Source: Pseudomonadota bacterium (GTDB lineage: Bacteria > Pseudomonadota > Gammaproteobacteria > Acidiferrobacterales > UBA6901). From it: a DNA stretch of 64,000 nucleotides. Shown piece by piece: positions 1-64,000 of the stretch. The number at the start of each line of letters is the position of its first letter. The stretch's first letter is position 1. Where the stretch lies: NCBI GenBank assembly GCA_021790335.1, contig JAJYEE010000002.1:4164-68163 (forward strand), written 5' to 3'. Below the pieces are notes generated by a model. That model was given only the letters and a program-made list of their open reading frames with translations. It was not told the origin of the DNA and ran no database searches. Made by a program: the position numbers and the translations under genes.

Positions 1-1
1 G

Positions 2-316
2 CCGATAAATCCTGACTGGGTAGCAGGGATGTTCATGTTATTTCGCAGTGACGTCTATGCGCAAATGGGGGGGTTCGACGAACGCTACTTTCTCTATTAC
101 GAGGACGTGGATCTGTGCGCGCGTATGGCGCTTGCCGGCTACAAGATCGTGCTGGATCCCAGCGTATCTGTAATCCACGATGCCCGTCGTGAAAGCCATC
201 GCAATTTCAGTTACTTTCGGCGGCATATCGCCAGTATTACGCGGTTTTTTCTCTCCCGGGTGTTCTTCCGTTACATGTTGAAACGCGTGCGGATGCGGAA
301 CGGAGCGTCTGCCTGA
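2..316 (+). CDS. Glycosyltransferase family 2 (WbbL-like), C-terminal part, 5'-truncated by the window
   Basis: Frame is open from position 2 (PINPDWVAGMFMLFR..GGFDERYFLYYEDVDLCAR), a typical GT2 C-terminal motif. Confidence 0.85.
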   Translation, partial: PINPDWVAGMFMLFRSDVYAQMGGFDERYFLYYEDVDLCARMALAGYKIVLDPSVSVIHDARRESHRNFSYFRRHIASITRFFLSRVFFRYMLKRVRMRNGASA

Positions 317-319
317 TCC

Positions 320-1336
320 ATGGAAAGCGGCAAAGCCTCGATCGCGCTGGTTACGGGCGGGACCGGGTTCATCGGCCAGCGTCTCGTCTTGGCGCTGTGT
401 CGCTCCGGCGCGGCGGTGCGGGTGCTGACGCGGAGGCGGCTGGATTCTGTGGAGCGAATTCGCAGCGAAGGCGGTGTGTCATTTTTCTCAGGGGATCTGA
501 GCGATCATTCCAGTCTTCGCGGTCTATGTGAGGGGGTCGAGAACGTGTTTCATCTTGCGGGACTGGCTCACACCGAGGGTCGCGGACGCGAAGATTACGC
601 CGAGGAACAGTGGCGCACTACGGTCGGTGGGACCGAAAATCTTCTCGCCGAGGCTGAGGGAAAGATCAGGAATGTCGTCTACCTCAGCAGCGTAAAGGTG
701 ATGGGCGCAGGCGGCGACAGAGAAATCGACGAGACGTTTGCGCCGCACCCTGAGGGGTCTTACGGCACGGCCAGACTCGCGGCCGAATCAAGGATACTGG
801 AGTTCGGTAAACGTCAGGGGGTTCAGACAAGCGTTCTGCGGCTATCCATGGTTTATGGCTCAGACTGCAAGGGCAACGTGCCGCGCATGATCGAGGCCGT
901 GGACCGAAACCGTTTCCCGCCGCTACCGGAAACCGGCAACAGACGATCTATGGTGCATGTCGATGATGTGGTTCAGGCGGCGCTGCTCGCAGCACGAAAT
1001 CCGCACGCCGCCGGCCAGGTCTATATCGTGACCGACGGCAGGATCTATTCGACCCGGCAGATCTACGTCTGGATCTGCCGGGCCCTGGGCAAGGCTGTTC
1101 CGAAATGGACCGTGCCAGTATGGCTGCTGCGTGCCGCAGCGTCGGCTGGTGATCTGATCGGTGCCGTTCGAGGAAGACGATTTGTCTTCAATTCCGACGT
1201 CTTGGACAAGCTCGCCGGTTCGGCCTGGTACAGTTCGCGAAAGATCACCGAAGAGCTCGGATTCCATCCAACGCGCGACCTGGAAGACTCTCTGGCGGAA
1301 ATGGTCAGGTACTATCGCCAATGCCGGCGTTCCTGA
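320..1336 (+). CDS. NAD-dependent epimerase/dehydratase (extended SDR, WbpK/WbpV-like)
   Basis: TGGTGFIG nucleotide-binding motif, HLAG, NRRSMVHVDDV; lies upstream of WbpL- and WbpM-like genes. Confidence 0.88.
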   Translation: MESGKASIALVTGGTGFIGQRLVLALCRSGAAVRVLTRRRLDSVERIRSEGGVSFFSGDLSDHSSLRGLCEGVENVFHLAGLAHTEGRGREDYAEEQWRTTVGGTENLLAEAEGKIRNVVYLSSVKVMGAGGDREIDETFAPHPEGSYGTARLAAESRILEFGKRQGVQTSVLRLSMVYGSDCKGNVPRMIEAVDRNRFPPLPETGNRRSMVHVDDVVQAALLAARNPHAAGQVYIVTDGRIYSTRQIYVWICRALGKAVPKWTVPVWLLRAAASAGDLIGAVRGRRFVFNSDVLDKLAGSAWYSSRKITEELGFHPTRDLEDSLAEMVRYYRQCRRS

Positions 1337-2355
1337 ATCTTCTGATCGCCGTTTTCGGCTTTGCCATTTCCGCCGGGCTGACACGGCGGTTCTGCGATCC
1401 GGCTTCGCGTCTTCATATCCTGGATCATCCGAACGAGCGTTCGCTGCATACGCGCCCGACCCCGCGCAGCGGCGGTATCGCCATTCTCGGTGCCGTCTGC
1501 GTCGGCACGCTCTGGCTCGCATGGCGGTTTCAGGATACCTCGCGTCTTCCCTGGATCGCCGCCGGGATGCTGTTGATCGCTGCGGTGTCATTCGTCGATG
1601 ACCGCCGCAGGTTGCCGGTAGCCGAGCGGATGCTTGCACACCTTCTCAGCGCCGCACTGCTGCTGTGGCGCGGATTCGTGCTGCACGGTTTGACGGTCGG
1701 CGGTGCGGTGCTGGATTTTCCTGGGTGGTTGGGTATCGTGCTGTCGCTGCTCTTCGTGGTGTGGATGGTAAACCTGTACAACTTTATGGATGGCATGGAC
1801 GGGTTCGCCGGCGGCATGGCCGTGATCGGCTTCGGCGGTTTTGCCATTCTCGGATGGATGGCGGGAAACGAGCTTTTCTTTGCGACGAGCGCACTTGTCG
1901 CTGCAGCTGCTGCGGGTTTTCTCTTCTACAACTTTCCGCCGGCGCGCATCTTCATGGGCGATGCCGGATCGTCCGCTCTGGGATTTCTGGCTGCAGCGCT
2001 AACGTTATGGGGTATGCGCGCCGGCATTTTCAGGTTCGCAACGGCACTGCTCGTTTTCTCTCCGTTCGTGGTCGATGCTACCGTCACCCTTTTTCGCCGC
2101 CTGTTGCAGGGAGAGAAGATCTGGCAGGCGCACAGAACCCATTACTATCAGCGGCTTGTTCAACTGGGATGGGGCCATCGCAAGACGGTATTGTGGGAAT
2201 ATGTCCTGATGCTCGCCTGCGCGGCGTCGGCCATCTGGGCAAGTTCACGCGCACAGGCGGTGCAAGGCGTGGTCCTGATTGTGTGGGGCATGCTGTACGT
2301 CAGCCTCATCGTCTTGGTGCATGTTTTTGAGCGACGAGCGAGGCAGTCCGTCTGA
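1321..2355 (+). CDS. Glycosyltransferase family 4 (MraY/WecA/WbpL-like undecaprenyl-phosphate sugar-1-phosphate transferase)
   Basis: PNERSLHTRPTPRSGG, DD, NLYNFMDGMDG, IFMGDAGS and HRTHYYQRL motifs; many TM segments. Confidence 0.93.
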   Translation: MPAFLNLLIAVFGFAISAGLTRRFCDPASRLHILDHPNERSLHTRPTPRSGGIAILGAVCVGTLWLAWRFQDTSRLPWIAAGMLLIAAVSFVDDRRRLPVAERMLAHLLSAALLLWRGFVLHGLTVGGAVLDFPGWLGIVLSLLFVVWMVNLYNFMDGMDGFAGGMAVIGFGGFAILGWMAGNELFFATSALVAAAAAGFLFYNFPPARIFMGDAGSSALGFLAAALTLWGMRAGIFRFATALLVFSPFVVDATVTLFRRLLQGEKIWQAHRTHYYQRLVQLGWGHRKTVLWEYVLMLACAASAIWASSRAQAVQGVVLIVWGMLYVSLIVLVHVFERRARQSV

Positions 2356-2736
2356 CCGGAGGCGTCACGGTGTCAGGCCTGCGTTGCCAAATGGCTTTGG
2401 CCGACTGCGGCATGTTGGCCGGAAGCCGAACCAGTCCTAGCAGTTGCGAATTGATGTCTCGTGCCACAGATTCCGAAACCTCGACGTAGCCTGACCGGAC
2501 GACGTTGCCACCAGTGGTCCCGTCCACAGGAAAAGCGACTAAAAGGTTTTCGTCAGAGGCGATGAGCTGCGGATAGGAGGGTGCTTTTGACGTTCAATAG
2601 GAATGTGGCTAATGTACCGCCATGAAAATGCTTCCTGCTTTGCCGCTGAAGTTGGCGTGGAGCGCGCCCGAGGCGGAGCGCACGGGAACGGCAATGTATC
2701 ATTGTCCGGATGGACTGTGAACGGAAGGGGCGCTGA

Positions 2737-4653
2737 ATGAGGCGGCTCGTGCCATTGAAGAACCGGGCGCTGGTTACACTTCACGACCTAGCTGTGATCA
2801 TGGTTGCGTGGGTCGGCGCGTTCTGGCTGCGCTTCAACCTCGAAGGAATTCCTCCCCAGTTCCTGCATCAGGCGCTACTGATGCTGCCTGCGGTTCTTGT
2901 CGCGCAGGGCGGCATGTTGTGGTATTTCGGTCTTTACAGGGGAGTCTGGCGATTTGCGTCGCTTCCTGATCTCGTCCGCATCCTGAAAGCGGCCGCCGCC
3001 GGCGTGTCCATCTCGGCGGTGGCGATCTTCGTCTTCACGCGGCTGGATCTGATCCCTCGGTCGGTATTCGTGCTGGACGGCCTGCTGCTCGTCGTGCTGC
3101 TTGGCGGACCGCGGTTCATCTATCGCTGGATCAAGGATCGCCGCCTCTACGGCAGGATCGGCAAGAAGGTGCTGATCGTCGGCGCGGGCCGGGCCGGGGA
3201 GATGCTGGTGCGTGATCTGCTCCGTGATCCCGATCGCAGCTATCAGCCGGTTGCGTTTGTGGATGACGATCGCAGCAAGCACGCCAAGGACATACATGGC
3301 ATTCCGGTTGTCGGTGCGGTGGACGAGATGCCGTCCATAGCCGCAGAACTTGACGTCGAATTGATTCTTATTGCACTGCCTTCGGCCAGCTCGGCTCAGA
3401 TGCGGCATATCGTCGGGAAATGTGAGTCGACCGGCATCGCATTTCGCCTGCTGCCACGCATGGAGGATCTGGTTACCGGCCAGGTTGGCATGCGCGAGCT
3501 GCGCGAGGTCAAGCTCGACGACCTGCTCGGGCGCGAGGCGGTCTCGCTAGACTGGCAGGCCATTACGCGCGGCATGCGGGGCAAGATCGTGCTGGTAAGC
3601 GGCGGCGGCGGTTCCATCGGGTCCGAGCTTTGCCGGCAGATTGCACGTCTCGAGCCGGCACGGCTCGTCCTCCTGGAGCAGAGCGAATTTAACCTGTATG
3701 CGATCGAACTCGAACTCCGGCGCGAGTTTCCGGACCTGCCGCTCGCGGTTTTCCTGGGAAGCGTGACGGATGCTGTGGTGGTGGAGCAAGTGTTCCAGAC
3801 ACATCAGCCCAATATTGTTTTCCACGCCGCGGCGTACAAGCACGTTCCGATGCTGGAAGGGCAAGTGCGGGCCGCCGTGGCCAACAACGTGCTGGGCACG
3901 CGCTGCCTGGCATCGCTTGCAGACAAATACGGCTGTGACGCGTTCGTCATGATCTCGACCGACAAGGCGGTCAATCCCAGCAATGTGATGGGAGCAACCA
4001 AGCGTGTGGCCGAAATCTACTGCCAGGGACTCGACGCATGTTCGGATACCCGCTTCATCACGGTGCGCTTCGGCAACGTCCTGGGATCCGCCGGCAGCGT
4101 AATTCCGCTGTTCCAGAAGCAGATTGCGGACGGAGGCCCGGTCACCGTCACCCATCCACAGATCACACGCTATTTCATGACAATTCCGGAAGCTGCACAG
4201 TTGATATTGCAGGCCAGCGTGATCGGCCGGGGCGGGGAAATTTTCGTGCTTGATATGGGAGAGCCGGTCAGGATCGCCTATCTTGCCGAACAGCTGATTC
4301 TTCTATCCGGAAAAAGGCCTGGCGAGGATATCGAAGTCGTCTACACTGGTCTGCGCCCCGGAGAGAAACTCTACGAAGAGCTGTTTCATGAGGCCGAACA
4401 TCTGGTCGATACAGGGCATCCCAAGATTATGCTGGCCCGCAGCCGTCCGATTGACGTCGCCAGCATGGAAGGGATTTTTGCAGATCTGACCCAGGCCTGT
4501 GACACCAATTCCGAGCCGCGGCTGCGCGAGCTTCTGCACGCGCTGGTGCCAGAGCAGCTGGAGCAGGGTAGACCCGCAGAGGGCACAGCCGGACCCCGGG
4601 ACGCTGTGGTCTATCCCAAGATCAATCCCTCCCCGCTGCCGCGTGAAAACTAG
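2737..4653 (+). CDS. Nucleoside-diphosphate sugar 4,6-dehydratase (WbpM/CapD/PglF family)
   Basis: N-terminal TM helices, GAGRAG, GGGGSIGSE, HAAAYKHVP, STDKAVNP, VRFGNVLGS, GLRPGEKLYEEL. Confidence 0.95.
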   Translation: MRRLVPLKNRALVTLHDLAVIMVAWVGAFWLRFNLEGIPPQFLHQALLMLPAVLVAQGGMLWYFGLYRGVWRFASLPDLVRILKAAAAGVSISAVAIFVFTRLDLIPRSVFVLDGLLLVVLLGGPRFIYRWIKDRRLYGRIGKKVLIVGAGRAGEMLVRDLLRDPDRSYQPVAFVDDDRSKHAKDIHGIPVVGAVDEMPSIAAELDVELILIALPSASSAQMRHIVGKCESTGIAFRLLPRMEDLVTGQVGMRELREVKLDDLLGREAVSLDWQAITRGMRGKIVLVSGGGGSIGSELCRQIARLEPARLVLLEQSEFNLYAIELELRREFPDLPLAVFLGSVTDAVVVEQVFQTHQPNIVFHAAAYKHVPMLEGQVRAAVANNVLGTRCLASLADKYGCDAFVMISTDKAVNPSNVMGATKRVAEIYCQGLDACSDTRFITVRFGNVLGSAGSVIPLFQKQIADGGPVTVTHPQITRYFMTIPEAAQLILQASVIGRGGEIFVLDMGEPVRIAYLAEQLILLSGKRPGEDIEVVYTGLRPGEKLYEELFHEAEHLVDTGHPKIMLARSRPIDVASMEGIFADLTQACDTNSEPRLRELLHALVPEQLEQGRPAEGTAGPRDAVVYPKINPSPLPREN

Positions 4654-4985
4654 GTAGTGTCCCGAGGCAGGGCCGCAGTCGGCGAAGAGTCTTTCACGTC
4701 CTGTTTTCCGCCAAGCCCAGCGATGGTAGGCGAGAGCATGTCGTTGCCGGCCGCGCCTGCCGCAATGCGGCATGGCCGATGCGCGCCGTGGTCAATGCAC
4801 TTCGAAAGACGGGCCGTGTCGGAGTTTCGTTCTGTTCCGACGGGAACAGTCGGATCTTCCGCGCTGGGGTTGGCACATAAATTGGCGTACAATGTAGCCG
4901 ATGTGGCGCCTAGTCGCGGGTTGCCGCGCCATAACAATACGACAAAATTTCACCTTATCCAGTCTGTCAGAAGGACGCACGTTCC

Positions 4986-6317
4986 ATGAAACTCACCGTT
5001 GTTGGCACCGGCTATGTGGGCCTGGTTACCGGCGCCTGTTTCGCCGAAATGGGCAACACCGTCACCTGTGTGGACATCGATGCGGAAAAAATCGCGCGTC
5101 TGAATGAAGGTATCCTGCCCATCTACGAGCCCGGCCTCGATACGGTGGTTGAGAACAACCATCTCAGCGGCCGGTTACGCTTTACGACCTCGCTCCCAGA
5201 AGCGATGTCAGATTCCAATCTCTATTTCATTGCTGTCGGAACGCCGCCCGGCGAAGACGGTTCGGCAGATCTGCAGTATGTCCTTGCCGTGGCACGCGAG
5301 ATCGGCAAGCACCTCGAGACTTACAGCGTCGTTGTCGACAAGTCGACCGTTCCGGTCGGCACTGCCGACAAGGTGCAGAAGGCGATCGCCGAGCAGCTCG
5401 CCGCGCGCGGTGCCGATATCCAGTTCGATGTGGTGAGCAATCCGGAATTCCTGAAGGAAGGCGCTGCGGTCGATGACTTCATGCGCCCGGACCGGATCGT
5501 GGTCGGATGCGCGAGTGAACGCGCCCAGGACATCATGCGTGAGCTCTATGCGCCGTTCAACCGCAGTCACGAGCGTACGCTGTTCATGGGCGTGCGCGAG
5601 GCGGAAATGACGAAGTACGCCGCCAATGCGATGCTCGCCACAAAGATCTCGTTCATGAACGAGATTGCAAACCTGTGCGACCTGATGGGGGTGGACGTGG
5701 AGAGTGTGCGTCACGGCATCGGCTCGGATAGCCGCATCGGGCACTCTTTCATCTATCCGGGCGTCGGCTACGGGGGCTCGTGCTTCCCGAAGGACGTCAA
5801 AGCGCTGGTGCATATGGCCGCCGAGCACGACTTCGAGCCGCTGGTGCTCCACTCGGTGGAGGCGCGCAATGAAAGCCAGAAGCACTACCTGGTGAAAAAG
5901 ATCCTGCGGCAGTATGGCACCGACCTGAGCGGGCTTACATTCGGGGTCTGGGGGCTGGCCTTCAAACCGGGCACCGATGACCTGCGTGAAGCCCCGTCAC
6001 GCGTGCTGCTTGCCGAGCTGTTTGCGGCCGGAGCACGGGTGCAGGCGTACGATCCTGTGGCCATGGATGCGGCCCGCCGCGAATTTCCGAAGTCCTGGTT
6101 CGAGAGGGGGCTTTTGCATCTGGCGCAGGAGCAGTATGCTGCAATCGATGGCGTCGATGCGCTGGTACTGGTGACCGAGTGGAAGCCGTTCCGCCATCCA
6201 GACTTTGATCGCATCAGGAAAATCATGAAGACTCCGGTGATCTTCGATGGCCGCAACCAGTACGATCCCACCCATGTGCGCTCCGCCGGGTTCAAATATA
6301 CCGGCATCGGTCGCTGA
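4986..6317 (+). CDS. ugd: UDP-glucose 6-dehydrogenase
   Basis: [37 protein letters not shown]. Confidence 0.96.
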
Positions 6318-6338
6318 TCCGAGATAAGAGACCGTACG

Positions 6339-7208
6339 ATGGCGCGACTGACCAAGGCGGTATTTCCGGTGGCTGGCATGGGCACGCGATTCCTGCCGGC
6401 GACCAAGGCGAGCCCCAAGGAAATGCTGCCGATCGTGGACAAGCCCCTCATCCAGTATGCCGTGGAGGAGGCGGTCGCGGCCGGCATCACCGAACTCATA
6501 TTCGTCACCGGCCGCAACAAGCGCGCGATCGAGGATCATTTCGACAAGGCTTACGAGCTCGAGACCGAGCTCGAGCTCAAGGGAAAGACCGACCTGCTCA
6601 GGATGACGCGTTCGGTGCTTCCGGACCAGGTTTCCTGCGTCTATCTGCGCCAGCCCCAGGCGCTCGGTCTCGGACACGCGGTTTTATGTGCAAAACACGT
6701 CGTGGGGGGCGATCCGTTTGCCGTCATCCTGGCCGACGATCTGATCAGCGGCGAGATTCCGGCGCTGCGTCAGATGGCCGATGAGTTCGAACGGCAGCAA
6801 TGTTCGATCGTCGCGGTGCAGCAGGTGGCGCGCGAGGATACGCGCCAGTACGGAATCGTGGAGACCCGTCCGCTCAGCGGGCCGGTGAGCCGGGTGGCGG
6901 GAATCGTGGAAAAGCCGCGGCCCGAGGATGCCCCATCGACCCTTGCGGTGGTAGGCCGTTACATCCTGACGCCCGGGATATTCGCCTGCCTGGAAGCGGT
7001 GCGGCCCGGGGCGGGCGGCGAGATCCAGCTTACCGACGCGATCGCGCGTTTACTGGACAGCGAGCAGGTGTTAGCCTACGAATTCGAAGGCAAACGCTAC
7101 GATTGCGGCAGCAAACTGGGCTATCTGCAGGCGACGGTGGAGTATACACTCAGGCATCCGGAGCTTGAGGGTGAGTTCCGAGAGTACCTCCGGAACCTTG
7201 TGTTGTAG
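6339..7208 (+). CDS. galU: UTP-glucose-1-phosphate uridylyltransferase
   Basis: [42 protein letters not shown]. Confidence 0.97.
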
Positions 7209-7410
7209 GCCATCTGCCCCATGGCAGGAGATCGGCGCCGGACAGATTCCCCTGGGACAGGACAGGCTGTCTGGCATATCGGTATATTAGAAGATACTTT
7301 ATTATCTTGCCGGGACACCGATATAATGCAGGCTTGATGTTCCATGCTGTGACCAGCCCTTTCAGGCTGTGTCGCATCGATTTCTGCGCGCGAATTACGG
7401 AGACCCCAAG

Positions 7411-7779
7411 ATGCCCCATAAACTGATGATCGTGATGGTGAATACCAATCCTGCCAACGGAGCTGAACTGGGGGCGCCCTTTTTCCAGGCCACCGTGGCC
7501 GCGGCGATGGAGTACGAAGTGGAGGTCATCCTCACCGCGCTTGCCGGCGAGCTGGCGATAAAGGGCGTGGCGGAAAAGCTGCACGTCCAGGAAGGCAGCC
7601 CCAAGAGTGTCTACGACTTCATCAAGGAAGCGCACGAGGCGGGTGTGCACTTCAAGGTCTGTACTCCGACCCTGGAACTCTGGGGGAAGGATTTGATTCC
7701 GGAAATCGAGGAGACGGTCGGCGGCGCCTATGTCATCAGCGAGGCGATGGACGACGATACTGTCACCTTCACCTACTGA
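7411..7779 (+). CDS. DsrE/DsrF-like family protein (putative sulfur carrier)
   Basis: ATG at 7411 preceded by GGAG; [21 protein letters not shown] pattern typical of DsrE family; single Cys. Confidence 0.8.
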
Positions 7780-7820
7780 CCGCCATCCCGCAACCCTTTC
7801 CTGAGCGGATTCCTTCGAGC

Positions 7821-9142
<1,322 letters not shown>

Positions 9143-9157
9143 CCGGAATCCGGTGCC

Positions 9158-9808
9158 CTAATTCTTGCCGCCACCTGTCGAGGATTGTGTGGCGGGCGCA
9201 GCGACGGCAACAGGCGTGGTGGTCGGCACGCGAGTCACTCTCAATAATACGCCGAACATCGGATGATCGAAGTAATTTACCTGATTGAGGCGGATGCGAC
9301 GCTGATCGTCCAAACGGTACAGGACTGGCGCAGCGGGAGCGCCGAATAGTGACGCAGCGCTTTCCGGCGCCGGCTCCTTGAGCAGCAGGTGCAACACCAC
9401 GTGCATGTACTGGTTCAAGTAGAACCGCACGGTGCCATCCAGTTCCTGCGGGTCACCCGGCTCCGATGCGGTAATCCGCACCGGCTTGCTCGCGAACCGC
9501 GTTTGCGCGGTCTCGATCCAGCTGTCGTGGACCAGCAGCTGGTAGTGCGGGTTTCCGCTCAGGGCGATGGCAGCATCGGACAGCACCGAATCGACGGGCG
9601 GGGCGGGAACCGGAGAGACCGCATTGGCGAGGTCCTTGATGACCGGATTCACCGTATCCTGTGTCCAGAGTTCGTTGCCGACGAGGCTCGGCATGATGTT
9701 GCGGAATACCAGCACTTCCACTTCGTAGTTGTTGCTCTGATCGCTGGACGCTGCCTGGGCGGTGGCCACAGTGAATAACAAGACGGCGATGAGGATGATT
9801 CGGGACAC
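9158..9808 (-). CDS. CsiV-family periplasmic protein
   Basis: Signal peptide, YEVEVLVF, LDGTVRFYLNQYMHV, RRIRLNQVNYFDHPMFGVLL. Confidence 0.85.
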   Translation of the reverse strand: MSRIILIAVLLFTVATAQAASSDQSNNYEVEVLVFRNIMPSLVGNELWTQDTVNPVIKDLANAVSPVPAPPVDSVLSDAAIALSGNPHYQLLVHDSWIETAQTRFASKPVRITASEPGDPQELDGTVRFYLNQYMHVVLHLLLKEPAPESAASLFGAPAAPVLYRLDDQRRIRLNQVNYFDHPMFGVLLRVTRVPTTTPVAVAAPATQSSTGGGKN

Positions 9809-10003
9809 CTGGATTTCCTTTGGTCGATCGGTAATGGCGGATCTTTAAATAAAGAAGATGTAAGCCCAGACCGGATTATCACGTTGTGGTTCCCGGCGGG
9901 GCTCGAAATCTCTTGTCAGATCCGGTCGGGACGATAGTATGTCTCAAGAACCTGGGTTTTGGCGAGGGTTGCCGGACGAAGCGACGGCTGGTCAGGAGGC
10001 GCG

Positions 10004-10522
10004 ATGGCGGTGAGGCGCGTATTGAAGATGGGTGACCCCGTACTTTACCGGGTCGCGGATCCCGTGGGGGAATTCAACACCCGGGAACTGGATGCATTAA
10101 TCGGTGATATGTTCGACACGATGGCCGCGCTCAATGGCGCCGGGCTCGCGGCCCCGCAGATCGGCGTATCCCGGCGTGTCGTGATTTTCGGGGTGGAGGC
10201 CAATCCGCGCTATCCGGATGTGGAACCGGTGCCGACCACCGTACTGATCAATCCGATCATCGAGATTCTATCGCCCGAGATGGACGACGGCTGGGAGGGC
10301 TGTCTGAGTGTACCGGGCATGCGCGGGCTCGTGAGCCGTGCCACCCGGCTGCGTTACTCCGGGTTCGATCAGACGGGCAAGCCGATCGAGCGCGTGGCAA
10401 CGCAGTTCCACGCGCGGGTGGTGCAGCACGAGTGCGATCATCTCGACGGCATCCTGTATCCGATGCGCCTGAAGGACATGCGCCTGTTCGGATACGAGGA
10501 TGCTCTGTTTCCGGAAATGTAA
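10004..10522 (+). CDS. def: Peptide deformylase
   Basis: [13 protein letters not shown] and QHECDHLDG motifs; ATG at 10004 after AGGAGG. Confidence 0.95.
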
Positions 10523-10689
10523 TGCAGGAAAGGGAGAAACCGGCAACTCCGTGCCGTCTGCAGAAGGGCAGGGTCCGCGGGCGGGAACGGTCCGGTTTCG
10601 CGAGCGTGTGCCACGGACGCGCCAGCGTCTGGTCATTGCTTGCGACCTGCCGGCCACGGCGGAACCCGGAGCAGCCTCTGGAGGGCATA

Positions 10690-10805
10690 GGCCCTGCCCG
10701 AGGAGTTCGATCTGGGTGGATTCCAGAGGCTCGTCTCGGATCTGCTGTTGCACACCAGTCTCGATGCTGTCGCGTATTTGTGCGCGGTGCTGCACTGCGA
10801 GCCGT
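10690..10805 (-). pseudogene. Decayed partial copy of the neighbouring nucleotidyltransferase gene
   Basis: 10694-10772 matches 11316-11394 at 68 of 79 nt (manual alignment); similarity continues with indels to ~10805. Confidence 0.75.
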
Positions 10806-10946
10806 GCGCAGTCGCCGCAGCGGTCGTCCGAGCGAAAATCGTCCTGGAAACCGTCCTTCATCCGGGATATCCGTTTCGTTCCCGGGTAATTCCTGACGCA
10901 GCGTGCCCGGTTGCACCGCGCTTCTGCGGTTCCGGTGCCGGGCAGC

Positions 10947-11648
10947 CTATTGCCCCGGGGCATCCTCCAGCCCGATGATCTGATCGAAGATCAGCAGGGC
11001 GCAGTCGGCGCACGCTGCCTTGACGGCCTGCCAGTTGTGCCAGCGCGCATCGAGGTGCTTGTATTCGGCCAGATTCATCTCTTCAAGGTCGTAAGGCAGC
11101 GGGTCTGCGAGCTGAATCTGTAGCTGCTGCAGGGCCGATTCGTCGTTCGGCTGCGGATAGATCCTGTCAAGGGAACGCAGGGCTTCGATAGTCTTCGCCG
11201 TACCCAGGTGATCGGCCAGGGCGATGAAATCCAGGTAATCTCGGGTGGCATTGCGCTTGAGGATCAGCGCACCCTTGATGCGCAGGATTTCCGCTTCAGT
11301 CGGAACGGTTAGCCTCTGCCCGAGGAGTTCGATCTGGGTAGTCTCCAGCGGCTCGTCCCGGATCAACTGGCGCACACCGGTCTCGATGCCGTCGAGACTG
11401 CCGAGTATTTGCACAGGGTGCTGAACACGAGCCGTTTTCCAGCCTGCGACGGATTCCAGTTGGGCGAGGACTTGGTCGAACCGCTCCCGCAGGTCGGCCA
11501 ACACGTGATCGGCGTCAGTGGACAACCGATGGCCTGCGTACAATGCCGATGCCGTGCCGCCCACGAGGACCGCCTCCGGCAGGAGGCGCTGCAGGTGGGC
11601 AGCGGAGGACAAGACGCGCTCCCACTCAGGCAAGGTGTCGTTCGGCAT
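10947..11648 (-). CDS. AbiEii/MenT-like nucleotidyltransferase (putative TA toxin)
   Basis: LVGGTA, HRLSTDAD and K..LI.KRNATRDYLD match AbiEii/DUF1814-type NTase motifs. Confidence 0.75.
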   Translation of the reverse strand: MPNDTLPEWERVLSSAAHLQRLLPEAVLVGGTASALYAGHRLSTDADHVLADLRERFDQVLAQLESVAGWKTARVQHPVQILGSLDGIETGVRQLIRDEPLETTQIELLGQRLTVPTEAEILRIKGALILKRNATRDYLDFIALADHLGTAKTIEALRSLDRIYPQPNDESALQQLQIQLADPLPYDLEEMNLAEYKHLDARWHNWQAVKAACADCALLIFDQIIGLEDAPGQ

Positions 11649-11847
11649 AGCGCTTCCAAAAGCGATATCGCTGGGCGCAGGGGTCCGTCTCGTGAGCTAT
11701 GCACACGCGCACTACCTTCTCCAGGACGAGCCGGTCCTCCAGCGCTGCCTGGCGCAGTTCAGCCCAATCTCGCCGCTTTCCGCGTCCGATCACGTCGTCG
11801 ATCGCAGCAAGCGTGAAGTCATGATGTGTTAAATGACGGTGGCGCAT
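11626..11847 (-). CDS. Small helical protein, putative cognate antitoxin
   Basis: 73 aa, directly upstream of and overlapping the NTase gene by 23 bp; TLAAIDDVIGRG..DWAEL. Confidence 0.65.
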   Translation of the reverse strand: MRHRHLTHHDFTLAAIDDVIGRGKRRDWAELRQAALEDRLVLEKVVRVCIAHETDPCAQRYRFWKRYAERHLA

Positions 11848-11969
11848 AGGAATGATAGGGCTTTACGCTTTTCGATAACGGAAGTATACGGCAGAGATCC
11901 CTGTGATGGCAGCTGCATTTCTGTGTTCTTCCTGCAGGCCCATTCCAAAACAGTGCCGTAGCCGTACCT

Positions 11970-14900
11970 TCACGCGCCGCTCACCCGAGTGGCCGGCTCT
12001 CGTGCCGGCGCAAGCGAGTCGAACAGCGTCTGCAGTGCCTGGGTCCGGTCCGCCGCCTGGGGAAACTCTCCGACGATTCGCAGGCGAGTGGGGCCATCCA
12101 GCCGGTAGGTCCGCGGGTTGGATTGCAAGAGACCGATGAGTGCGCCCGGATCGACGTTCGCAGTGGCGGAAAACTCGATGCGGGCGCCTTTGGGCCCGGC
12201 CTCGATCTTGCGGATGCCGAAAGCATTCGCGCGCATCTTGAGCTCCATGACTTTGAACAGCACTTTGGCCGCATCCGGCAGCAGCCCGAAGCGGTCTATC
12301 AACTCGGCCTGGAGGTCTGAAAGCTCCTGGCGGCCGGCAGTCCCGGCGATGCGCTTGTACAGGATCAGACGCATGTGCACGTCGGGAATATAGTCCTCGG
12401 GCAACAGCGCAGGGACGTGCAGATTGATCTCGGCACCGACCTGGGGGGGCGCTTCCAGGTCGACATTGTGTCCTGCCTTGATCGAAGCAACGGCGCGATT
12501 GAGCAGCTCCGAATACAGCGTGAAACCGACCTCGTCGATCTGGCCGCTTTGCGCCTCGCCGAGCAGTTCGCCGGCCCCGCGGATTTCCAGGTCGTGTGAA
12601 GCAAGGACAAAGCCGGCACCCAGGTCCTCGATCGAGGCGATGGCCTCAAGCCGCTTGAGAGCGTCGCCGGTGATCGTGCTGCGGGGTGGAATCAGCAGGT
12701 AGGCGTAAGCACGGTGATGGGAACGTCCGACGCGGCCCCGCAGCTGATGCAGCTGTGCAAGGCCGAACTTGTCCGCACGCTCTATGATGATGGTGTTGGC
12801 GCTCGGAATATCGATGCCGGTCTCGATGATCGTGCTGCACAGCAGCACATTGAAGCGCTGGTGGTAAAAATCCACCATGACGCGTTCCAGATCACGTTCC
12901 GGCATCTGGCCGTGTGCGACGCGGATTTCGGCCTCGGGCACCAGAGCCTCGAGGTGGTGCAGCGCCTTGTCCATGGTCTTCACGTCGTTGTGCAGAAAGT
13001 AAACCTGACCGCCGCGGCGGATCTCGCGCAGGCAGGCTTCTCGCAGAAGCGCATCATTGCGTTCCGACACGAAGGTCTTCACCGACAGGCGGGCCTCGGG
13101 TGCCGTCGCGATCATCGATATGTCGCGCAGCCCCGACATTGCCAGATTCAGGGTGCGGGGAACGGGCGTTGCGGTGAGGGTAAGTATGTCGACCTCACTG
13201 CGCAGTTTCTTCAGCCGTTCCTTCTGACGCACGCCGAAGCGATGCTCTTCATCGATGATCAGGAGTCCGAGCTGCTTGAAGCGGACATCGTCCTGTAGCA
13301 GCCGGTGTGTTCCGATCACAATGTCCACGTCCCCGGAAGCGAGTAGCGCGAGTGCCTTATCCTGCTCGGTCTTGGTGCGGAAGCGCGACAGAAGCTCGAT
13401 TCTTATCGGCGCCGCTGACTGAAGTCCGGCGCGGTCTGGCGCCACCGGTTTGGTCTGTGCCGGGTATTTTTTCACGTCCGCGAAGCGATCCGAAAAATTC
13501 TGGAAATGCTGCTGGGCGAGCAGCGTGGTCGGCACCAGCACGGCGACCTGGCGCAGGTCCTGGACCGCCAGGAAGGCGGCACGCATTGCGACTTCCGTCT
13601 TGCCAAAGCCGACGTCGCCGCAGATCAGGCGGTCCATCGGGCGGGCGGTTTCCATGTCCTGAATCGTTTCCTCGATCGCGCGGGCCTGGTCGGGGGTCTC
13701 TTCGAACGGAAAGGCCGCGGCGAATGCCGCATAGTGTTCGTCGTGCACCCGGAACGCGTGACCGGGTCGGCTCAGGCGCAGTGCCTGCACCTCGAGTAGC
13801 TCCACGGCGGCGTCGTGCGCCTTCTGCCGCGCGCGCTTCTTGGCCTTCTCCCAGGTATCGCCACCCAGCCTGTGCAGCGGTGCGTGCTCCGGGTCAGCGC
13901 CTGTATAGCGGCTGACGCGCTGCAGATCGGTCACGGGCGTGTACAGCTTGTCGCCGCCGGCGTACTCCAGCGCCAGGAATTCGGTCGGTCCGTCCCCGAC
14001 ATCCAGAGTCTGAAGGCCGAGGTAGCGTCCAACGCCGTGGTCTTCGTGGACTACCGGGTCGCCGAGGCGCAGTTCGGCCAGATTGCGGATGACTGCCTCC
14101 GGGTCGCGCGCGGCCTGGGCGCGACGCCGCCGCTGGGCGGCGCGCTCGCCATAGAGCTGGGCTTCGGTGATAACCGCCAAGTGCGGCGATTTGAGCAGCA
14201 GGCCTTTTTCGAGAATTGCGACCGTGATGCCGAGGGTGAGATCCGCAGACAAAAATGCCTGCCATCCCGCGCAGGTCTCGAGGTGAATTCCGTGATCCTC
14301 GAACAGGGTGCGCAGGACCTCACGTCGGCCGGCGGTCTCGGCCACCATGAGCAGACGGCCGCGAAAGCGGCGTATCCAGTCAAACAGCGCCGCGTGCGGA
14401 TCCTCGGCCCGGTGGTCGACCGGCAGGCGCGGCGGAATCTCGGTGGGGGCGGCCGCACCGGTCACGGCGAGCGGCGCATCCGCATTGCCAGCAGGCGTTG
14501 AGATGGCCTGAAGCAGGATGCAGGGACGCCGCCGCAGTTCCTCGTGAAGATGATCCGGGGCGAGAAACAGTTGCTCGGGAGGCAGCACCGGCCGTTCGGT
14601 ACCATGACGCAGCAGCGCATAACGTTCGTCGGCTTCCGAACGGAACTTCGCTGCGGCGGTTTCGACCCCTTCTTCGAGCAGACACAGGGTTGAAGACGGC
14701 AGATATTCGAACAGGCTTGTGGTCTGCTCGTAGAACAACGGCAGGTAATACTCGATGCCCGCCGGACTGAGCCCCTTGCTCAGATCACGATAGATCGATA
14801 CCTTCTGCGGGTCACCTTCAAAACGCGCACGGAATTCCTGGCGGAAGTGCTGGATCGCCGTCGGAGTCATCGGATATTCGCGCGCGGGCAGCAGCCGGAC

Positions 14901-15554
14901 TGCAGTAAGCCGTTCCCCGGACCGTTGGGTCTCGGGGTCGAAGCGGCGGATCGTATCGATCCGGTCGCCGAACAGATCGATGCGGTAGGGGCTGTCGCTG
15001 CCCATGGGAAAGATGTCGATCAGGCCGCCGCGCACAGCGTACTCTCCCGGCTCCATCACCTGGCTGACCGACTGGTAGGCGTTGTGCAGCAGCCGCGCAC
15101 GGAAGGTTTCCGGTTCCAGCCGCTCTCCCACGTCAAGCACCAGACTGTGTGACTGCACGTAATCGCGCGGTGGCAGGCGATGCATCAGGGTCGATGCGGA
15201 CAGCAGCACAACGCCCCGATTCAGACCGGGCAGCAGCGACAGCGTCAGCAGACGCTGGGAGATGATGTCGGGATGCGGCGAGAACGCGTCGTAGGGCAGG
15301 CTCTCCCAGTCCGGAAACGGAAGCACCGGGAGGGATTCCTCTGCATAGAAGCGGATCTCTTCCTCGAGGCGCTGCGCGGCACGCATGTCGCGTGTGACCA
15401 CGAGCAGCGGTCCGTCGAGGCGGCTGGCGCGCTCGGCGATGGCCAGCCCGAAAGCGCTTCCGTGCAGCTGCGTCCACGCGACGTGTTCTCCGGGGCGTTG
15501 CGGCAATGCGGGGCGCAGCAGCCCGCCGGCATCGTCGCCCTGGGTTTCGCTCAT
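11970..15554 (-). CDS. mfd: Transcription-repair coupling factor
   Basis: UvrB-like N-terminus, RID (GDPVVHEDHGVGRY), CGDVGFGKTEVA, IIDEEH, QLRGRVGR, TRG motif; likely start 15554. Confidence 0.97.
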   Translation of the reverse strand: MSETQGDDAGGLLRPALPQRPGEHVAWTQLHGSAFGLAIAERASRLDGPLLVVTRDMRAAQRLEEEIRFYAEESLPVLPFPDWESLPYDAFSPHPDIISQRLLTLSLLPGLNRGVVLLSASTLMHRLPPRDYVQSHSLVLDVGERLEPETFRARLLHNAYQSVSQVMEPGEYAVRGGLIDIFPMGSDSPYRIDLFGDRIDTIRRFDPETQRSGERLTAVRLLPAREYPMTPTAIQHFRQEFRARFEGDPQKVSIYRDLSKGLSPAGIEYYLPLFYEQTTSLFEYLPSSTLCLLEEGVETAAAKFRSEADERYALLRHGTERPVLPPEQLFLAPDHLHEELRRRPCILLQAISTPAGNADAPLAVTGAAAPTEIPPRLPVDHRAEDPHAALFDWIRRFRGRLLMVAETAGRREVLRTLFEDHGIHLETCAGWQAFLSADLTLGITVAILEKGLLLKSPHLAVITEAQLYGERAAQRRRRAQAARDPEAVIRNLAELRLGDPVVHEDHGVGRYLGLQTLDVGDGPTEFLALEYAGGDKLYTPVTDLQRVSRYTGADPEHAPLHRLGGDTWEKAKKRARQKAHDAAVELLEVQALRLSRPGHAFRVHDEHYAAFAAAFPFEETPDQARAIEETIQDMETARPMDRLICGDVGFGKTEVAMRAAFLAVQDLRQVAVLVPTTLLAQQHFQNFSDRFADVKKYPAQTKPVAPDRAGLQSAAPIRIELLSRFRTKTEQDKALALLASGDVDIVIGTHRLLQDDVRFKQLGLLIIDEEHRFGVRQKERLKKLRSEVDILTLTATPVPRTLNLAMSGLRDISMIATAPEARLSVKTFVSERNDALLREACLREIRRGGQVYFLHNDVKTMDKALHHLEALVPEAEIRVAHGQMPERDLERVMVDFYHQRFNVLLCSTIIETGIDIPSANTIIIERADKFGLAQLHQLRGRVGRSHHRAYAYLLIPPRSTITGDALKRLEAIASIEDLGAGFVLASHDLEIRGAGELLGEAQSGQIDEVGFTLYSELLNRAVASIKAGHNVDLEAPPQVGAEINLHVPALLPEDYIPDVHMRLILYKRIAGTAGRQELSDLQAELIDRFGLLPDAAKVLFKVMELKMRANAFGIRKIEAGPKGARIEFSATANVDPGALIGLLQSNPRTYRLDGPTRLRIVGEFPQAADRTQALQTLFDSLAPAREPATRVSGA

Positions 15555-16118
15555 TGCGTATTCGGTCCGGGATACACCATTGGGTTCATTCCGGCGCGCA
15601 TTGTACTCCATGGACGGCCCGCTGGAATGCCCATGCATCCGGAGCTCAGAGAGTTATACGTGATATTTGACAAACAGAAAATAATATTGCTCAATACGTT
15701 ACGTCGTCTTTCTAAAAAAAAACGCCGGCACGAACCGGTAACTGCCTGGGCCGGAAAGCTTTCAAGCCTGGATAGGCTGCGGATGTCGTCAGATTCGGTC
15801 CGGGGCGCAAAATCGTTAAGGAAAGAGGGCGTTGTACGGAGGCTCGGGGAGACGGGCCGGCGTTTCCGTCAGGCTGGAGTTTCGGTAGGAACTCGGTTCG
15901 TTGCCTGGTCCGGTTTTGAGAGCGGAAGGATCCGGGGAAAGGTTCCATATCGGCGGGGCGGTTGCACAGCAGGGTGCGCGTGACCAGGCCGGTGCAGATT
16001 TGGTAAGCCAGGGAAGACCGGCAGCGAAGAACATTAACCTGATAGCGCAATGGAGGAGTGGGAAGAGGGACGCGCTATCCCTCCCCGGCATGAAGACCGG
16101 GTCCCCTCGCGCAGACTG

Positions 16119-16634
16119 ATGAACCAGAATCCCCGCTTCAAGGTTGGCGACACGGTGTTCTACCCCGCTGCTGGCGTGGGTCTTATCGAGGCCGTCGAGG
16201 ATCTGTTCCTGACAGGGCGGCGCGAACGCTGTTTTGTGATTCGCATCCATGAGAGCAATGTGACTATCAAGGTTCCCCAGGCGAACATGGCGCGCAACGG
16301 CATCCGGCCGCTGTTGGCGAGAAGGGAGCTCAAGGATTTGTTCAAGATTTTGGCCGGCCGTTGCCAGCGCCGTGCGAGCGGTAATCTGCTCGAGCGCTGC
16401 CGGGAGCTGGGCCAGAAGGTGCAGGGTGGCTCGCCGGCCGATCTTGGCGAAGTTGTCCGGGACCTGACGCATTGGAAGTCCCAGACCGGATTGTCCTTCG
16501 ATGAGCTGAGGCTGCTCGAAACGGCCTGCAAGTACCTGTGCCAGGAGATTGCGGCGGTGGAAGGCATCTCGCCTGACGATGCCTATGACCGGATCCAGCA
16601 GCAAATCGGCCTTACCGCCGGTGCGGTGGCCTGA
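16119..16634 (+). CDS. carD: CarD/CdnL-family transcriptional regulator (divergent)
   Basis: FKVGDTVFYP..GVG.IE, IKVP...GIRPL, GEVVRDL, LSFDE..LLE.A..YL.QEIA; upstream of ispD-ispF. Confidence 0.85.
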   Translation: MNQNPRFKVGDTVFYPAAGVGLIEAVEDLFLTGRRERCFVIRIHESNVTIKVPQANMARNGIRPLLARRELKDLFKILAGRCQRRASGNLLERCRELGQKVQGGSPADLGEVVRDLTHWKSQTGLSFDELRLLETACKYLCQEIAAVEGISPDDAYDRIQQQIGLTAGAVA

Positions 16635-16691
16635 TAGCGCGCCGGGCGGCGCTGCGCATCGCTGATCGAACCCGATGGGGACAGATGTCCT

Positions 16692-17402
16692 ATGTTGAAC
16701 CGCGGCCTTTGGGCACTTGTTCCGGCCGCAGGCAGGGGCAGGCGCATGGGCGCCGGGTGTCCGAAGCAGTACCTGAAACTGCGGGACCGCACCGTGCTGC
16801 AGCATACGCTTGAGCGCCTGGATGGCTTCGCGCCATTGCGGGGCATCCTCGTCGGCATTGCATCCGATGATTGTTACTGGCCGACCCTCTCCGTACGGAT
16901 ACCGCGGCTGCTCGGCAGTTTTCCGGGTGGCGCCGAGCGCGCGCATACCGTCCTCAATGGCTTGGAGGTGCTTGCCGCCAGCGCTCAGGACCACGATTGG
17001 GTACTGGTGCATGACGCGGTGCGCCCCTGTGTTCGTCATGCGGACATGCACAGACTGATGGATGCGGTGGGCGATGATCCCGATGGAGGATTGTTGGGAT
17101 TGCCCCTGGCGGATACGGTAAAGCGCACGGATGACGAAGGTCGCGTCATGGCCACCGTCTCCCGTCACGGGCTGTGGCGGGCGCTGACACCGCAGATCTT
17201 TCCGATCGGGGTACTGCGAGGCGCATTGCGGCGCGCACTCGCCGACGGTGTCGAGGTGACCGACGAAGCGTCGGCGGTGGAGCATGCCGGCGGTAAACCG
17301 CGCATGGTTGCCGGGCACGCTGATAACATCAAGATCACCGTACCGGGAGATCTTGCGCTGGCCGAACTCTATCTCCAGAGGCAGGCAGCGGAAGCGGACT
17401 GA
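16692..17402 (+). CDS. ispD: 2-C-methyl-D-erythritol 4-phosphate cytidylyltransferase
   Basis: [41 protein letters not shown]. Confidence 0.96.
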
Positions 17403-17899
17403 TGCGTATCGGACATGGCTACGACGTCCACCCGCTGAAAGCGGGGCGTGACCTGATTCTTGGCGGAGTCAAAATTCCGCATCCCAAGGGCCTGGACGGC
17501 CACTCCGATGCCGACGTGCTGATCCATGCGATCTGCGACGCCTGCCTGGGTGCTGCCGCGCTTGGCGACATAGGCCATCATTTTCCGGATTCCGACCCAC
17601 GCTATCGCGGCATCGACAGCCGCCGACTGCTGCGCAAGGTATGTGCGGTACTCAAACAGCACGGGTGGCGTGTGGGGAACCTGGACAGCACGGTGGTAGC
17701 CCAGGCGCCCAGGCTGGCGCCGCATATCTCGGGTATGCGCGAAAACATCGCGATGGATCTGGAAATCGGTACCGAACAGGTCAACGTCAAGGCGACCACC
17801 ACCGAGATGATGGGGTTCGCGGGTCGCGAGGAAGGCATCGCAGCGCACGCCGTCGTGTTGCTTCTTTCCACCGCCCCGGAACCGAAAGCAAGGGCCTGA
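17402..17899 (+). CDS. ispF: 2-C-methyl-D-erythritol 2,4-cyclodiphosphate synthase
   Basis: [26 protein letters not shown]. Confidence 0.97.
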
Positions 17900-18369
17900 A
17901 CCCGCTCGCCGCGACGGAATTGCCAGGCAGGTGAGGACGGGTGTGAGTTTCTAAATCGCCGTCGAGTGCGGTCCGCGCCGATCTGGCGTTTAGCAGGCAC
18001 GTCACCCCATGGATAAGCTGGCGGCGCTGGAACGACCCCAGGGTGTTCATGCTCCGGAGGAACCGATACGGACAGCGTGCATCCGGAAGCGTACCTTCAG
18101 CGCGGCGCTGTCATCTCACGCTCACGGCCTACGACGCGTCTTATCCTTAATCCTTGGCCGGCATGACGCACCGGCCAGCCGCGGGTAACTCTAGACGGGC
18201 CGTTGCAGGCGGCCACGAAGCAGGCGGGGAATGGAGCAGTTTTGCCGCGTGCGGCAATGACAGCCGGTCCTGTCCGCACGCAGGCAGTCTGTCTGGCAAC
18301 ATCACTACGTTCCGCGGCAAGCCCAGCGCCACGAATGGCGTCAACATTTTGTGGGTGGGCGCCGACTGG

Positions 18370-18921
18370 CTAGCTGCGCCGGAGGAGCACATATACGGCG
18401 CCAGTGCCACCATCCCGCCGCGGCGCAGAGCAGAAGGCCAGTACCTCGTCTTTCTGGCGCAGCCAGGAATTGACCTTCCCTTTCAGTACAGGAAGTTTCC
18501 CTTCGGAACTCAGGCCCTTGCCGTGGATGATGCGCACGCAGCGCCTGCCGTTGGCGCGTGCCTCGCGCAGAAAGTCGGCCACCAGTTCGCGCGCCTCGGC
18601 AACGACGCGCCCATGCAGATCGAGCTGCGCCTGGATTGCGTATTGTCCGCGACGCAATTTGCGCCACACCCGTTGTGACACGCCGGAACGCACAAATGCC
18701 AGCTCGTCGCCAGTCTCGATTTCGGCGGGATCGTAGTCATCGGAGAGCAGGCTGCCCATGACCTCCTGCTCATCCTTGCGGGTTTGGTCCGGCAGCGCCG
18801 CGCGGCGTGGCGTGCGGCGTGCGATTCGGTCCTGTTCGAGCGGTCGCGTGCTACCGGCAACGCGACGGAACAGGTTGCTATCCTCGGGTGAAAGCATGAT
18901 CGGACGTTTTTTCGTGGGCAC
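18370..18921 (-). CDS. Smr/MutS2 domain endonuclease (SmrA-like)
   Basis: LDLHG, IIHGKG, LKGKVNSWL, GGTGAVYVLL. Confidence 0.92.
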   Translation of the reverse strand: MPTKKRPIMLSPEDSNLFRRVAGSTRPLEQDRIARRTPRRAALPDQTRKDEQEVMGSLLSDDYDPAEIETGDELAFVRSGVSQRVWRKLRRGQYAIQAQLDLHGRVVAEARELVADFLREARANGRRCVRIIHGKGLSSEGKLPVLKGKVNSWLRQKDEVLAFCSAPRRDGGTGAVYVLLRRS

Positions 18922-18990
18922 TCAGCGTTCTCCCACGCAGACCGGCGCATCTGCGGCCGCCGGTCAGTCCCTTGACCGGCCAGGCGGTGG

Positions 18991-19572
18991 TCAGTGGTCT
19001 TCGTGGTGGCGATAGTTGTCGCCGCGGTCACCGTAGTCACCGCGGTCGCCGTAGTCACCCCGATCGCCGTGATCGCCGCGAAATCTGTCCGGTCCGCGCC
19101 CGTGGCCGGGATGATGGTCCCAGCCGCGGTGCTCCCCACGGTTCCGGAACCTCGGGTAGAACGGTGCCGGTCTGTCCGGACCCCGGTCACGCTGGAAACG
19201 CTCGTCGGCATCGCGTTGATAGCGTCTCCAGTCATCGTTGTGGTACCGGCGAAGTGGAGGCGGCAGCATGCCGAAGCGGACTTCCGCCCAAGGGCCTCCG
19301 TAATACGGGGACGAGTACCACCGGTCGCTGTGACGAACATAGTAGCGCCCCTCGCGGTAGAAGATCGGCCGGCGCGAGCCACGTGCGACGTAGATGCCGA
19401 TGTTGGGCAGCCAGACCATGGGTGGTCGCTGGGGTAACGGCAGAAACAGTCCGGGCAGCGCTGCTTCGATCTGGATCGACACATGCGCGAATGCGGCCTG
19501 AGGCGCGAACGCGGTGGCAGTGCCGAGCAGAACGGATGCCATGATACCGATGGATGTGCGCGGGATCTTCAT
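18991..19572 (-). CDS. Secreted hypothetical protein with a low-complexity Gly-Asp-X C-terminus
   Basis: Signal peptide ending AFA; aromatic/Arg-rich core; GDHGDRGDYGDRGDYGDRGDN tail. Confidence 0.75.
   Translation of the reverse strand: MKIPRTSIGIMASVLLGTATAFAPQAAFAHVSIQIEAALPGLFLPLPQRPPMVWLPNIGIYVARGSRRPIFYREGRYYVRHSDRWYSSPYYGGPWAEVRFGMLPPPLRRYHNDDWRRYQRDADERFQRDRGPDRPAPFYPRFRNRGEHRGWDHHPGHGRGPDRFRGDHGDRGDYGDRGDYGDRGDNYRHHEDH
19018..19080. repeat. Coding tandem repeat, ~3.5 imperfect copies of 18 bp (9-bp subunits)
   Basis: gtcgccgcggtcaccgta / gtcaccgcggtcgccgta / gtcaccccgatcgccgtg / atcgccgcg. Confidence 0.85.
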
Positions 19573-19626
19573 TATGAAGTGCTTTCCTGGTTTGTCGGTG
19601 GGAGCGAAGATATCGACTTTGGAAAC

Positions 19627-20616
<990 letters not shown>

Positions 20617-20846
20617 TCACGGGTGGTACTCTAGCGAGTGTCAAGATCCAAATCCAACACAAACCGATTGAAGGATGGGGATAGCCGCCGGAAAAACAAT
20701 GCCTCGCGGCCGGCGCGAGCCTGGCCGGAAAGGGCCGTCAGGGTCGGCCGGACGGGCGAAGCTCCCTCAGTCGCCGATGGCCGGGCTGCGATTATCCTTG
20801 GCTTAGTCCTGGCAAAAAGGGAAAATACCAGCCAGTTTGTACGCAC

Positions 20847-23174
20847 ATGAGAACCGCTGTGGCCCAAGCGACCTGGAAAAAGACCCAAAGAGCACCGCTT
20901 TCCCCCAAAGTCACCCGAATGCTCCGGGAAGCCGGCCTTTATGCCCTGGTCGCCGTGGTCGTTTACCTTCTGGTCTCGCTCTGGACCTACAGCCCGAACG
21001 ATCCGGGCTGGTTCCACAGCGGGTTCGGAAACACCGTGGTGAATGCCGGTGGGCGGGCAGGGGCCTGGATATCGGACATTTTTTTCAACTTGTTCGGATT
21101 CGTCGCCTATCTCTTTCCGATTCTGGGGCTGGCCACCGCCTGGCGCCAGTTCATGAGCCTGCGGGATTCCAGCCCTCCGGACATCCGTCACCGCATCCTC
21201 ATCTGGACCGGTTTCGTCCTGACCATCATCGGTGCCTGCGGTCTTGCCAGCCTGCATTTCGGGCAGGCCGCTCCCGGCTTGCCGTTCAACAGCGGCGGCG
21301 CCGTGGGCCAGTCATTCGGTGGCGGTTTGGCGGCGATCTTCAGCTTCGTGGGAGCGACGATCTTTCTTCTCGCCCTTTTCCTGTCCGGCGTGACGCTGTT
21401 CACCGGACTTTCCTGGTTACGGGCGATGGACCTCGTGGGCCAATGGACCATCATGCTGGCCGGGCATGCCCGCTACTGGTTCGGAGTCCTGGCCGACTAC
21501 GTTATCGGTCTGCGTGCCAAGCGCATTCGCCAGGAAACCGTGGCGGTGGAGAAGAAGACGCTCGAAAAACATCCCCCCCCGCGCATCGAGCCCGTGATCA
21601 AGGTACCTGCACAGAGCGTGCGGGTAGAGCGCGAGAAGCAGGTTCCCCTGTTTACGGATCTTCCGGCCAGCGGCGAGTTGCCGCCGCTGTCGCTGCTCGA
21701 TCCGCCGGACGAGGTGAAGGTGTCGTTTTCCGACCAGACGCTTGCCATGATGTCGCAGCTTGTTGTTAAGAAGCTCAGCGATTTCAATATCGAAGTGCAG
21801 GTGGTAGCGGTACATCCCGGTCCGGTGATCACGCGCTTCGAGATCGATCCGGCGCCGGGTGTGAAAGCCAGCCAGATCACCAATCTTGCCAAGGACCTTG
21901 CGCGCTCGCTGTCGGTTGTCAGTTTGCGTGTGGTCGAGAATATCCCGGGCAAATCGGTCATCGGCATCGAGGTCCCGAACGAGAACCGCGAGATCGTGCG
22001 TCTGAGCGAAGGGCTGTCCTCCCAGGCATACGAGGATGTCAATTCTCCGCTTGCCCTGGCGTTGGGGAAAGACATAGGCGGAAACCCGGTGATCACCGAC
22101 CTCGGGAAGATGCCGCACCTGCTGATTGCAGGCACCACGGGCTCTGGCAAATCAGTGTGCATCAATGCCCTGATTCTCAGCCTGGTTTACAAGTCCACGC
22201 CTGATCAGGTGCGCATGATCATGGTGGATCCGAAAATGCTGGAGCTTGCCGTATACGAGGGCATCCCGCATCTGCTGGCGCCCGTCGTCACAGACATGAA
22301 GGAGGCCGCCAACGTACTGCGCTGGGCGCTCGCCGAGATGGAGCGGCGATACCGGTTGATGGCCGCGCTTGGTGTCCGCAACATCGCCGGCTACAACCAC
22401 AAGATCAAGGAGGCGATCAAGGCTGGAAAGCCGATCCTGGATCCGTTCGCCGAGGCCGTGGATGGCGAAGAGCCGGCAACGCTCGGCAATCTGCACTATA
22501 TCGTGATCCTGATCGACGAGCTTGCTGACATGATGATGGTCGTCGGCAAGAAGGTCGAGGAGCTGATCGCGCGGCTCGCGCAGAAAGCGCGCGCCGCCGG
22601 TATACACCTGATTCTGGCAACGCAGCGCCCGTCGGTGGATGTGATCACCGGACTTATAAAGGCCAACATCCCGACACGCATCGCGTTTCAGGTTTCGGCG
22701 CGGGTCGATTCGCGCACGATCCTCGACCAGATGGGTGCCGAGCAACTGCTCGGTCAGGGCGACATGCTGTTTCTGCAGCCCGGCACCGGCGTGCCGACGC
22801 GTGTGCACGGCGCATTCGTCGCCGACAACGAAGTACATAAGGTCGTCAGCTTTCTCAAGAAGAGCGGCAGGCCCAACTACGATGAAACCATTCTGAGCGG
22901 CGAGGTCCAAGGGATAGATGTTTCCGACGCGGGGACGTCCGGTGGCGAGCCGGGAGGCGGTGGAGGCGAAGATGACCCGCTTTATGACGAGGCGCTCAAG
23001 ATCGTGACCGAGAGCCGGCGTGCATCCATTTCGGGTGTGCAGCGCAGGTTGCGTATCGGATATAACCGCGCCGCGCGCCTGATCGAGGAAATGGAGAAGT
23101 CGGGAGTGGTAGGCCCGCTTCAGCCGAACGGAAGCCGCGAAGTGCTTGCGCCTCCACCCCCGCCGCGCGACTAG
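20847..23174 (+). CDS. ftsK: DNA translocase FtsK
   Basis: N-terminal TM domain, [24 protein letters not shown], gamma domain [13 protein letters not shown]. Confidence 0.97.
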
Positions 23175-23196
23175 AGCCGAGCGCATGAGGTCGTGA

Positions 23197-23844
23197 ATGA
23201 AACCTGATTCGTCTTTCCGTTTCTTGTGGTGCCTGCGGGTGGCCGCGATGCTTGCCGGGTTGATGTCTGTGGCTACAGTTGCCCATGCGTCGGCAATCTC
23301 GAGCCTCAATCGCTTCTATCGCGATGTGCACACGTACAGCGCCAAATTTGACCAGGTGGTGCTGGACGAGGCCCTCAATCCGATCCAGGAATCGTCCGGA
23401 ACGCTTTGGATCGAGCGTCCGGGAAAATTCCGCTGGGACTACGATGTTCCGTACAAGCAGATCATCGTCGGTGACGGCAGGAAGATCTGGGTGTACGACA
23501 AGGAACTGCAGCAGGTCACGGTGCGCCGCATGGCCGGCGGGCTCGGCAATACGCCGGCCATCCTGCTGGCTGGCACCGGCAGCCTTACCGCGCACTTTCA
23601 GGTCGAGAACATGGGGCGCCAGGGCCGGCTGGACTGGGTGCGCATGAAGCCGAAAGTGCGCGACGGAGGCTTCCGGGACATCCGCATCGGATTCAGAGGA
23701 GACCAAGTGCGCTCGCTGGTCATGGTGGACAGCTTCGGGCAGACCACCCGCATCACTCTGACCGATGTGCGTGAGAATGCCCACATCGATCCCGCGCGCT
23801 TCCGGTTCACGCCGCCGAAAGGTGTAGACGTGGTCGGCGAATGA
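23197..23844 (+). CDS. lolA: Outer-membrane lipoprotein carrier protein
   Basis: Signal peptide, [20 protein letters not shown]; follows ftsK. Confidence 0.95.
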
Positions 23845-25184
23845 GCACGGCACCGCATGCTGCCGATCCCCGCGCAGGTGGGCGCGTGGACCCGCCTCTG
23901 GCCGATCGCATGCGTCCGGCGCGCATCGAGGATTTTGTCGGACAACCGCATCTGCTCGGACCAGGCAAGGCGTTGCGGCGGGCGATCGAATCGGAAAACC
24001 CGCACTCCATGATCCTGTGGGGTCCTCCGGGCACCGGCAAGACCACGCTGGCCCGGCTCATCGCCGCGCGCGGCGGTGCGCATTTCATCGGTCTGTCGGC
24101 GGTGTTCGCCGGGGTCAAGGACATCCGCGCCGCAGTCGATGAGGCCATGCGTCTGCGGCGCGAAGCGCGCCGCAGCACGGTCCTGTTCGTCGACGAGGTG
24201 CATCGATTCAACAAGGCGCAGCAGGACGGATTCCTGCCGTATGTCGAGGATGGCACTCTGACGTTCATTGGTGCGACCACCGAGAATCCGTCGTTCGAAC
24301 TCAACAAGGCCCTGCTGTCGCGTGCCCGCGTGTACGTGCTCAAGGTACTGCAGCCTGGCGACATCCGCCGACTCATCGACCGTGCGCTGGACGATCGGGA
24401 GTGCGGTCTGGGCAACCTCGGACTCGACATGCCGGAGGCGCTGCGTGACATCCTGAGCGTGGCCGCCGATGGCGATGCACGCCGCGCCTTGAATCTGCTC
24501 GAGCTTGCCGCTGACCTGGCCGAACTGCGCGGCGGTCGGCTTGCCATCACCGAGGAGAGCGTGCAGGAGCTGATCAGCGGCGGTGTGCGCCGTTTCGACA
24601 AGGGTGGCGAGGTTTTTTATGACCAGATCTCGGCGCTTCACAAGTCGGTGCGCGGTTCGTCTCCGGATGCCGCGCTCTACTGGCTGGCGCGCATGCTGGA
24701 TGGCGGATGCGATCCGCTGTATGTCGCACGCCGCGTGGTGCGCATGGCGAGCGAGGACATCGGCAATGCCGATCCGCGCGGTTTGGAGATCGCGCTCAAT
24801 GCCTGGGACGTGCAGGAGCGTCTGGGCAGCCCGGAGGGGGAACTCGCCATAGCCCAAGCCATTGTTTACCTGGCATGTGCGCCAAAGAGCAATGCCGTCT
24901 ATACGGCCTTCGGCGCTGCCCGCGAAGATGTACGTACTGGCGGTTCTCTCGAGGTGCCACTGCGTCTGCGCAACGCACCGACCGGGCTGATGAAGGATCT
25001 CGGCTACGGCGGGCGTTACCGCTATGCGCACGACGAACCGGAAGCTTATGCCGCCGGCGAGAACTATTTTCCTGATGAGCTGGCGGGCAAGCACTATTAT
25101 CGCCCGGTCGCGCGCGGGTTGGAGCAGAAGATAGCCGAACGCCTCGCACATCTGCGCGATCTGGATAAAAAGCGCGGCAATTGA
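23841..25184 (+). CDS. rarA: Replication-associated recombination protein A
   Basis: [52 protein letters not shown]. Confidence 0.96.
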
Positions 25185-25747
25185 AGTCTTTCATGCTCCG
25201 GACCTCGGCTGTCATTGCGCCGACAGGGCGCAGGATGACTGAAGTGCCTGCTTGGGCACCGAGCCTGGATGGATCGTGTCGCTGAATTCATCCCGCGCGC
25301 CGTAGCGACGGACCTGTTCACCGGCCATTCCGGCCGTGTCCTGGGCGCATGGGCGAAGCGTCGTCTGTGTCGCCCTCGGTCTGCGCATCTTGATACATCC
25401 CGTGCACCGTCCCTGATTTTCTTGTACACGAGCCTGCGGGTAACTGTGTCGCAGGGCGGATACCTTGCGCATGAATCGGTGATTGTGCGGGGAAAGTTTG
25501 CATTGATTGTGCAAGAAGCACACGATCATGTCGCCGGCATGGAATAGCATCCGGCAGAACACCGAATCCAACGCAATCGATCATCATGGACTGGCAGTCT
25601 GAACGGCAGCGTCCGAGGCCAGACAGCGAGCTTTTCCCGCTGTTTCCTCGGCAGGCGAAACTGTCGGATTGGTCCGCTGTCTTAGACGTTAAGTTGCGAC
25701 GTAACAGACGATCGGGCGCATGCAGAAAAAAGCCCAAGGAAATTCAT

Positions 25748-27832
25748 ATGAGTGACGAGGTTTCGACCGCGATAACCGCTTCTTCCTTGGATGAGCTTAG
25801 TATTAACGCACTGCGTTTCCTTTCCGTTGATGCCATTCAAAAAGCAAATAGTGGACACCCTGGACTGCCGCTGGGCGCGGCGGCGATGGCCTATGTGCTG
25901 TGGACGCGTTTCCTCAAACACCATCCGGCCAATCCAGACTGGTTCGACCGCGACCGCTTTGTCCTTTCCGCCGGACACGGATCGATGCTGCTTTACAGCC
26001 TGCTCCACCTTACCGGTTATGCGTTGCCGCTGGAACAGATCAAGCAGTTCCGTCAATGGGGCAGCATGACCCCGGGACACCCGGAGCGCGGTCTCACACC
26101 GGGGGTGGAGACCACGACCGGACCCCTGGGCCAGGGGTTCGGTAATGGTGTTGGCATGGCCATGGCCGAGGCCCACCTGGCGGCGCGGTACAACCGTCCA
26201 GGTTTTAAGGTCATCGATCATTACACCTACGGTATCCTCAGCGACGGTGACCTGATGGAAGGTGTTGCGTCGGAATCGGCCTCGCTCGCGGGTCATCTGC
26301 AGCTTGGCAAACTGATTTATCTGTACGATAACAATCACGTCACGCTCTCGGCCGGAACTGCTATCACCTTTACCGAGAATTGTGCGCGCCGTTTCGAGGC
26401 GTATGGCTGGCATACGCTGGCGGTAATGGATGGAAACGACCCGGCTGAGATTGAGCGCGCACTGGAAAGCGCGCACTCCGAAACACAGCGACCGTCGCTG
26501 ATTCTGCTGCACACCCATCTTGGGTATGGATCGCCGCACAAGCAGGACAGTTTCGAAGCGCATGGGTCGCCGCTCGGAACGGCAGAGGTGCGGTTGACGA
26601 AAGAGACCCTGGGCTGGCCGACGGAGCCGCCGTTTTACATTCCCGAGGCGGTCCGCGCACATTTTCTGCGGGTGTCCGAGCATGGCAAGCGGGCCGAGGC
26701 GGCGTGGAACGAAAAATTTTCCGCCTATGCCCAGGCCTTTCCCGAACTGGCCCGGGAACTGCAGCAGCTGATGCGCGGCGATTTGCCTGCCGGCTGGGAT
26801 GCGGACATCCCCCGGTTCCCGGCCGACGCCAAAGGCATGGCCACCCGCGTCGCCTCGGGCAAGATCATGAACGCCATCGCACCGCGCCTGCCGGCGCTGA
26901 TCGGTGGCTCGGCCGATCTGGATCCCTCGACCTACACCGCGCTGCAGGGGTTGGGAGACTTCGAAGCGTCGGGGGCGGGTATCAGCGACAAGCAGGGTTC
27001 GGACGACGGCGGGTGGTCGTACGCCGGCCGCAATCTGCACTTTGGTGTACGCGAGCACGCCATGGGTGCGATCATAAACGGCCTGGCCGTGCACGGGGGA
27101 ACTCTACCGTTCGGCGCAACGTTTCTGGTGTTTTCGGATTATATGCGGCCACCGATGCGCCTCGCCGCTCTGATGGGGTTGCACGTAATCTATGTGTTTA
27201 CTCACGACAGCCTTGCGCTCGGCGAGGACGGCTCCACGCATCAGCCGGTCGAACAACTCGCCAGCTTGCGCGCGATTCCGCGTCTGACTGTCATTCGCCC
27301 CGGCGACGCCAATGAGACCGCCGTCGCGTGGCGCGTTGCCTTGACGACACGCGATCGGCCGGTGGCGCTGGTGCTTACGCGGCAAGCGGTGCCAACACTC
27401 GACCGCGAACTGTATGCTGACGCCGATGGCTTGCAAAATGGCGCGTACATACTGGCCGATGATCCAAGCGGCAAGCTTGATCTGATTCTCATGGCCAGCG
27501 GCTCTGAAATCGGACTGATCGTGGAGGCCAGACAGCGGCTGCTGGAGGAAAAAATCCGGGTGCGCATTGTCTCGATGCCGAGCTGGGAACTGTTCGAGGC
27601 GCAGCCGCAGGCATATCGTGACAAGGTGCTGCCGCCAGCGGTCAAAGGCAGACTCGCGGTCGAGGCCGGTGTGTCGCAAGGGTGGCATCGTTATGTCGGC
27701 AGCTGCGGCGATGTGCTCGCCGTGGACCGATTCGGCGCATCGGCCCCCGGTGAAGTTATGATGCGCGAGTATGGGTTTACCGTCGACAACGTATGCAGGC
27801 GGGCTGTTTCCATTCTGGACACTTTGTCCTGA
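25748..27832 (+). CDS. tkt: Transketolase
   Basis: [28 protein letters not shown] ThDP motif, [16 protein letters not shown]; likely start 25748. Confidence 0.96.
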
Positions 27833-28496
27833 TACGGTAGCTTTTTTGCCGGACGCGACGCATCGCACTTTTAATGGCGAGACGGACGCGGGTATCGCCG
27901 CAATGCGGGGCGTGTATCACCGCAACCCGACGTTGCGAACGTTCCAGCCCGAGTCCGTGCGGTTACGGGTGTTACAGAATGCACCTTTTTGCGCCGGTCC
28001 AGAGGGATGACATGCGCTTTCGGATCGCGAAAAACAGCGTGCACCGTGGAGTGCGGCCGGACGCACGAGGAATGCGCATCCATCCTCCAGCCGGCGTTTG
28101 CGGTTGGGAGTAGGCATTGGGGAATCACGCCAAATCTCCACAGCCGGTCAAAGTCGCTTGACATCGGAAAAGATACCGCCGGGTCACGCTATCAGCCTGA
28201 ATATTGCTCACGCGATTGCGCGATGAGGCGCAAAGAATTGCAATCTTTTCGGGCGTGTTCGATACGCCTTGGAACACTGCCGCAGCGTGGGTCGGTGGGC
28301 GTGGTCTGTGGAGCCGTACGCATCGGGCGATAATTGTGGGAAGTGGTGAGCCCGGATATAGGGCGGTGGCCGAGCGGATTGCAGACACAGATATTCCGGC
28401 GCTGGCGGATCGTGCCGGCGGTCGGCACGAGTATGATCGTGGAATTTTCATTGCTTCTGCCACGGGCTTGCCCTGATTAAGTCAAGGAGACTCAAG

Positions 28497-29516
28497 ATGC
28501 AACTCGGTATGATCGGATTAGGACGTATGGGTGCCAATCTGGTGCGGCGTTTGGCGAAGGATGGTCACGATTGCGTCGTCTACGACGTAAACCCGGCCAC
28601 GGTAAAAGAAATCGCGGGTTTCGGCATTGAGGGGGCCGCCTCAATCGACGACCTGGTTGCGAAACTGGCCAAACCGCGTGCGGTCTGGATCATGGTTCCG
28701 GCAAGCGTGGCAGGCAAGACGGTCGAAGAACTGGCCGTGCGCATGGATGCCGGCGACATCATTATCGACGGTGGCAATAGCTACTATCGTGACGATCTTC
28801 TGAGGGCGGAGGCGCTCAAGGCGAAGGGCATGCATTACGTCGATTGCGGCACCAGCGGCGGAGTGTTCGGGTTGGAACGTGGCTACTGCTTGATGATTGG
28901 CGGAGAGGACCGGATCGTCAGGCATCTGGAACCGATCTTCAGGAGCATCGCGCCCGGGATCGAGGCGGCGCCGCGCACTCCGGGCAGAAGGGGCACCGCC
29001 AGTCCCGCCGAGCACGGTTACCTGCATTGCGGCCCGACCGGCGCGGGCCACTTCGTCAAGATGGTCCACAACGGCATTGAGTATGGTCTTATGGCGGCTT
29101 ATGCAGAAGGTCTCAATATCCTGCGCAACGCCAACGCTGGAAAACGCACGCTCGATAGAGATGCCGAGACCGCGCCGATGCGTAACCCGGAGCATTATGA
29201 GTATGAACTCGATTTGACTGAGATCGCAGAAGTCTGGCGACGCGGCAGTGTGGTTACGTCATGGCTCCTAGACCTGACGGCCGCAGCGCTGGTTGAGGAC
29301 GCCGATCTCACCGGGTACGCGGGGCGCGTGTCGGATTCAGGTGAAGGGCGCTGGACCGCGCTTGCCGCCATCGACGAAGGCGTACCCGCGCCAGTAATCA
29401 ACGCGGCGCTCTTTGAGCGCTTTGCATCGCGCGGCAATGACGATTATGCCAACCGGATTCTGTCCGCAATGAGAAAGCAGTTTGGCGGACATGATGAAAA
29501 GAAAAAAGAGCGCTGA
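28497..29516 (+). CDS. gnd: Decarboxylating 6-phosphogluconate dehydrogenase (short YqeC type)
   Basis: [50 protein letters not shown]; AAGGAG RBS. Confidence 0.95.
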
Positions 29517-29824
29517 TGTACGCAAAGACCAAGGCTGGCCAGGAACCATCCGGTGTGCTCTGCAGCGGCTACGTTCGCCTCCGCAACTTGATGGCACGTC
29601 GGCATTCGCAAAATCGTGGAACGACCTGATGGATTGCATCGCTTCGAGAAGCATTTCGCTCCGGCGGCGGTCCGGATCCCGGGCGGGATGATGTCCGGTT
29701 CGACCGGACGGCGTGACTGCCGGCGTGACTATTGCGGCAGTGGCAGTCGGATTCGCCCACGAACGGGCAGACGCGCCTGATTCAGTGCGCACCGGCATGT
29801 GCCCGTGCGCCCGTGCTCGACGGT

Positions 29825-30136
29825 TCAGGCGGCGCTTCTGCGCGTCGCGCGCGAGGCGTCAGCGTTGCGCGGGCAGCGGGCACTGACATCGGGAACCTCG
29901 AGCATCCACAGACAAAATTCGAGGTCCCGGACCATGGCCGGATGCGTGTGGTGCAGGCTCGCCGGAAATACAAAACAGACGGTATCCGGACAGACGGTGC
30001 ACGTCCCACAGGGCTGCGGCTGTTTTCCCCCCTGCCAGTGCGCGGCCGCAATGCCCAGCAGCCGGTATATCCAGTTGGAAGGACGGACCCGTTGCTTCTC
30101 GGAACCAAACGCCACGAACCCTGCTGGATCTCTCAT
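29825..30136 (-). CDS. Hypothetical 103-aa Cys/His-rich protein
   Basis: ATG ~38 nt downstream of a consensus sigma54 promoter; about 72% G/C at third codon positions (manual count); PCGTCTVCPDTVC and HHTH; no family recognised. Confidence 0.45.
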   Translation of the reverse strand: MRDPAGFVAFGSEKQRVRPSNWIYRLLGIAAAHWQGGKQPQPCGTCTVCPDTVCFVFPASLHHTHPAMVRDLEFCLWMLEVPDVSARCPRNADASRATRRSAA

Positions 30137-30183
30137 CGCGGATCACCGTGTGTCGAGCGGTCACGTGCTCTCGCGGTGATCAA

Positions 30184-30201
30184 AAGCAAACCCCGTGCCA
30201 A
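30184..30201 (-). promoter_or_regulatory. sigma54 (-24/-12) promoter
   Basis: Minus strand TTGGCACGGGGTTTGCTT: exact TGGCAC-N5-TTGC. Confidence 0.75.
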
Positions 30202-30221
30202 CGGGGAACAGCATTTGTAAA

Positions 30222-30234
30222 CAATAAGTTGGGA
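30222..30234 (-). promoter_or_regulatory. IHF-like site between sigma54 promoter and putative enhancer
   Basis: Minus strand TCCCAACTTATTG fits the CAANNNNTTR core of WATCAANNNNTTR, in an AT-rich tract ~50-60 nt upstream of the predicted TSS. Confidence 0.4.
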
Positions 30235-30263
30235 TATTTTTTGGCGAATTCCTTTTCAGATTC

Positions 30264-30311
30264 TGCACCATAGACAGGAAATTCTCGATGCCCTTGGGCA
30301 TTGTTGGTGCA
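30264..30311. promoter_or_regulatory. Pair of NtrC-like enhancer sites
   Basis: TGCACCA (30264-70) and TGGTGCA (30305-11) half-sites; 17-bp sites centred 31 bp apart; other half-sites degenerate. Confidence 0.35.
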
Positions 30312-30772
30312 CCTTCGCATATCGCGGCGCTGGCAGCCTGCGGCGAATGGACATCAGGCTGGTGCCGGTGGCGATCGGGGTAGCGGGCGATGCGTGCGCA
30401 CTGCGAGTCGACGCTGTCAGTGTGGCCCGGGCAAACCCCGCAATGGGCTGGCGTGTTGCGTACGCCCGGCGGTTTTCCGCCATCAAGAGTGGCCCGAAAG
30501 TCCACCAGCCACGTGCAGTGCCGACAAGCAGCCTTGGATGCAGATGATGGTTGTGCAACGAAAGATGCGTGACCACACCGGTCTATGCCGGGTCGCGGGA
30601 CCGCAAGCGCCAGATGCCGTGGCATCCGTCGGCATGCCATGACGTTCTGGCTAAATGGGCGAGGAGCACACCACCAATCCGTATTTTGTCCGATGTAACC
30701 GACGCCGCACGGCCCGTCCGCTGAGTGTCCGACACCGGTACGGTCAGGAGAATGCTCGCCGCAATTGGCCTC

Positions 30773-33700
30773 TCATCGCTTGCCGCGCCTGGGTTTGCGC
30801 AAAGGGTTGCCGGGATCCGATGAGGCTTTGCCGCGCGTGACCCGCTGATTGCGCCGCAGCAGCCTGGTCATTCCTTCGGAGCCCAGCGGTTTGCTGAAGT
30901 GGTATCCCTGCATGCCGTCACATTGATGCGTGCGCATAAACGCGCGCTGTGCCGATGTTTCCACGCCCTCGGCGATCACGCGAATTCCGAGACTGTGGGC
31001 CATGGCAATGATGGCCTGTGCGATCGCGGCATCGTTCGGATCCGTTGGAATGTCGCGCACGAACGAGCGGTCGATCTTGAGTGCATCGATGGGAAAGCGC
31101 TTGAGATAAGAGAGCGAGGAGTATCCGGTACCGAAATCGTCCATGGTGAAAACCACACCCAGGCCGTGCAGCCGTTTCATGGTGGCGAGTGTTTCATTGG
31201 TATTGTGCAGCAAAATGCTCTCGGTCAGTTCCAGATCCAGATATAGCGGGTCGAGGCCGGTGTCTCTCAGGACTGCTTCTATCAGCCTTGCCAGATCGTG
31301 GTTCTGGAACTGGCGCCCGGAAAGATTCACCGCGATCCGGAAGTTGTCGAATCCGGCGATGCGCCACGCCTGGGCCTGGTGGCAGGCGGTGCGCAATACC
31401 CATTCACCGATAGGGATGATGAGCCCGGTTTCCTCGGCCAGCGGTATGAATTTCAGCGGTGGTACCAGACCCATTTCCGGGTGCCGCCAGCGCAGCAGGG
31501 CTTCCATGCCGGTGATGTCGCCGGTTGCGAAATCAACCTGCGGCTGGTAGCACACCGCGAGCTCGTTGCGATCCAGCGCGTGGCGCAGTGCGGTTTCGAG
31601 TCGCAGCCGCTGGACTGTGCGGCGATTGAGTTCGGTTGTGTAGAACTGGAAAGTGTTGCGGCCGAGTTCCTTGGCGTGATACATGGCGGCATCGGCATTG
31701 CGCAGCAGGCTGTCGAGATCGCTGTCGTCGAACGGATACAGAGTAATGCCGATGCTGGCGCTTATGAACATTTCACGTCCGCCGATCAGGAAAGGCGGAA
31801 TGAAACTCTCAATGAGTTTCTGTGCCAGGCGTGCTGCATCATCCACGTGCGCAATGTTGGCCAGCACGACGGTGAACTCATCGCCACCGAGGCGCGCGAT
31901 CGTGTCGCCGGCGCGGATGCGATCGGTCAGGCGGCTGGCCACTTCCTTGAGCAGCGCGTCGCCCATTTCATGACCAAGCGTATCGTTGATGATCTTGAAA
32001 CGGTCCAGGTCGAGAAACAGCAGCGCCACCATGCGCTCGCGCCGGCCGGCATTGAGCATCGCCTGGCTCAGGCGGTCCTGGAGAAGAATGCGGTTGGGAA
32101 GACCCGTGAGCGGGTCGTAGTGCGCAAGATAGTGGAGCCGTTCCTGCGTTTCGCGGTGTTCGGTAATGTCTTCCGTGACACCCAGCAGATACTGAATCCG
32201 TCCGTCCCGGTCTTTTACCGGGATGAGCTGAGAGTCAAAATTTCGTCCGGTAGTCGTGACGAACTGAAATTGGCATGATGTTCCCTGCAACGCCTCCTCG
32301 AGAAGGCCATGAATGCGCGCGCGATCGGGTTCGCTTACCGACGCGAGCATTTCGGTTCCGCAGACCTCATATTCATTTTTCGCGCCGAGCATGCGCAGAC
32401 CGGCGCGGTTGATGCTCGTGATCCGGCCATTCGAGTCGATGGTGTGGATGGAAAGCGGGATGTTTTGCACGACACCGCGAAAGCGCTCTTCACTCGTGCG
32501 CAGTGCTTCCTCGGCCCGAACGCGCTCGGTTATGTCCTTGCCGGTGGATACGAAATGCGTTATGTGGCCATCATGGCTCTTGAGCGGTGTTATGGTTTTC
32601 TCTTCGTAATACAGCGATCCGTCTTTCTTGCAGTTGATAAATCGATCGCGGAATGCCTGGCCATTCAGAATCGTCGCCCACATCCGATCGAAGAACGCCG
32701 TGTCGTGCTGCCCAGTATTGAGAGTCTGCAGATTTTTTCCGATCGTTTCGTCGCGTGTGTATCCCGTCACCGCTTCATGGGCAGGGTTGACGTACTGGAT
32801 GATGCCGCATCGGTCGGTGATGACGACGGAATCGGCAGTTTGCTCGATGACACTCGAAAGCTCGCGCATGTGCAGTTCGGCGGCTTTGCGCGCGCTGATG
32901 TCCTCGATCACAGAAATGACATATTTTGGACCGTTCAGATCCCGTACGACCGATGCAGTCAGATTCGTCCAGACCAGCGAGCCGTCCTTTCGGTAATAGC
33001 GCCTTTCGGTCGAACAGGTCGAGATTTCCCCCGCCAGTATACGGCGGTCGGACTCGCGGTTGGCTTCCAGATCATCGAGGTAGGTAAGGCCATGGAAGGT
33101 GCGCTCGAGCACTTCGGCCTGCGTATAACCCAGTATGTCGCAGAATTTCTGATTGATGCGCAGAAACCGGCCGTCGAGTCCGACGTGTGCGATTCCCACG
33201 GCTGCCTGGCTGAACGTCGCACTGAAGCGTTCTTCGCTCTCGCGCATGGTTTCAGCGGTGCGCCGACGCTCGACCTCCGCGGCAGCGCGATCGGCGCAGA
33301 GCCGCAAAACGAGTTCGATGTGTTCCTTGTTGGAAATCGTCTTCTCGTGCATGGCAACGAGCAAGCCGATGACTCGTCCGGCAGAGTCGAATAGCGGATG
33401 ACCGATGAACGCCTCGGCACGACAGCGTCGGATGAGTTCGTCACCCGAGTAATGCGTCCCGACGCTGTCCGGAAAATGACATACGATCTTGGAGTCCACG
33501 CGTCCGCATGGCGTATCCGCATGAAGATGGTAGTCAATGTTGGCTACGATACTGCCGTGATCACAGAATGCGATAGTGCGGATGACGTCGGGATCTTTCG
33601 GGGCCGGTTCGCCTACGAAGACGTAGTCCACGCCGAGAACGCGTGACAGGGTTAGCACCAGATTCGGCAGGAAGTTATCACCACTTGTCCCCGACAGCGC

Positions 33701-34279
33701 CTGAGAGACTTCCTGCAGTGTGTTGCTCGCATGTGCCTGAGCGGCCTCGGCACGGTGCCAGGCGATCAGCAGGGCGAAGGCATCCGCGTAACATTTAGCC
33801 AGAATCTCATCGTTGTCGTCGAAAGATTCACCATTGGTTTTCTCGCTGAGAAGAAAGTGCCCGTAATGGTGGTTCCCTTGCGCGATCGGTACTGCAAGCA
33901 GCGATTTTATGGGCGGATGGTGGAGGGGCGACCCTGTAAAGCGCGGATCCTGGGAAAGCTCGTCGAGGCGCAGGGTTTCGGTGCCCGTGATTGCGGTCAG
34001 CAGCCCATGGCCGCGCGGTGGATGCCCGATGCGGCTTGCCGTGGCGGCAGCCAAGCCAGTGGAAATGAACTGCTTGATTCCATTCCCTTCCAAGGTTGCG
34101 ATGGCGCCATAGCGTACCCCGATGAGCGCAGTGAGCGATTCGATGCCATGATGCAGCACGTCATCTTCAGGCACGCGCGTGACCGGCAGTGTCTGCAGTT
34201 TGTGCAGCGCTTCGTGCAGCTTCTGCAGCTGTGCGGTGCCAATGTCGTTTTGAAATGACGGAATCGAGCTGAAAGACAT
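30773..34279 (-). CDS. GAF-GAF-PAS(x3)-GGDEF-EAL c-di-GMP cyclase/phosphodiesterase
   Basis: RLGGDEF with RAGD I-site five residues upstream, EALLRW, DDFGTGYSSL; PAS/PAC repeats; two GAF-like N-terminal domains. Confidence 0.93.
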   Translation of the reverse strand: MSFSSIPSFQNDIGTAQLQKLHEALHKLQTLPVTRVPEDDVLHHGIESLTALIGVRYGAIATLEGNGIKQFISTGLAAATASRIGHPPRGHGLLTAITGTETLRLDELSQDPRFTGSPLHHPPIKSLLAVPIAQGNHHYGHFLLSEKTNGESFDDNDEILAKCYADAFALLIAWHRAEAAQAHASNTLQEVSQALSGTSGDNFLPNLVLTLSRVLGVDYVFVGEPAPKDPDVIRTIAFCDHGSIVANIDYHLHADTPCGRVDSKIVCHFPDSVGTHYSGDELIRRCRAEAFIGHPLFDSAGRVIGLLVAMHEKTISNKEHIELVLRLCADRAAAEVERRRTAETMRESEERFSATFSQAAVGIAHVGLDGRFLRINQKFCDILGYTQAEVLERTFHGLTYLDDLEANRESDRRILAGEISTCSTERRYYRKDGSLVWTNLTASVVRDLNGPKYVISVIEDISARKAAELHMRELSSVIEQTADSVVITDRCGIIQYVNPAHEAVTGYTRDETIGKNLQTLNTGQHDTAFFDRMWATILNGQAFRDRFINCKKDGSLYYEEKTITPLKSHDGHITHFVSTGKDITERVRAEEALRTSEERFRGVVQNIPLSIHTIDSNGRITSINRAGLRMLGAKNEYEVCGTEMLASVSEPDRARIHGLLEEALQGTSCQFQFVTTTGRNFDSQLIPVKDRDGRIQYLLGVTEDITEHRETQERLHYLAHYDPLTGLPNRILLQDRLSQAMLNAGRRERMVALLFLDLDRFKIINDTLGHEMGDALLKEVASRLTDRIRAGDTIARLGGDEFTVVLANIAHVDDAARLAQKLIESFIPPFLIGGREMFISASIGITLYPFDDSDLDSLLRNADAAMYHAKELGRNTFQFYTTELNRRTVQRLRLETALRHALDRNELAVCYQPQVDFATGDITGMEALLRWRHPEMGLVPPLKFIPLAEETGLIIPIGEWVLRTACHQAQAWRIAGFDNFRIAVNLSGRQFQNHDLARLIEAVLRDTGLDPLYLDLELTESILLHNTNETLATMKRLHGLGVVFTMDDFGTGYSSLSYLKRFPIDALKIDRSFVRDIPTDPNDAAIAQAIIAMAHSLGIRVIAEGVETSAQRAFMRTHQCDGMQGYHFSKPLGSEGMTRLLRRNQRVTRGKASSDPGNPLRKPRRGKR

Positions 34280-34438
34280 CGTCGCGGCGTCAGACTAATT
34301 TCGTCAGTTTTAAGAAGACGAGGTGCATGAACGGGTCCGACTTCCTGACAACCTTAATAGTTAAATTAGATAATCTAGTTTGGGAACATCCAGCCGCTTC
34401 CCCTGGGTTTCCGGTGCGGTTGGCGGACTCGATATATA

Positions 34439-34457
34439 AAGCAAAATCCATGCCAAA
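34439..34457 (-). promoter_or_regulatory. sigma54 (-24/-12) promoter of the GGDEF-EAL gene
   Basis: Minus strand TTTGGCATGGATTTTGCTT (GG-N10-GC), ~150 nt upstream of ATG 34279. Confidence 0.65.
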
Positions 34458-34700
34458 GACTGACCTGAATTCGGCCGTGGTGGTGCATTCCGCGAGGCCT
34501 GTCAGCACGCCGCGACTTTTCTGGCCGAAGCAGGAAAGCCGGCAGCTCCACGGAAACAATCTGAGCCAGAGTAAATCCCGTCTCGCCCGTACCCCGGTCC
34601 AACAAAAAGTTTCTCGGCCGGCGCGGGGTCGACGGGGTTAGCCGGGCGGACCGGATGCGGATAAAAGCCTAAAAGCCCCCTGACCACCGCGGCATGATGC

Positions 34701-34758
34701 GGCAACTGCCTTCACAGGTCCGGAAAACCGACCGGACCCGTGAAGGCTGCGTTTGCCC
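34701..34758. other. Long intergenic hairpin
   Basis: 34708-34723 pairs with 34732-34747 (15/16 plus one wobble, 8-nt loop), extended by GGCAA/TTGCC. Confidence 0.7.
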
Positions 34759-36097
34759 ACGAGCCGCCGCCGGTTCCAATCCATGCGCGCATCGGGAAGG
34801 AACTTTGGCGTCGAGCCGGGATGGGTTACCGGTGGGTCGTTTTAAGTGTAGCTCGTCAGTGCAGCGAAAGGTAGGTTAAGAAACGCGGGGTGTGGTGAGC
34901 CCGCCGACGGCTTGTTTCAACCACCGGCATGGGCAGGCCGACGGATACCGCGCGGTGCTGTCGATACGGATTGTGCTGCGCCAACATGCGAGCGCGGCTT
35001 GAAGAGTGTGGCAAAGTTTGCACCCGCCGCCCCGATACCCGAAACATCCCCCCATCGCACTGGCCCGAAGCGTATTGCCAACGACTACGTTGCGGGTTGC
35101 GGGTCTGCGGTTGAGTTTGCAATCCGAAATGAGCACCTTGATCGTCACGCAGGTGATTGGCGAAGCGAAACCACTGGCGACAAAGTGGACGATGGGGAAG
35201 ACGTTGGAAGTGGCTACTAAATTTTCTTGAATTTCTGAAGAGCTGATACGGAAAATGTTGCTTCCCGGCGAGCATAGAGCCGACGCGCGCGCTCGGCAAA
35301 TCTGTCCTATACATCAGGGGACGCCAGAGGCACGGTTGCATGCTTATTTTTCTAGGACTCAACGCACAGAAGACAGGGGAGACTGAAAGGCAATCATCCC
35401 GGTCGCCGCCGGAAGAGTTCGAAAATATCCTCTCCAGTGCAAATGGCGCGTCTCTCTTTGCCTTGCGCGATCGACCTAGGAGGTCTAGAAAGCCCGAAGT
35501 TCGAAAGGCTGATGAAGCATGGCGAGCATTCTCTCTGGTATCCCTGAATAGCGATCACGAAAGGCCAGAAAATTCCGTGCTCGATACGATTTTCTTCGCC
35601 AGCTGCAGCGATGGGCGTGCGGCTTACGCGACACCCTGAAGTGACGGATTCGTCTTCGTGCAACGCCGGCACGCCAGTGCGTGTCCTCCGGCTTTGCGGA
35701 TCAGTTCACACGGATTCGCTGGTCTTCCGTACCGGTATCGGCCGGCAGCCCGCACCGGTGATTAACCCGAACGAAGAGGGCACCTGCGGATTGGACGGCA
35801 GGTGCAGGTTGACCTGCGCCATCGGTCGTTTGCCGCACGATGTTTGCGAACGGGTGCACTGTTCGGGGCCCGGCACGTTTGTGCGGGAAAGCGGGATGTC
35901 GATCCCGCAGATTCCTGTTTATCGTGGAACTGAGCGATACGTGTGAAATCTGGCGCCAGTGGATACGGAAAAAAGGGGGCTAAATGCGGAGTTTTATGGG
36001 ATAATATCGCTGAAAAACCGGCCGTAACTGATGCTCGAGCCTTTAGATTGCCGGTATTCAGGGGAGTAATGCGGCAAAATGAACACAACAAAAATTG

Positions 36098-36184
36098 TGG
36101 TACCGAGGAGAGGACTTGAACCTCCACGGGGTTACCCCCACTAGCACCTGAAGCTAGCGCGTCTACCAGTTCCGCCACCTCGGC
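36098..36184 (-). tRNA. tRNA-Leu (anticodon CAG)
   Basis: GCCGAGGTGGCGGAACTGGTAGACGCGCTAGCTTCAGGTGCTAG...GGTTCAAGTCC..TCGGTACCA; long variable arm; encoded CCA. Confidence 0.97.
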
Positions 36185-36230
36185 ATCTGTCCGATCCCAG
36201 GACAGGTTGTGGGATCGGGTCAGGCGGCGC

Positions 36231-36259
36231 ACTCTACCGAGAGAAGAAATTCATGTCAA
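36231..36259 (-). promoter_or_regulatory. sigma70 promoter of tRNA-Leu
   Basis: TTGACA-17 bp-TAGAGT followed by GC-rich discriminator GCGCCGCC. Confidence 0.75.
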
Positions 36260-38556
36260 ACCGCGTATCCGGCGAGCCCAAAGCGCCGGTTGATCCAATG
36301 GCCGAGCGCGAAGCGCAGAAGTACGAGTTTCCCGTGCCCAGTCGTGAGGCAGTACTGGCGCATCTTGCGCAGCGTGGCGAGCCGCTTTCCCTGAAGTTTC
36401 TTGCAAGCGAGCTTGGGGTCGATGGCGAGCGTGACATTGAGGCATTCGGGCGCCGTCTGCGTGCCATGGAAAGGGATGGCCAGTTGCTGAAGAACCGGCG
36501 TGGTCGCTACGGGCTGCTGCAAAAAATGGATATGGTGCGCGGCCGGGTCGTCGGACATCCGGACGGTTTCGGGTTTCTGATCCCAGACGAAGGCGGTGCA
36601 GATCTGTTTTTGCCGCCGAAGGAAATGCGTGCAGTGCTGCACGGCGACCGGGTGGTGGCGCGTGTCGCCGGCATCGATGTCCGCGGGCGCAGGGAAGGAA
36701 CGGTCGTTGAAGTTCTGGAACGCGCCAATGCGGTGATCGTCGGGCGCTACAGCAGCGAGAACCGCATCAGTTTCGTAATTCCCTCCGACAAACGCATCAG
36801 CCAGGAGATCCTCATCCCGCCGGGCGACGATCTGGGTGCGCGTGACGGCCAGATCGTGGTAGCTGCCGTGAGCGAACCGCCGACTTCCCGCAGCCGGCCG
36901 GTCGGACGCATTGCCGAGGTGCTCGGCGATCACATGTCGCCCGGGATGGAAGTCGAGGTCGCTATCCGCATGTACGACCTGCCGCACAACTGGCCAGACG
37001 CGGTCCTGGACGAGACTTCCGGTCTGTCGCCGGAGGTACCGCCGGGCCCGAAGGAAGGCAGGGAAGACCTGCGTTCGGTTCCGCTCGTGACGATCGATGG
37101 TGAGGATGCGCGTGATTTTGACGACGCGGTGTTCTGCGAGCGTCAGGGGCGCGCATTCCGGCTGATCGTTGCGATCGCCGACGTATCATCCTACGTTCTG
37201 CCTGGCAGCGCTCTCGATGCCGAAGCCTACCGGCGCGGTAACTCGGTATATTTCCCGAATCACGTGATACCGATGCTGCCGGAGATCCTGTCCAACGGCC
37301 TGTGCTCGCTCAATCCCGAGGTCGATCGTCTTTGCGTTGCATGTGAAATGCATATCGGAGCAGGCGGGAAAATCGAGGATTACCGGTTTTTCCGCGCTGT
37401 CATGCGGTCCCATGCGCGTCTGACCTATACCCAGGTGGCGGCGATGCTCGTCGATCAGGATGCCGAACTGCAGCGCCGCTACGCCGCGGTGCAGCCGCAC
37501 CTCGATGATCTGTACGCACTGTACAAGGTTCTGCACAAGGCGCGGGCCGCGCGCGGGGCGGTCGATTTCGAGCTGCCGGAAACCCGTATAATCTACGATG
37601 AGCAGCGCAAGATCGAACGCATCGTGCCGCTGGTACGAAACGATGCCCATCGGATCATCGAGGAATGCATGCTCGCCGCAAATGTCAGTGCCGCTGAACT
37701 GCTCGCGCGCCACAAGAAGGCTGTGCCGTTCCGCGTGCATGCGGGCCCGACCGCCGAGAAGCTTGCCGCGCTGCGCGAATTTCTGTTCGAGCTGGGACTG
37801 AGCCTCGGCGGCGGTGACGAGCCGAAGGCGCGTGACTATGCGCGATTGCTGCTTTCTGTCGAGGGACGCCCGGATGCGAGACTCGTCCACACCGTGATGC
37901 TGCGCAGTCTGAGTCAGGCATTGTATACCCCCGACAATATCGGACATTTCGCGCTCGGCTATCCGAACTACGCCCACTTCACTTCGCCCATACGTCGCTA
38001 TCCCGACCTGCTGGTGCATCGTGCGATCGGTGAACTGCTCGAGCGCCGGTCCAGCACCGTAAGCCTGGCCGAGGCCCAGGTCCAGGGCGAGCATTTCTCG
38101 ATGACCGAGCGGCGTGCGGATGAGGCCACCCGTGAAGTGGTGCGCTGGCTTAAGACGGAATTCATGGTGGCCAAAGTCGGTGAACTGTTCAACGGGATCA
38201 TCAGCGGCGTCACAAACTTCGGACTCTTTGTGGAGCTCGAAGACGTTTACGTCGACGGACTTGTTCACATTACCGCCCTGGGGAACGACTACTACCATTT
38301 TGACGCATCCAAACACCGCCTCGTGGGGGATCGAACCCGGCGGGTATTCCGGCTCGGCGACCCGGTGCGGGTGCGCGTCGTACGAGTGGACCTCGACGAG
38401 GCCAAGATAGATTTCGAGCTCGTTGATGAAGAGGGTGCGCTGCCGCTGCAGCCGGACCGGGGCACACGCAAGGTGCGGCGTACACCGCAACGCACTGCGC
38501 AGAAGGCCAAGCGTCGCAGTCCGGCAGGCAAGAAGGCTGCGCGTCGGGCGAAGTAG
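36253..38556 (+). CDS. rnr: Ribonuclease R
   Basis: HPDGFGF cold-shock domain, TIDGEDARDFDDA, HFTSPIRRYPDL, S1 domain, basic tail. Confidence 0.97.
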   Translation: MSNRVSGEPKAPVDPMAEREAQKYEFPVPSREAVLAHLAQRGEPLSLKFLASELGVDGERDIEAFGRRLRAMERDGQLLKNRRGRYGLLQKMDMVRGRVVGHPDGFGFLIPDEGGADLFLPPKEMRAVLHGDRVVARVAGIDVRGRREGTVVEVLERANAVIVGRYSSENRISFVIPSDKRISQEILIPPGDDLGARDGQIVVAAVSEPPTSRSRPVGRIAEVLGDHMSPGMEVEVAIRMYDLPHNWPDAVLDETSGLSPEVPPGPKEGREDLRSVPLVTIDGEDARDFDDAVFCERQGRAFRLIVAIADVSSYVLPGSALDAEAYRRGNSVYFPNHVIPMLPEILSNGLCSLNPEVDRLCVACEMHIGAGGKIEDYRFFRAVMRSHARLTYTQVAAMLVDQDAELQRRYAAVQPHLDDLYALYKVLHKARAARGAVDFELPETRIIYDEQRKIERIVPLVRNDAHRIIEECMLAANVSAAELLARHKKAVPFRVHAGPTAEKLAALREFLFELGLSLGGGDEPKARDYARLLLSVEGRPDARLVHTVMLRSLSQALYTPDNIGHFALGYPNYAHFTSPIRRYPDLLVHRAIGELLERRSSTVSLAEAQVQGEHFSMTERRADEATREVVRWLKTEFMVAKVGELFNGIISGVTNFGLFVELEDVYVDGLVHITALGNDYYHFDASKHRLVGDRTRRVFRLGDPVRVRVVRVDLDEAKIDFELVDEEGALPLQPDRGTRKVRRTPQRTAQKAKRRSPAGKKAARRAK

Positions 38557-38558
38557 CC

Positions 38559-39383
38559 GTGCCGAACGCAACGACGCAGCATATCTTCGGCTGGCACGCG
38601 GTGCTGTCGGCCTTGGAACAAACGCCCGGCCGGGTGCGGCGGATATGGCTCGATGAGGGGCGCACGGGCGAGCGGCCGCAGGCTCTGATCCGCGCCGCCG
38701 AGGCGGCGCGGATAGTGGCGCTACGTACCACGCGCGCCGAGCTGGACGCGCTTGCCGGTACCCGACGGCACCAGGGGGTGGTCGCTGAATGCGATCCGAT
38801 AGACCCGGGCAATGATCGCGACCTTGGCGGATTCCTGCGCGGGCTGACACAGCCGGCGCTGCTGCTCGTGCTCGACGGGGTCCAGGATCCGCATAACCTG
38901 GGCGCGTGCCTGCGCAGCGCCGACGCCGCCGGAGTGCATGCGGTCATTCTGCCGCGTGACAACGCCGTGGGCATCACGGCGACGGTGCGTAAGGTCGCAA
39001 GCGGCGGTGCCGACACCGTTCCCGTCTTCCGGGTCACGAACCTCGCCCGCACCCTGGATGAGCTCAAGCAGGCGGGACTGTGGATCGCCGGCGCGGCCAG
39101 CGACACACCGCGCGAACTCTACGCGACGGACCTGCGCGGGCCGCTGGCGCTGGTGCTGGGTGCGGAAGGCAAGGGTCTGCGGCGCCTCACGCGGGAACGT
39201 TGCGATTTTCTCATGCGCATCCCCATGGCCGGGAGTGTTGCGAGCCTGAACGTATCGGCGGCTGCCGCGGTATGCCTGTTTGAGGCTTTGCGGCAGAGAC
39301 GCGCTGCCGCACCGGTTACGACACGCGATAATGCGGACGGCGGCGCATCGCGGCAGCTTGCTAAGCACGACGGAACCCTTTAG
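38559..39383 (+). CDS. rlmB: 23S rRNA G2251 2'-O-methyltransferase
   Basis: HQGVVA, LDGVQDPHNLGACLRSA, GAEGKG, SLNVS; follows rnr. Confidence 0.95.
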   Translation: MPNATTQHIFGWHAVLSALEQTPGRVRRIWLDEGRTGERPQALIRAAEAARIVALRTTRAELDALAGTRRHQGVVAECDPIDPGNDRDLGGFLRGLTQPALLLVLDGVQDPHNLGACLRSADAAGVHAVILPRDNAVGITATVRKVASGGADTVPVFRVTNLARTLDELKQAGLWIAGAASDTPRELYATDLRGPLALVLGAEGKGLRRLTRERCDFLMRIPMAGSVASLNVSAAAAVCLFEALRQRRAAAPVTTRDNADGGASRQLAKHDGTL

Positions 39384-39386
39384 AAT
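39358..39386 (+). promoter_or_regulatory. sigma70 promoter of the rpsF operon
   Basis: TTGCTA-17 bp-TAGAAT. Confidence 0.6.
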
Positions 39387-39419
39387 CCCTCGCCTTTAGC
39401 CAAGCCGGCAGCCTTGCTG

Positions 39420-39480
39420 TCCGGCCCTCCTTGCCTTACCGGCCATGCTCCGGAAGGCTACCATCCATGGGGAGTCAGAA
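39420..39480 (+). promoter_or_regulatory. Probable rpsF leader (S6:S18 autoregulatory structure)
   Basis: CTCC-TT-GCCTT-ACCGG..CCGG-AAGGC..CC..GGGAG can fold into a stem that sequesters the RBS, as in known rpsF leaders. Confidence 0.45.
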
Positions 39481-39924
39481 ATGCGTCATTACGAGATCGT
39501 TTTCCTGGTCCATCCCGACCAGAGCGAACAGGTGCCTGCGATGATCGATCGCTACCGGTCCATCATCGAGTCCGGAAAGGGTGCCATTCACCGCCTCGAA
39601 GACTGGGGGCGCCGCCAGCTCGCTTACCCGATCAACAAGATCCACAAGGCGCATTACGTGCTGATGAATATCGAGTGCGATGCCGAGGTCCTGCGCGAAA
39701 TCGAGACCGCGTTCCGCTTCAACGATGCGGTGATCCGCTGGATCACTCTGGCGCGCAAGACTGCGGTTACTGCCGCTTCGCCGCTTGCCAAGGAGAACCA
39801 GGAGGAGGGCCGGTCCGGTGGACCGCACGGCGCACGTGCCGACCACGATAGCGATGAGCGCGAGATTCCCGCGGAGGTGGCCGGCGATGTCAGCGGAGAA
39901 GTGCCGGGCGCCGGCGAGGTCTGA
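39481..39924 (+). CDS. rpsF: 30S ribosomal protein S6
   Basis: [35 protein letters not shown]; acidic C-terminal extension. Confidence 0.97.
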
Positions 39925-39997
39925 TTCATCATCCATGTGCCGTCCGGATTAGCGCCGGTCGGGTTCGGTTAGAAAAGATTCCGGGAGTAACGAAAAG

Positions 39998-40225
39998 ATG
40001 TCGCGATTTTTCCGCCGCAAGAAATATTGCCGTTTCACTGCTGAGGGCGTGGTCGAGATCGATTACAAGGATATCGCCACACTGAAGGGCTACGTCACCG
40101 AAACGGGCAAGATCATCCCCAGCCGCAATACCGGCACGAAGGCCCACTACCAGCGCCAGCTGACGCGCGCGGTCAAGCTCGCACGCTATCTGGCGCTGCT
40201 GCCATACAGCGACTCCCATCGCTAG
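39998..40225 (+). CDS. rpsR: 30S ribosomal protein S18
   Basis: [33 protein letters not shown]. Confidence 0.97.
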
Positions 40226-40281
40226 ACCTTACGACGCCGTCTGCGCAATGACGGCAACGGTGCAAAGCGCGAGGTTTTATT

Positions 40282-40731
40282 ATGCAATTGATACTGCTGG
40301 AAAAGATACGCAATCTCGGTGAGCTGGGCGACCAGGTCAACGTCAAGGCCGGATATGGCCGCAATTATCTGATACCGCAGCACAAAGCTGTGGTTGCGAC
40401 CGCGGAAAACAAGGCGCTGTTCGAATCACGGCGGATCGAATTCGAAAAGGCGCAGGCGGATGCGCTGGGGCGCGCCCAGGCGCGTGCCCAGGAGATGGCT
40501 GGAGCCACCGTTCAGATCGTGAGCAAGGCGGGCGAAGAGGGTAAGTTGTTCGGGTCGGTCGGCACCGCCGAGATTGCAGAGGCGATGACCACTGCCGGTT
40601 TCGAGCTGGCGCGTTCCGAAGTGCAGCTTCCGAATGGTCCTCTCAAGACCGTTGGCGACCACGAAGTGACAGTGTCGTTGCATTCGGAGGTTAACGTCCG
40701 GATCATCGTATCGGTCATCGGGGAGGCATAA
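40282..40731 (+). CDS. rplI: 50S ribosomal protein L9
   Basis: [20 protein letters not shown]. Confidence 0.97.
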
Positions 40732-40818
40732 GGCCAACCGCGTTGTTTTCCGTTCCTCGCCGTCGATGCAGCGGGGAACGGCCGATGTAAGCTCCAGTCT
40801 GCAGCATGCGGAGGATCG

Positions 40819-43692
40819 ATGGAGGATTTGGCCTATTCGATCGGAAGCTCCGGTTCCGCCACCGAGGCGCTCAAGCTCCCGCCCCAGTCTCTCGAGGCGG
40901 AACAGTCCGTTCTCGGCGGCCTGATGCTGGACAATCAGCGCTGGGACCAGGTTGCCGACCGCGTTTCGCCGGACGACTTCTATCGCAAGGAACACCGGCT
41001 GATCTTCCGCGCCGTCGCGAGCCTGTGCGATGCCAGCGGCCCGGCCGACGTCGTGACGGTATCCGAATGGCTCGAGAAAAACGGCGAGCTCGAGGCCGCT
41101 GGCGGGCTCGCCTATCTCGGCCAGCTCGCCAACAATACCCCCAGCGCTGCCAACATTGTGGCCTATGCGGATATCGTGCGCGAGCGCGCCATCCTGCGTA
41201 ACCTCATCCGTATTGCCAACAATATCGGCAACAGCGCCTACAATCCCGAGGGACGCAACGCCGCCGAGCTCCTGGACTACGCCGAGAAGCATATCCTGGA
41301 CATCAGCGAGCAGGGTGCCCATCGCCGTGGCGGCTTCCTGCCGCTGAAGACCCTGCTCACCAAGGCGGTGGACCGGATCGACCAGCTGTTCCGGTCCGAG
41401 AGTCCGATAACCGGCGTACCCACGGGATTCAGCGACCTGGATGCGATGACCTCGGGATTGCAGGCCGGCGATCTCGTCATCGTTGCCGGGAGGCCGTCGA
41501 TGGGGAAATGCGTGGCGCACGATTCCGAACTGGTGATGGACGACGGCAGCATCGCAACTATTGGGGAGATTTTTCGCAGTCGCCGCGGCCAAGCTATCGG
41601 AACGCTGTCGTCGGATTACCGCATTGGTCGGGCCGTGCCAAGCGACTATGTTGATGACGGCTTCAAACCCGTCTTCGAGGTTACCACCCGCCTCGGACGT
41701 CGTATCGAAACCACGCTCACGCATCCTTTTCTTACCACATCCGGTTGGCGCCCCCTGGGCGAACTGGAAGTGGGGGATCAGATCGCGGTTCCACGCTGTC
41801 TGCCGGTGTTCGGGCAGAAAAAATTGCGCGAATGCGAGGTTAAGCTGCTTGGCTACCTCATCGGGGATGGCGGTTTGACCGGCAGCAACGTGCGCTTCAC
41901 CAACTGCAATCCGCGCATTGCTACTGAGTTCTGCGAGGCGGTGGAAGCATTCGGCGGCCCGTCTTTGACAGTGGGCGAACGCCGCAAAGGCTTTGCGCCG
42001 ACTTGGGGCATTGTTGGCAATCGCGCATCGATTGCAGAGCAACGAAATACTTTCGCCGTGCGCCTGGATAACGCGCTGCAAGAGGCTGGGGTGCCGTCAC
42101 GGCAGCTGGCGGCATCCATCGGTAATTCCCCGGCTGCGGTTGCCTATTGGCGCCAGGGAAGGTCAGTACCGACAGAAGCGACCCTCGGTAATTTGTGCGT
42201 GGCGCTGGTCGAACCGTCTAATTCAGCGCCTGATGGACTCTTGGGCACGCGCAAAAGCGGCAAGAATCCGCTTACACGCTGGCTTGACGAACTTGGACTG
42301 CTGGGGTGCCACGTGTCCAAGAAGACCGTGCCAAGCGCGGTTTTCCGGCTGATCCGACCGCAACAGGCCATGTTCCTCAACCGGCTCTTCGCGACCGATG
42401 GCTGGGCCACGGTGTCCGCGTCCGGCCAGGCGCAGGTTGGTTACGCCACGGTCAGCGAAAGACTGGCGCGGCAGATTCAGCACCTACTGCTACGCTTCGG
42501 GATCATTGCCTCGCTGCGGCGGCGCCAGGTCAAGTTTCATGAAACGCGCCGTCCATCCTGGCAGCTCGACATTACGCATGCCGAATCGATTCTGACGTTT
42601 GCCGGTACTATCGGTATCTACGGAAAGGAAGAGGCGCTCACCGCTGTTGTCAGGGAGGTTGAGCGGCGGCGCCAGACCGATACAGATCTAGTGCCGGCCG
42701 AGGTATGGAACAGCATTGCGGGTACAAAAGGCGATTTGTCCTGGTCGGAACTGGCCCGAAGGGCCGGCATTAACGATTCAAACCTACACCTCGGTCGGCG
42801 CCAGTTGTCCAGGCCCCGGCTTGCCAGATTCGCGTTGGCGCTGGGCGACCGGGAACTGTTGGCGCTCTCTCAGAGTGATGTCTACTGGGACCGCATTGTC
42901 TCGATCGTGCCGCTGGGCGAGAAACAGGTCTATGATCTCACTATTCCGGACACCCACAATTTCATCGCCAACGATATCTGCGTGCATAACACATCACTTG
43001 CTATGAATATCGCGGAAAATGCGGCGGTTGGTGCAAAATTGCCGGTCGCCGTGTTCAGCATGGAAATGCCCGGGGAGCAGCTGGCAATGCGCATGATGTC
43101 GTCGCTCGGACGCATCAACGCGCACAAGGTGCGGACCGGCAAGCTAGAGGATGATGACTGGCCGCGCCTCACTTCGGCCATCGGGTTGCTGGCTGATGCA
43201 CCGATGTTCATCGACGACACCCCGGCACTCACGCCGCTGGAGCTGCGCTCGCGCGCCCGACGCCTCAAACGCGAGCACGGTCTGGGACTCATCGTCGTAG
43301 ACTACCTGCAGCTCATGCAGTCTCCGGAGAACGGCGAGAACCGGGCAACCGAAATCTCCGGCATCACGCGTTCTCTCAAGAGCCTGGCGAAGGAGCTGAA
43401 CGTACCGCTCATCGCCATGTCGCAGCTCAATCGCAGCCTGGAACAGCGGCCGAACAAGCGTCCGGTGATGTCGGATCTGCGCGAATCGGGCGCCATCGAG
43501 CAGGACGCGGATGTCATCTTCTTCATATACCGGGACGAAGTGTACAACGAGGACAGCCAGGACAAGGGAACGGCCGAGATCATCATCGGCAAGCAGCGCA
43601 ACGGTCCGACCGGCAAGGTGCGCCTGACCTTTCTCGGCGAATACACCCGCTTTGAGAATTACGCCAGCGGTGCCTATGACGAGCGGTTCTGA
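40819..43692 (+). CDS. dnaB: Replicative DNA helicase DnaB, intein-containing
   Basis: PPQSLEAEQSVLG; Walker A GRPSMGK|T split by an intein; VDYLQL, DLRESGAIEQDAD, KQRNGP. Confidence 0.97.
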   Translation: MEDLAYSIGSSGSATEALKLPPQSLEAEQSVLGGLMLDNQRWDQVADRVSPDDFYRKEHRLIFRAVASLCDASGPADVVTVSEWLEKNGELEAAGGLAYLGQLANNTPSAANIVAYADIVRERAILRNLIRIANNIGNSAYNPEGRNAAELLDYAEKHILDISEQGAHRRGGFLPLKTLLTKAVDRIDQLFRSESPITGVPTGFSDLDAMTSGLQAGDLVIVAGRPSMGKCVAHDSELVMDDGSIATIGEIFRSRRGQAIGTLSSDYRIGRAVPSDYVDDGFKPVFEVTTRLGRRIETTLTHPFLTTSGWRPLGELEVGDQIAVPRCLPVFGQKKLRECEVKLLGYLIGDGGLTGSNVRFTNCNPRIATEFCEAVEAFGGPSLTVGERRKGFAPTWGIVGNRASIAEQRNTFAVRLDNALQEAGVPSRQLAASIGNSPAAVAYWRQGRSVPTEATLGNLCVALVEPSNSAPDGLLGTRKSGKNPLTRWLDELGLLGCHVSKKTVPSAVFRLIRPQQAMFLNRLFATDGWATVSASGQAQVGYATVSERLARQIQHLLLRFGIIASLRRRQVKFHETRRPSWQLDITHAESILTFAGTIGIYGKEEALTAVVREVERRRQTDTDLVPAEVWNSIAGTKGDLSWSELARRAGINDSNLHLGRRQLSRPRLARFALALGDRELLALSQSDVYWDRIVSIVPLGEKQVYDLTIPDTHNFIANDICVHNTSLAMNIAENAAVGAKLPVAVFSMEMPGEQLAMRMMSSLGRINAHKVRTGKLEDDDWPRLTSAIGLLADAPMFIDDTPALTPLELRSRARRLKREHGLGLIVVDYLQLMQSPENGENRATEISGITRSLKSLAKELNVPLIAMSQLNRSLEQRPNKRPVMSDLRESGAIEQDADVIFFIYRDEVYNEDSQDKGTAEIIIGKQRNGPTGKVRLTFLGEYTRFENYASGAYDERF
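41509..42990 (+). mobile_element. 494-aa intein with LAGLIDADG homing endonuclease in the DnaB P-loop
   Basis: Cys1 after GK; block B TLTHPF; blocks C LLGYLIGDGG and E FLNRLFATDG; block F VYDLTI; terminal HN followed by Thr+1. Confidence 0.95.
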
Positions 43693-43718
43693 CGGATTGT
43701 TGCGCGCGCGTTTCTGCG

Positions 43719-44801
43719 ATGGCTAGACCGGCGCAGGTGCGGCTTTCGGCGGCGGCGCTGCAGCATAACCTCGAGCGCGTGCGCAGTTACGCGCCCGAAG
43801 CCAAGATCATGGCGGTCGTCAAGGCCAATGGCTACGGTCACGGCCTCGGATGGGCCGCGCGCGTGCTGTCACAGGCGGACGCGTTCGGCGTTGCCAGCGT
43901 AGAGGAGGGTATTGTGCTGCGGCGTGCGGGAGTGACCCGGCCGGTGTGCCTGCTGGAGGGGTTTTTCCGCAACGAGGAACTGGCGCTGCTCGTGGCAGAG
44001 CGGCTGTCTACCGTGGTGCATCACGAGCGTCAGATCCGGGAACTCGAGGACTTCAGTGGCAGCGCGCCTGTGGACGTATGGCTTAAGATCGATACGGGCA
44101 TGCATCGCATCGGCTTCGATCCGCAGCGCGCTGCCTCGGCAGCCAGCCGCCTGCGGGCCTGCAAATCTGTCGGTGCTCTAGGCCTGCTGTCGCATTTCGC
44201 CAACGCCGACAACAAGTTCGACAGCACCACTTCGTTCCAGATCGGTCTATTTAATGATCTTGCCGCCTCGATCGGCGGGGAGCGCAGTCTCGCCAATTCG
44301 GCCGGAATCATTGCCTGGCCGGAAAGCCGACTGGAATGGGTGCGTCCGGGCATCATGCTCTACGGCGTATCGCCGGTGATCGGCCAGATTGGTGTCGAAC
44401 TCGGTCTGGAACCGGTCATGACACTGAGCAGCGAGATCATCGCAATCAGCCGGCGACGCAAGGGCGAGGCTATCGGCTATGGCGGGGACTGGGTATGTCC
44501 GGAGGAGATGCCGGTGGGTGTCGTGGCCATCGGCTACGGCGATGGCTATCCGCGCCACGTACCCGCGGGCACCCCGGTGCTGGTCAATGGGCGGCGCGTA
44601 CCGCTTATTGGACGCGTATCCATGGACATGATCACGGTCGACCTGCGTGATCAGCCCGGTGCGCGGATCGGAGATCCGGCAGTGCTGTGGGGTGCGGGAC
44701 TGCCGGTGGAGGAGATCGCCGCGCGTGCCGGCACGATCGGCTACGAGCTTCTGTGCCAGGTGACGCCGCGTGTGCTGCGGATCGAGTCGGCGGAGCGCTG
44801 A
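43719..44801 (+). CDS. alr: Alanine racemase
   Basis: AVVKANGYGHG, KIDTGMHRIG, VRPGIMLYG, GYGDGYPR, GRVSMD. Confidence 0.96.
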   Translation: MARPAQVRLSAAALQHNLERVRSYAPEAKIMAVVKANGYGHGLGWAARVLSQADAFGVASVEEGIVLRRAGVTRPVCLLEGFFRNEELALLVAERLSTVVHHERQIRELEDFSGSAPVDVWLKIDTGMHRIGFDPQRAASAASRLRACKSVGALGLLSHFANADNKFDSTTSFQIGLFNDLAASIGGERSLANSAGIIAWPESRLEWVRPGIMLYGVSPVIGQIGVELGLEPVMTLSSEIIAISRRRKGEAIGYGGDWVCPEEMPVGVVAIGYGDGYPRHVPAGTPVLVNGRRVPLIGRVSMDMITVDLRDQPGARIGDPAVLWGAGLPVEEIAARAGTIGYELLCQVTPRVLRIESAER

Positions 44802-44805
44802 GCGC

Positions 44806-46170
44806 ATGCCGCGGGCACGATCCGTTTTCAGCTGCACCGAGTGCGGCGCCCAGTCGCCGAAGTGGACCGGTCAGTGCCCGGGTTGTGGCGCATGGAACAC
44901 GCTGGTGGAAACCGTCGAGCGTATCGAGCCGGGCCGCTCCGGGCGCTTCGGCACACTCGCCGACGCATCGGGGGTCCAGCTGCTGACGGCGGTTCCGGCA
45001 CAGGCCGCGGTGCGGATCGGCAGCGGTCTCGCGGAGCTGGATCGGGTGCTGGGCGGCGGCGGGATGGTGACCGGATCGGTTGCACTCATCGGCGGAGATC
45101 CGGGAATAGGCAAGTCGACACTGCTGCTGCAGGCGCTCGCCGTCATCAGCCAGAAGGCCCCAGTACTTTATGTCACCGGCGAAGAATCGGCACAGCAGGT
45201 GGCACTGCGCGCGCAGCGCCTCGGTGTGCAGGCGGATGCTGTCCGGCTGCTTGCGGAGAACCGGGTGGAGACGATCATCACGCTTGCCCATGCCGAACGG
45301 CCAGCGGTCATGGTGGTGGACTCGATCCAGACCGTGTTCACAGAACTTCTCCAGTCCGCCCCGGGAAGCGTGGCTCAGGTGCGCGAATCGGCCGCGCAGC
45401 TTGTGCGCTTCGCAAAGCAGGCGGACGTGGGCCTGTTTCTCGTGGGGCATGTCACCAAGGAAGGCGCCCTTGCCGGGCCGCGGGTGCTCGAGCACATGGT
45501 GGACACGGTGCTGTACTTCGAAGGCGATAACGCCAGCCAGTTCCGCGTCATCCGTGCGATCAAAAACCGTTTCGGTGCCGTCAACGAAATCGGCGTCTTC
45601 CTGATGACCGAGTCCGGGCTGCGCGAGGTGGGCAACCCGTCGGCGATGTTCATCAGCCGTCAGGGCGACGTTGTCTCGGGCAGCGTCGTGCTCGCCACCC
45701 AGGAGGGCACACGGCCGTTGCTGGTGGAAGTGCAGGCGCTCGTCGATGAGAGCCATTCTCCGAATCCACGGCGCGTGTGTGTCGGACTCGATCAGAACCG
45801 CCTGGCGATGCTGCTCGCCGTGCTGCACCGGCATGCCGGGATCGCGATGTTCGACCAGGACGTGTTCGTCAACGTAGCCGGCGGTGTGCGGGTGCTGGAG
45901 CCGGCGGCTGACCTGGCCGTGGTGATTGCCGCCGTATCGAGCTTGCGCAGTCTGCCATTGGGCAAGGACCTTGTGGTGTTCGGCGAAGTGGGCCTTGCCG
46001 GGGAAGTGCGGCCCGTTCAGCGCGGGCAGGAACGCATACGCGAAGCGGCGAAGCTCGGATTCCGGCGCGCCGTGCTGCCGGCCGCCAACATGCCGCGAAA
46101 ACCCGAGGCCGGAATCGAACTCATTCCGGTGCGGCGGGTGGAAGAGGCGCTCGAAGCGATCATCCGCTAG
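44806..46170 (+). CDS. radA: DNA repair protein RadA/Sms
   Basis: CxxC..CxxC zinc finger, GDPGIGKST, KNRFG motif, Lon-like C-terminus; start 44806. Confidence 0.96.
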   Translation: MPRARSVFSCTECGAQSPKWTGQCPGCGAWNTLVETVERIEPGRSGRFGTLADASGVQLLTAVPAQAAVRIGSGLAELDRVLGGGGMVTGSVALIGGDPGIGKSTLLLQALAVISQKAPVLYVTGEESAQQVALRAQRLGVQADAVRLLAENRVETIITLAHAERPAVMVVDSIQTVFTELLQSAPGSVAQVRESAAQLVRFAKQADVGLFLVGHVTKEGALAGPRVLEHMVDTVLYFEGDNASQFRVIRAIKNRFGAVNEIGVFLMTESGLREVGNPSAMFISRQGDVVSGSVVLATQEGTRPLLVEVQALVDESHSPNPRRVCVGLDQNRLAMLLAVLHRHAGIAMFDQDVFVNVAGGVRVLEPAADLAVVIAAVSSLRSLPLGKDLVVFGEVGLAGEVRPVQRGQERIREAAKLGFRRAVLPAANMPRKPEAGIELIPVRRVEEALEAIIR

Positions 46171-46234
46171 CGGCCGCGAGCGGCCATGGCGCAGCCCGCG
46201 ACCAACCGCCGTCGCGCCGCGAGCGGTGGGCGCC

Positions 46235-46912
46235 TCACTTCAGGTAGAACTGCATGCGGGACCCGGCAATCTCGATGATGTCACCGTTCTTGAGCTCCTC
46301 GCCGTGCGGCCCGAGCGGTTTGCCGTTGAGTTTGGGCTTTTCCGTGTCGCTGCCGGGTGCCAGAGTATAGTCGCCGCTCGCCTTGCGGCTGATCACCGCG
46401 GCCATCTTGCCGGAACGTCCCAGATTCGTCACCGCCTTGGTGAGATCTATGCGCTTGCCGCTGTTGGCCCCGCTGAGGATGAAGATCGCGCCCTGACGCG
46501 CCCCCTTGGCAGCGTCCGACGCGGATGCGCCCGGGGGATTGGCTGCAGAGTGGCCCAGCTCCTCCGGGCGCATGGCCGGGATGATGACCGTCTTGGCAAG
46601 CGAGTCGGCCCCAGGCCGGGCGGCATTTTCGTTCACGTACAGCAGGGTATGCTTGCCAATCCCTATTGCATCACCGTTGGTCAGATGATGCTTGGAAATC
46701 TTCTTGTTGTTGACAAACGTGCCATTGGTGCTGTTTAGGTCCTGGATGAAGCTGTCCTCACCGATGGTAAACAGCGACGCATGGTTGGCGCTGACAGAGA
46801 GATTGTCGAGCAGGATGTCGCTGCCAGGCCTGCGGCCGATGGTCATGTCCCCCTGTTTCAGCACGAGCTGGTCGATTACTACGTCTTCGAACTTGATGAT
46901 GAATTTCGCCAT
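46235..46912 (-). CDS. Tandem FHA-domain protein
   Basis: FHA1: IGRRPGSDI..VSANHA..DLNSTNGTFVN; FHA2: LGRSG..KLNG..LKNGDII; Ala/Pro linker. Confidence 0.9.
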   Translation of the reverse strand: MAKFIIKFEDVVIDQLVLKQGDMTIGRRPGSDILLDNLSVSANHASLFTIGEDSFIQDLNSTNGTFVNNKKISKHHLTNGDAIGIGKHTLLYVNENAARPGADSLAKTVIIPAMRPEELGHSAANPPGASASDAAKGARQGAIFILSGANSGKRIDLTKAVTNLGRSGKMAAVISRKASGDYTLAPGSDTEKPKLNGKPLGPHGEELKNGDIIEIAGSRMQFYLK

Positions 46913-46981
46913 TGTTTTGTTATCCTGACATTCACCCATTGCGCCACGGCCGTGGCATTGAATAAACCCGCTGAAAATCTG

Positions 46982-47785
46982 TCAATCGCTGTGCGGTCCG
47001 GATACGGACCGGCGGCGCGCGAAACGTTTTCCGGTGCGAACCAGAACCACCGACACATTGTCCGGCCCCCCCTTGGAGTTGACTTCGGTGACGATCTGAC
47101 GCACAGCTTCGTCCAGGTTTCCCCCTAAAGTCTGCAACAGCAGTTCAACGTCTGAATCCGGCAGCACGTCGCTCAATCCGTCGGAGCACAGCAGATACAG
47201 ATCGTCTTTATTCACCACATGCTGGACGATGTCGATCTGTACGAGCGGCTCAACGCCGAGCGCGCGTGTGACCAGATTCTTGTTCGTCGAGGTCCGCGCC
47301 TCTTCCGGCGAGAGCAGGCCGCGTCGCAGTAACTCCTGGACCATCGAATGATCCTCGGTCAGCTGTTCCAGTTGTTGCGCGCGGTAACGGTACAGGCGTG
47401 AATCTCCAACATGCGCGATGCATACCTTGTTGTCGTAAAACAGCGCCACCACCACGGTGGTGCCCATGCCGCTGTATTCGGCCCGCGAGCGGGCGCTTTC
47501 GTAGATCGCGGCATTGGCCTGCTGGATGGCATCCGCCACGATTGCATCCTCGGGGCGGCGGTCGCGCGCGGTCGCCCCCTTGCCGGGGATGGCATCGAGC
47601 GCCTCAACGATGCTCCTGCCGATGATGTCCACCGCCATGGCGCTGGCCACTTCGCCCGCCAGATGTCCGCCCATGCCGTCGGCCAGCACTGCCAGACCGC
47701 TTTCCGGCTTGAGGAGCAGGGCGTCTTCGTTGCGTTCCCTGACCATGCCGGGATCGCTGATGCCTGTCATGACAAAGATGGTCAT
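46982..47785 (-). CDS. PP2C/PPM-family Ser/Thr phosphatase (Stp1-like)
   Basis: RERNED, ADGMGGHLAGEVAS, HVGDSRLY, LLCSDGL, GGPDNVS; start uncertain. Confidence 0.93.
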   Translation of the reverse strand: MTIFVMTGISDPGMVRERNEDALLLKPESGLAVLADGMGGHLAGEVASAMAVDIIGRSIVEALDAIPGKGATARDRRPEDAIVADAIQQANAAIYESARSRAEYSGMGTTVVVALFYDNKVCIAHVGDSRLYRYRAQQLEQLTEDHSMVQELLRRGLLSPEEARTSTNKNLVTRALGVEPLVQIDIVQHVVNKDDLYLLCSDGLSDVLPDSDVELLLQTLGGNLDEAVRQIVTEVNSKGGPDNVSVVLVRTGKRFARRRSVSGPHSD

Positions 47786-48551
47786 GTAGCTGAGGCCGGG
47801 CGGGTATGAAGACGTGCACAGACTGTCCGGCTGTGTGGGACGGCCGCCGCCGGGCGTCTTCCTGGTCGTGACCGCGGTGTTTTGTCGGAGCCATCGCGCG
47901 CAGTAGCGGAACGGTCGGCGCGCAACGGTGCGGGATTTGAACATTTCCGGATGAGGAAGCGGAGCATGGGGCTGGACATTGAATCTCCCTAAAAAGGCTG
48001 GCGCACTACGGGCGGTTCACCGGTCATGAGCGCACGAGAGGCCGCATGCGGGTGGTCGTCCGGCGCGTTCGCCGGCGATCCGCTCACGGGTATGCATGCG
48101 GAAACCCGTGTATGCGATCGAGTGTGGTGCGCCCGGCAGTGCCGATGGACGCGCTCGGCGTCGTCTCGGCAAACGGCCGGGGCAGCACGCATGAGTTCGG
48201 CGAGCTGCCGGCCCTGCAGGTACTCCGTAGCGCTGCATGCGAAATGCCGGCAGCCGGTCTGGTGGTGACTCAGATAAGCCCCGCTGTCGGGAGTCTGGGT
48301 ATTCCTGGTTCCTTTTCCTTATGTGGGGCGCGCCGCCGGCTTCAGGCGTGATGGGCATCGCGCCGAAGGCTGGAACGGAAAACCAGTCCTGCTTCAGGAA
48401 CCCTCCTATGGCCATGAATGATTCTACGGTTTCGCCGTCGAGTGAAATGCCTTCCTTATATAGATATTACACAATCCCCCGGTCCGCAAGGACCTCTCGT
48501 CCCGAAAAATGCACGGAAATCGGCCGCCGGCGCATTCCTTGGGGATGCGGG

Positions 48552-49679
48552 TCAAGTCAGCAGGTGTTCGAGGGTACGGGCATAAACCTGCGCCAGCAGG
48601 TCCAGATCGGCAACGGCGATACATTCGTTGATGCGGTGAATGCTGTGGTTGAGAGGTCCGAATTCGGCCACCTCGGCTCCGGTCGGGGCGATAAACCGCC
48701 CGTCGGAGGTGCCGCCGGCGGTGGAAAGCGACGGCTCCATCCCCACGGTCTCGCGCACCGCCAGGCGCAGCGCATCCAGCAGCCGGCCGTGCGGGGTGAG
48801 AAACGGCTGGCCCGAGAGGCGCCAGACCAGGTCATAGCGCAAACCGCAGGACCCGAGTACTTCTTCCACACGCCGGTGCAGTTCCTCTTCGGTCACCGCG
48901 GTGGAAAAGCGGAAGTTGAATTGTGCGGTAAGCTCGCCCGGCGTGACATTTTCCGCACCGGTGCCGGCATGGATGTTCGATATCTGGAAGCTGGTCGGTG
49001 GGAAGTGCCGGTTGCCCTTGTCCCATTCGGTGCGCACCAGGGCGCTCAGGGCGGGCGCGAACTCGTGGATGGGGTTTTGGCCCGCTTGCGGATAGGCGAT
49101 GTGTCCCTGCACGCCATGGACGGTGATCTGGCCGTTGAGCGACCCGCGCCGTCCGATCTTGATGGTATCCCCGAACTGCGTCTGGCAGGATGGCTCGCCC
49201 ACGATGCAGTAATCGATGACCCGGGATTCAGCCTTGAGCCATTTCATCACCCGTACGGTCCCGTCCACCGCCGGGCCTTCCTCGTCGGAGGTGATGAGCA
49301 AAGCGATGGCGCCGGCGTGCTGCGGATGGCGTCCGAGAAAGGCCTCGATGGCGGTGACGAATGCCGCCAGCGATCCTTTCATGTCGGCCGCGCCGCGGCC
49401 GTAGAGAAGTCCGTCGCGTATCTCCGGCTTGAAGGGGTCGCTCGTCCACTGTTCGCGTGGGCCCGGGGGGACGACATCGGTGTGGCCGGCGAATGCCACC
49501 AGCGGGCGGGCGTTGCCGCGCTGGGCCCAGAAATTGTCGACGCCGCCGAAATGCAGGCGCTCGACCTGAAATCCGAGATGTTCCAGCCGCCCGATCAGCA
49601 GTTGTTGACAGCCCTCGTCGCGCGGTGTGAGCGACGGGCGCTCCATGAGCTGCATGGCAAGCTTGAGCGTTTCGGACAT
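48552..49679 (-). CDS. dapE: Succinyl-diaminopimelate desuccinylase
   Basis: FAGHTDVVP, GRGAADMKG, SDEEG, GRRGSL, GGTSDGRF, IHRINE. Confidence 0.96.
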   Translation of the reverse strand: MSETLKLAMQLMERPSLTPRDEGCQQLLIGRLEHLGFQVERLHFGGVDNFWAQRGNARPLVAFAGHTDVVPPGPREQWTSDPFKPEIRDGLLYGRGAADMKGSLAAFVTAIEAFLGRHPQHAGAIALLITSDEEGPAVDGTVRVMKWLKAESRVIDYCIVGEPSCQTQFGDTIKIGRRGSLNGQITVHGVQGHIAYPQAGQNPIHEFAPALSALVRTEWDKGNRHFPPTSFQISNIHAGTGAENVTPGELTAQFNFRFSTAVTEEELHRRVEEVLGSCGLRYDLVWRLSGQPFLTPHGRLLDALRLAVRETVGMEPSLSTAGGTSDGRFIAPTGAEVAEFGPLNHSIHRINECIAVADLDLLAQVYARTLEHLLT

Positions 49680-49717
49680 AGGCATGACGGGTTCCGGGCC
49701 GCGCGCGCTGATGGCGC

Positions 49718-50539
49718 TCAGATGTCCCGGAGCAGTTCGTTGATGCCGACCTTGCTGCGCGTCTTTTCGTCGACCTGCTTGACGATGACCGCGCAATACA
49801 GGCTGTACGTGCCGTCGGCCGACGGCAGGTTGCCGGATACCACTACGGAACCCGCAGGTATCCGCCCGTAACTGACCTCACCGGTCGCGCGGTTGTAGAT
49901 CTTCGTGCTCTTGCCGATGAATACTCCCATGGAGATCACCGCGCCTTCCTCGACCACGACTCCCTCGACGATCTCCGAGCGCGCGCCGATGAAGCAGTTG
50001 TCTTCGATGATTGTGGGCGCAGCCTGGACCGGTTCCAGCACACCGCCGATTCCCACACCTCCGGACAGGTGCACGTTCCTGCCGATCTGCGCGCACGATC
50101 CGACCGTTGCCCAGGTGTCCACCATGGTGCCTTCGTCGACGTAGCCGCCGATATTGACATAGCTCGGCATGAGCACCACGTTCGGCGCGATATAGGCGCC
50201 TTTGCGGACTGTGGCGAGTGGCACTACGCGAAAGCCGCCGTCACGGAAATTCCGGGAATTGTAGTCGGCGAATTTGGACGGCACCTTGTCGTAATAGTTG
50301 GTGTATCCGCCCTTTACGAAACTGTTGTCCTCGATGCGGAAATAGAGCAGCACCGCCTTCTTAAGCCATTCGTTCACGGTCCACTGGCCGTCGCGTTTCT
50401 CCGCTACGCGCGCTTTGCCGGCGTCGAGCAGTGCTATCGCCTCCAGCGTCGCGTCTTTGACGTGCGTATCGACATTGCGTGGCGTGATCTGCGCGCGTTG
50501 TTCGAACGCCTGCTCGATGACAGTCTTGATATCGCTCAT
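49718..50539 (-). CDS. dapD: Tetrahydrodipicolinate N-succinyltransferase
   Basis: [33 protein letters not shown], hexapeptide repeats. Confidence 0.97.
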
Positions 50540-51759
50540 TGGCCGATTCCTGTTAAACAAACTGATTCTACATGATGCCGGATGCGGTGCGCAGCCGCCA
50601 CGCACTGTTCCAGCGGTGCGACCAGAGCCATGCGAACGCGGTTGTGTCCCGGGTTGATGCCGTCGGCGGTGCGCGACAGGTAGCTGCCGGGCAGCACCAG
50701 GACGTTTTCGCGCTCGTACAGTTCGCGTGCGAAGAGTTTGTCGTCCTGGGACGTGCGCGGCCACAGATAGAAACCGGCCTGGGGACGGGCGATATCCATG
50801 ACCGGAGCGAGTATGGCGAGCACGGCGTCGAACTTTGCGCGGTAGAGATCGCGGTTGGCGCGCACGTGATCCTCGTCATTCCAGGCGCGGATGCTTGCCG
50901 CCTGCGCGAGCGACGAAAGGCTGCAGCCATGATAGGTGCGGTAGTCGAGATATTGCGCCATGACGGCGCCGTCGCCGGCGACGATTCCCGAGCGCAGACC
51001 CGGCAGGTTGGACCGCTTCGACAGGCTTTGAAAAGCCAGACAATGGCGGAAATCGGCAACGCCGAGGTCGTGAGCAGCCTGCAGTATGCCGGGCGGCGGT
51101 TGGTGCTCGTCGAAGTAGATCTCGGAATAGCATTCGTCGGATACGATCAGGAAGTCGTGGCGGTGGGCGAGCTCGATGAGGTGCGCAAACTCCTCGCGTT
51201 CCATCACCGCACCGGTCGGGTTGCCCGGCGAACACACAAACACCATGCGTGTGCGTCTCCAGATCTGCGCCGGCACGGCGTCGAAATCCATGCGATAACC
51301 GGATTCGGCGACGGTATTAAGAAAGTACGGTTCCGCCCCGGCGAGCAGTGCTGCGCCTTCGTAGATCTGGTAGAACGGGTTGGGCAGGATGATCACCGGG
51401 CGAGCGCTGTCGGCCGGATCGATCACGGCCTGGACGATGGAAAACAGCGCCTCGCGTGTGCCGCTCACCGGCAGGATGTGTCGTTGCGGATCGAGCGGCA
51501 TGCGCTCCAGATGATGGCGGCGGTTGGCCCAGGCGGCGGCCGACTCGCGCAGTGCCGGTAACCCGTGGGTTGTCGGATAGGATGAGAGCGTTTGCAGCTG
51601 CGCGCTGATCTCTTCCAAAACGATGCGCGGTGCTGCATGCTGTGGCTCGCCAATGGAAAGGCGGATGGGCGACTTGTCCGGTGCCGGCGAGACCCCGCGC
51701 ATCAACTCGGCGAGCCTCTGGAAGGGGTAGGGTTGAAGGCCCGAGAGTCTGGAATTCAT
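50536..51759 (-). CDS. dapC: N-succinyldiaminopimelate aminotransferase
   Basis: [45 protein letters not shown]; upstream of dapD. Confidence 0.93.
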
Positions 51760-51804
51760 CTGTGCGGTGGAATGTCCTGAGAAAAACAATTATACGGTAA
51801 CGGC

Positions 51805-52683
51805 ATGACGGCATCCAACCACCGCACGTCCCGACTGCTTCCCGTGCTGGCACTGCTCGCCGGGGCAGGAATGTGGGGAGTCATCTGGTATCCGATGCGG
51901 CTGCTCAATGCCGCCGGACTGAACGGTGTCTGGCTCACCCTGGTGCTGTATGCCAGCGCGCTTGCCTTTTCCCTGCCGCTTGCCGCCGCGGCCTGGAGGG
52001 AGTTTCCACGCGCGCCGGCAGCACTGAGTGCGCTCATGCTGGCCGGGGGTTGGACAAACGTCGCATTCATCGAAGCGGTACTGCATGGCGATATCCTGAG
52101 GGTGCTGCTGCTGTTTTATCTCTCTCCGTTGTGGGCAACCCTGATGGGATGGCTGGCGCTGGGCGAGCGGGTGTCGCTACGATCGTTGGGCAGTCTGGCG
52201 CTTGCCATGGGTGGGGCGCTGCTCATGCTCTGGAATCCGCGCACCCATGGCGCCTGGCCGCAAGGCGCATCGGACTGGTTCGCCATATCCTCCGGCTTTG
52301 CCTTCGCCCTGGCCAATGTCCTGGTGCGCAAGCTGGAGGACATTTCGGTCGCCGCCAAGTCAGTGAGCATCTGGCTGGGGGTCCTGATCGTTGGCGCAGC
52401 CATGATCGCGCTGTTGCGCCTGGAGCCGCCACATGCCGGCGCCGGCGCATTCTCCGGCGCGATAGCCCTCGGTCTGTTCGGGATTCTGCTCATGACGCTG
52501 CTGGTGCAGTACGGCGTGACGCATATGCCGGTGCATCGTTCGGCAGTGATCATGCTTTTCGAGCTCGTGGCGGGCGCGGTGTCCCAGCAGTTCCTCACCT
52601 CCGAACATGTCGGGGTGCGCGAGTGGGCTGGAGGGGCGCTGATCATCGCCGCGGCATACCTGTCAGCGATCACCTCCGGTTAG
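51805..52683 (+). CDS. DMT/EamA-family transporter
   Basis: About ten TM helices in two EamA repeats; LLFYLSPLW, LFELV. Confidence 0.88.
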   Translation: MTASNHRTSRLLPVLALLAGAGMWGVIWYPMRLLNAAGLNGVWLTLVLYASALAFSLPLAAAAWREFPRAPAALSALMLAGGWTNVAFIEAVLHGDILRVLLLFYLSPLWATLMGWLALGERVSLRSLGSLALAMGGALLMLWNPRTHGAWPQGASDWFAISSGFAFALANVLVRKLEDISVAAKSVSIWLGVLIVGAAMIALLRLEPPHAGAGAFSGAIALGLFGILLMTLLVQYGVTHMPVHRSAVIMLFELVAGAVSQQFLTSEHVGVREWAGGALIIAAAYLSAITSG

Positions 52684-52715
52684 ACCGGTACTGGCGCGGC
52701 GGATGTGCGCCGCAT

Positions 52716-53438
52716 TCAAATTTGTGCATCGCTGCGGGAGCCGAATATCGCCGTACCGATGCGGATCAGCGTGGCACCTTCCCTGATCGCCGGCACGAAA
52801 TCGCTGCTCATCCCCATCGACAGCTCGGTGAAGCCAGGCAGGCGGAAACGCTGGCGGCACTCATCGTGCAGAGCGCGCACCTCGGAAAATGCCGCGCGCA
52901 GCTCCGGCTCGGTGGCCGGATGCGGGCCGATGGCCATGAGGCCGCGCAGCCGTATTCCCGGCAGGGAGGCACGTAGCAGCTGTTCCGCGAGCGGTATCAG
53001 CCGCTCGCGGACGACGCCGTGCCTCGTCGGATCGCGCGCGATATTCACCTCGATGAGCACATCGAGTACGCCTCCCTGTGCTGACGCCAGCCGCGACAGG
53101 CGTTGCGCCAGGGCAAGACTGTCGAGCGAATGCAGCCAGCTGAAGTTGCCCGGCACAAACCGCGCCTTGTTCGATTGCAAATGGCCGATGAAATGCCAGA
53201 CAAGCGCCTCGGCACGGAACTGCTCGAGCTTCGGCAACGCTTCCTGAATCGTACTTTCCCCAAAATCCCGCTGTCCGGCCGCGATCGCCGCCGCAATGAG
53301 CTCCACGGGCTGGCGCTTGGAGACCGCCACCAGCGTGACTTCGTCGCTGCTCCGGCCTGCCGCGCGCGCGGCCGCCGTGATCGCGTCCCGGACCCTTTCT
53401 AGGTTTCCCCCGATATCGATGGCAGTGTTACGGTGCAT
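52716..53438 (-). CDS. yggS: YggS/PLPBP pyridoxal-phosphate homeostasis protein
   Basis: LVAVSK, FGES.IQE, WHFIGHLQSNK, LSMGMS.D, IRIGTAIFG. Confidence 0.92.
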   Translation of the reverse strand: MHRNTAIDIGGNLERVRDAITAAARAAGRSSDEVTLVAVSKRQPVELIAAAIAAGQRDFGESTIQEALPKLEQFRAEALVWHFIGHLQSNKARFVPGNFSWLHSLDSLALAQRLSRLASAQGGVLDVLIEVNIARDPTRHGVVRERLIPLAEQLLRASLPGIRLRGLMAIGPHPATEPELRAAFSEVRALHDECRQRFRLPGFTELSMGMSSDFVPAIREGATLIRIGTAIFGSRSDAQI

Positions 53439-53539
53439 ATGCCCGAGTATAACCTTTCGTGGCCGGCGGCAGACCCCTTTACCGGCGACCCCGAACGCGC
53501 GGATAATCCGGGTCTCCGCTCTTTTTTGGAGTAGGCGTC

Positions 53540-54022
53540 ATGCCGGTCACATCGGCGCGCAAAATCGGCAGTTTCTTTTCGCAGGAAGTGCTCGTGCATC
53601 TCGGGCTGCCGGCGGACCTGCGCCTGCTGCCGCAGGTGAACGAGGCGTGGATGAAGGCGGCGGGTGAACCGCTTTGCCGGCACGTGCATGCCGTGCGTTA
53701 CGTCCGCGGGCAGCTGAGTCTTTGTGCCGACTCTTCGGCCTGGGCTGGCCGGGTCCGCTATCAGCAGCAGGCGCTGATTGAGCGGCTGCGCCACTCGGCG
53801 ACGTTCGATCGCCTGATCGGTCTGCACGTGCGGATTGCTCCGCCGGGCCAGACCGGGCAACCGGAGCCGCGCCGGGTGCGGCGCGAGCGCCTGTCCGCCG
53901 CCAGCCGCAGCCTGCTCGAGCAGGTCGCAGGCGACATTGCGGACCCCGGGCTGCGCGCGGCGCTGGCCCGGCTCAGTCGCGGCGCGGGTAATGGCCCGGG
54001 CGGTTCCGGCAACGGCAGCTGA
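53540..54022 (+). CDS. dciA: DciA (DUF721) helicase-loading factor
   Basis: KH-like core L.LCADSSAWA..VRY.QQ.LI..L plus C-terminal helical hairpin LEQVA..I.DP.LRAALARL. Confidence 0.75.
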   Translation: MPVTSARKIGSFFSQEVLVHLGLPADLRLLPQVNEAWMKAAGEPLCRHVHAVRYVRGQLSLCADSSAWAGRVRYQQQALIERLRHSATFDRLIGLHVRIAPPGQTGQPEPRRVRRERLSAASRSLLEQVAGDIADPGLRAALARLSRGAGNGPGGSGNGS

Positions 54023-54202
54023 CTGGAGCCGGCCGCGCGCCAGCAGCGCCGATGCCCCGGGGAACGCGCATGCGTTCCCGCTCTCTAACAGGGTACGCGC
54101 GCGCGGAAAGGCAGGGCGGCGGGCGGGCCGGTGATGAAAACCGGGAGAGGGATCGCAAATTGATTTCCCGGCGGCCGTGCCCTGTGGTTTAATTGGCGCC
54201 CC

Positions 54203-55450
54203 ATGATTCGACCGTATGAGCTGTTTGTCGGGCTGCGTTACACCCGTGCCAAACGGCGCAATCACTTCATTTCCTTCATATCGCTGTCCTCCATCCTGGG
54301 GACCGCCCTGGGCGTCACGGCGCTGATCACGGTGCTTTCGGTCATGAACGGCTTCGACAAGGAGTTGCGTGATCGCATCCTCGGGGTGACGTCCAACATC
54401 ACGATCGGTGCCATCGGCGGGCCGCTGCACCATTGGCGCACGGTTGCGGATGCCGTTGAGGGCATGCACGGCGTCACCGGCCTGGCGCCCTATGTCCAGG
54501 GGCAGGGCATGCTGACGCACGGTCGCGAGTCGAGCGGAGTCGTGGTACGCGGAATACTCCCCTCGGAGGAACCGCGGGTGACGGACATCGGAGGCAAGAT
54601 CGTGGCCGGCAGCCTCGACGCACTCAAGCCCGGGGGCTTCGGCATTGTCCTGGGGCGCGAGCTGGCATGGAAGCTCGGTGTCGATGTGGGGTCGCACGTG
54701 ACGCTGATTGCCCCGGAAGGCGAAGTGACTCCGGCCGGGCTGCTGCCCAGGCTGAGGCGCTTCACGGTGGTCGGGATATTCGACGTGGGCATGTACGAGT
54801 ACGACACCGGGCTCGCCTTCATTCAGCTCGATGACGCTGCCAAGCTCTATCTCATGCCGCATGGCATCAGCGGGCTGCGCATCAAGCTCGCCGACATCTA
54901 CCGCGCGCCGGCGCTTGCGCGACTCATGGCCGGCAAGCTCGGTCCCGGCTACCGGGTGCGGGACTGGACACAGGAGCACGCCAATTTCTTTCGCGCCCTG
55001 CGTATGGAGAAGACGGTCATGTTCGTGATACTGCTGCTCATCGTGGCGGTAGCCGCATTCAACATAGTTTCGACGCTGGTCATGGTGGTGACGGACAAGG
55101 AGGCGGAGATCGCAATTTTGCGCACGCTTGGCGCCAGTCCGGCCAGCATCATGGGCATATTCATGATCCAGGGATCGGTGATCGGCGTCATCGGTACGCT
55201 GATCGGGGCGGTCGGCGGGGTGACACTCGCGCTGAACGTCGTAACGATAGTCCCGTTCCTGCAGCGTGTGTTTCACACGACCTTCCTGTCGAGCAGTGTC
55301 TATTACATAAACCAGCTTCCATCGCATCTTAAATGGTCGGACGTAATCACCATAACCAGCGTGTCGCTCGCGATGGGCTTTCTGGCAACCATCTATCCGG
55401 CCTGGCGCGCGGCGCAGACCCAGCCGGCGGAGGCGCTGCGCTACGAATGA
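54203..55450 (+). CDS. lolC: Lipoprotein-releasing ABC transporter permease LolC/E
   Basis: [39 protein letters not shown]. Confidence 0.95.
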
Positions 55451-56130
55451 CGGGGAATGCGGTATTGCGGTGCACGGGGCTGTCCAAGACATTCAGTCAG
55501 GGCAATCTGACCGTGCCGGTGTTGCGGGATGTCAATTTCACGGTCGCGCAGGGCGAGCAGGTCGCCATCATAGGCTCCTCGGGTGCCGGCAAGAGCACGC
55601 TGCTGCACCTTCTGGGTGGCCTGGATACGCCGACCGCGGGAACCGTCGAACTCGACGGCCGCGATATCGGCAGACTCAGTGACCGGCAACGTGGCGCGCT
55701 ACGTAACCGCGCGCTCGGATTCGTGTATCAATTCCACCACCTGCTGCCGGAATTCAGCGCGCTCGAAAACGTGGCCATGCCGCTGTTCATACGGCGCGGG
55801 CCTGAGGCCGAGGCGCTGCGGCGGGCGCAGGAGATGCTCGGCAAGGTGGGGCTTGCGCACCGGCTGATGCACAAGCCCGGGGAGCTGTCCGGCGGCGAAC
55901 GTCAGCGCGTTGCGGTCGCCCGCGCCCTGGTGACCGAGCCGTTGTGCGTGCTCGCCGATGAACCCACAGGCAATCTCGACCGCAAGACTGCGGAATCCGT
56001 ATACGCGCTGATGCTGGATCTGCACCAGGTCCAGCACACGAGTTTCATCATCGCCACCCACGATCCGGCACTGGCCGCCCGCATGGGCCGCATCGTCACT
56101 ATCGACGATGGTATTCTGAAGGAAGCATGA
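55447..56130 (+). CDS. lolD: Lipoprotein-releasing ABC transporter ATPase
   Basis: [38 protein letters not shown]; ATGA overlap with lolC. Confidence 0.95.
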
Positions 56131-56343
56131 CGGCTTGTCCGAGCGTGATATCAGGCCGGAGACGATGCCGGGCGCTGCCTCGCGCGCCGCGGCGTGCGGC
56201 TTGCCAGGGCCCCGGTCCTGACGGGGCCGGCGGCCCGGATGGCGGGGCAGGGCGGCTGACGTTTGCGACGCTTTCCGCCCGGGCGCGTGTCTGATAGATT
56301 ACGCACACTTTTCGGTCCAACTCTAGCCATCAGGTAAGTCCGC

Positions 56344-56958
56344 GTGTTTGAATTGGTCAGGTCCGGCGGCTGGGTCATGGCGCCGATCATTCTTTGCTCG
56401 ATCGCCGCTTTGGCGATCATCGGCGAGCGGCTGTGGGCGCTCCAGAAGCGCTATGTGGCGCCTGACGGGCTGCTTCCGCAGGTGCGGCAGTGGCTGGAAC
56501 GCAGCGAGCTCGACGAGGCGCGCCTGGCACTGCTGCGCGACAGCTCGCCGCTCGGCCGCGTGATGGCCGCAGGACTGCTGAACCGCAGCCACGAACGCGC
56601 CGTCGTCAAGGAGTCGATCGAGGACGCCGGGCGACATGTGGTCCCGGAGCTCGAGCGCTACCTGAATCCGCTCGGGACGATCGCCGCGATCGCACCGTTT
56701 CTCGGGTTGCTCGGTACCGTGCTCGGCATGATCCGGATGTTCGCCGGCGTCGGTGCTCACGGCCTCGGTGATCCGTCCGTGGTCGCCGCCGGCATCTCCC
56801 AGGCGCTCGTGTCCACCGCATCCGGCCTGACGGTCGCAATTCCCAGCCTGATGTTCTACCGCTATTTCCGCGCGCGTGTCGACACGCTGCTTATGGACAT
56901 GGAGCAGGAGGCGGTCAAGCTCGTCGAGATCATCCAGGGCGCGCGCGAAGGCGCGTAG
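56344..56958 (+). CDS. exbB: MotA/TolQ/ExbB proton channel protein
   Basis: LGTIAAIAPFLGLLGTVLGMI, GISQALVSTA.GL. Confidence 0.9.
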   Translation: MFELVRSGGWVMAPIILCSIAALAIIGERLWALQKRYVAPDGLLPQVRQWLERSELDEARLALLRDSSPLGRVMAAGLLNRSHERAVVKESIEDAGRHVVPELERYLNPLGTIAAIAPFLGLLGTVLGMIRMFAGVGAHGLGDPSVVAAGISQALVSTASGLTVAIPSLMFYRYFRARVDTLLMDMEQEAVKLVEIIQGAREGA

Positions 56959-56981
56959 CCGGGCGGCAGCGAGACGCAACG

Positions 56982-57407
56982 ATGCAATTTCGCCCGAAGC
57001 GGACCGAGGAGCCCGAGATCAATCTCATTCCCCTGATCGACGTGCTGCTGATGGCGCTGATCTTCCTGCTGCTGACGACCAGCTTCTCGCACGAAGCGCA
57101 GCTGCGCCTGCGGTTGCCGAGTACGCATTCCCAGTCGAAAACCCTGCAGCCGACGGTGCGTATCGCAATTGATGCGCAGGGACAGTATTACGTCGGCGGA
57201 AAGGCGCTGCTCAATACCCGCGAAAGCGTGCTGCGGCAGGCCATGCGGGAGGCAGCGGGCACACAGAAGAATCCGGTGGTGATCATCGAGGCCGATCGCC
57301 GGACGCCGAATGGCGCCGTCGTCGAGGTCATGGATGTCGCGCGCCAGCTGGGGTTCGTTCACCTGACCTTCGCCACCCAGAAAGCCTCCGGCGGCCCGGC
57401 ACCGTGA
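56982..57407 (+). CDS. exbD: ExbD/TolR family protein
   Basis: EINLIPLIDVLL..LIF, ADRRTP.G.VV.VMD. Confidence 0.9.
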   Translation: MQFRPKRTEEPEINLIPLIDVLLMALIFLLLTTSFSHEAQLRLRLPSTHSQSKTLQPTVRIAIDAQGQYYVGGKALLNTRESVLRQAMREAAGTQKNPVVIIEADRRTPNGAVVEVMDVARQLGFVHLTFATQKASGGPAP

Positions 57408-59164
57408 GCGTCTCGCAGGCTACGGGTTCGGGCGCGAGCGCATACCGCAGGCTGCTGAGATACGCCTGGCCCTACCGCGGGCCGTTTACGCTGGCCGTCG
57501 TGAGCATGGCCGTCACCTCCGCGACCGAGACCGGCTTCGCATGGCTCATGAAGCCGCTGATCAATGGCGGGTTCGTAAGAAGCGACCCGCACAGCATCCG
57601 CTACATCCCGCCGGTCATCGTGGCGATTTTCGTGGCGCGCGGGGTTTTCGGGTTTCTGGCCAATTACACCATGAACTGGATCGGGCGTATGGTGATCTTC
57701 CACCTGCGCAACGACATGTTTTCGCGGCTGGTGCATCTGCCGAGCAGGTTCTACGACAACAATTCCTCCAGTCTGCTGATATCCAAGGTCATCTATGACG
57801 TGGAACAGGTGATGTCGGCGACCACCAAGGCGGTGTCTTCGGTGGTCAAGGACAGCCTGTCTCTGGTCGGCCTGGTGGCGCTCATGATCTATTACAGCTG
57901 GCGCCTGACGCTGATCATGCTGCTTGTGGCTCCGGTCATCTCGTTCGCGGTGACCAAGATCAGCCGCCGCTTCCGTCGATCGAGCCATCTGATCCAGCAG
58001 TCCATGGGTGAAATCACCCATGTGGTGCAGGAGGCGATCGAAGGCCAGAGGGTGGTCAAGACTTTCTGCGCCCAGGATTCCGAGCGGGCGGCGTTCCAGC
58101 AGGTCAATGCCCGCAATCAGCGCTACGTCATGAAAAAGGCCACGACCTCCGCGCTCAACGTTCCGGTGATTGAGCTGCTGTCAGCGATCGGGATTGCGGT
58201 CGCGATCTATGCGGCGATGCAGGAAGCTGCTGTCCACCAAATGAATGCAGGCACATTCGTGTCCTATATCACCTCCATGATGCTGATGATGCCGGCGCTC
58301 AAACGCCTTACCCAGGTCAACGAAACGGTCCAGACGGGAGTGGCGGCGGCGGGCAGCGTATTTGCGATGATGGATGAGGAGCCGGAGCCGGATCCGGGCG
58401 TGCGCGAACTGCCGAGCGTCAAGGGCGAAGTCGAGTATCGCCAGGTCTGCTTCAGCTACCCGGGTTCCATGTCACCGGTGCTTGAGAACGTATCGCTGCG
58501 TATCGAGCCCGGAACCACTCTGGCGCTGGTCGGCGCGTCCGGAAGCGGCAAGACCACGACGGCGAACCTGCTGGCACGCTTTTATGCGGCCGATTCCGGC
58601 GACATCCTGCTCGACGGCGTCAACATCAACGAGTTGCGTCTCGCCAATCTGCGTCACCATATTGCCCTGGTGAGCCAGGATACGGTGCTGTTCGACGACA
58701 GCATCCGCAACAACATCGCCTATGGTTCGGACACGGAAATCGACGAGGCGCGTATTCTCAGCGCGGCGCAGGCAGCGCATGTGCTGGAGTTCGCGCAACG
58801 CACGTCCGAGGGACTCGATACCATTGTTGGCGAGCGCGGAGTGCGTCTTTCCGGCGGCCAACGTCAGCGCATTGCCATTGCGCGCGCCTTGTACAAAAAT
58901 GCGCCGGTGCTCATTCTCGATGAGGCTACTTCGGCCCTTGATACCGAGTCCGAGCGCCTGGTGCACGACGCGATGCAGCAGCTCATGCACAACCGCACGA
59001 CCCTGGTGATCGCCCACCGGCTGTCGACGATCGAGAATGCCGATTGCATCGTGGTGCTCGACAGCGGCCGCGTGATCGAAACCGGCAGTCATCGCGAGCT
59101 GCTCGAGCGCAACGGGAATTATGCGCGGCTGTACCGTATCCAGTTTAATGAGCCGCGTCGCTGA
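57404..59164 (+). CDS. msbA: Lipid A flippase MsbA
   Basis: ABC TM domain plus GASGSGKT, LSGGQRQR, ILDEATSALD; located in the lpxK cluster. Confidence 0.94.
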   Translation: MSVSQATGSGASAYRRLLRYAWPYRGPFTLAVVSMAVTSATETGFAWLMKPLINGGFVRSDPHSIRYIPPVIVAIFVARGVFGFLANYTMNWIGRMVIFHLRNDMFSRLVHLPSRFYDNNSSSLLISKVIYDVEQVMSATTKAVSSVVKDSLSLVGLVALMIYYSWRLTLIMLLVAPVISFAVTKISRRFRRSSHLIQQSMGEITHVVQEAIEGQRVVKTFCAQDSERAAFQQVNARNQRYVMKKATTSALNVPVIELLSAIGIAVAIYAAMQEAAVHQMNAGTFVSYITSMMLMMPALKRLTQVNETVQTGVAAAGSVFAMMDEEPEPDPGVRELPSVKGEVEYRQVCFSYPGSMSPVLENVSLRIEPGTTLALVGASGSGKTTTANLLARFYAADSGDILLDGVNINELRLANLRHHIALVSQDTVLFDDSIRNNIAYGSDTEIDEARILSAAQAAHVLEFAQRTSEGLDTIVGERGVRLSGGQRQRIAIARALYKNAPVLILDEATSALDTESERLVHDAMQQLMHNRTTLVIAHRLSTIENADCIVVLDSGRVIETGSHRELLERNGNYARLYRIQFNEPRR

Positions 59165-60329
59165 TCGTGCCTACGGGAGCAGGACGCTGTGGTTATGGTG
59201 GCATGGCCTGCGCGACCGGCTGCGTGGGGACCATGGGCGCGCCAATGCCCGCTGGGGCCATCTGCGCCCGCCGGCAGGCGGAGGACGGCTGGTCTGGATC
59301 GAAGCCGGGAGCGAGGAGGGAAGCGTGCGTCTGGCCGCCGGGGCGCTGCGCGCGCTGCATCAGGCGCGGCGCGACCTGCGTCTGGTGTTGTCTTTCGAGC
59401 GCGAATATCCACCGCTGCTCGAGCGCGCGCTTTCCGGCCTTGAGCGCACCGCATTTGGCCATGGACCGAGCGATTCGGAACGTGCCGTACGACGCGCGCT
59501 GCAGTCGCTGGCGCCGCTCGGTGTGCTCATGGTTGCCCGTGATCCCGCTCCCAATCTGAGTGCGGCTCTGGAAGCGGCGGGGGTCCGCTGCATTGCACTG
59601 CACACCCCGGCGGCGACGACCGGGCGGTTTCAGGCGGCCTACCCGGCCGACCGCGGCCAGGTCGAGGCGTGGCAGCGCTGTGGGCGGGCCGACTACATCG
59701 CACCGCAGGCCGACCTGACGACGCTTCTGGTCGAGGCGCAGGTGGAGCCGAATTTCAGGGGAGTATTGTGTGGCGGCGCGGATCTGGCCATCTGGTGCCT
59801 GCTGGGTGCCAACCCGCAGCACTTTCCGGAACTGGATGCATGGTGGACAGGGTCCGGTCTTGGCCGCAGCGGCGTCCTGCTCATCGCCCCTGCGCACTCC
59901 GGCAAGACACCGCCGGTATGGCTGCCGATCAGCGACTGGCAGCGGACCCCGCTGGCTGCCGGCCGTGTGGTCCTGCTCGATGACAGCCGCTGGCTGCCGG
60001 CGGTGACCGCATCGAGCGACGCGATCCATGTGATGGACCCCGACGCCTGGACATTCTGGCAGGCGCTGGCCGGCGGTTGCCCGCTGAGCGTGTCAGATCG
60101 TTCTGCGGTGCTGCGACGTTTCGATGCGGACGCCGCCGCCGGAGCAGCCGACCGTCTTTTCGAAGAGACGCCGACGCTGGCACAGCTGGAGCAGTTCTGG
60201 GCAGCGATGCGGACAGACCCGATCGGCGGGCGTTTGCGGGGTGACGGACTGCGCCGACTGTTCTGGAGCGAGCGCCGGCGCGCCGCGGACGTCAACCACG
60301 AACTGCTAAGGCGGGTTTTTGCGTGGTGA
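59148..60329 (+). CDS. Highly divergent WaaA/KdtA-like (Kdo transferase fold) protein
   Basis: RWG....GRLVWIEAGS..L...RDLRLVLS resembles the WaaA N-terminus; VLLDD..L....SDAIHV..ALAGGCP resembles the C-terminus; coupled to msbA and lpxK. Confidence 0.6.
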   Translation: MSRVADRAYGSRTLWLWWHGLRDRLRGDHGRANARWGHLRPPAGGGRLVWIEAGSEEGSVRLAAGALRALHQARRDLRLVLSFEREYPPLLERALSGLERTAFGHGPSDSERAVRRALQSLAPLGVLMVARDPAPNLSAALEAAGVRCIALHTPAATTGRFQAAYPADRGQVEAWQRCGRADYIAPQADLTTLLVEAQVEPNFRGVLCGGADLAIWCLLGANPQHFPELDAWWTGSGLGRSGVLLIAPAHSGKTPPVWLPISDWQRTPLAAGRVVLLDDSRWLPAVTASSDAIHVMDPDAWTFWQALAGGCPLSVSDRSAVLRRFDADAAAGAADRLFEETPTLAQLEQFWAAMRTDPIGGRLRGDGLRRLFWSERRRAADVNHELLRRVFAW

Positions 60330-61333
60330 ACCGACGCCTTGCCGGAATCATCCAGGACCGGTGGCAGGGCAGGTCGCCCCTGATTCTGCTGCTCATGCCG
60401 CTCAGCTGGATCTACCGGCTGGCCGCGGAGGTGCGCAACAGGCTGTATGACCTGCGTCTGCTTGCGAGCCGGCGGTTGCCGGTGCCGGTGATCGTGGTGG
60501 GCAATATCACCGTCGGTGGAACGGGCAAGACGCCGCTGGTGGTCTGGCTCAGCCTGTTTCTGCAGCGTGCCGGCTACCGGCCCGGAATCATTTCGCGCGG
60601 CTACGGCGGGCGTGCAGCCGTGTGGCCGCAGGTGTTGGCGCCCAATTCCGACCCGGAGGAAGTGGGTGACGAGCCGGTGCTGATCGCGCGCCGCGCGGGC
60701 TGCCCGGTGGTGGTCGGTCCGGACCGGGTGGCGGCAGCGCGGACCCTGCTCGCTGCGCATCGGTGCGATGTCGTGATCAGCGATGATGGACTGCAGCACC
60801 AGCGGCTTGCGCGCGACATCGAAATCGTGGTGATAGACGGGCAGCGGCGCTTCGGTAATGGACTGCTTCTGCCGGCCGGACCCTTGCGCGAGCCGGTTTC
60901 GCGCCTGCAACGTGCCGACGTCCTCATAACCCAGGGTGCGGCACATGCGGGTGAGCGCAGCATGGAGCTGCGCGATACCGGTCTGCGCAATCTGGCGAGC
61001 GGAAAGGCCTGCGCCCCGAGCGAATTCGCGGGCAAGACGGTGCACGCCGTGGCCGGCATCGGAAATCCGGGAGGTTTTTTTGCACGACTGCGGGGTCTGG
61101 GTCTGGAGGTACGCGAACACCCATTTCCCGACCATTATCGCTTTCGCCCCGAGGATCTGAGGTTCGGCGATGATGCGCCGGTGATCATGACCGAGAAAGA
61201 TGCGGTAAAATGCGAGCGATTCGCGCGTTCCGATTACTGGTTTCTCGAGGTTGAAGTGTGCCCGGATCCCGGCGTCGGCGCCTTGATTCTGGAACTGCTG
61301 AAGGAGAAGTGCGGTGGACAAGAAACTGCTTGA
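60323..61333 (+). CDS. lpxK: Tetraacyldisaccharide 4'-kinase
   Basis: [47 protein letters not shown]. Confidence 0.96.
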
Positions 61334-61493
61334 TATCCTGGTCTGTCCGGTGTGCAAAGGACCGCTGCGCTACGACAAGAACCGGTCGGAGCTGGTATGC
61401 AAGGTCGACCGGCTCGCGTACCCGATCCGCGACGATATTCCGGTGATGCTGGAAGACCAGGCGCGCCAGATTCCCGAGGAAGAGGCGCTTTAG
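61314..61493 (+). CDS. Trm112-family (YcaR) protein, 59 aa, below the ORF-track cutoff
   Basis: GTG start; [17 protein letters not shown]...[11 protein letters not shown]. Confidence 0.93.
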
Positions 61494-61511
61494 CGCCGGC
61501 CGGTTCGACCT

Positions 61512-62261
61512 GTGATTGTCATCATTCCTGCCCGATTCGCATCCACCCGGCTGCCCGGCAAGCCGCTGGCGGATATCGCCGGAAAGCCGATGATCGAACG
61601 CGTTTATGACAGCGCGCGTGCCAGCGGAGCCCGGCGCGTGGTTGTTGCCACGGACGATGCGCGCATCAACGCTGCAGTGCGCGGATTCGGAGGCGAAGTC
61701 TGCATGACCGGCAGCGATCACCGTTCTGGGACCGACCGAATCGCGGAAGCGATTGCGATCCTTGCGATTGACGGCGATGAGATTGTGGTCAATCTGCAGG
61801 GCGACGAACCGCTGATGCCGCCGGCCCTGATCCGTCAGGTGGCCGATACGCTGCTTGCCCATCCGCAGGCTTCCATGGCGACTGCCGGGCATGCGATCCA
61901 TGACCGGCGCAGCTTCCTCGATCCGAACGTTGTCAAGGTCGTTACCGATCGCAGCGGGTTTGCGCTCTATTTCAGCCGCGCCCCGATTCCGTGGCCGCGT
62001 GACGAAACCGCACGCGTCGGCGAGTTTGCGGTGGATGCGCTGCGGCACATAGGAATCTACGCCTATCGTGCCGAATTCGTGAGTCGCTATGCCGACTGGC
62101 CGCCGTGTCCGCCGGAGCGCATAGAGGCACTCGAGCAGCTGCGCGTGCTCTGGAACGGGGAGCGTATTGCCGTATGCGAGACGCCGGAAGCGCCCCCCGG
62201 CGGAGTCGATACTGCCGAGGATCTGGAAAGGGTGCGGGCGGTTTTCGGGCGCGGGGGATGA
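61512..62261 (+). CDS. kdsB: CMP-Kdo synthetase
   Basis: [44 protein letters not shown]. Confidence 0.96.
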
Positions 62262-62325
62262 GCGGCAGCAGGGCCGGCGCCCACTGCAGCATGCGCCAAG
62301 AGAAGCTAGGAACCGGGGAAGGGCG

Positions 62326-62799
62326 ATGGTAAAGGTGCTTTTCGTGTGTCTTGGAAACATTTGCCGTTCACCGACGGCCGAGGGTGTTTTTCGCGCGGTG
62401 GTGCGCGCCCAGGGACTGGAGGAGGTCATCGAAATCGACTCCGCCGGCACCCATGCCTACCACATCGGCGAGGCGCCCGATGCGCGCGCCCAGGCGGCGG
62501 CGGCGCGGCGCGGCATCGATCTTTCGGGGCTGCGCGGTCGTCAGGCGACGCGTCGCGACATCGAATCCTTTGATTTCATTCTCGCGATGGACCGCGAGAA
62601 TCTGAGACATCTGCTCGCCTTGAGTCCTCCTGGCCAGGAAGGGAAGATCAGGCTGTTCCTGGAATTCGCGCCTTTGCGTCCGGAACGTGAGGTGCCCGAT
62701 CCCTATTTCGGCGGCGAAAGCGGCTTTGACCGCGTTCTGGACATGGCTGAAGAGGCAGCAGTCGGACTGCTCGAGCATATCCGGCGCGAACGGCTGTAA
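62326..62799 (+). CDS. Low-molecular-weight protein-tyrosine phosphatase
   Basis: VCLGNICRSP P-loop, DSAGT, VPDPYFG. Confidence 0.94.
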   Translation: MVKVLFVCLGNICRSPTAEGVFRAVVRAQGLEEVIEIDSAGTHAYHIGEAPDARAQAAAARRGIDLSGLRGRQATRRDIESFDFILAMDRENLRHLLALSPPGQEGKIRLFLEFAPLRPEREVPDPYFGGESGFDRVLDMAEEAAVGLLEHIRRERL

Positions 62800-62834
62800 C
62801 ATGGGCGGACCGGCGATCGGCGGCGTCTGACACC

Positions 62835-64000
62835 ATGAGCGTGGCTGCCGGTCGGGTCGTGCCGCCGGGTTTCGCCGGCGGGCGGCTTGCGCGCTTCGGC
62901 CTTGCGATGAGGCGTCATCGCCAGGCAATCCAGACGGTGCAGTGGGTCGTGGTGCTTTTCTATGTGGTGCTCGTGACGGCGCCAGCATTCCTGCCCCTGC
63001 CGGCCGCGAATACCCACCTGTGGAACAATCTCACACGTTTTGCACGGTTCGTTTTCTGGGGTGTCTGGTGGCCGCTTGTCATCCTTTCGGTCATGGGCCT
63101 GGGGCGCTTTTGGTGCGGCGTGTTCTGCCCGGAGGGCACGCTCAGCGAATGGGTTTCGCGCTACGGTGCCGGACGCGGTATCCCGCGCTGGATGAAATGG
63201 GGCGGCTGGCCCTTTTTCGCCTTTCTTGGCACCACGGTCTTCGGCCAGCTGACCAGTATCTACGGTTACCCCAAGCCCATGCTTCTCATCCTGGGCGGTT
63301 CAACGGCCGCCGCCGTGACGGTCGGACTGCTGTATGGGCGCGGCAAGCGCGTGTGGTGCCGGCATCTGTGTCCAGTGACCGGGGTATTCGCGCTGCTGGC
63401 CAGGACTGCCTCCGTCCGTTTCCGCACCGACCGAGACATCTGGGATGCGGCGCCGGCCGGACATCGCACCAGCCGGACACATGCGGTGAACTGTGCGCCG
63501 CTGATCAACATCCGTCGTCTCGATGGATCCCCTGTCTGCCACATGTGCGGACGCTGCGCGGGGGAGCGCGGGGCGGTCGCGCTTGCCTGGCGTGCACCCG
63601 GCGCGGAGATCCTCGAAACGGGTGCTGCGCAGTCCCGGTCACAGATCCGGGAGTCAACCAGATGGCAGGCACGACTGCTGGTCTTCGGCATGCTCGGAGT
63701 CGCGCTCGGGGCCTTTCAGTGGCGCGCCTCGCCGTGGTTCGTGATCGCCAGGCTGCACGCGACCAGTTGGCTGATCGCCCACACTGTAACGTGGCCCCTG
63801 CGTGCCCCCGGACACTGGTGGCTTCTCACCCATTATCCGCAATCCGACGACGTGTTCAGCTGGCTCGACGGCGCGATGATTTTCGCCTACATCGGTAGCG
63901 AGGCGCTCGTCGTCGGAAGCTGGATCGTGGCCTGGATGCGGCTGATAGAAACGTTCACGGGGATAGTCTGGCAGCGGTTTGCTGAAGTGCTCATCCCCTT
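62835..64000 (+). CDS. FtrD-like membrane 4Fe-4S protein, 3'-truncated by the window
   Basis: My translation: QWVVVLFY..FWGVWWP..GRFWCGVFCPEG..VWCRHLCPV..CHMCGRC; absent from the ORF track because it runs off the window. Confidence 0.8.
   Translation, partial: MSVAAGRVVPPGFAGGRLARFGLAMRRHRQAIQTVQWVVVLFYVVLVTAPAFLPLPAANTHLWNNLTRFARFVFWGVWWPLVILSVMGLGRFWCGVFCPEGTLSEWVSRYGAGRGIPRWMKWGGWPFFAFLGTTVFGQLTSIYGYPKPMLLILGGSTAAAVTVGLLYGRGKRVWCRHLCPVTGVFALLARTASVRFRTDRDIWDAAPAGHRTSRTHAVNCAPLINIRRLDGSPVCHMCGRCAGERGAVALAWRAPGAEILETGAAQSRSQIRESTRWQARLLVFGMLGVALGAFQWRASPWFVIARLHATSWLIAHTVTWPLRAPGHWWLLTHYPQSDDVFSWLDGAMIFAYIGSEALVVGSWIVAWMRLIETFTGIVWQRFAEVLIP

Follow-up and report, generated by a model that had tools for sequence, protein, structure and literature searches.

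A CarD/CdnL-family protein with leucine in place of the wedge tryptophan in a gammaproteobacterium of the order Acidiferrobacterales

CarD is studied as a model of how promoter opening can be tuned by factors that attach to RNA polymerase and not to DNA. The locus described here, part of the window (the whole 64-kb stretch of DNA that was analyzed), raises the question of whether a gammaproteobacterium encodes a genuine member of this family, how it came to have the gene, and what the product may do with a leucine at the position of the wedge tryptophan. The original prediction, made from the letters of the DNA, had proposed a CarD/CdnL homologue in the order carD-ispD-ispF and divergent from mfd. 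Open reading frames, Pfam, and NCBIfam agreed on that layout, the features of which are as follows.

11970 to 15638, minus strand: mfd, 1222 aa as the longest ORF, divergent from carD (NCBIfam and Pfam)
15639 to 16118, no strand: mfd-carD spacer, 480 bp (alignment and spacer lengths)
15667 to 15702, plus strand: AT-rich conserved block, 36 nt (invariant alignment columns and fuzzy search)
16119 to 16634, plus strand: carD/cdnL homologue, 171 aa, start MNQNPRFKVGD (Pfam, PDB matches, and AlphaFold2)
16386 to 16388, plus strand: codon 90, CTG, encoding Leu at the wedge-Trp position (alignments and codon table)
16692 to 17402, plus strand: ispD, MEP cytidylyltransferase, 236 aa (Pfam IspD, 8.9e-67; TIGR00453, 223.7 bits, over the cutoff)
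17402 to 17899, plus strand: ispF, MEcPP synthase, 165 aa (Pfam YgbB, 9.4e-71; TIGR00151, 227 bits, over the cutoff)

Identity of the gene and its neighbors

The start of ispF and the stop of ispD overlap by 1 nt. On the other side of the spacer, Mfd exceeded the NCBIfam cutoffs of both PRK10689 (1392 bits; cutoff, 1329) and TIGR00580 (1014 bits) and carried a complete Pfam set consisting of TRCF, UvrB_inter, DEAD, Helicase_C, MFD_D3, and CarD_TRCF_RID, with its RID at residues 524 to 578. GC content was ~62%, even along the window and flat across the carD locus, and the sole Rfam match in the whole 64-kb window was a tRNA at 36101 to 36184, with none in the carD region. A longer ORF of 194 aa starting at 16050 was also considered as carD. 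Its extension evolves much faster than the core, and in a relative with 92% identity (L016) a 1-nt indel breaks its frame, so that the 194-aa ORF is not the gene; moreover, relatives beyond the host genus start at residue 1 of the 171-aa form.

Judged against the Pfam gathering cutoffs, the 171-aa protein matched CarD_C (PF21095; 1.2e-16, 60.9 bits versus a cutoff of 23.1) and CarD_TRCF_RID (PF02559; 9.7e-9, 35.6 bits versus a cutoff of 23), giving the CarD architecture of a RID at residues ~7 to 65, a linker, and a helical C-terminal domain at ~68 to 163. When solved structures were searched with phmmer, the best match was Myxococcus xanthus CdnL (2lwj; 1.3e-20), and Mycobacterium tuberculosis CarD (4kbm) was found at 1.4e-18. 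An AlphaFold2 model, for which the input was a 19-sequence alignment, had a mean pLDDT of 86.5 and showed a beta-rich N-terminal domain with strands at residues 12 to 53 (a Tudor-like RID) and five helices, residue 90 falling in the first turn of the helix at 90 to 103. The top Foldseek matches to this model were all CarD/CdnL structures, with TM scores of 0.77 to 0.87 (4l5g, 6edt, 8hvr, and 4xax), and included CarD bound in mycobacterial and Streptomyces initiation complexes; the modeled N-terminal domain matched the N-terminal domains of CdnL and CarD. The C-terminal acidic region and AT-hook/HMGA tail of the Myxococcus CarD type were absent, the host protein stopping at residue 171 after CarD_C. 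With both Pfam domains over the cutoff and a fold matching solved CarD structures, the product of 16119 to 16634 is a genuine CarD/CdnL-family member of the stand-alone type, as had been predicted.

Within the host genome (a 3.08-Mb assembly, 97.6% complete), this was the sole CarD_C gene, mfd and carD were the only RID genes, and DksA was also encoded. The RIDs of CarD and Mfd belong to the same Pfam domain, PF02559, presumably dock at the same beta1 site, and are encoded 480 bp apart on opposite strands. Recent duplication of the neighboring Mfd RID was rejected as the source of the CarD RID, the two giving only a 15-residue local match with 6 identities and an E value of 0.037.

Distribution and age of the gene

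When one genome was scanned for each prokaryote species, by pattern and tblastn, 76 loci were recovered. Related loci were titled Acidiferrobacterales, Acidiferrobacteraceae, Sulfurifustaceae, Sulfuricaulis, Sulfurifustis, "Ca. Muproteobacteria," or unclassified Gammaproteobacteria, and NCBI places the Acidiferrobacterales in the Gammaproteobacteria, so these titles and this placement bear out the gammaproteobacterial host that had been supposed. A few MAGs with other labels carried the same mfd-carD-ispD-ispF locus. The host is a sulfur-oxidizing gammaproteobacterium, and its DNA was almost completely present in mine-drainage metagenomes, a possible source; DNA runs with only a small share of it were set aside as evidence of habitat.

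CarD_C passed the cutoff in 92 of 101 Acidiferrobacterales genomes, including all 54 of high quality, and, among ~395 genomes from the other orders of the class, in none; the class sample was an even set of 400 genomes, and those that passed were all Acidiferrobacterales. Of the 301 genomes in a phylum sample, 96 from other classes had CarD_C, as against none from the class of the host. The other-class proteins carry the motif M-W-S-R-R-A-Q-E-Y and, in view of the literature and a Caulobacter control, were taken to be of the alphaproteobacterial type. The published list of CarD-bearing taxa comprises Actinobacteria, Firmicutes, Deinococcus-Thermus, Alpha- and Deltaproteobacteria, and some other phyla, with Gammaproteobacteria absent (PMC8407463). 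The earlier statement that CarD is largely missing from the Gammaproteobacteria thus agrees with the sampled genomes of other orders, which lacked CarD_C, the Acidiferrobacterales being the exception. Our literature search found no published link between Acidiferrobacter and CarD and, as far as the searches show, neither the distribution at order level nor the natural wedge loss has been reported.

Alphaproteobacterial CdnL/CarD, as in Caulobacter crescentus and Rhodobacter sphaeroides, resembles the host protein in belonging to the same phylum, in occurring beside DksA, and in being near-universal in its taxon. It differs in its M-W-S-R-R-A-Q-E-Y motif and forms a separate clade, within which the Acidiferrobacterales clade is not nested. 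Moreover, alphaproteobacterial genomes have a fused ispDF, and in neither of the two alpha-type loci that were examined (L127 and L128) does carD adjoin ispD.

The arrangement mfd<>carD-ispD-ispF was present in essentially all of the 88 related loci whose contigs reach far enough, the one exception having ispDF 4 kb further on, and carD with this synteny was found across nine families of Acidiferrobacterales. Since gene and synteny are order-wide, any acquisition must be ancient, and the notion of an oddity of one genome or a recent import did not survive. Recent horizontal import of an actinobacterial- or myxobacterial-type carD-ispD-ispF block into the host genome might be suggested by the occurrence of carD-ispD linkage in at least one unrelated metagenomic lineage (L129), and CarD was otherwise not found in the sampled genomes of the class. 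The M. tuberculosis gene order (Rv3583c-Rv3581c) is also carD-ispD-ispF, with carD directly upstream of ispD-ispF like the host gene. We nevertheless regard such an import as scarcely credible, considering not only the nine families and the flat GC content across the locus but also the isolation of the clade. When 1.84 billion representatives were searched exhaustively without a profile, the CarD of the order formed one or two clusters, beyond which scores dropped from 310 to ≤129 bits at 30 to 38% identity. A family tree of 157 sequences placed it in one fully supported clade outside the alpha-type clade, on its own long stem of 0.69 substitutions per site, and the CarD tree tracked the Mfd tree. 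The isoprenoid genes look native, as host IspF is nearer to its same-class homologues (52 to 66% identical) than to the fused IspDF of CarD-bearing other classes (43 to 51%), a comparison made on genome samples, the homologue search having given only a smooth gradient of metagenomic matches. The usual gammaproteobacterial partner of ispD is ftsB, which in the host genome adjoins eno on another contig, without ispD.

Taken together, the synteny, search, tree, and IspF results exclude recent transfer. This leaves two options: either the gene was acquired at the base of the order or earlier, or it was retained here and lost in the rest of the class. The earlier wording, "retained or horizontally acquired," therefore holds for retention and for ancient acquisition, both of which are compatible with these results, and fails for recent transfer.

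The wedge residue, contact surfaces, and mode of action

The wedge Trp, which normally keeps promoter DNA propped open, begins the first C-terminal-domain helix and is W85 in M. tuberculosis, W86 in Thermus thermophilus, and W90 in Caulobacter. In the phmmer alignments, host Leu90 lies opposite this residue (N-L versus N-W), and the alignments to 2lwj and 4kbm put no Trp there, which confirms the predicted replacement, along with the residue numbers counted from the ATG at 16119. Residues 88 to 94 read GNLLERC, the Arg-Arg-Tyr after the wedge thus reading Glu-Arg-Cys. Residues 15 to 19 do read YPAAG, as had been reported, while YPxHG proved wrong as the family motif with which it had been compared, M. 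xanthus CdnL having YPGQG and other representatives YPAQG or YPSQG; FYP[SA]AG is common to the whole Acidiferrobacterales CarD clade.

Over 121 loci, a set that contains duplicates (some genomes twice), the wedge column held Trp in 94, Leu in 16, Gln in 6, Pro in 2, and Ile in 2. The clade ancestrally had the motif G-N-W-[T/A]-E-R-C, with Trp at the wedge position; the loss of this Trp is true of the host and not typical of the CarD of the order, most of which keeps GNW[TA]ERC. When the Mfd tree was taken to represent the species tree, every sequence with Leu, Gln, or Pro fell into one clade (support, 99) corresponding to the family of the host, the Gln and Pro forms occurring in a sister genus. 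One genus assigned to this family still carries Trp, and the Ile form represents a separate Trp loss in another family. At the codon level, Trp was always TGG, Leu was TTG once and otherwise CTN, Gln was CAA or CAG, and Pro was CCC, which fits a single path from Trp to Leu (TGG to TTG to CTG) and then to Gln or Pro. Among full-length representatives of the wider family, 136 of 143 have Trp; natural Trp-less forms of CarD are rare, yet not unique.

Compared with M. xanthus CdnL (2LWJ), the host protein is alike in its two domains, its size, and the lack of an HMGA tail, and the two align over 153 residues with ~30% identity and share the hydrophobic-patch Phe (F127) and, from the RR pair, the second Arg. 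They differ in that the host has Leu90 for Trp, ERC for RRY, and, for the essential Arg found three residues beyond the Phe, Leu130 with Arg131 beside it, and in that C38 and C94 take the place of aromatic residues. Against the CarD structures of M. tuberculosis and T. thermophilus (4KBM, 6EDT, 4XLR, and 4XAX), the fold agrees (TM, 0.77 to 0.87), also with that of CarD within open complexes (6edt, 8hvr, and 4xax), and the Val and Pro of the RID are kept, whereas the W85/W86 equivalent is Leu, the equivalents of K125 and R87 are nonbasic, the salt-bridge position of M. tuberculosis R25 is Leu or Ile in the Acidiferrobacterales clade, and the host, a gammaproteobacterium, encodes DksA as well.

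Several of these differences extend beyond the Trp-less members. The basic-hydrophobic patch is kept only in part, with R93 and F127 conserved, while its first Arg is Glu92 and its Tyr is Cys94 throughout the clade of the order, and C38 and C94 are invariant in that clade. R130 of Caulobacter CdnL is an Arg conserved in the four homologues studied (PMC5324124); this position is Leu130 in the host and Ser or Ala in Trp-bearing members, and Arg131 was gained in the Trp-less clade. Given that the clade lacks the Arg (Glu92), the Tyr (Cys94), and the conserved Arg, the canonical mode of DNA contact may not apply anywhere in it, even to the Trp-bearing members.

In Caulobacter CdnL, Val39, Arg52, and Pro54 are needed for contact with the RNA polymerase beta subunit, and their mutation abolishes binding (PMC5324124). 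The equivalents of these RID residues are kept in the clade, V40 and P53 being invariant and K51 being Lys or Arg in 121 of 121 sequences. The N terminus of host RpoB carries the beta1 segment DIKEQEVYMGEIP (DIKEQE), known as the Mfd/CarD docking segment in Escherichia coli. A predicted complex of host RpoB 11-500 with CarD scored 0.27, below the mark of 0.32, which counts neither for binding nor against it. From the conserved contact residues and the retained beta1 segment, we infer that host CarD still binds RNA polymerase.

The Trp-less carD is under strong purifying selection. Its dN/dS was 0.04 to 0.09 within the host genus, equal to that of ispF (0.055 to 0.063) and below that of ispD (0.09 to 0.20) in the same genomes, and it was 0.014 to 0.05 for Trp-bearing carD of the Sulfuricaulis type. 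All orthologues fetched had intact reading frames. Within the Trp-less clade, residues 110 to 116 (GEVVRDL), W119, K120, and residues 125 to 129 (LSF[DE]E) were invariant or nearly so. At equal Mfd divergence, CarD diverged 1.5 to 2 times more among Trp-less than among Trp-bearing genomes, a descriptive figure drawn from related, nonindependent pairs. About ten positions switch along with residue 90 in the Leu and Gln/Pro groups (32, 57, 81, 86, 98, 130, 131, 154, and 162). The Leu group has lost several basic residues of the C-terminal domain, which has a net charge of -2.6 versus about 0 and 10.0 versus 12.3 Lys plus Arg.

The host gene probably encodes a working CarD, vertically inherited within the Acidiferrobacterales clade, that would be bound to the polymerase with a weakened or remodeled contact to the DNA fork. 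The Tudor-like RID would dock on the beta1 lobe of RNA polymerase, at the site also used by the Mfd RID, and thereby bring the helical C-terminal domain to the fork on the upstream side of the transcription bubble. There, the ancestral Trp wedge would have given way to Leu in the host family, and later to Gln or Pro in the sister genus, so that the fork might be held by a smaller or different contact consisting of the Leu wedge and the newly gained Arg131. Stabilization of the open complex by host CarD would be expected to be weaker or differently tuned, and the altered promoter action originally proposed may reasonably be inferred from the accelerated yet constrained evolution and the coordinated changes in the C-terminal domain. 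In Caulobacter, changing the wedge Trp caused only a mild cold-sensitive defect (PMC5324124). Counting against the proposed contact, the more negative C-terminal domain of the Leu group points to less DNA contact rather than a substitute wedge, and the Gln variants of the sister genus would be poor wedge candidates.

The same observations could be read as the sign of a wedge-independent role, in which fork contact has been given up and only the RID matters, either through occupancy of beta1 in competition with Mfd or as a polymerase-bound adaptor; the conserved divergent mfd<>carD pair would then reflect an interplay of Mfd and CarD. We consider this rather unlikely, although it would accommodate the lost Trp, the net negative C-terminal domain of the Leu group with its smaller number of Lys and Arg, the Gln and Pro forms (which suggest that the side chain no longer matters), and the status of mfd and carD as the sole RID genes of the genome and divergent neighbors throughout the order. 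The roles of CdnL also appear plastic, as Caulobacter mutants affected in RNA polymerase binding still function at 30°C (PMC5324124). However, a functionless C-terminal domain would decay, whereas that of the Trp-less clade is strongly conserved in a gene with so low a dN/dS; moreover, the mfd-carD adjacency predates the Trp loss, which therefore cannot explain it. Relaxed constraint, with the Trp loss as a first step of decay toward loss of the gene in a lineage that would need CarD no more than other Gammaproteobacteria do, would account for the faster divergence relative to Mfd and for the variation of residue 90 among Leu, Gln, and Pro. It is nonetheless very improbable in the face of the intact frames, a dN/dS equal to that of ispF and below that of ispD, the many invariant positions that persist, and the cover of the gene by RNA-library contigs (see below). 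A broader proposal, which we regard as doubtful, is an order-wide CarD lineage in which the Trp wedge is optional and the host family uses a mode that would need neither the Trp nor the basic patch, perhaps tuning promoter opening through a Leu/Arg131 surface or acting mainly by beta1 occupancy in competition with Mfd, possibly with redox control through C38 and C94 in these sulfur and iron oxidizers; if true, the host family would offer a CarD in which nature has separated the functions.

Returning to the polymerase-bound CarD with an altered fork contact that we favor, its interest lies in the presence in one gammaproteobacterial order of a universal, isolated CarD clade alongside DksA, in which nature has removed the wedge Trp while the gene has been kept under strong selection. 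The practical importance is modest, amounting to a refined distribution and a natural separation-of-function allele rather than a new mechanism. Orthologues with Trp, Leu, Gln, Pro, and Ile in similar backgrounds form a ready comparison set for the contribution of the wedge, and some of them come, by name, from cultured organisms (Sulfuricaulis, Sulfurifustis, and Acidiferrobacter).

Spacer, leader, and transcription

RNA-library contigs from two mine-drainage studies covered the leader and carD of a ~95%-identical relative, beginning near 15837/15855 and running into carD. These contigs are consistent with transcription of carD and give a weak hint of a long leader, although such contigs cannot prove either transcription or leader length. 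Parts of mfd, ispD, and ispF were without cover in two runs, which is not interpretable, as contig depths cannot rank genes. A leader at ~16040 to 16095 was conserved in the host genus in an alignment of six genus members and L019, and its consensus fold was modestly structured on both strands and showed hardly any covariation.

The mfd-carD spacer is ~120 to 290 bp in most of the order, and the host genus has ~380 nt more. A scan of 15500 to 18300 with the sigma-70 consensus returned no promoter site. The 36-nt block in the host spacer has the form TTGACA ... TATTG-N2-CAATA and was found by fuzzy search in Leu-type lineages only (L001 and L014 to L023). It lies 70 to 72 nt upstream of carD in two other genera and is a possible operator or promoter element.

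Apparent remodeling of the mfd-carD spacer

The spacer between mfd and carD holds an AT-rich block that is nearly unchanged across the host genus, is still discernible in two further genera, and was seen only in the lineages in which the wedge Trp of CarD is replaced by Leu. In those two genera this block lies 70 to 72 nt upstream of carD, whereas in the host it lies ∼450 nt upstream, and the spacer in the host genus contains ∼380 nt of additional sequence (window 15730-16118). Loss of the Trp and what seems to be a remodeling of the regulatory region fall in one and the same lineage. The extra spacer also includes a well-conserved stretch with short inverted repeats, as follows.

15667-15702, AT-rich block of 36 nt, TTGACA followed by a TATTG-N2-CAATA palindrome
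16040-16095, well-conserved stretch with inverted repeats ATAGCGC...GCGCTAT and GAGGGA...TCCCTC

RNA-library contigs from two studies, with their first bases at 15837 and 15855, both extend into carD, and these starts suggest that carD may have a long 5' leader. On the minus strand, a terminator-like hairpin and, after it, a T run were observed at 15725-15738, immediately ahead of the mfd start region, with no obvious gene on that strand upstream of the hairpin.

CarD cysteines and coexisting DksA

Two of the five cysteines in the host CarD, C38 and C94, were near-invariant throughout the Acidiferrobacterales clade, occurring in 120/121 and 101/121 of the fetched CarD sequences, respectively, with some genomes fetched twice, while Mycobacterium tuberculosis CarD has the aromatic residues Y34 and Y89 at these positions. 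A redox or metal role for C38/C94 is conceivable. The host genome combines CarD with a canonical dksA and a second DksA/TraR-like gene.

16230-16232, codon of C38
16398-16400, codon of C94
Contig C109, 4450-4776, canonical dksA (172 bits, above the cutoff)
Contig C100, 15388-15726, second DksA/TraR-like gene (51 bits, below the cutoff)

Separation of ispD-ispF from eno-ftsB

In the host lineage, eno-ftsB and ispD-ispF, usually a single block, are split from each other. As in other Gammaproteobacteria, eno adjoins ftsB (contig C49 of the host genome, 30749-33985; locus L137), and the downstream neighbor of ftsB is a convergent YgfZ-like (folate-binding) gene rather than ispD. In the host and its class, ispD and ispF are separate genes, whereas in CarD-bearing genomes from other classes of the phylum, taken as the alphaproteobacterial type, IspF lies within open frames of 390 to 450 aa, representing a fused IspDF.

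Anomalous loci in related MAGs

In-frame stops were found within the tblastn match to Mfd at MAG loci L019/L096, L024/L123, L067, and L070, which may reflect assembly errors or genuine lesions. In addition, an Acidiferrobacterales-type locus (carD-ispDF divergent from mfd) occurred in MAGs labeled Nitrospiraceae, Methylomirabilis, Thermoleophilia, Nitrospira, and Burkholderiales (L026, L052, L053, L059, and L050/L071/L073), which are probably mislabeled bins or carry contaminating contigs.

Follow-up and report, generated by a model that had tools for sequence, protein, structure and literature searches.

We report here that the minus-strand interval 30311-29825 of the window (the whole 64-kb stretch of DNA that was analyzed) is probably a self-contained single-gene unit, in which an enhancer-dependent sigma-54 promoter drives the synthesis of a small cytoplasmic protein with a DUF3579 fold. 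Both the promoter and the protein belong to known kinds, and the link to sigma-54 provides a first regulatory clue to DUF3579. The promoter and the open reading frame, ORF103, are housed in a 1256-bp intergenic gap (29517-30772) flanked by two convergent genes, namely a 6-phosphogluconate-dehydrogenase-like gene (gnd, 6PGDH; 28497-29516, plus strand) and a gene encoding a GAF/PAS/GGDEF/EAL protein of 1168 amino acids (30773-34279, minus strand). In this region the window is identical to contigs of the acid-mine-drainage MAG GCA_027338745.1 and of ENA assemblies that come from the same site.

Architecture and conservation of the putative promoter

The initial annotation had described, in this order on the minus strand, two NtrC-type half-sites, an IHF-like site, an exact sigma-54 core and an ATG start codon, and we observed all of them where they had been placed. 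The -24/-12 elements (tTGGCACggggtTTGCt) occupy positions 30185-30201 of the minus strand and contain an exact TGGCAC-N5-TTGC core, whose GG and GC dinucleotides have the exact 10-bp spacing that characterizes sigma-54 -24/-12 elements. Within them, TGGCACggggtTTGCt at 30200-30185 fits the extended consensus YTGGCACG-N4-TTGCW. Taking the C at -12 to be position 30186, transcription is predicted to start at 30174. Based on this position, the predicted 5' leader comprises 38 nt (30137-30174, minus strand) and ends at the ATG at 30136, in keeping with the distance of about 38 nt described earlier. A weak ribosome-binding site, GGTGA, is located 7-11 nt before the ATG, with a gap of 6 nt. In the metatranscriptomes X15-X17, which are from the same study, the segment 25500-35000 was represented by four small contig pieces, none of them in the region of the unit, and the organism was barely covered.

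Upstream of the core, there are two candidate activator sites. The published NtrC enhancer is TGCACC(A/T)4TGGTGCA (PMC4987338). Compared with the 17-bp NtrC dyad TGCACC-N5-GGTGCA, each site of the window combines one perfect half with one weak half (3/6 and 2/6 matching positions). Site 1 (30295-30311, minus strand, centered at about -129) reads TGCACC-aacaa-TGCCCA, in which the left half is a perfect NtrC-type half and the right half is degenerate. Site 2 (30264-30280, minus strand, centered at about -98) reads TTCCTG-tctat-GGTGCA, in which the right half is perfect and the left half, TTCCTG, is conserved yet unlike NtrC. The start positions of the heptamer TGCACCA (30311-30305) and of its inverted copy TGGTGCA (30270-30264, minus strand) are separated by 41 bp. 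If both are taken to be the strong halves of 17-bp sites, they reproduce the centers given in the initial annotation, -129 and -98, at a distance of 31 bp or three helical turns. TGCACCA occurs 19 times in the 64-kb window. Between this putative enhancer and the -24 element, from -57 to -45, lies an IHF-like bending site (30219-30231, minus strand; CAACTTATTGTTT), the complement of AAACAA-N4-TTG. It deviates at one position from the general pattern WATCAA-N4-TTR, and likewise at one position from the core consensus AATCAA-N4-TTG as quoted in PMC3224663; the match is perfect in the relatives L086, L087 and L097.

An exact TGGCAC-N5-TTGC is present only once in the window, compared to 0.25 occurrences expected by chance, and 21 of 100 shuffled windows contained at least one. 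The window alone thus leaves chance possible, and the significance of the promoter comes from its conservation among relatives. On the coding strand upstream of the homologous open reading frame, we found TGGCA[CT]-N5-TTGC in all 17 distinct loci having enough upstream sequence; these loci originate from MAGs of Acidiferrobacterales in acid mine drainage and from further metagenomes. In 14 of them it is accompanied, in exact register, by the same TGCAC/TGGTGCA pair and the same TTGATT core, with invariant spacing of the activator sites and without conservation of the intervening bases. Conservation of the motifs, which the initial annotation had left to be checked, is therefore present for the core in every locus and for the upstream elements in most of them. 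In contigs of a sister species, the sigma-54 core is unchanged although adjacent bases differ.

A footprint was obtained from a gap-free alignment of 12 non-identical loci anchored on the sigma-54 core. The conserved blocks are TGCAC (-137 to -133), G.c.CA (-124 to -120), tTccTg (-106 to -101), TGGTGCA (-96 to -90), atTGaTt (-51 to -45) and TGGCAcG..G.TTGCT (-26 to -11). Among the 12 loci, TGCAC and TGGTGCA are invariant, G.c.CA and tTccTg are conserved, the IHF-like core atTGaTt is kept between variable flanks, and the block containing the -24/-12 elements is invariant or nearly so. Outside these six blocks the information content is low, and the spacing between blocks is fixed. Phylogenetic footprinting alone can thus validate a promoter call that was made from a single sequence.

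These data bear on the possibility that the sigma-54 match arose by chance, or that CCCCGTTGGCACGGGG followed by TTTGCTTTTG constitutes the intrinsic terminator of the upstream GGDEF-EAL transcript, with ORF103 being either read through or spurious. A terminator scan does score this hairpin, which overlaps the -24 element, and its T-run, the site is located downstream of a co-directional gene, and the chance expectation given above is not negligible for one window. However, the left arm of the hairpin is not conserved, as it reads TTATTAG in L086 and ATGGCA in L087 and carries substitutions at 30201 and 30206 in the sister species, and for this reason we reject the terminator. Moreover, the bases of the -24/-12 elements are invariant or nearly so in 17 loci, which outside the sister species do not share the upstream gene, the site lies approximately 570 nt past the GGDEF stop codon, and ORF103 is under purifying selection, so that this explanation is very improbable as a whole.

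The three most divergent loci differ in having a compact dyad at about -119 instead of the split pair. In L099 and L102 this dyad is GCACC-N5-GGTGC, which by its sequence corresponds to canonical NtrC geometry, and in L103 it is a weaker TGCGCC-N5-AGTGCA. TGGCAC precedes the ATG by 64-67 nt in the closest relatives and by 169-212 nt in other loci. The latter distances were observed in two other branches of the clade, one comprising L094 (1549-1697), L095, L096, L098 and L101 and the other L099, L102 and L103. The long leaders of these branches contain the conserved blocks GATGACGATC and CGGGAG, together with a possible long hairpin that shows little covariation; an Rfam search of them gave no match. 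They may add a layer of post-transcriptional control that is absent from the 38-nt leader of the window.

For more distant DUF3579 genes at five loci (L105, L109, L111, L113 and L114/L115), the 420-450 nt preceding the gene contained no sigma-54 core. The proteins encoded there share 23-37% identity with the window protein across most of the latter's length, with the exception of P0022 (L111), which matches it over a stretch of 19 residues only. Based on the comparison of 17/17 with 0/5 loci, the association with sigma-54 is confined to the clade of at least 55% identity.

The window contains a further sigma-54-like element, TGGCATggattTTGCT, at 34440-34455 (minus strand); the GAF/PAS/GGDEF/EAL gene begins with its ATG (34279) about 160 nt downstream. 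TTTCCTG is found 82 nt upstream of this element, compared to 81 nt in the ORF103 promoter, and TGCACCA 32 nt upstream; these motifs are at 34531-34537 and 34481-34487 of the minus strand, respectively.

ORF103 as a gene and its genomic setting

ORF103 (29825-30136, minus strand) extends from the ATG at 30136 to a stop codon at 29827-29825 and encodes a divergent Cys-rich DUF3579 protein of 103 amino acids, with a mass of 11.4 kDa and a pI of 8.9. The length, the six Cys and a GC content of about 72% at third codon positions had been noted at the outset and were all recovered here: there are 103 codons, Cys residues at positions 43, 46, 49, 54, 75 and 88, and a GC3 of 0.71, which compares to 0.68-0.72 in neighboring genes. 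His residues are at positions 33, 62, 63 and 65. A search of 5.8 billion proteins identified four homologues of 65-95% identity annotated in Acidiferrobacterales MAGs, ten clusters emerged when 1.84 billion representatives were searched exhaustively with a profile, and a metagenome scan yielded 14 further loci.

As judged from the substitutions among these sequences, ORF103 genuinely encodes a protein and evolves under purifying selection. According to the Nei-Gojobori method, dN/dS is 0.18-0.33 at dS of up to 1.5 for the six pairs formed by the window, L085, L086 and L087. In the five divergent pairs, 41-53 of 81-100 differences are at codon position 3, for example 20, 18 and 43 differences at positions 1, 2 and 3. 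Cys codons are preserved through synonymous changes between TGT and TGC, and the reading frame and its stop codon are kept in 17 loci. Conservation of the ORF and dN/dS had been proposed as checks, and the ORF is indeed conserved at a low dN/dS.

The initial annotation had considered an sRNA as an alternative product. The transcript would then act as a non-coding or dual-function small RNA, and the ORF would be incidental. Several sigma-54-dependent sRNAs are encoded by short, stand-alone units with their own sigma-54 promoter; the unit described here is of this kind, and relatives have long conserved leaders of 170-212 nt. Yet the excess of third-position substitutions, the conserved frame and the synonymous changes at conserved Cys codons argue for a protein and lead us to reject the small-RNA reading, which has very little probability left. 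The protein has homology to a family with a solved structure, the leader in the window is 38 nt only and folds no better than shuffled sequences (z = 0.90), and Rfam gave nothing relevant in 28500-31500 at E up to 10, nor at the gathering score anywhere in the window.

The region had also been described as one that an annotator would call empty. This is not so, because gene callers and the NCBI annotation of related MAGs already call a hypothetical protein here. In the identical contigs, gene callers additionally predict ORF159 (30161-30640, minus strand; 159 amino acids), which spans the whole promoter region. This prediction looks spurious and is rejected: the region contains indels of 8 nt and 1 nt in relatives, its substitutions do not follow the codon phase, and an equivalent ORF is missing from the sister species.

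Comparison with relatives indicates that the unit is autonomous. BLAST similarity between the window and L086 extends from 30311 to 29824, i.e. from the first base of activator site 1 to the stop codon. Neighboring genes are gnd and the GGDEF-EAL gene in the window and in the sister species (L085), rpoD-dnaG in L086, kdsB and a low-molecular-weight phosphatase gene (LMWPc) in L087-L090, genes for RNase R and transaldolase/G6PD in L107, for ArsP, ADH and a LysR protein in L097, for AsmA and ThiG in L094 and L101, and for OmpA in L102. There is no recurrent partner gene among the neighbors at the analyzed loci, and at no locus is the gene adjacent to a nitrogen-metabolism gene, an activator gene or rpoN. 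Based on these alignments, the sigma-54 core, the upstream half-sites and the IHF-like site are a conserved unit that goes with the gene into unrelated genomic contexts.

Several other features of the surroundings were recorded. Just after the 6PGDH gene, the window has approximately 94 bases (29570-29663) that L085 and metagenome contigs of the sister species lack, and about 70 of these sit on a different contig in some metagenomes. Downstream of the ORF103 stop codon, about 62 bases (29755-29816) are replaced in relatives. No repeat copy of either segment was found in the window. The unlike flanks of metagenome contigs had raised the possibility of a mobile element around ORF103, and comparison with the sister species (L085) identified ordinary synteny with indels instead. 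A scan of genome contigs with the neighboring 6PGDH gene gave 74% identity as the best match and no close genome. Between the GGDEF-EAL gene and the RNase R gene are about 2 kb (34280-36252) without an ORF of at least 200 amino acids, which contain one tRNA gene (36101-36184, minus strand). The homologue of the Cys-rich gene in L107 adjoins the RNase R gene; the window has an RNase R gene but no second copy of the ORF103 gene was found in it. Finally, an intein containing a homing-endonuclease domain of the LAGLIDADG type splits the gene for the replicative helicase DnaB (40819-43692, plus strand).

A Cys-rich clade of the DUF3579 family

The initial annotation had regarded the product as an undescribed protein. 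It is correct that no function is known; the protein itself, however, is by profile and fold a divergent member of the DUF3579 superfamily (PF12112) that falls below the threshold of Pfam, and a structure, 2L9D, has been solved for this family. The window ORF matches PF12112 with 13.1 bits (E = 0.14), which is below the gathering score of 25 bits. P0002 and P0003 score 16.5 and 19.7 bits, and the weak matches are co-linear in all three proteins tested. Bridging relatives identified by profile search (P0009-P0013) reach 31-59 bits, above the gathering score. An HHalign comparison of the clade with DUF3579 members above the gathering score gave 98.9% probability (E = 1.3e-17) over 88 columns, and the family profile matches PDB entry 2L9D with E = 7e-9. 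The title of this entry describes it as the first structural representative of PF12112, and we take its protein to be YP_546394.1 of Methylobacillus flagellatus.

An AlphaFold model of the ORF103 protein has a pLDDT of 77.6 and a pTM of 0.69, with residues 100-103 below a pLDDT of 50. Using this model, the best PDB match in Foldseek is again 2L9D (probability 0.99, TM 0.53/0.50, E = 0.026), followed by generic ferredoxin-like folds. The predicted fold similarity thus provides moderate support for membership in DUF3579. Like 2L9D, the ORF103 protein is about 100 amino acids long and combines a (V/L)RPS(N/D)W motif and a co-linear profile match with an alpha/beta ferredoxin-like fold. By contrast, it contains six Cys, of which only one position is aligned with a Cys of 2L9D. 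Within DUF3579, the sigma-54 promoter is tied to the clade of ORF103 only, and we conclude from the sequences that the relatives of ORF103 are a distinct Cys-rich, sigma-54-linked clade of this family. A full-text literature search found no paper mentioning DUF3579 or PF12112.

The motifs of the ORF103 protein are VRPSNW, C43-x2-C46-x2-C49-x4-C54, C75, C88-P-R and a C-terminal Ala-Ala. Conserved throughout the family are VRPS(N/D)W, C46-x2-C49-x4-C54 and C88-P; C43, C75, H33 and H65 are conserved within the clade only. The HHTH run, to which the initial annotation had drawn attention, is not conserved as such, and only H65-P66 and H33 are kept, again within the clade. The four Cys that are conserved across the wider family are compatible with the metal site that had been suggested, and C46, C49, C54 and C88 probably hold a Zn or Fe-S center. 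Counting against a metal center, 2L9D aligns one Cys only, at C54, and within the aligned stretch it lacks a Cys at both C46 and C49. The window protein has no match to a metal-domain Pfam family, and its Cys spacing fits no standard ferredoxin or zinc-ribbon signature. The closest likeness is to the [4Fe-4S] ferredoxin motif CxxCxxCxxxCP, in that CxxCxxC in the ORF103 protein precedes another Cys and, at a distance, a Cys-Pro. It differs from this motif in its spacing, CxxCxxCxxxxC, in a Pro after the third Cys, in the lack of a Fer4 match at E up to 10, and in that C43, with which its triplet begins, is conserved within the clade only.

A C-terminal Ala-Ala is present in 18 of 22 DUF3579-related sequences (P0001-P0023), where it follows tails of differing length that cannot be aligned. 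Its conservation suggests a terminal recognition signal. An Ala-Ala after a variable, unstructured tail is reminiscent of ssrA-like ClpXP signals (…LAA-COOH), although the preceding residue in the ORF103 family is Ser, Asn or Val rather than Leu. That it acts as a ClpXP-type degron in a protein with a transient regulatory role is speculative, given that the likeness consists of the terminal dipeptide.

Candidate activators and proposed regulation

We propose that sigma-54 RNA polymerase forms a closed complex on TGGCAC-N5-TTGC, as indicated by the sequence of this site and its conservation. An enhancer-binding protein, presumably of the NtrC type, would bind the two observed sites (centers at about -129 and -98), which share one face of the helix. 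IHF would bend the DNA at about -51, where its putative site is located, and thus bring the activator to the polymerase. ATP hydrolysis would then open the promoter and allow transcription from near 30174. Because each site is half-degenerate, activation might occur only at high levels of the phosphorylated activator. The product is predicted to keep the alpha/beta core of DUF3579, the four Cys of the family and the clade-specific C43 and C75. Its Ala-Ala end, by resemblance to ssrA-like ClpXP recognition signals, might render it short-lived, and a short life would in turn favor a transient role as a regulator or adaptor over that of an enzyme; both of these steps are speculative.

The arrangement resembles glnAp2-type promoters controlled by NtrC and sigma-54, such as those of enteric glnA, glnK-amtB and glnHPQ, as the initial annotation had maintained. 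Common to both are a core with GG at -24 and GC at -12 and the consensus TGGCAC-N5-TTGC, and two TGCACC/GGTGCA sites approximately three helical turns apart between -90 and -140; an IHF site between enhancer and promoter is shared with glnHp2. Accordingly, the core, the spacing of the two sites and the IHF-like site of the earlier comparison hold up. The dyad is matched in part: each 17-bp site of ORF103 has one consensus half, the outer one, and a conserved TTTCCTG takes the place of the inner half of site 2. Also unlike glnAp2-type promoters, the ORF103 promoter serves a single small gene without linked nitrogen genes.

The activator may well be NtrC, with nitrogen limitation as the signal, as the identity of the half-sites implies. 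Nitrogen limitation is the most likely signal because TGCACC-N5-GGTGCA is the recognition sequence of NtrC. Neither rpoN nor ntrC nor another activator gene was detected in the 64-kb window using RpoN-box and GAFTGA signatures and a Pfam search of 18 large ORFs; the sole GAFSGA match in the activator-signature search was in an EamA transporter.

Alternatively, the promoter and the gene could be as described here, but controlled by some other enhancer-binding protein with the same TGCACC half-site. It would respond to a non-nitrogen signal, for example redox, sulfur, iron or metal stress in an acid-mine organism. This alternative arises because there is only one good NtrC half per site, because the conserved TTCCTG (as part of TTTCCTG) is unlike NtrC, and because nitrogen genes are never among the neighbors. 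Moreover, the strong halves are 41 bp apart and do not form a compact dyad, and a Cys-rich protein would suit redox or metal biology. Set against this, TGCACC/GGTGCA is a specific recognition sequence of NtrC, a compact dyad at NtrC spacing is present in L099 and L102 and in weaker form in L103, and a pair of sites separated by three turns at -100 to -140, together with an IHF site, corresponds to a glnAp2/glnH-type layout. Overall, we regard a different activator as rather unlikely and continue to favor NtrC.

A more far-reaching interpretation is that the Cys-rich DUF3579 clade, in Acidiferrobacterales and in other metagenomes, represents a dedicated, single-gene nitrogen-stress output of NtrC and sigma-54. 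The protein would be a metal- or redox-sensing regulator or adaptor, kept short-lived by its Ala-Ala tail, through which nitrogen starvation is coupled to the status of Fe-S, redox or metals. We consider this doubtful at present; if true, it would give the DUF3579 family its first function.

In conclusion, a structure has been available for DUF3579 since 2011 but no function, and the promoter that precedes the genes of this clade in every neighborhood offers a testable handle on when the protein is made. ORF103 is also a candidate member of the sigma-54 regulons, so far little explored, of acidophilic bacteria that oxidize sulfur and iron.
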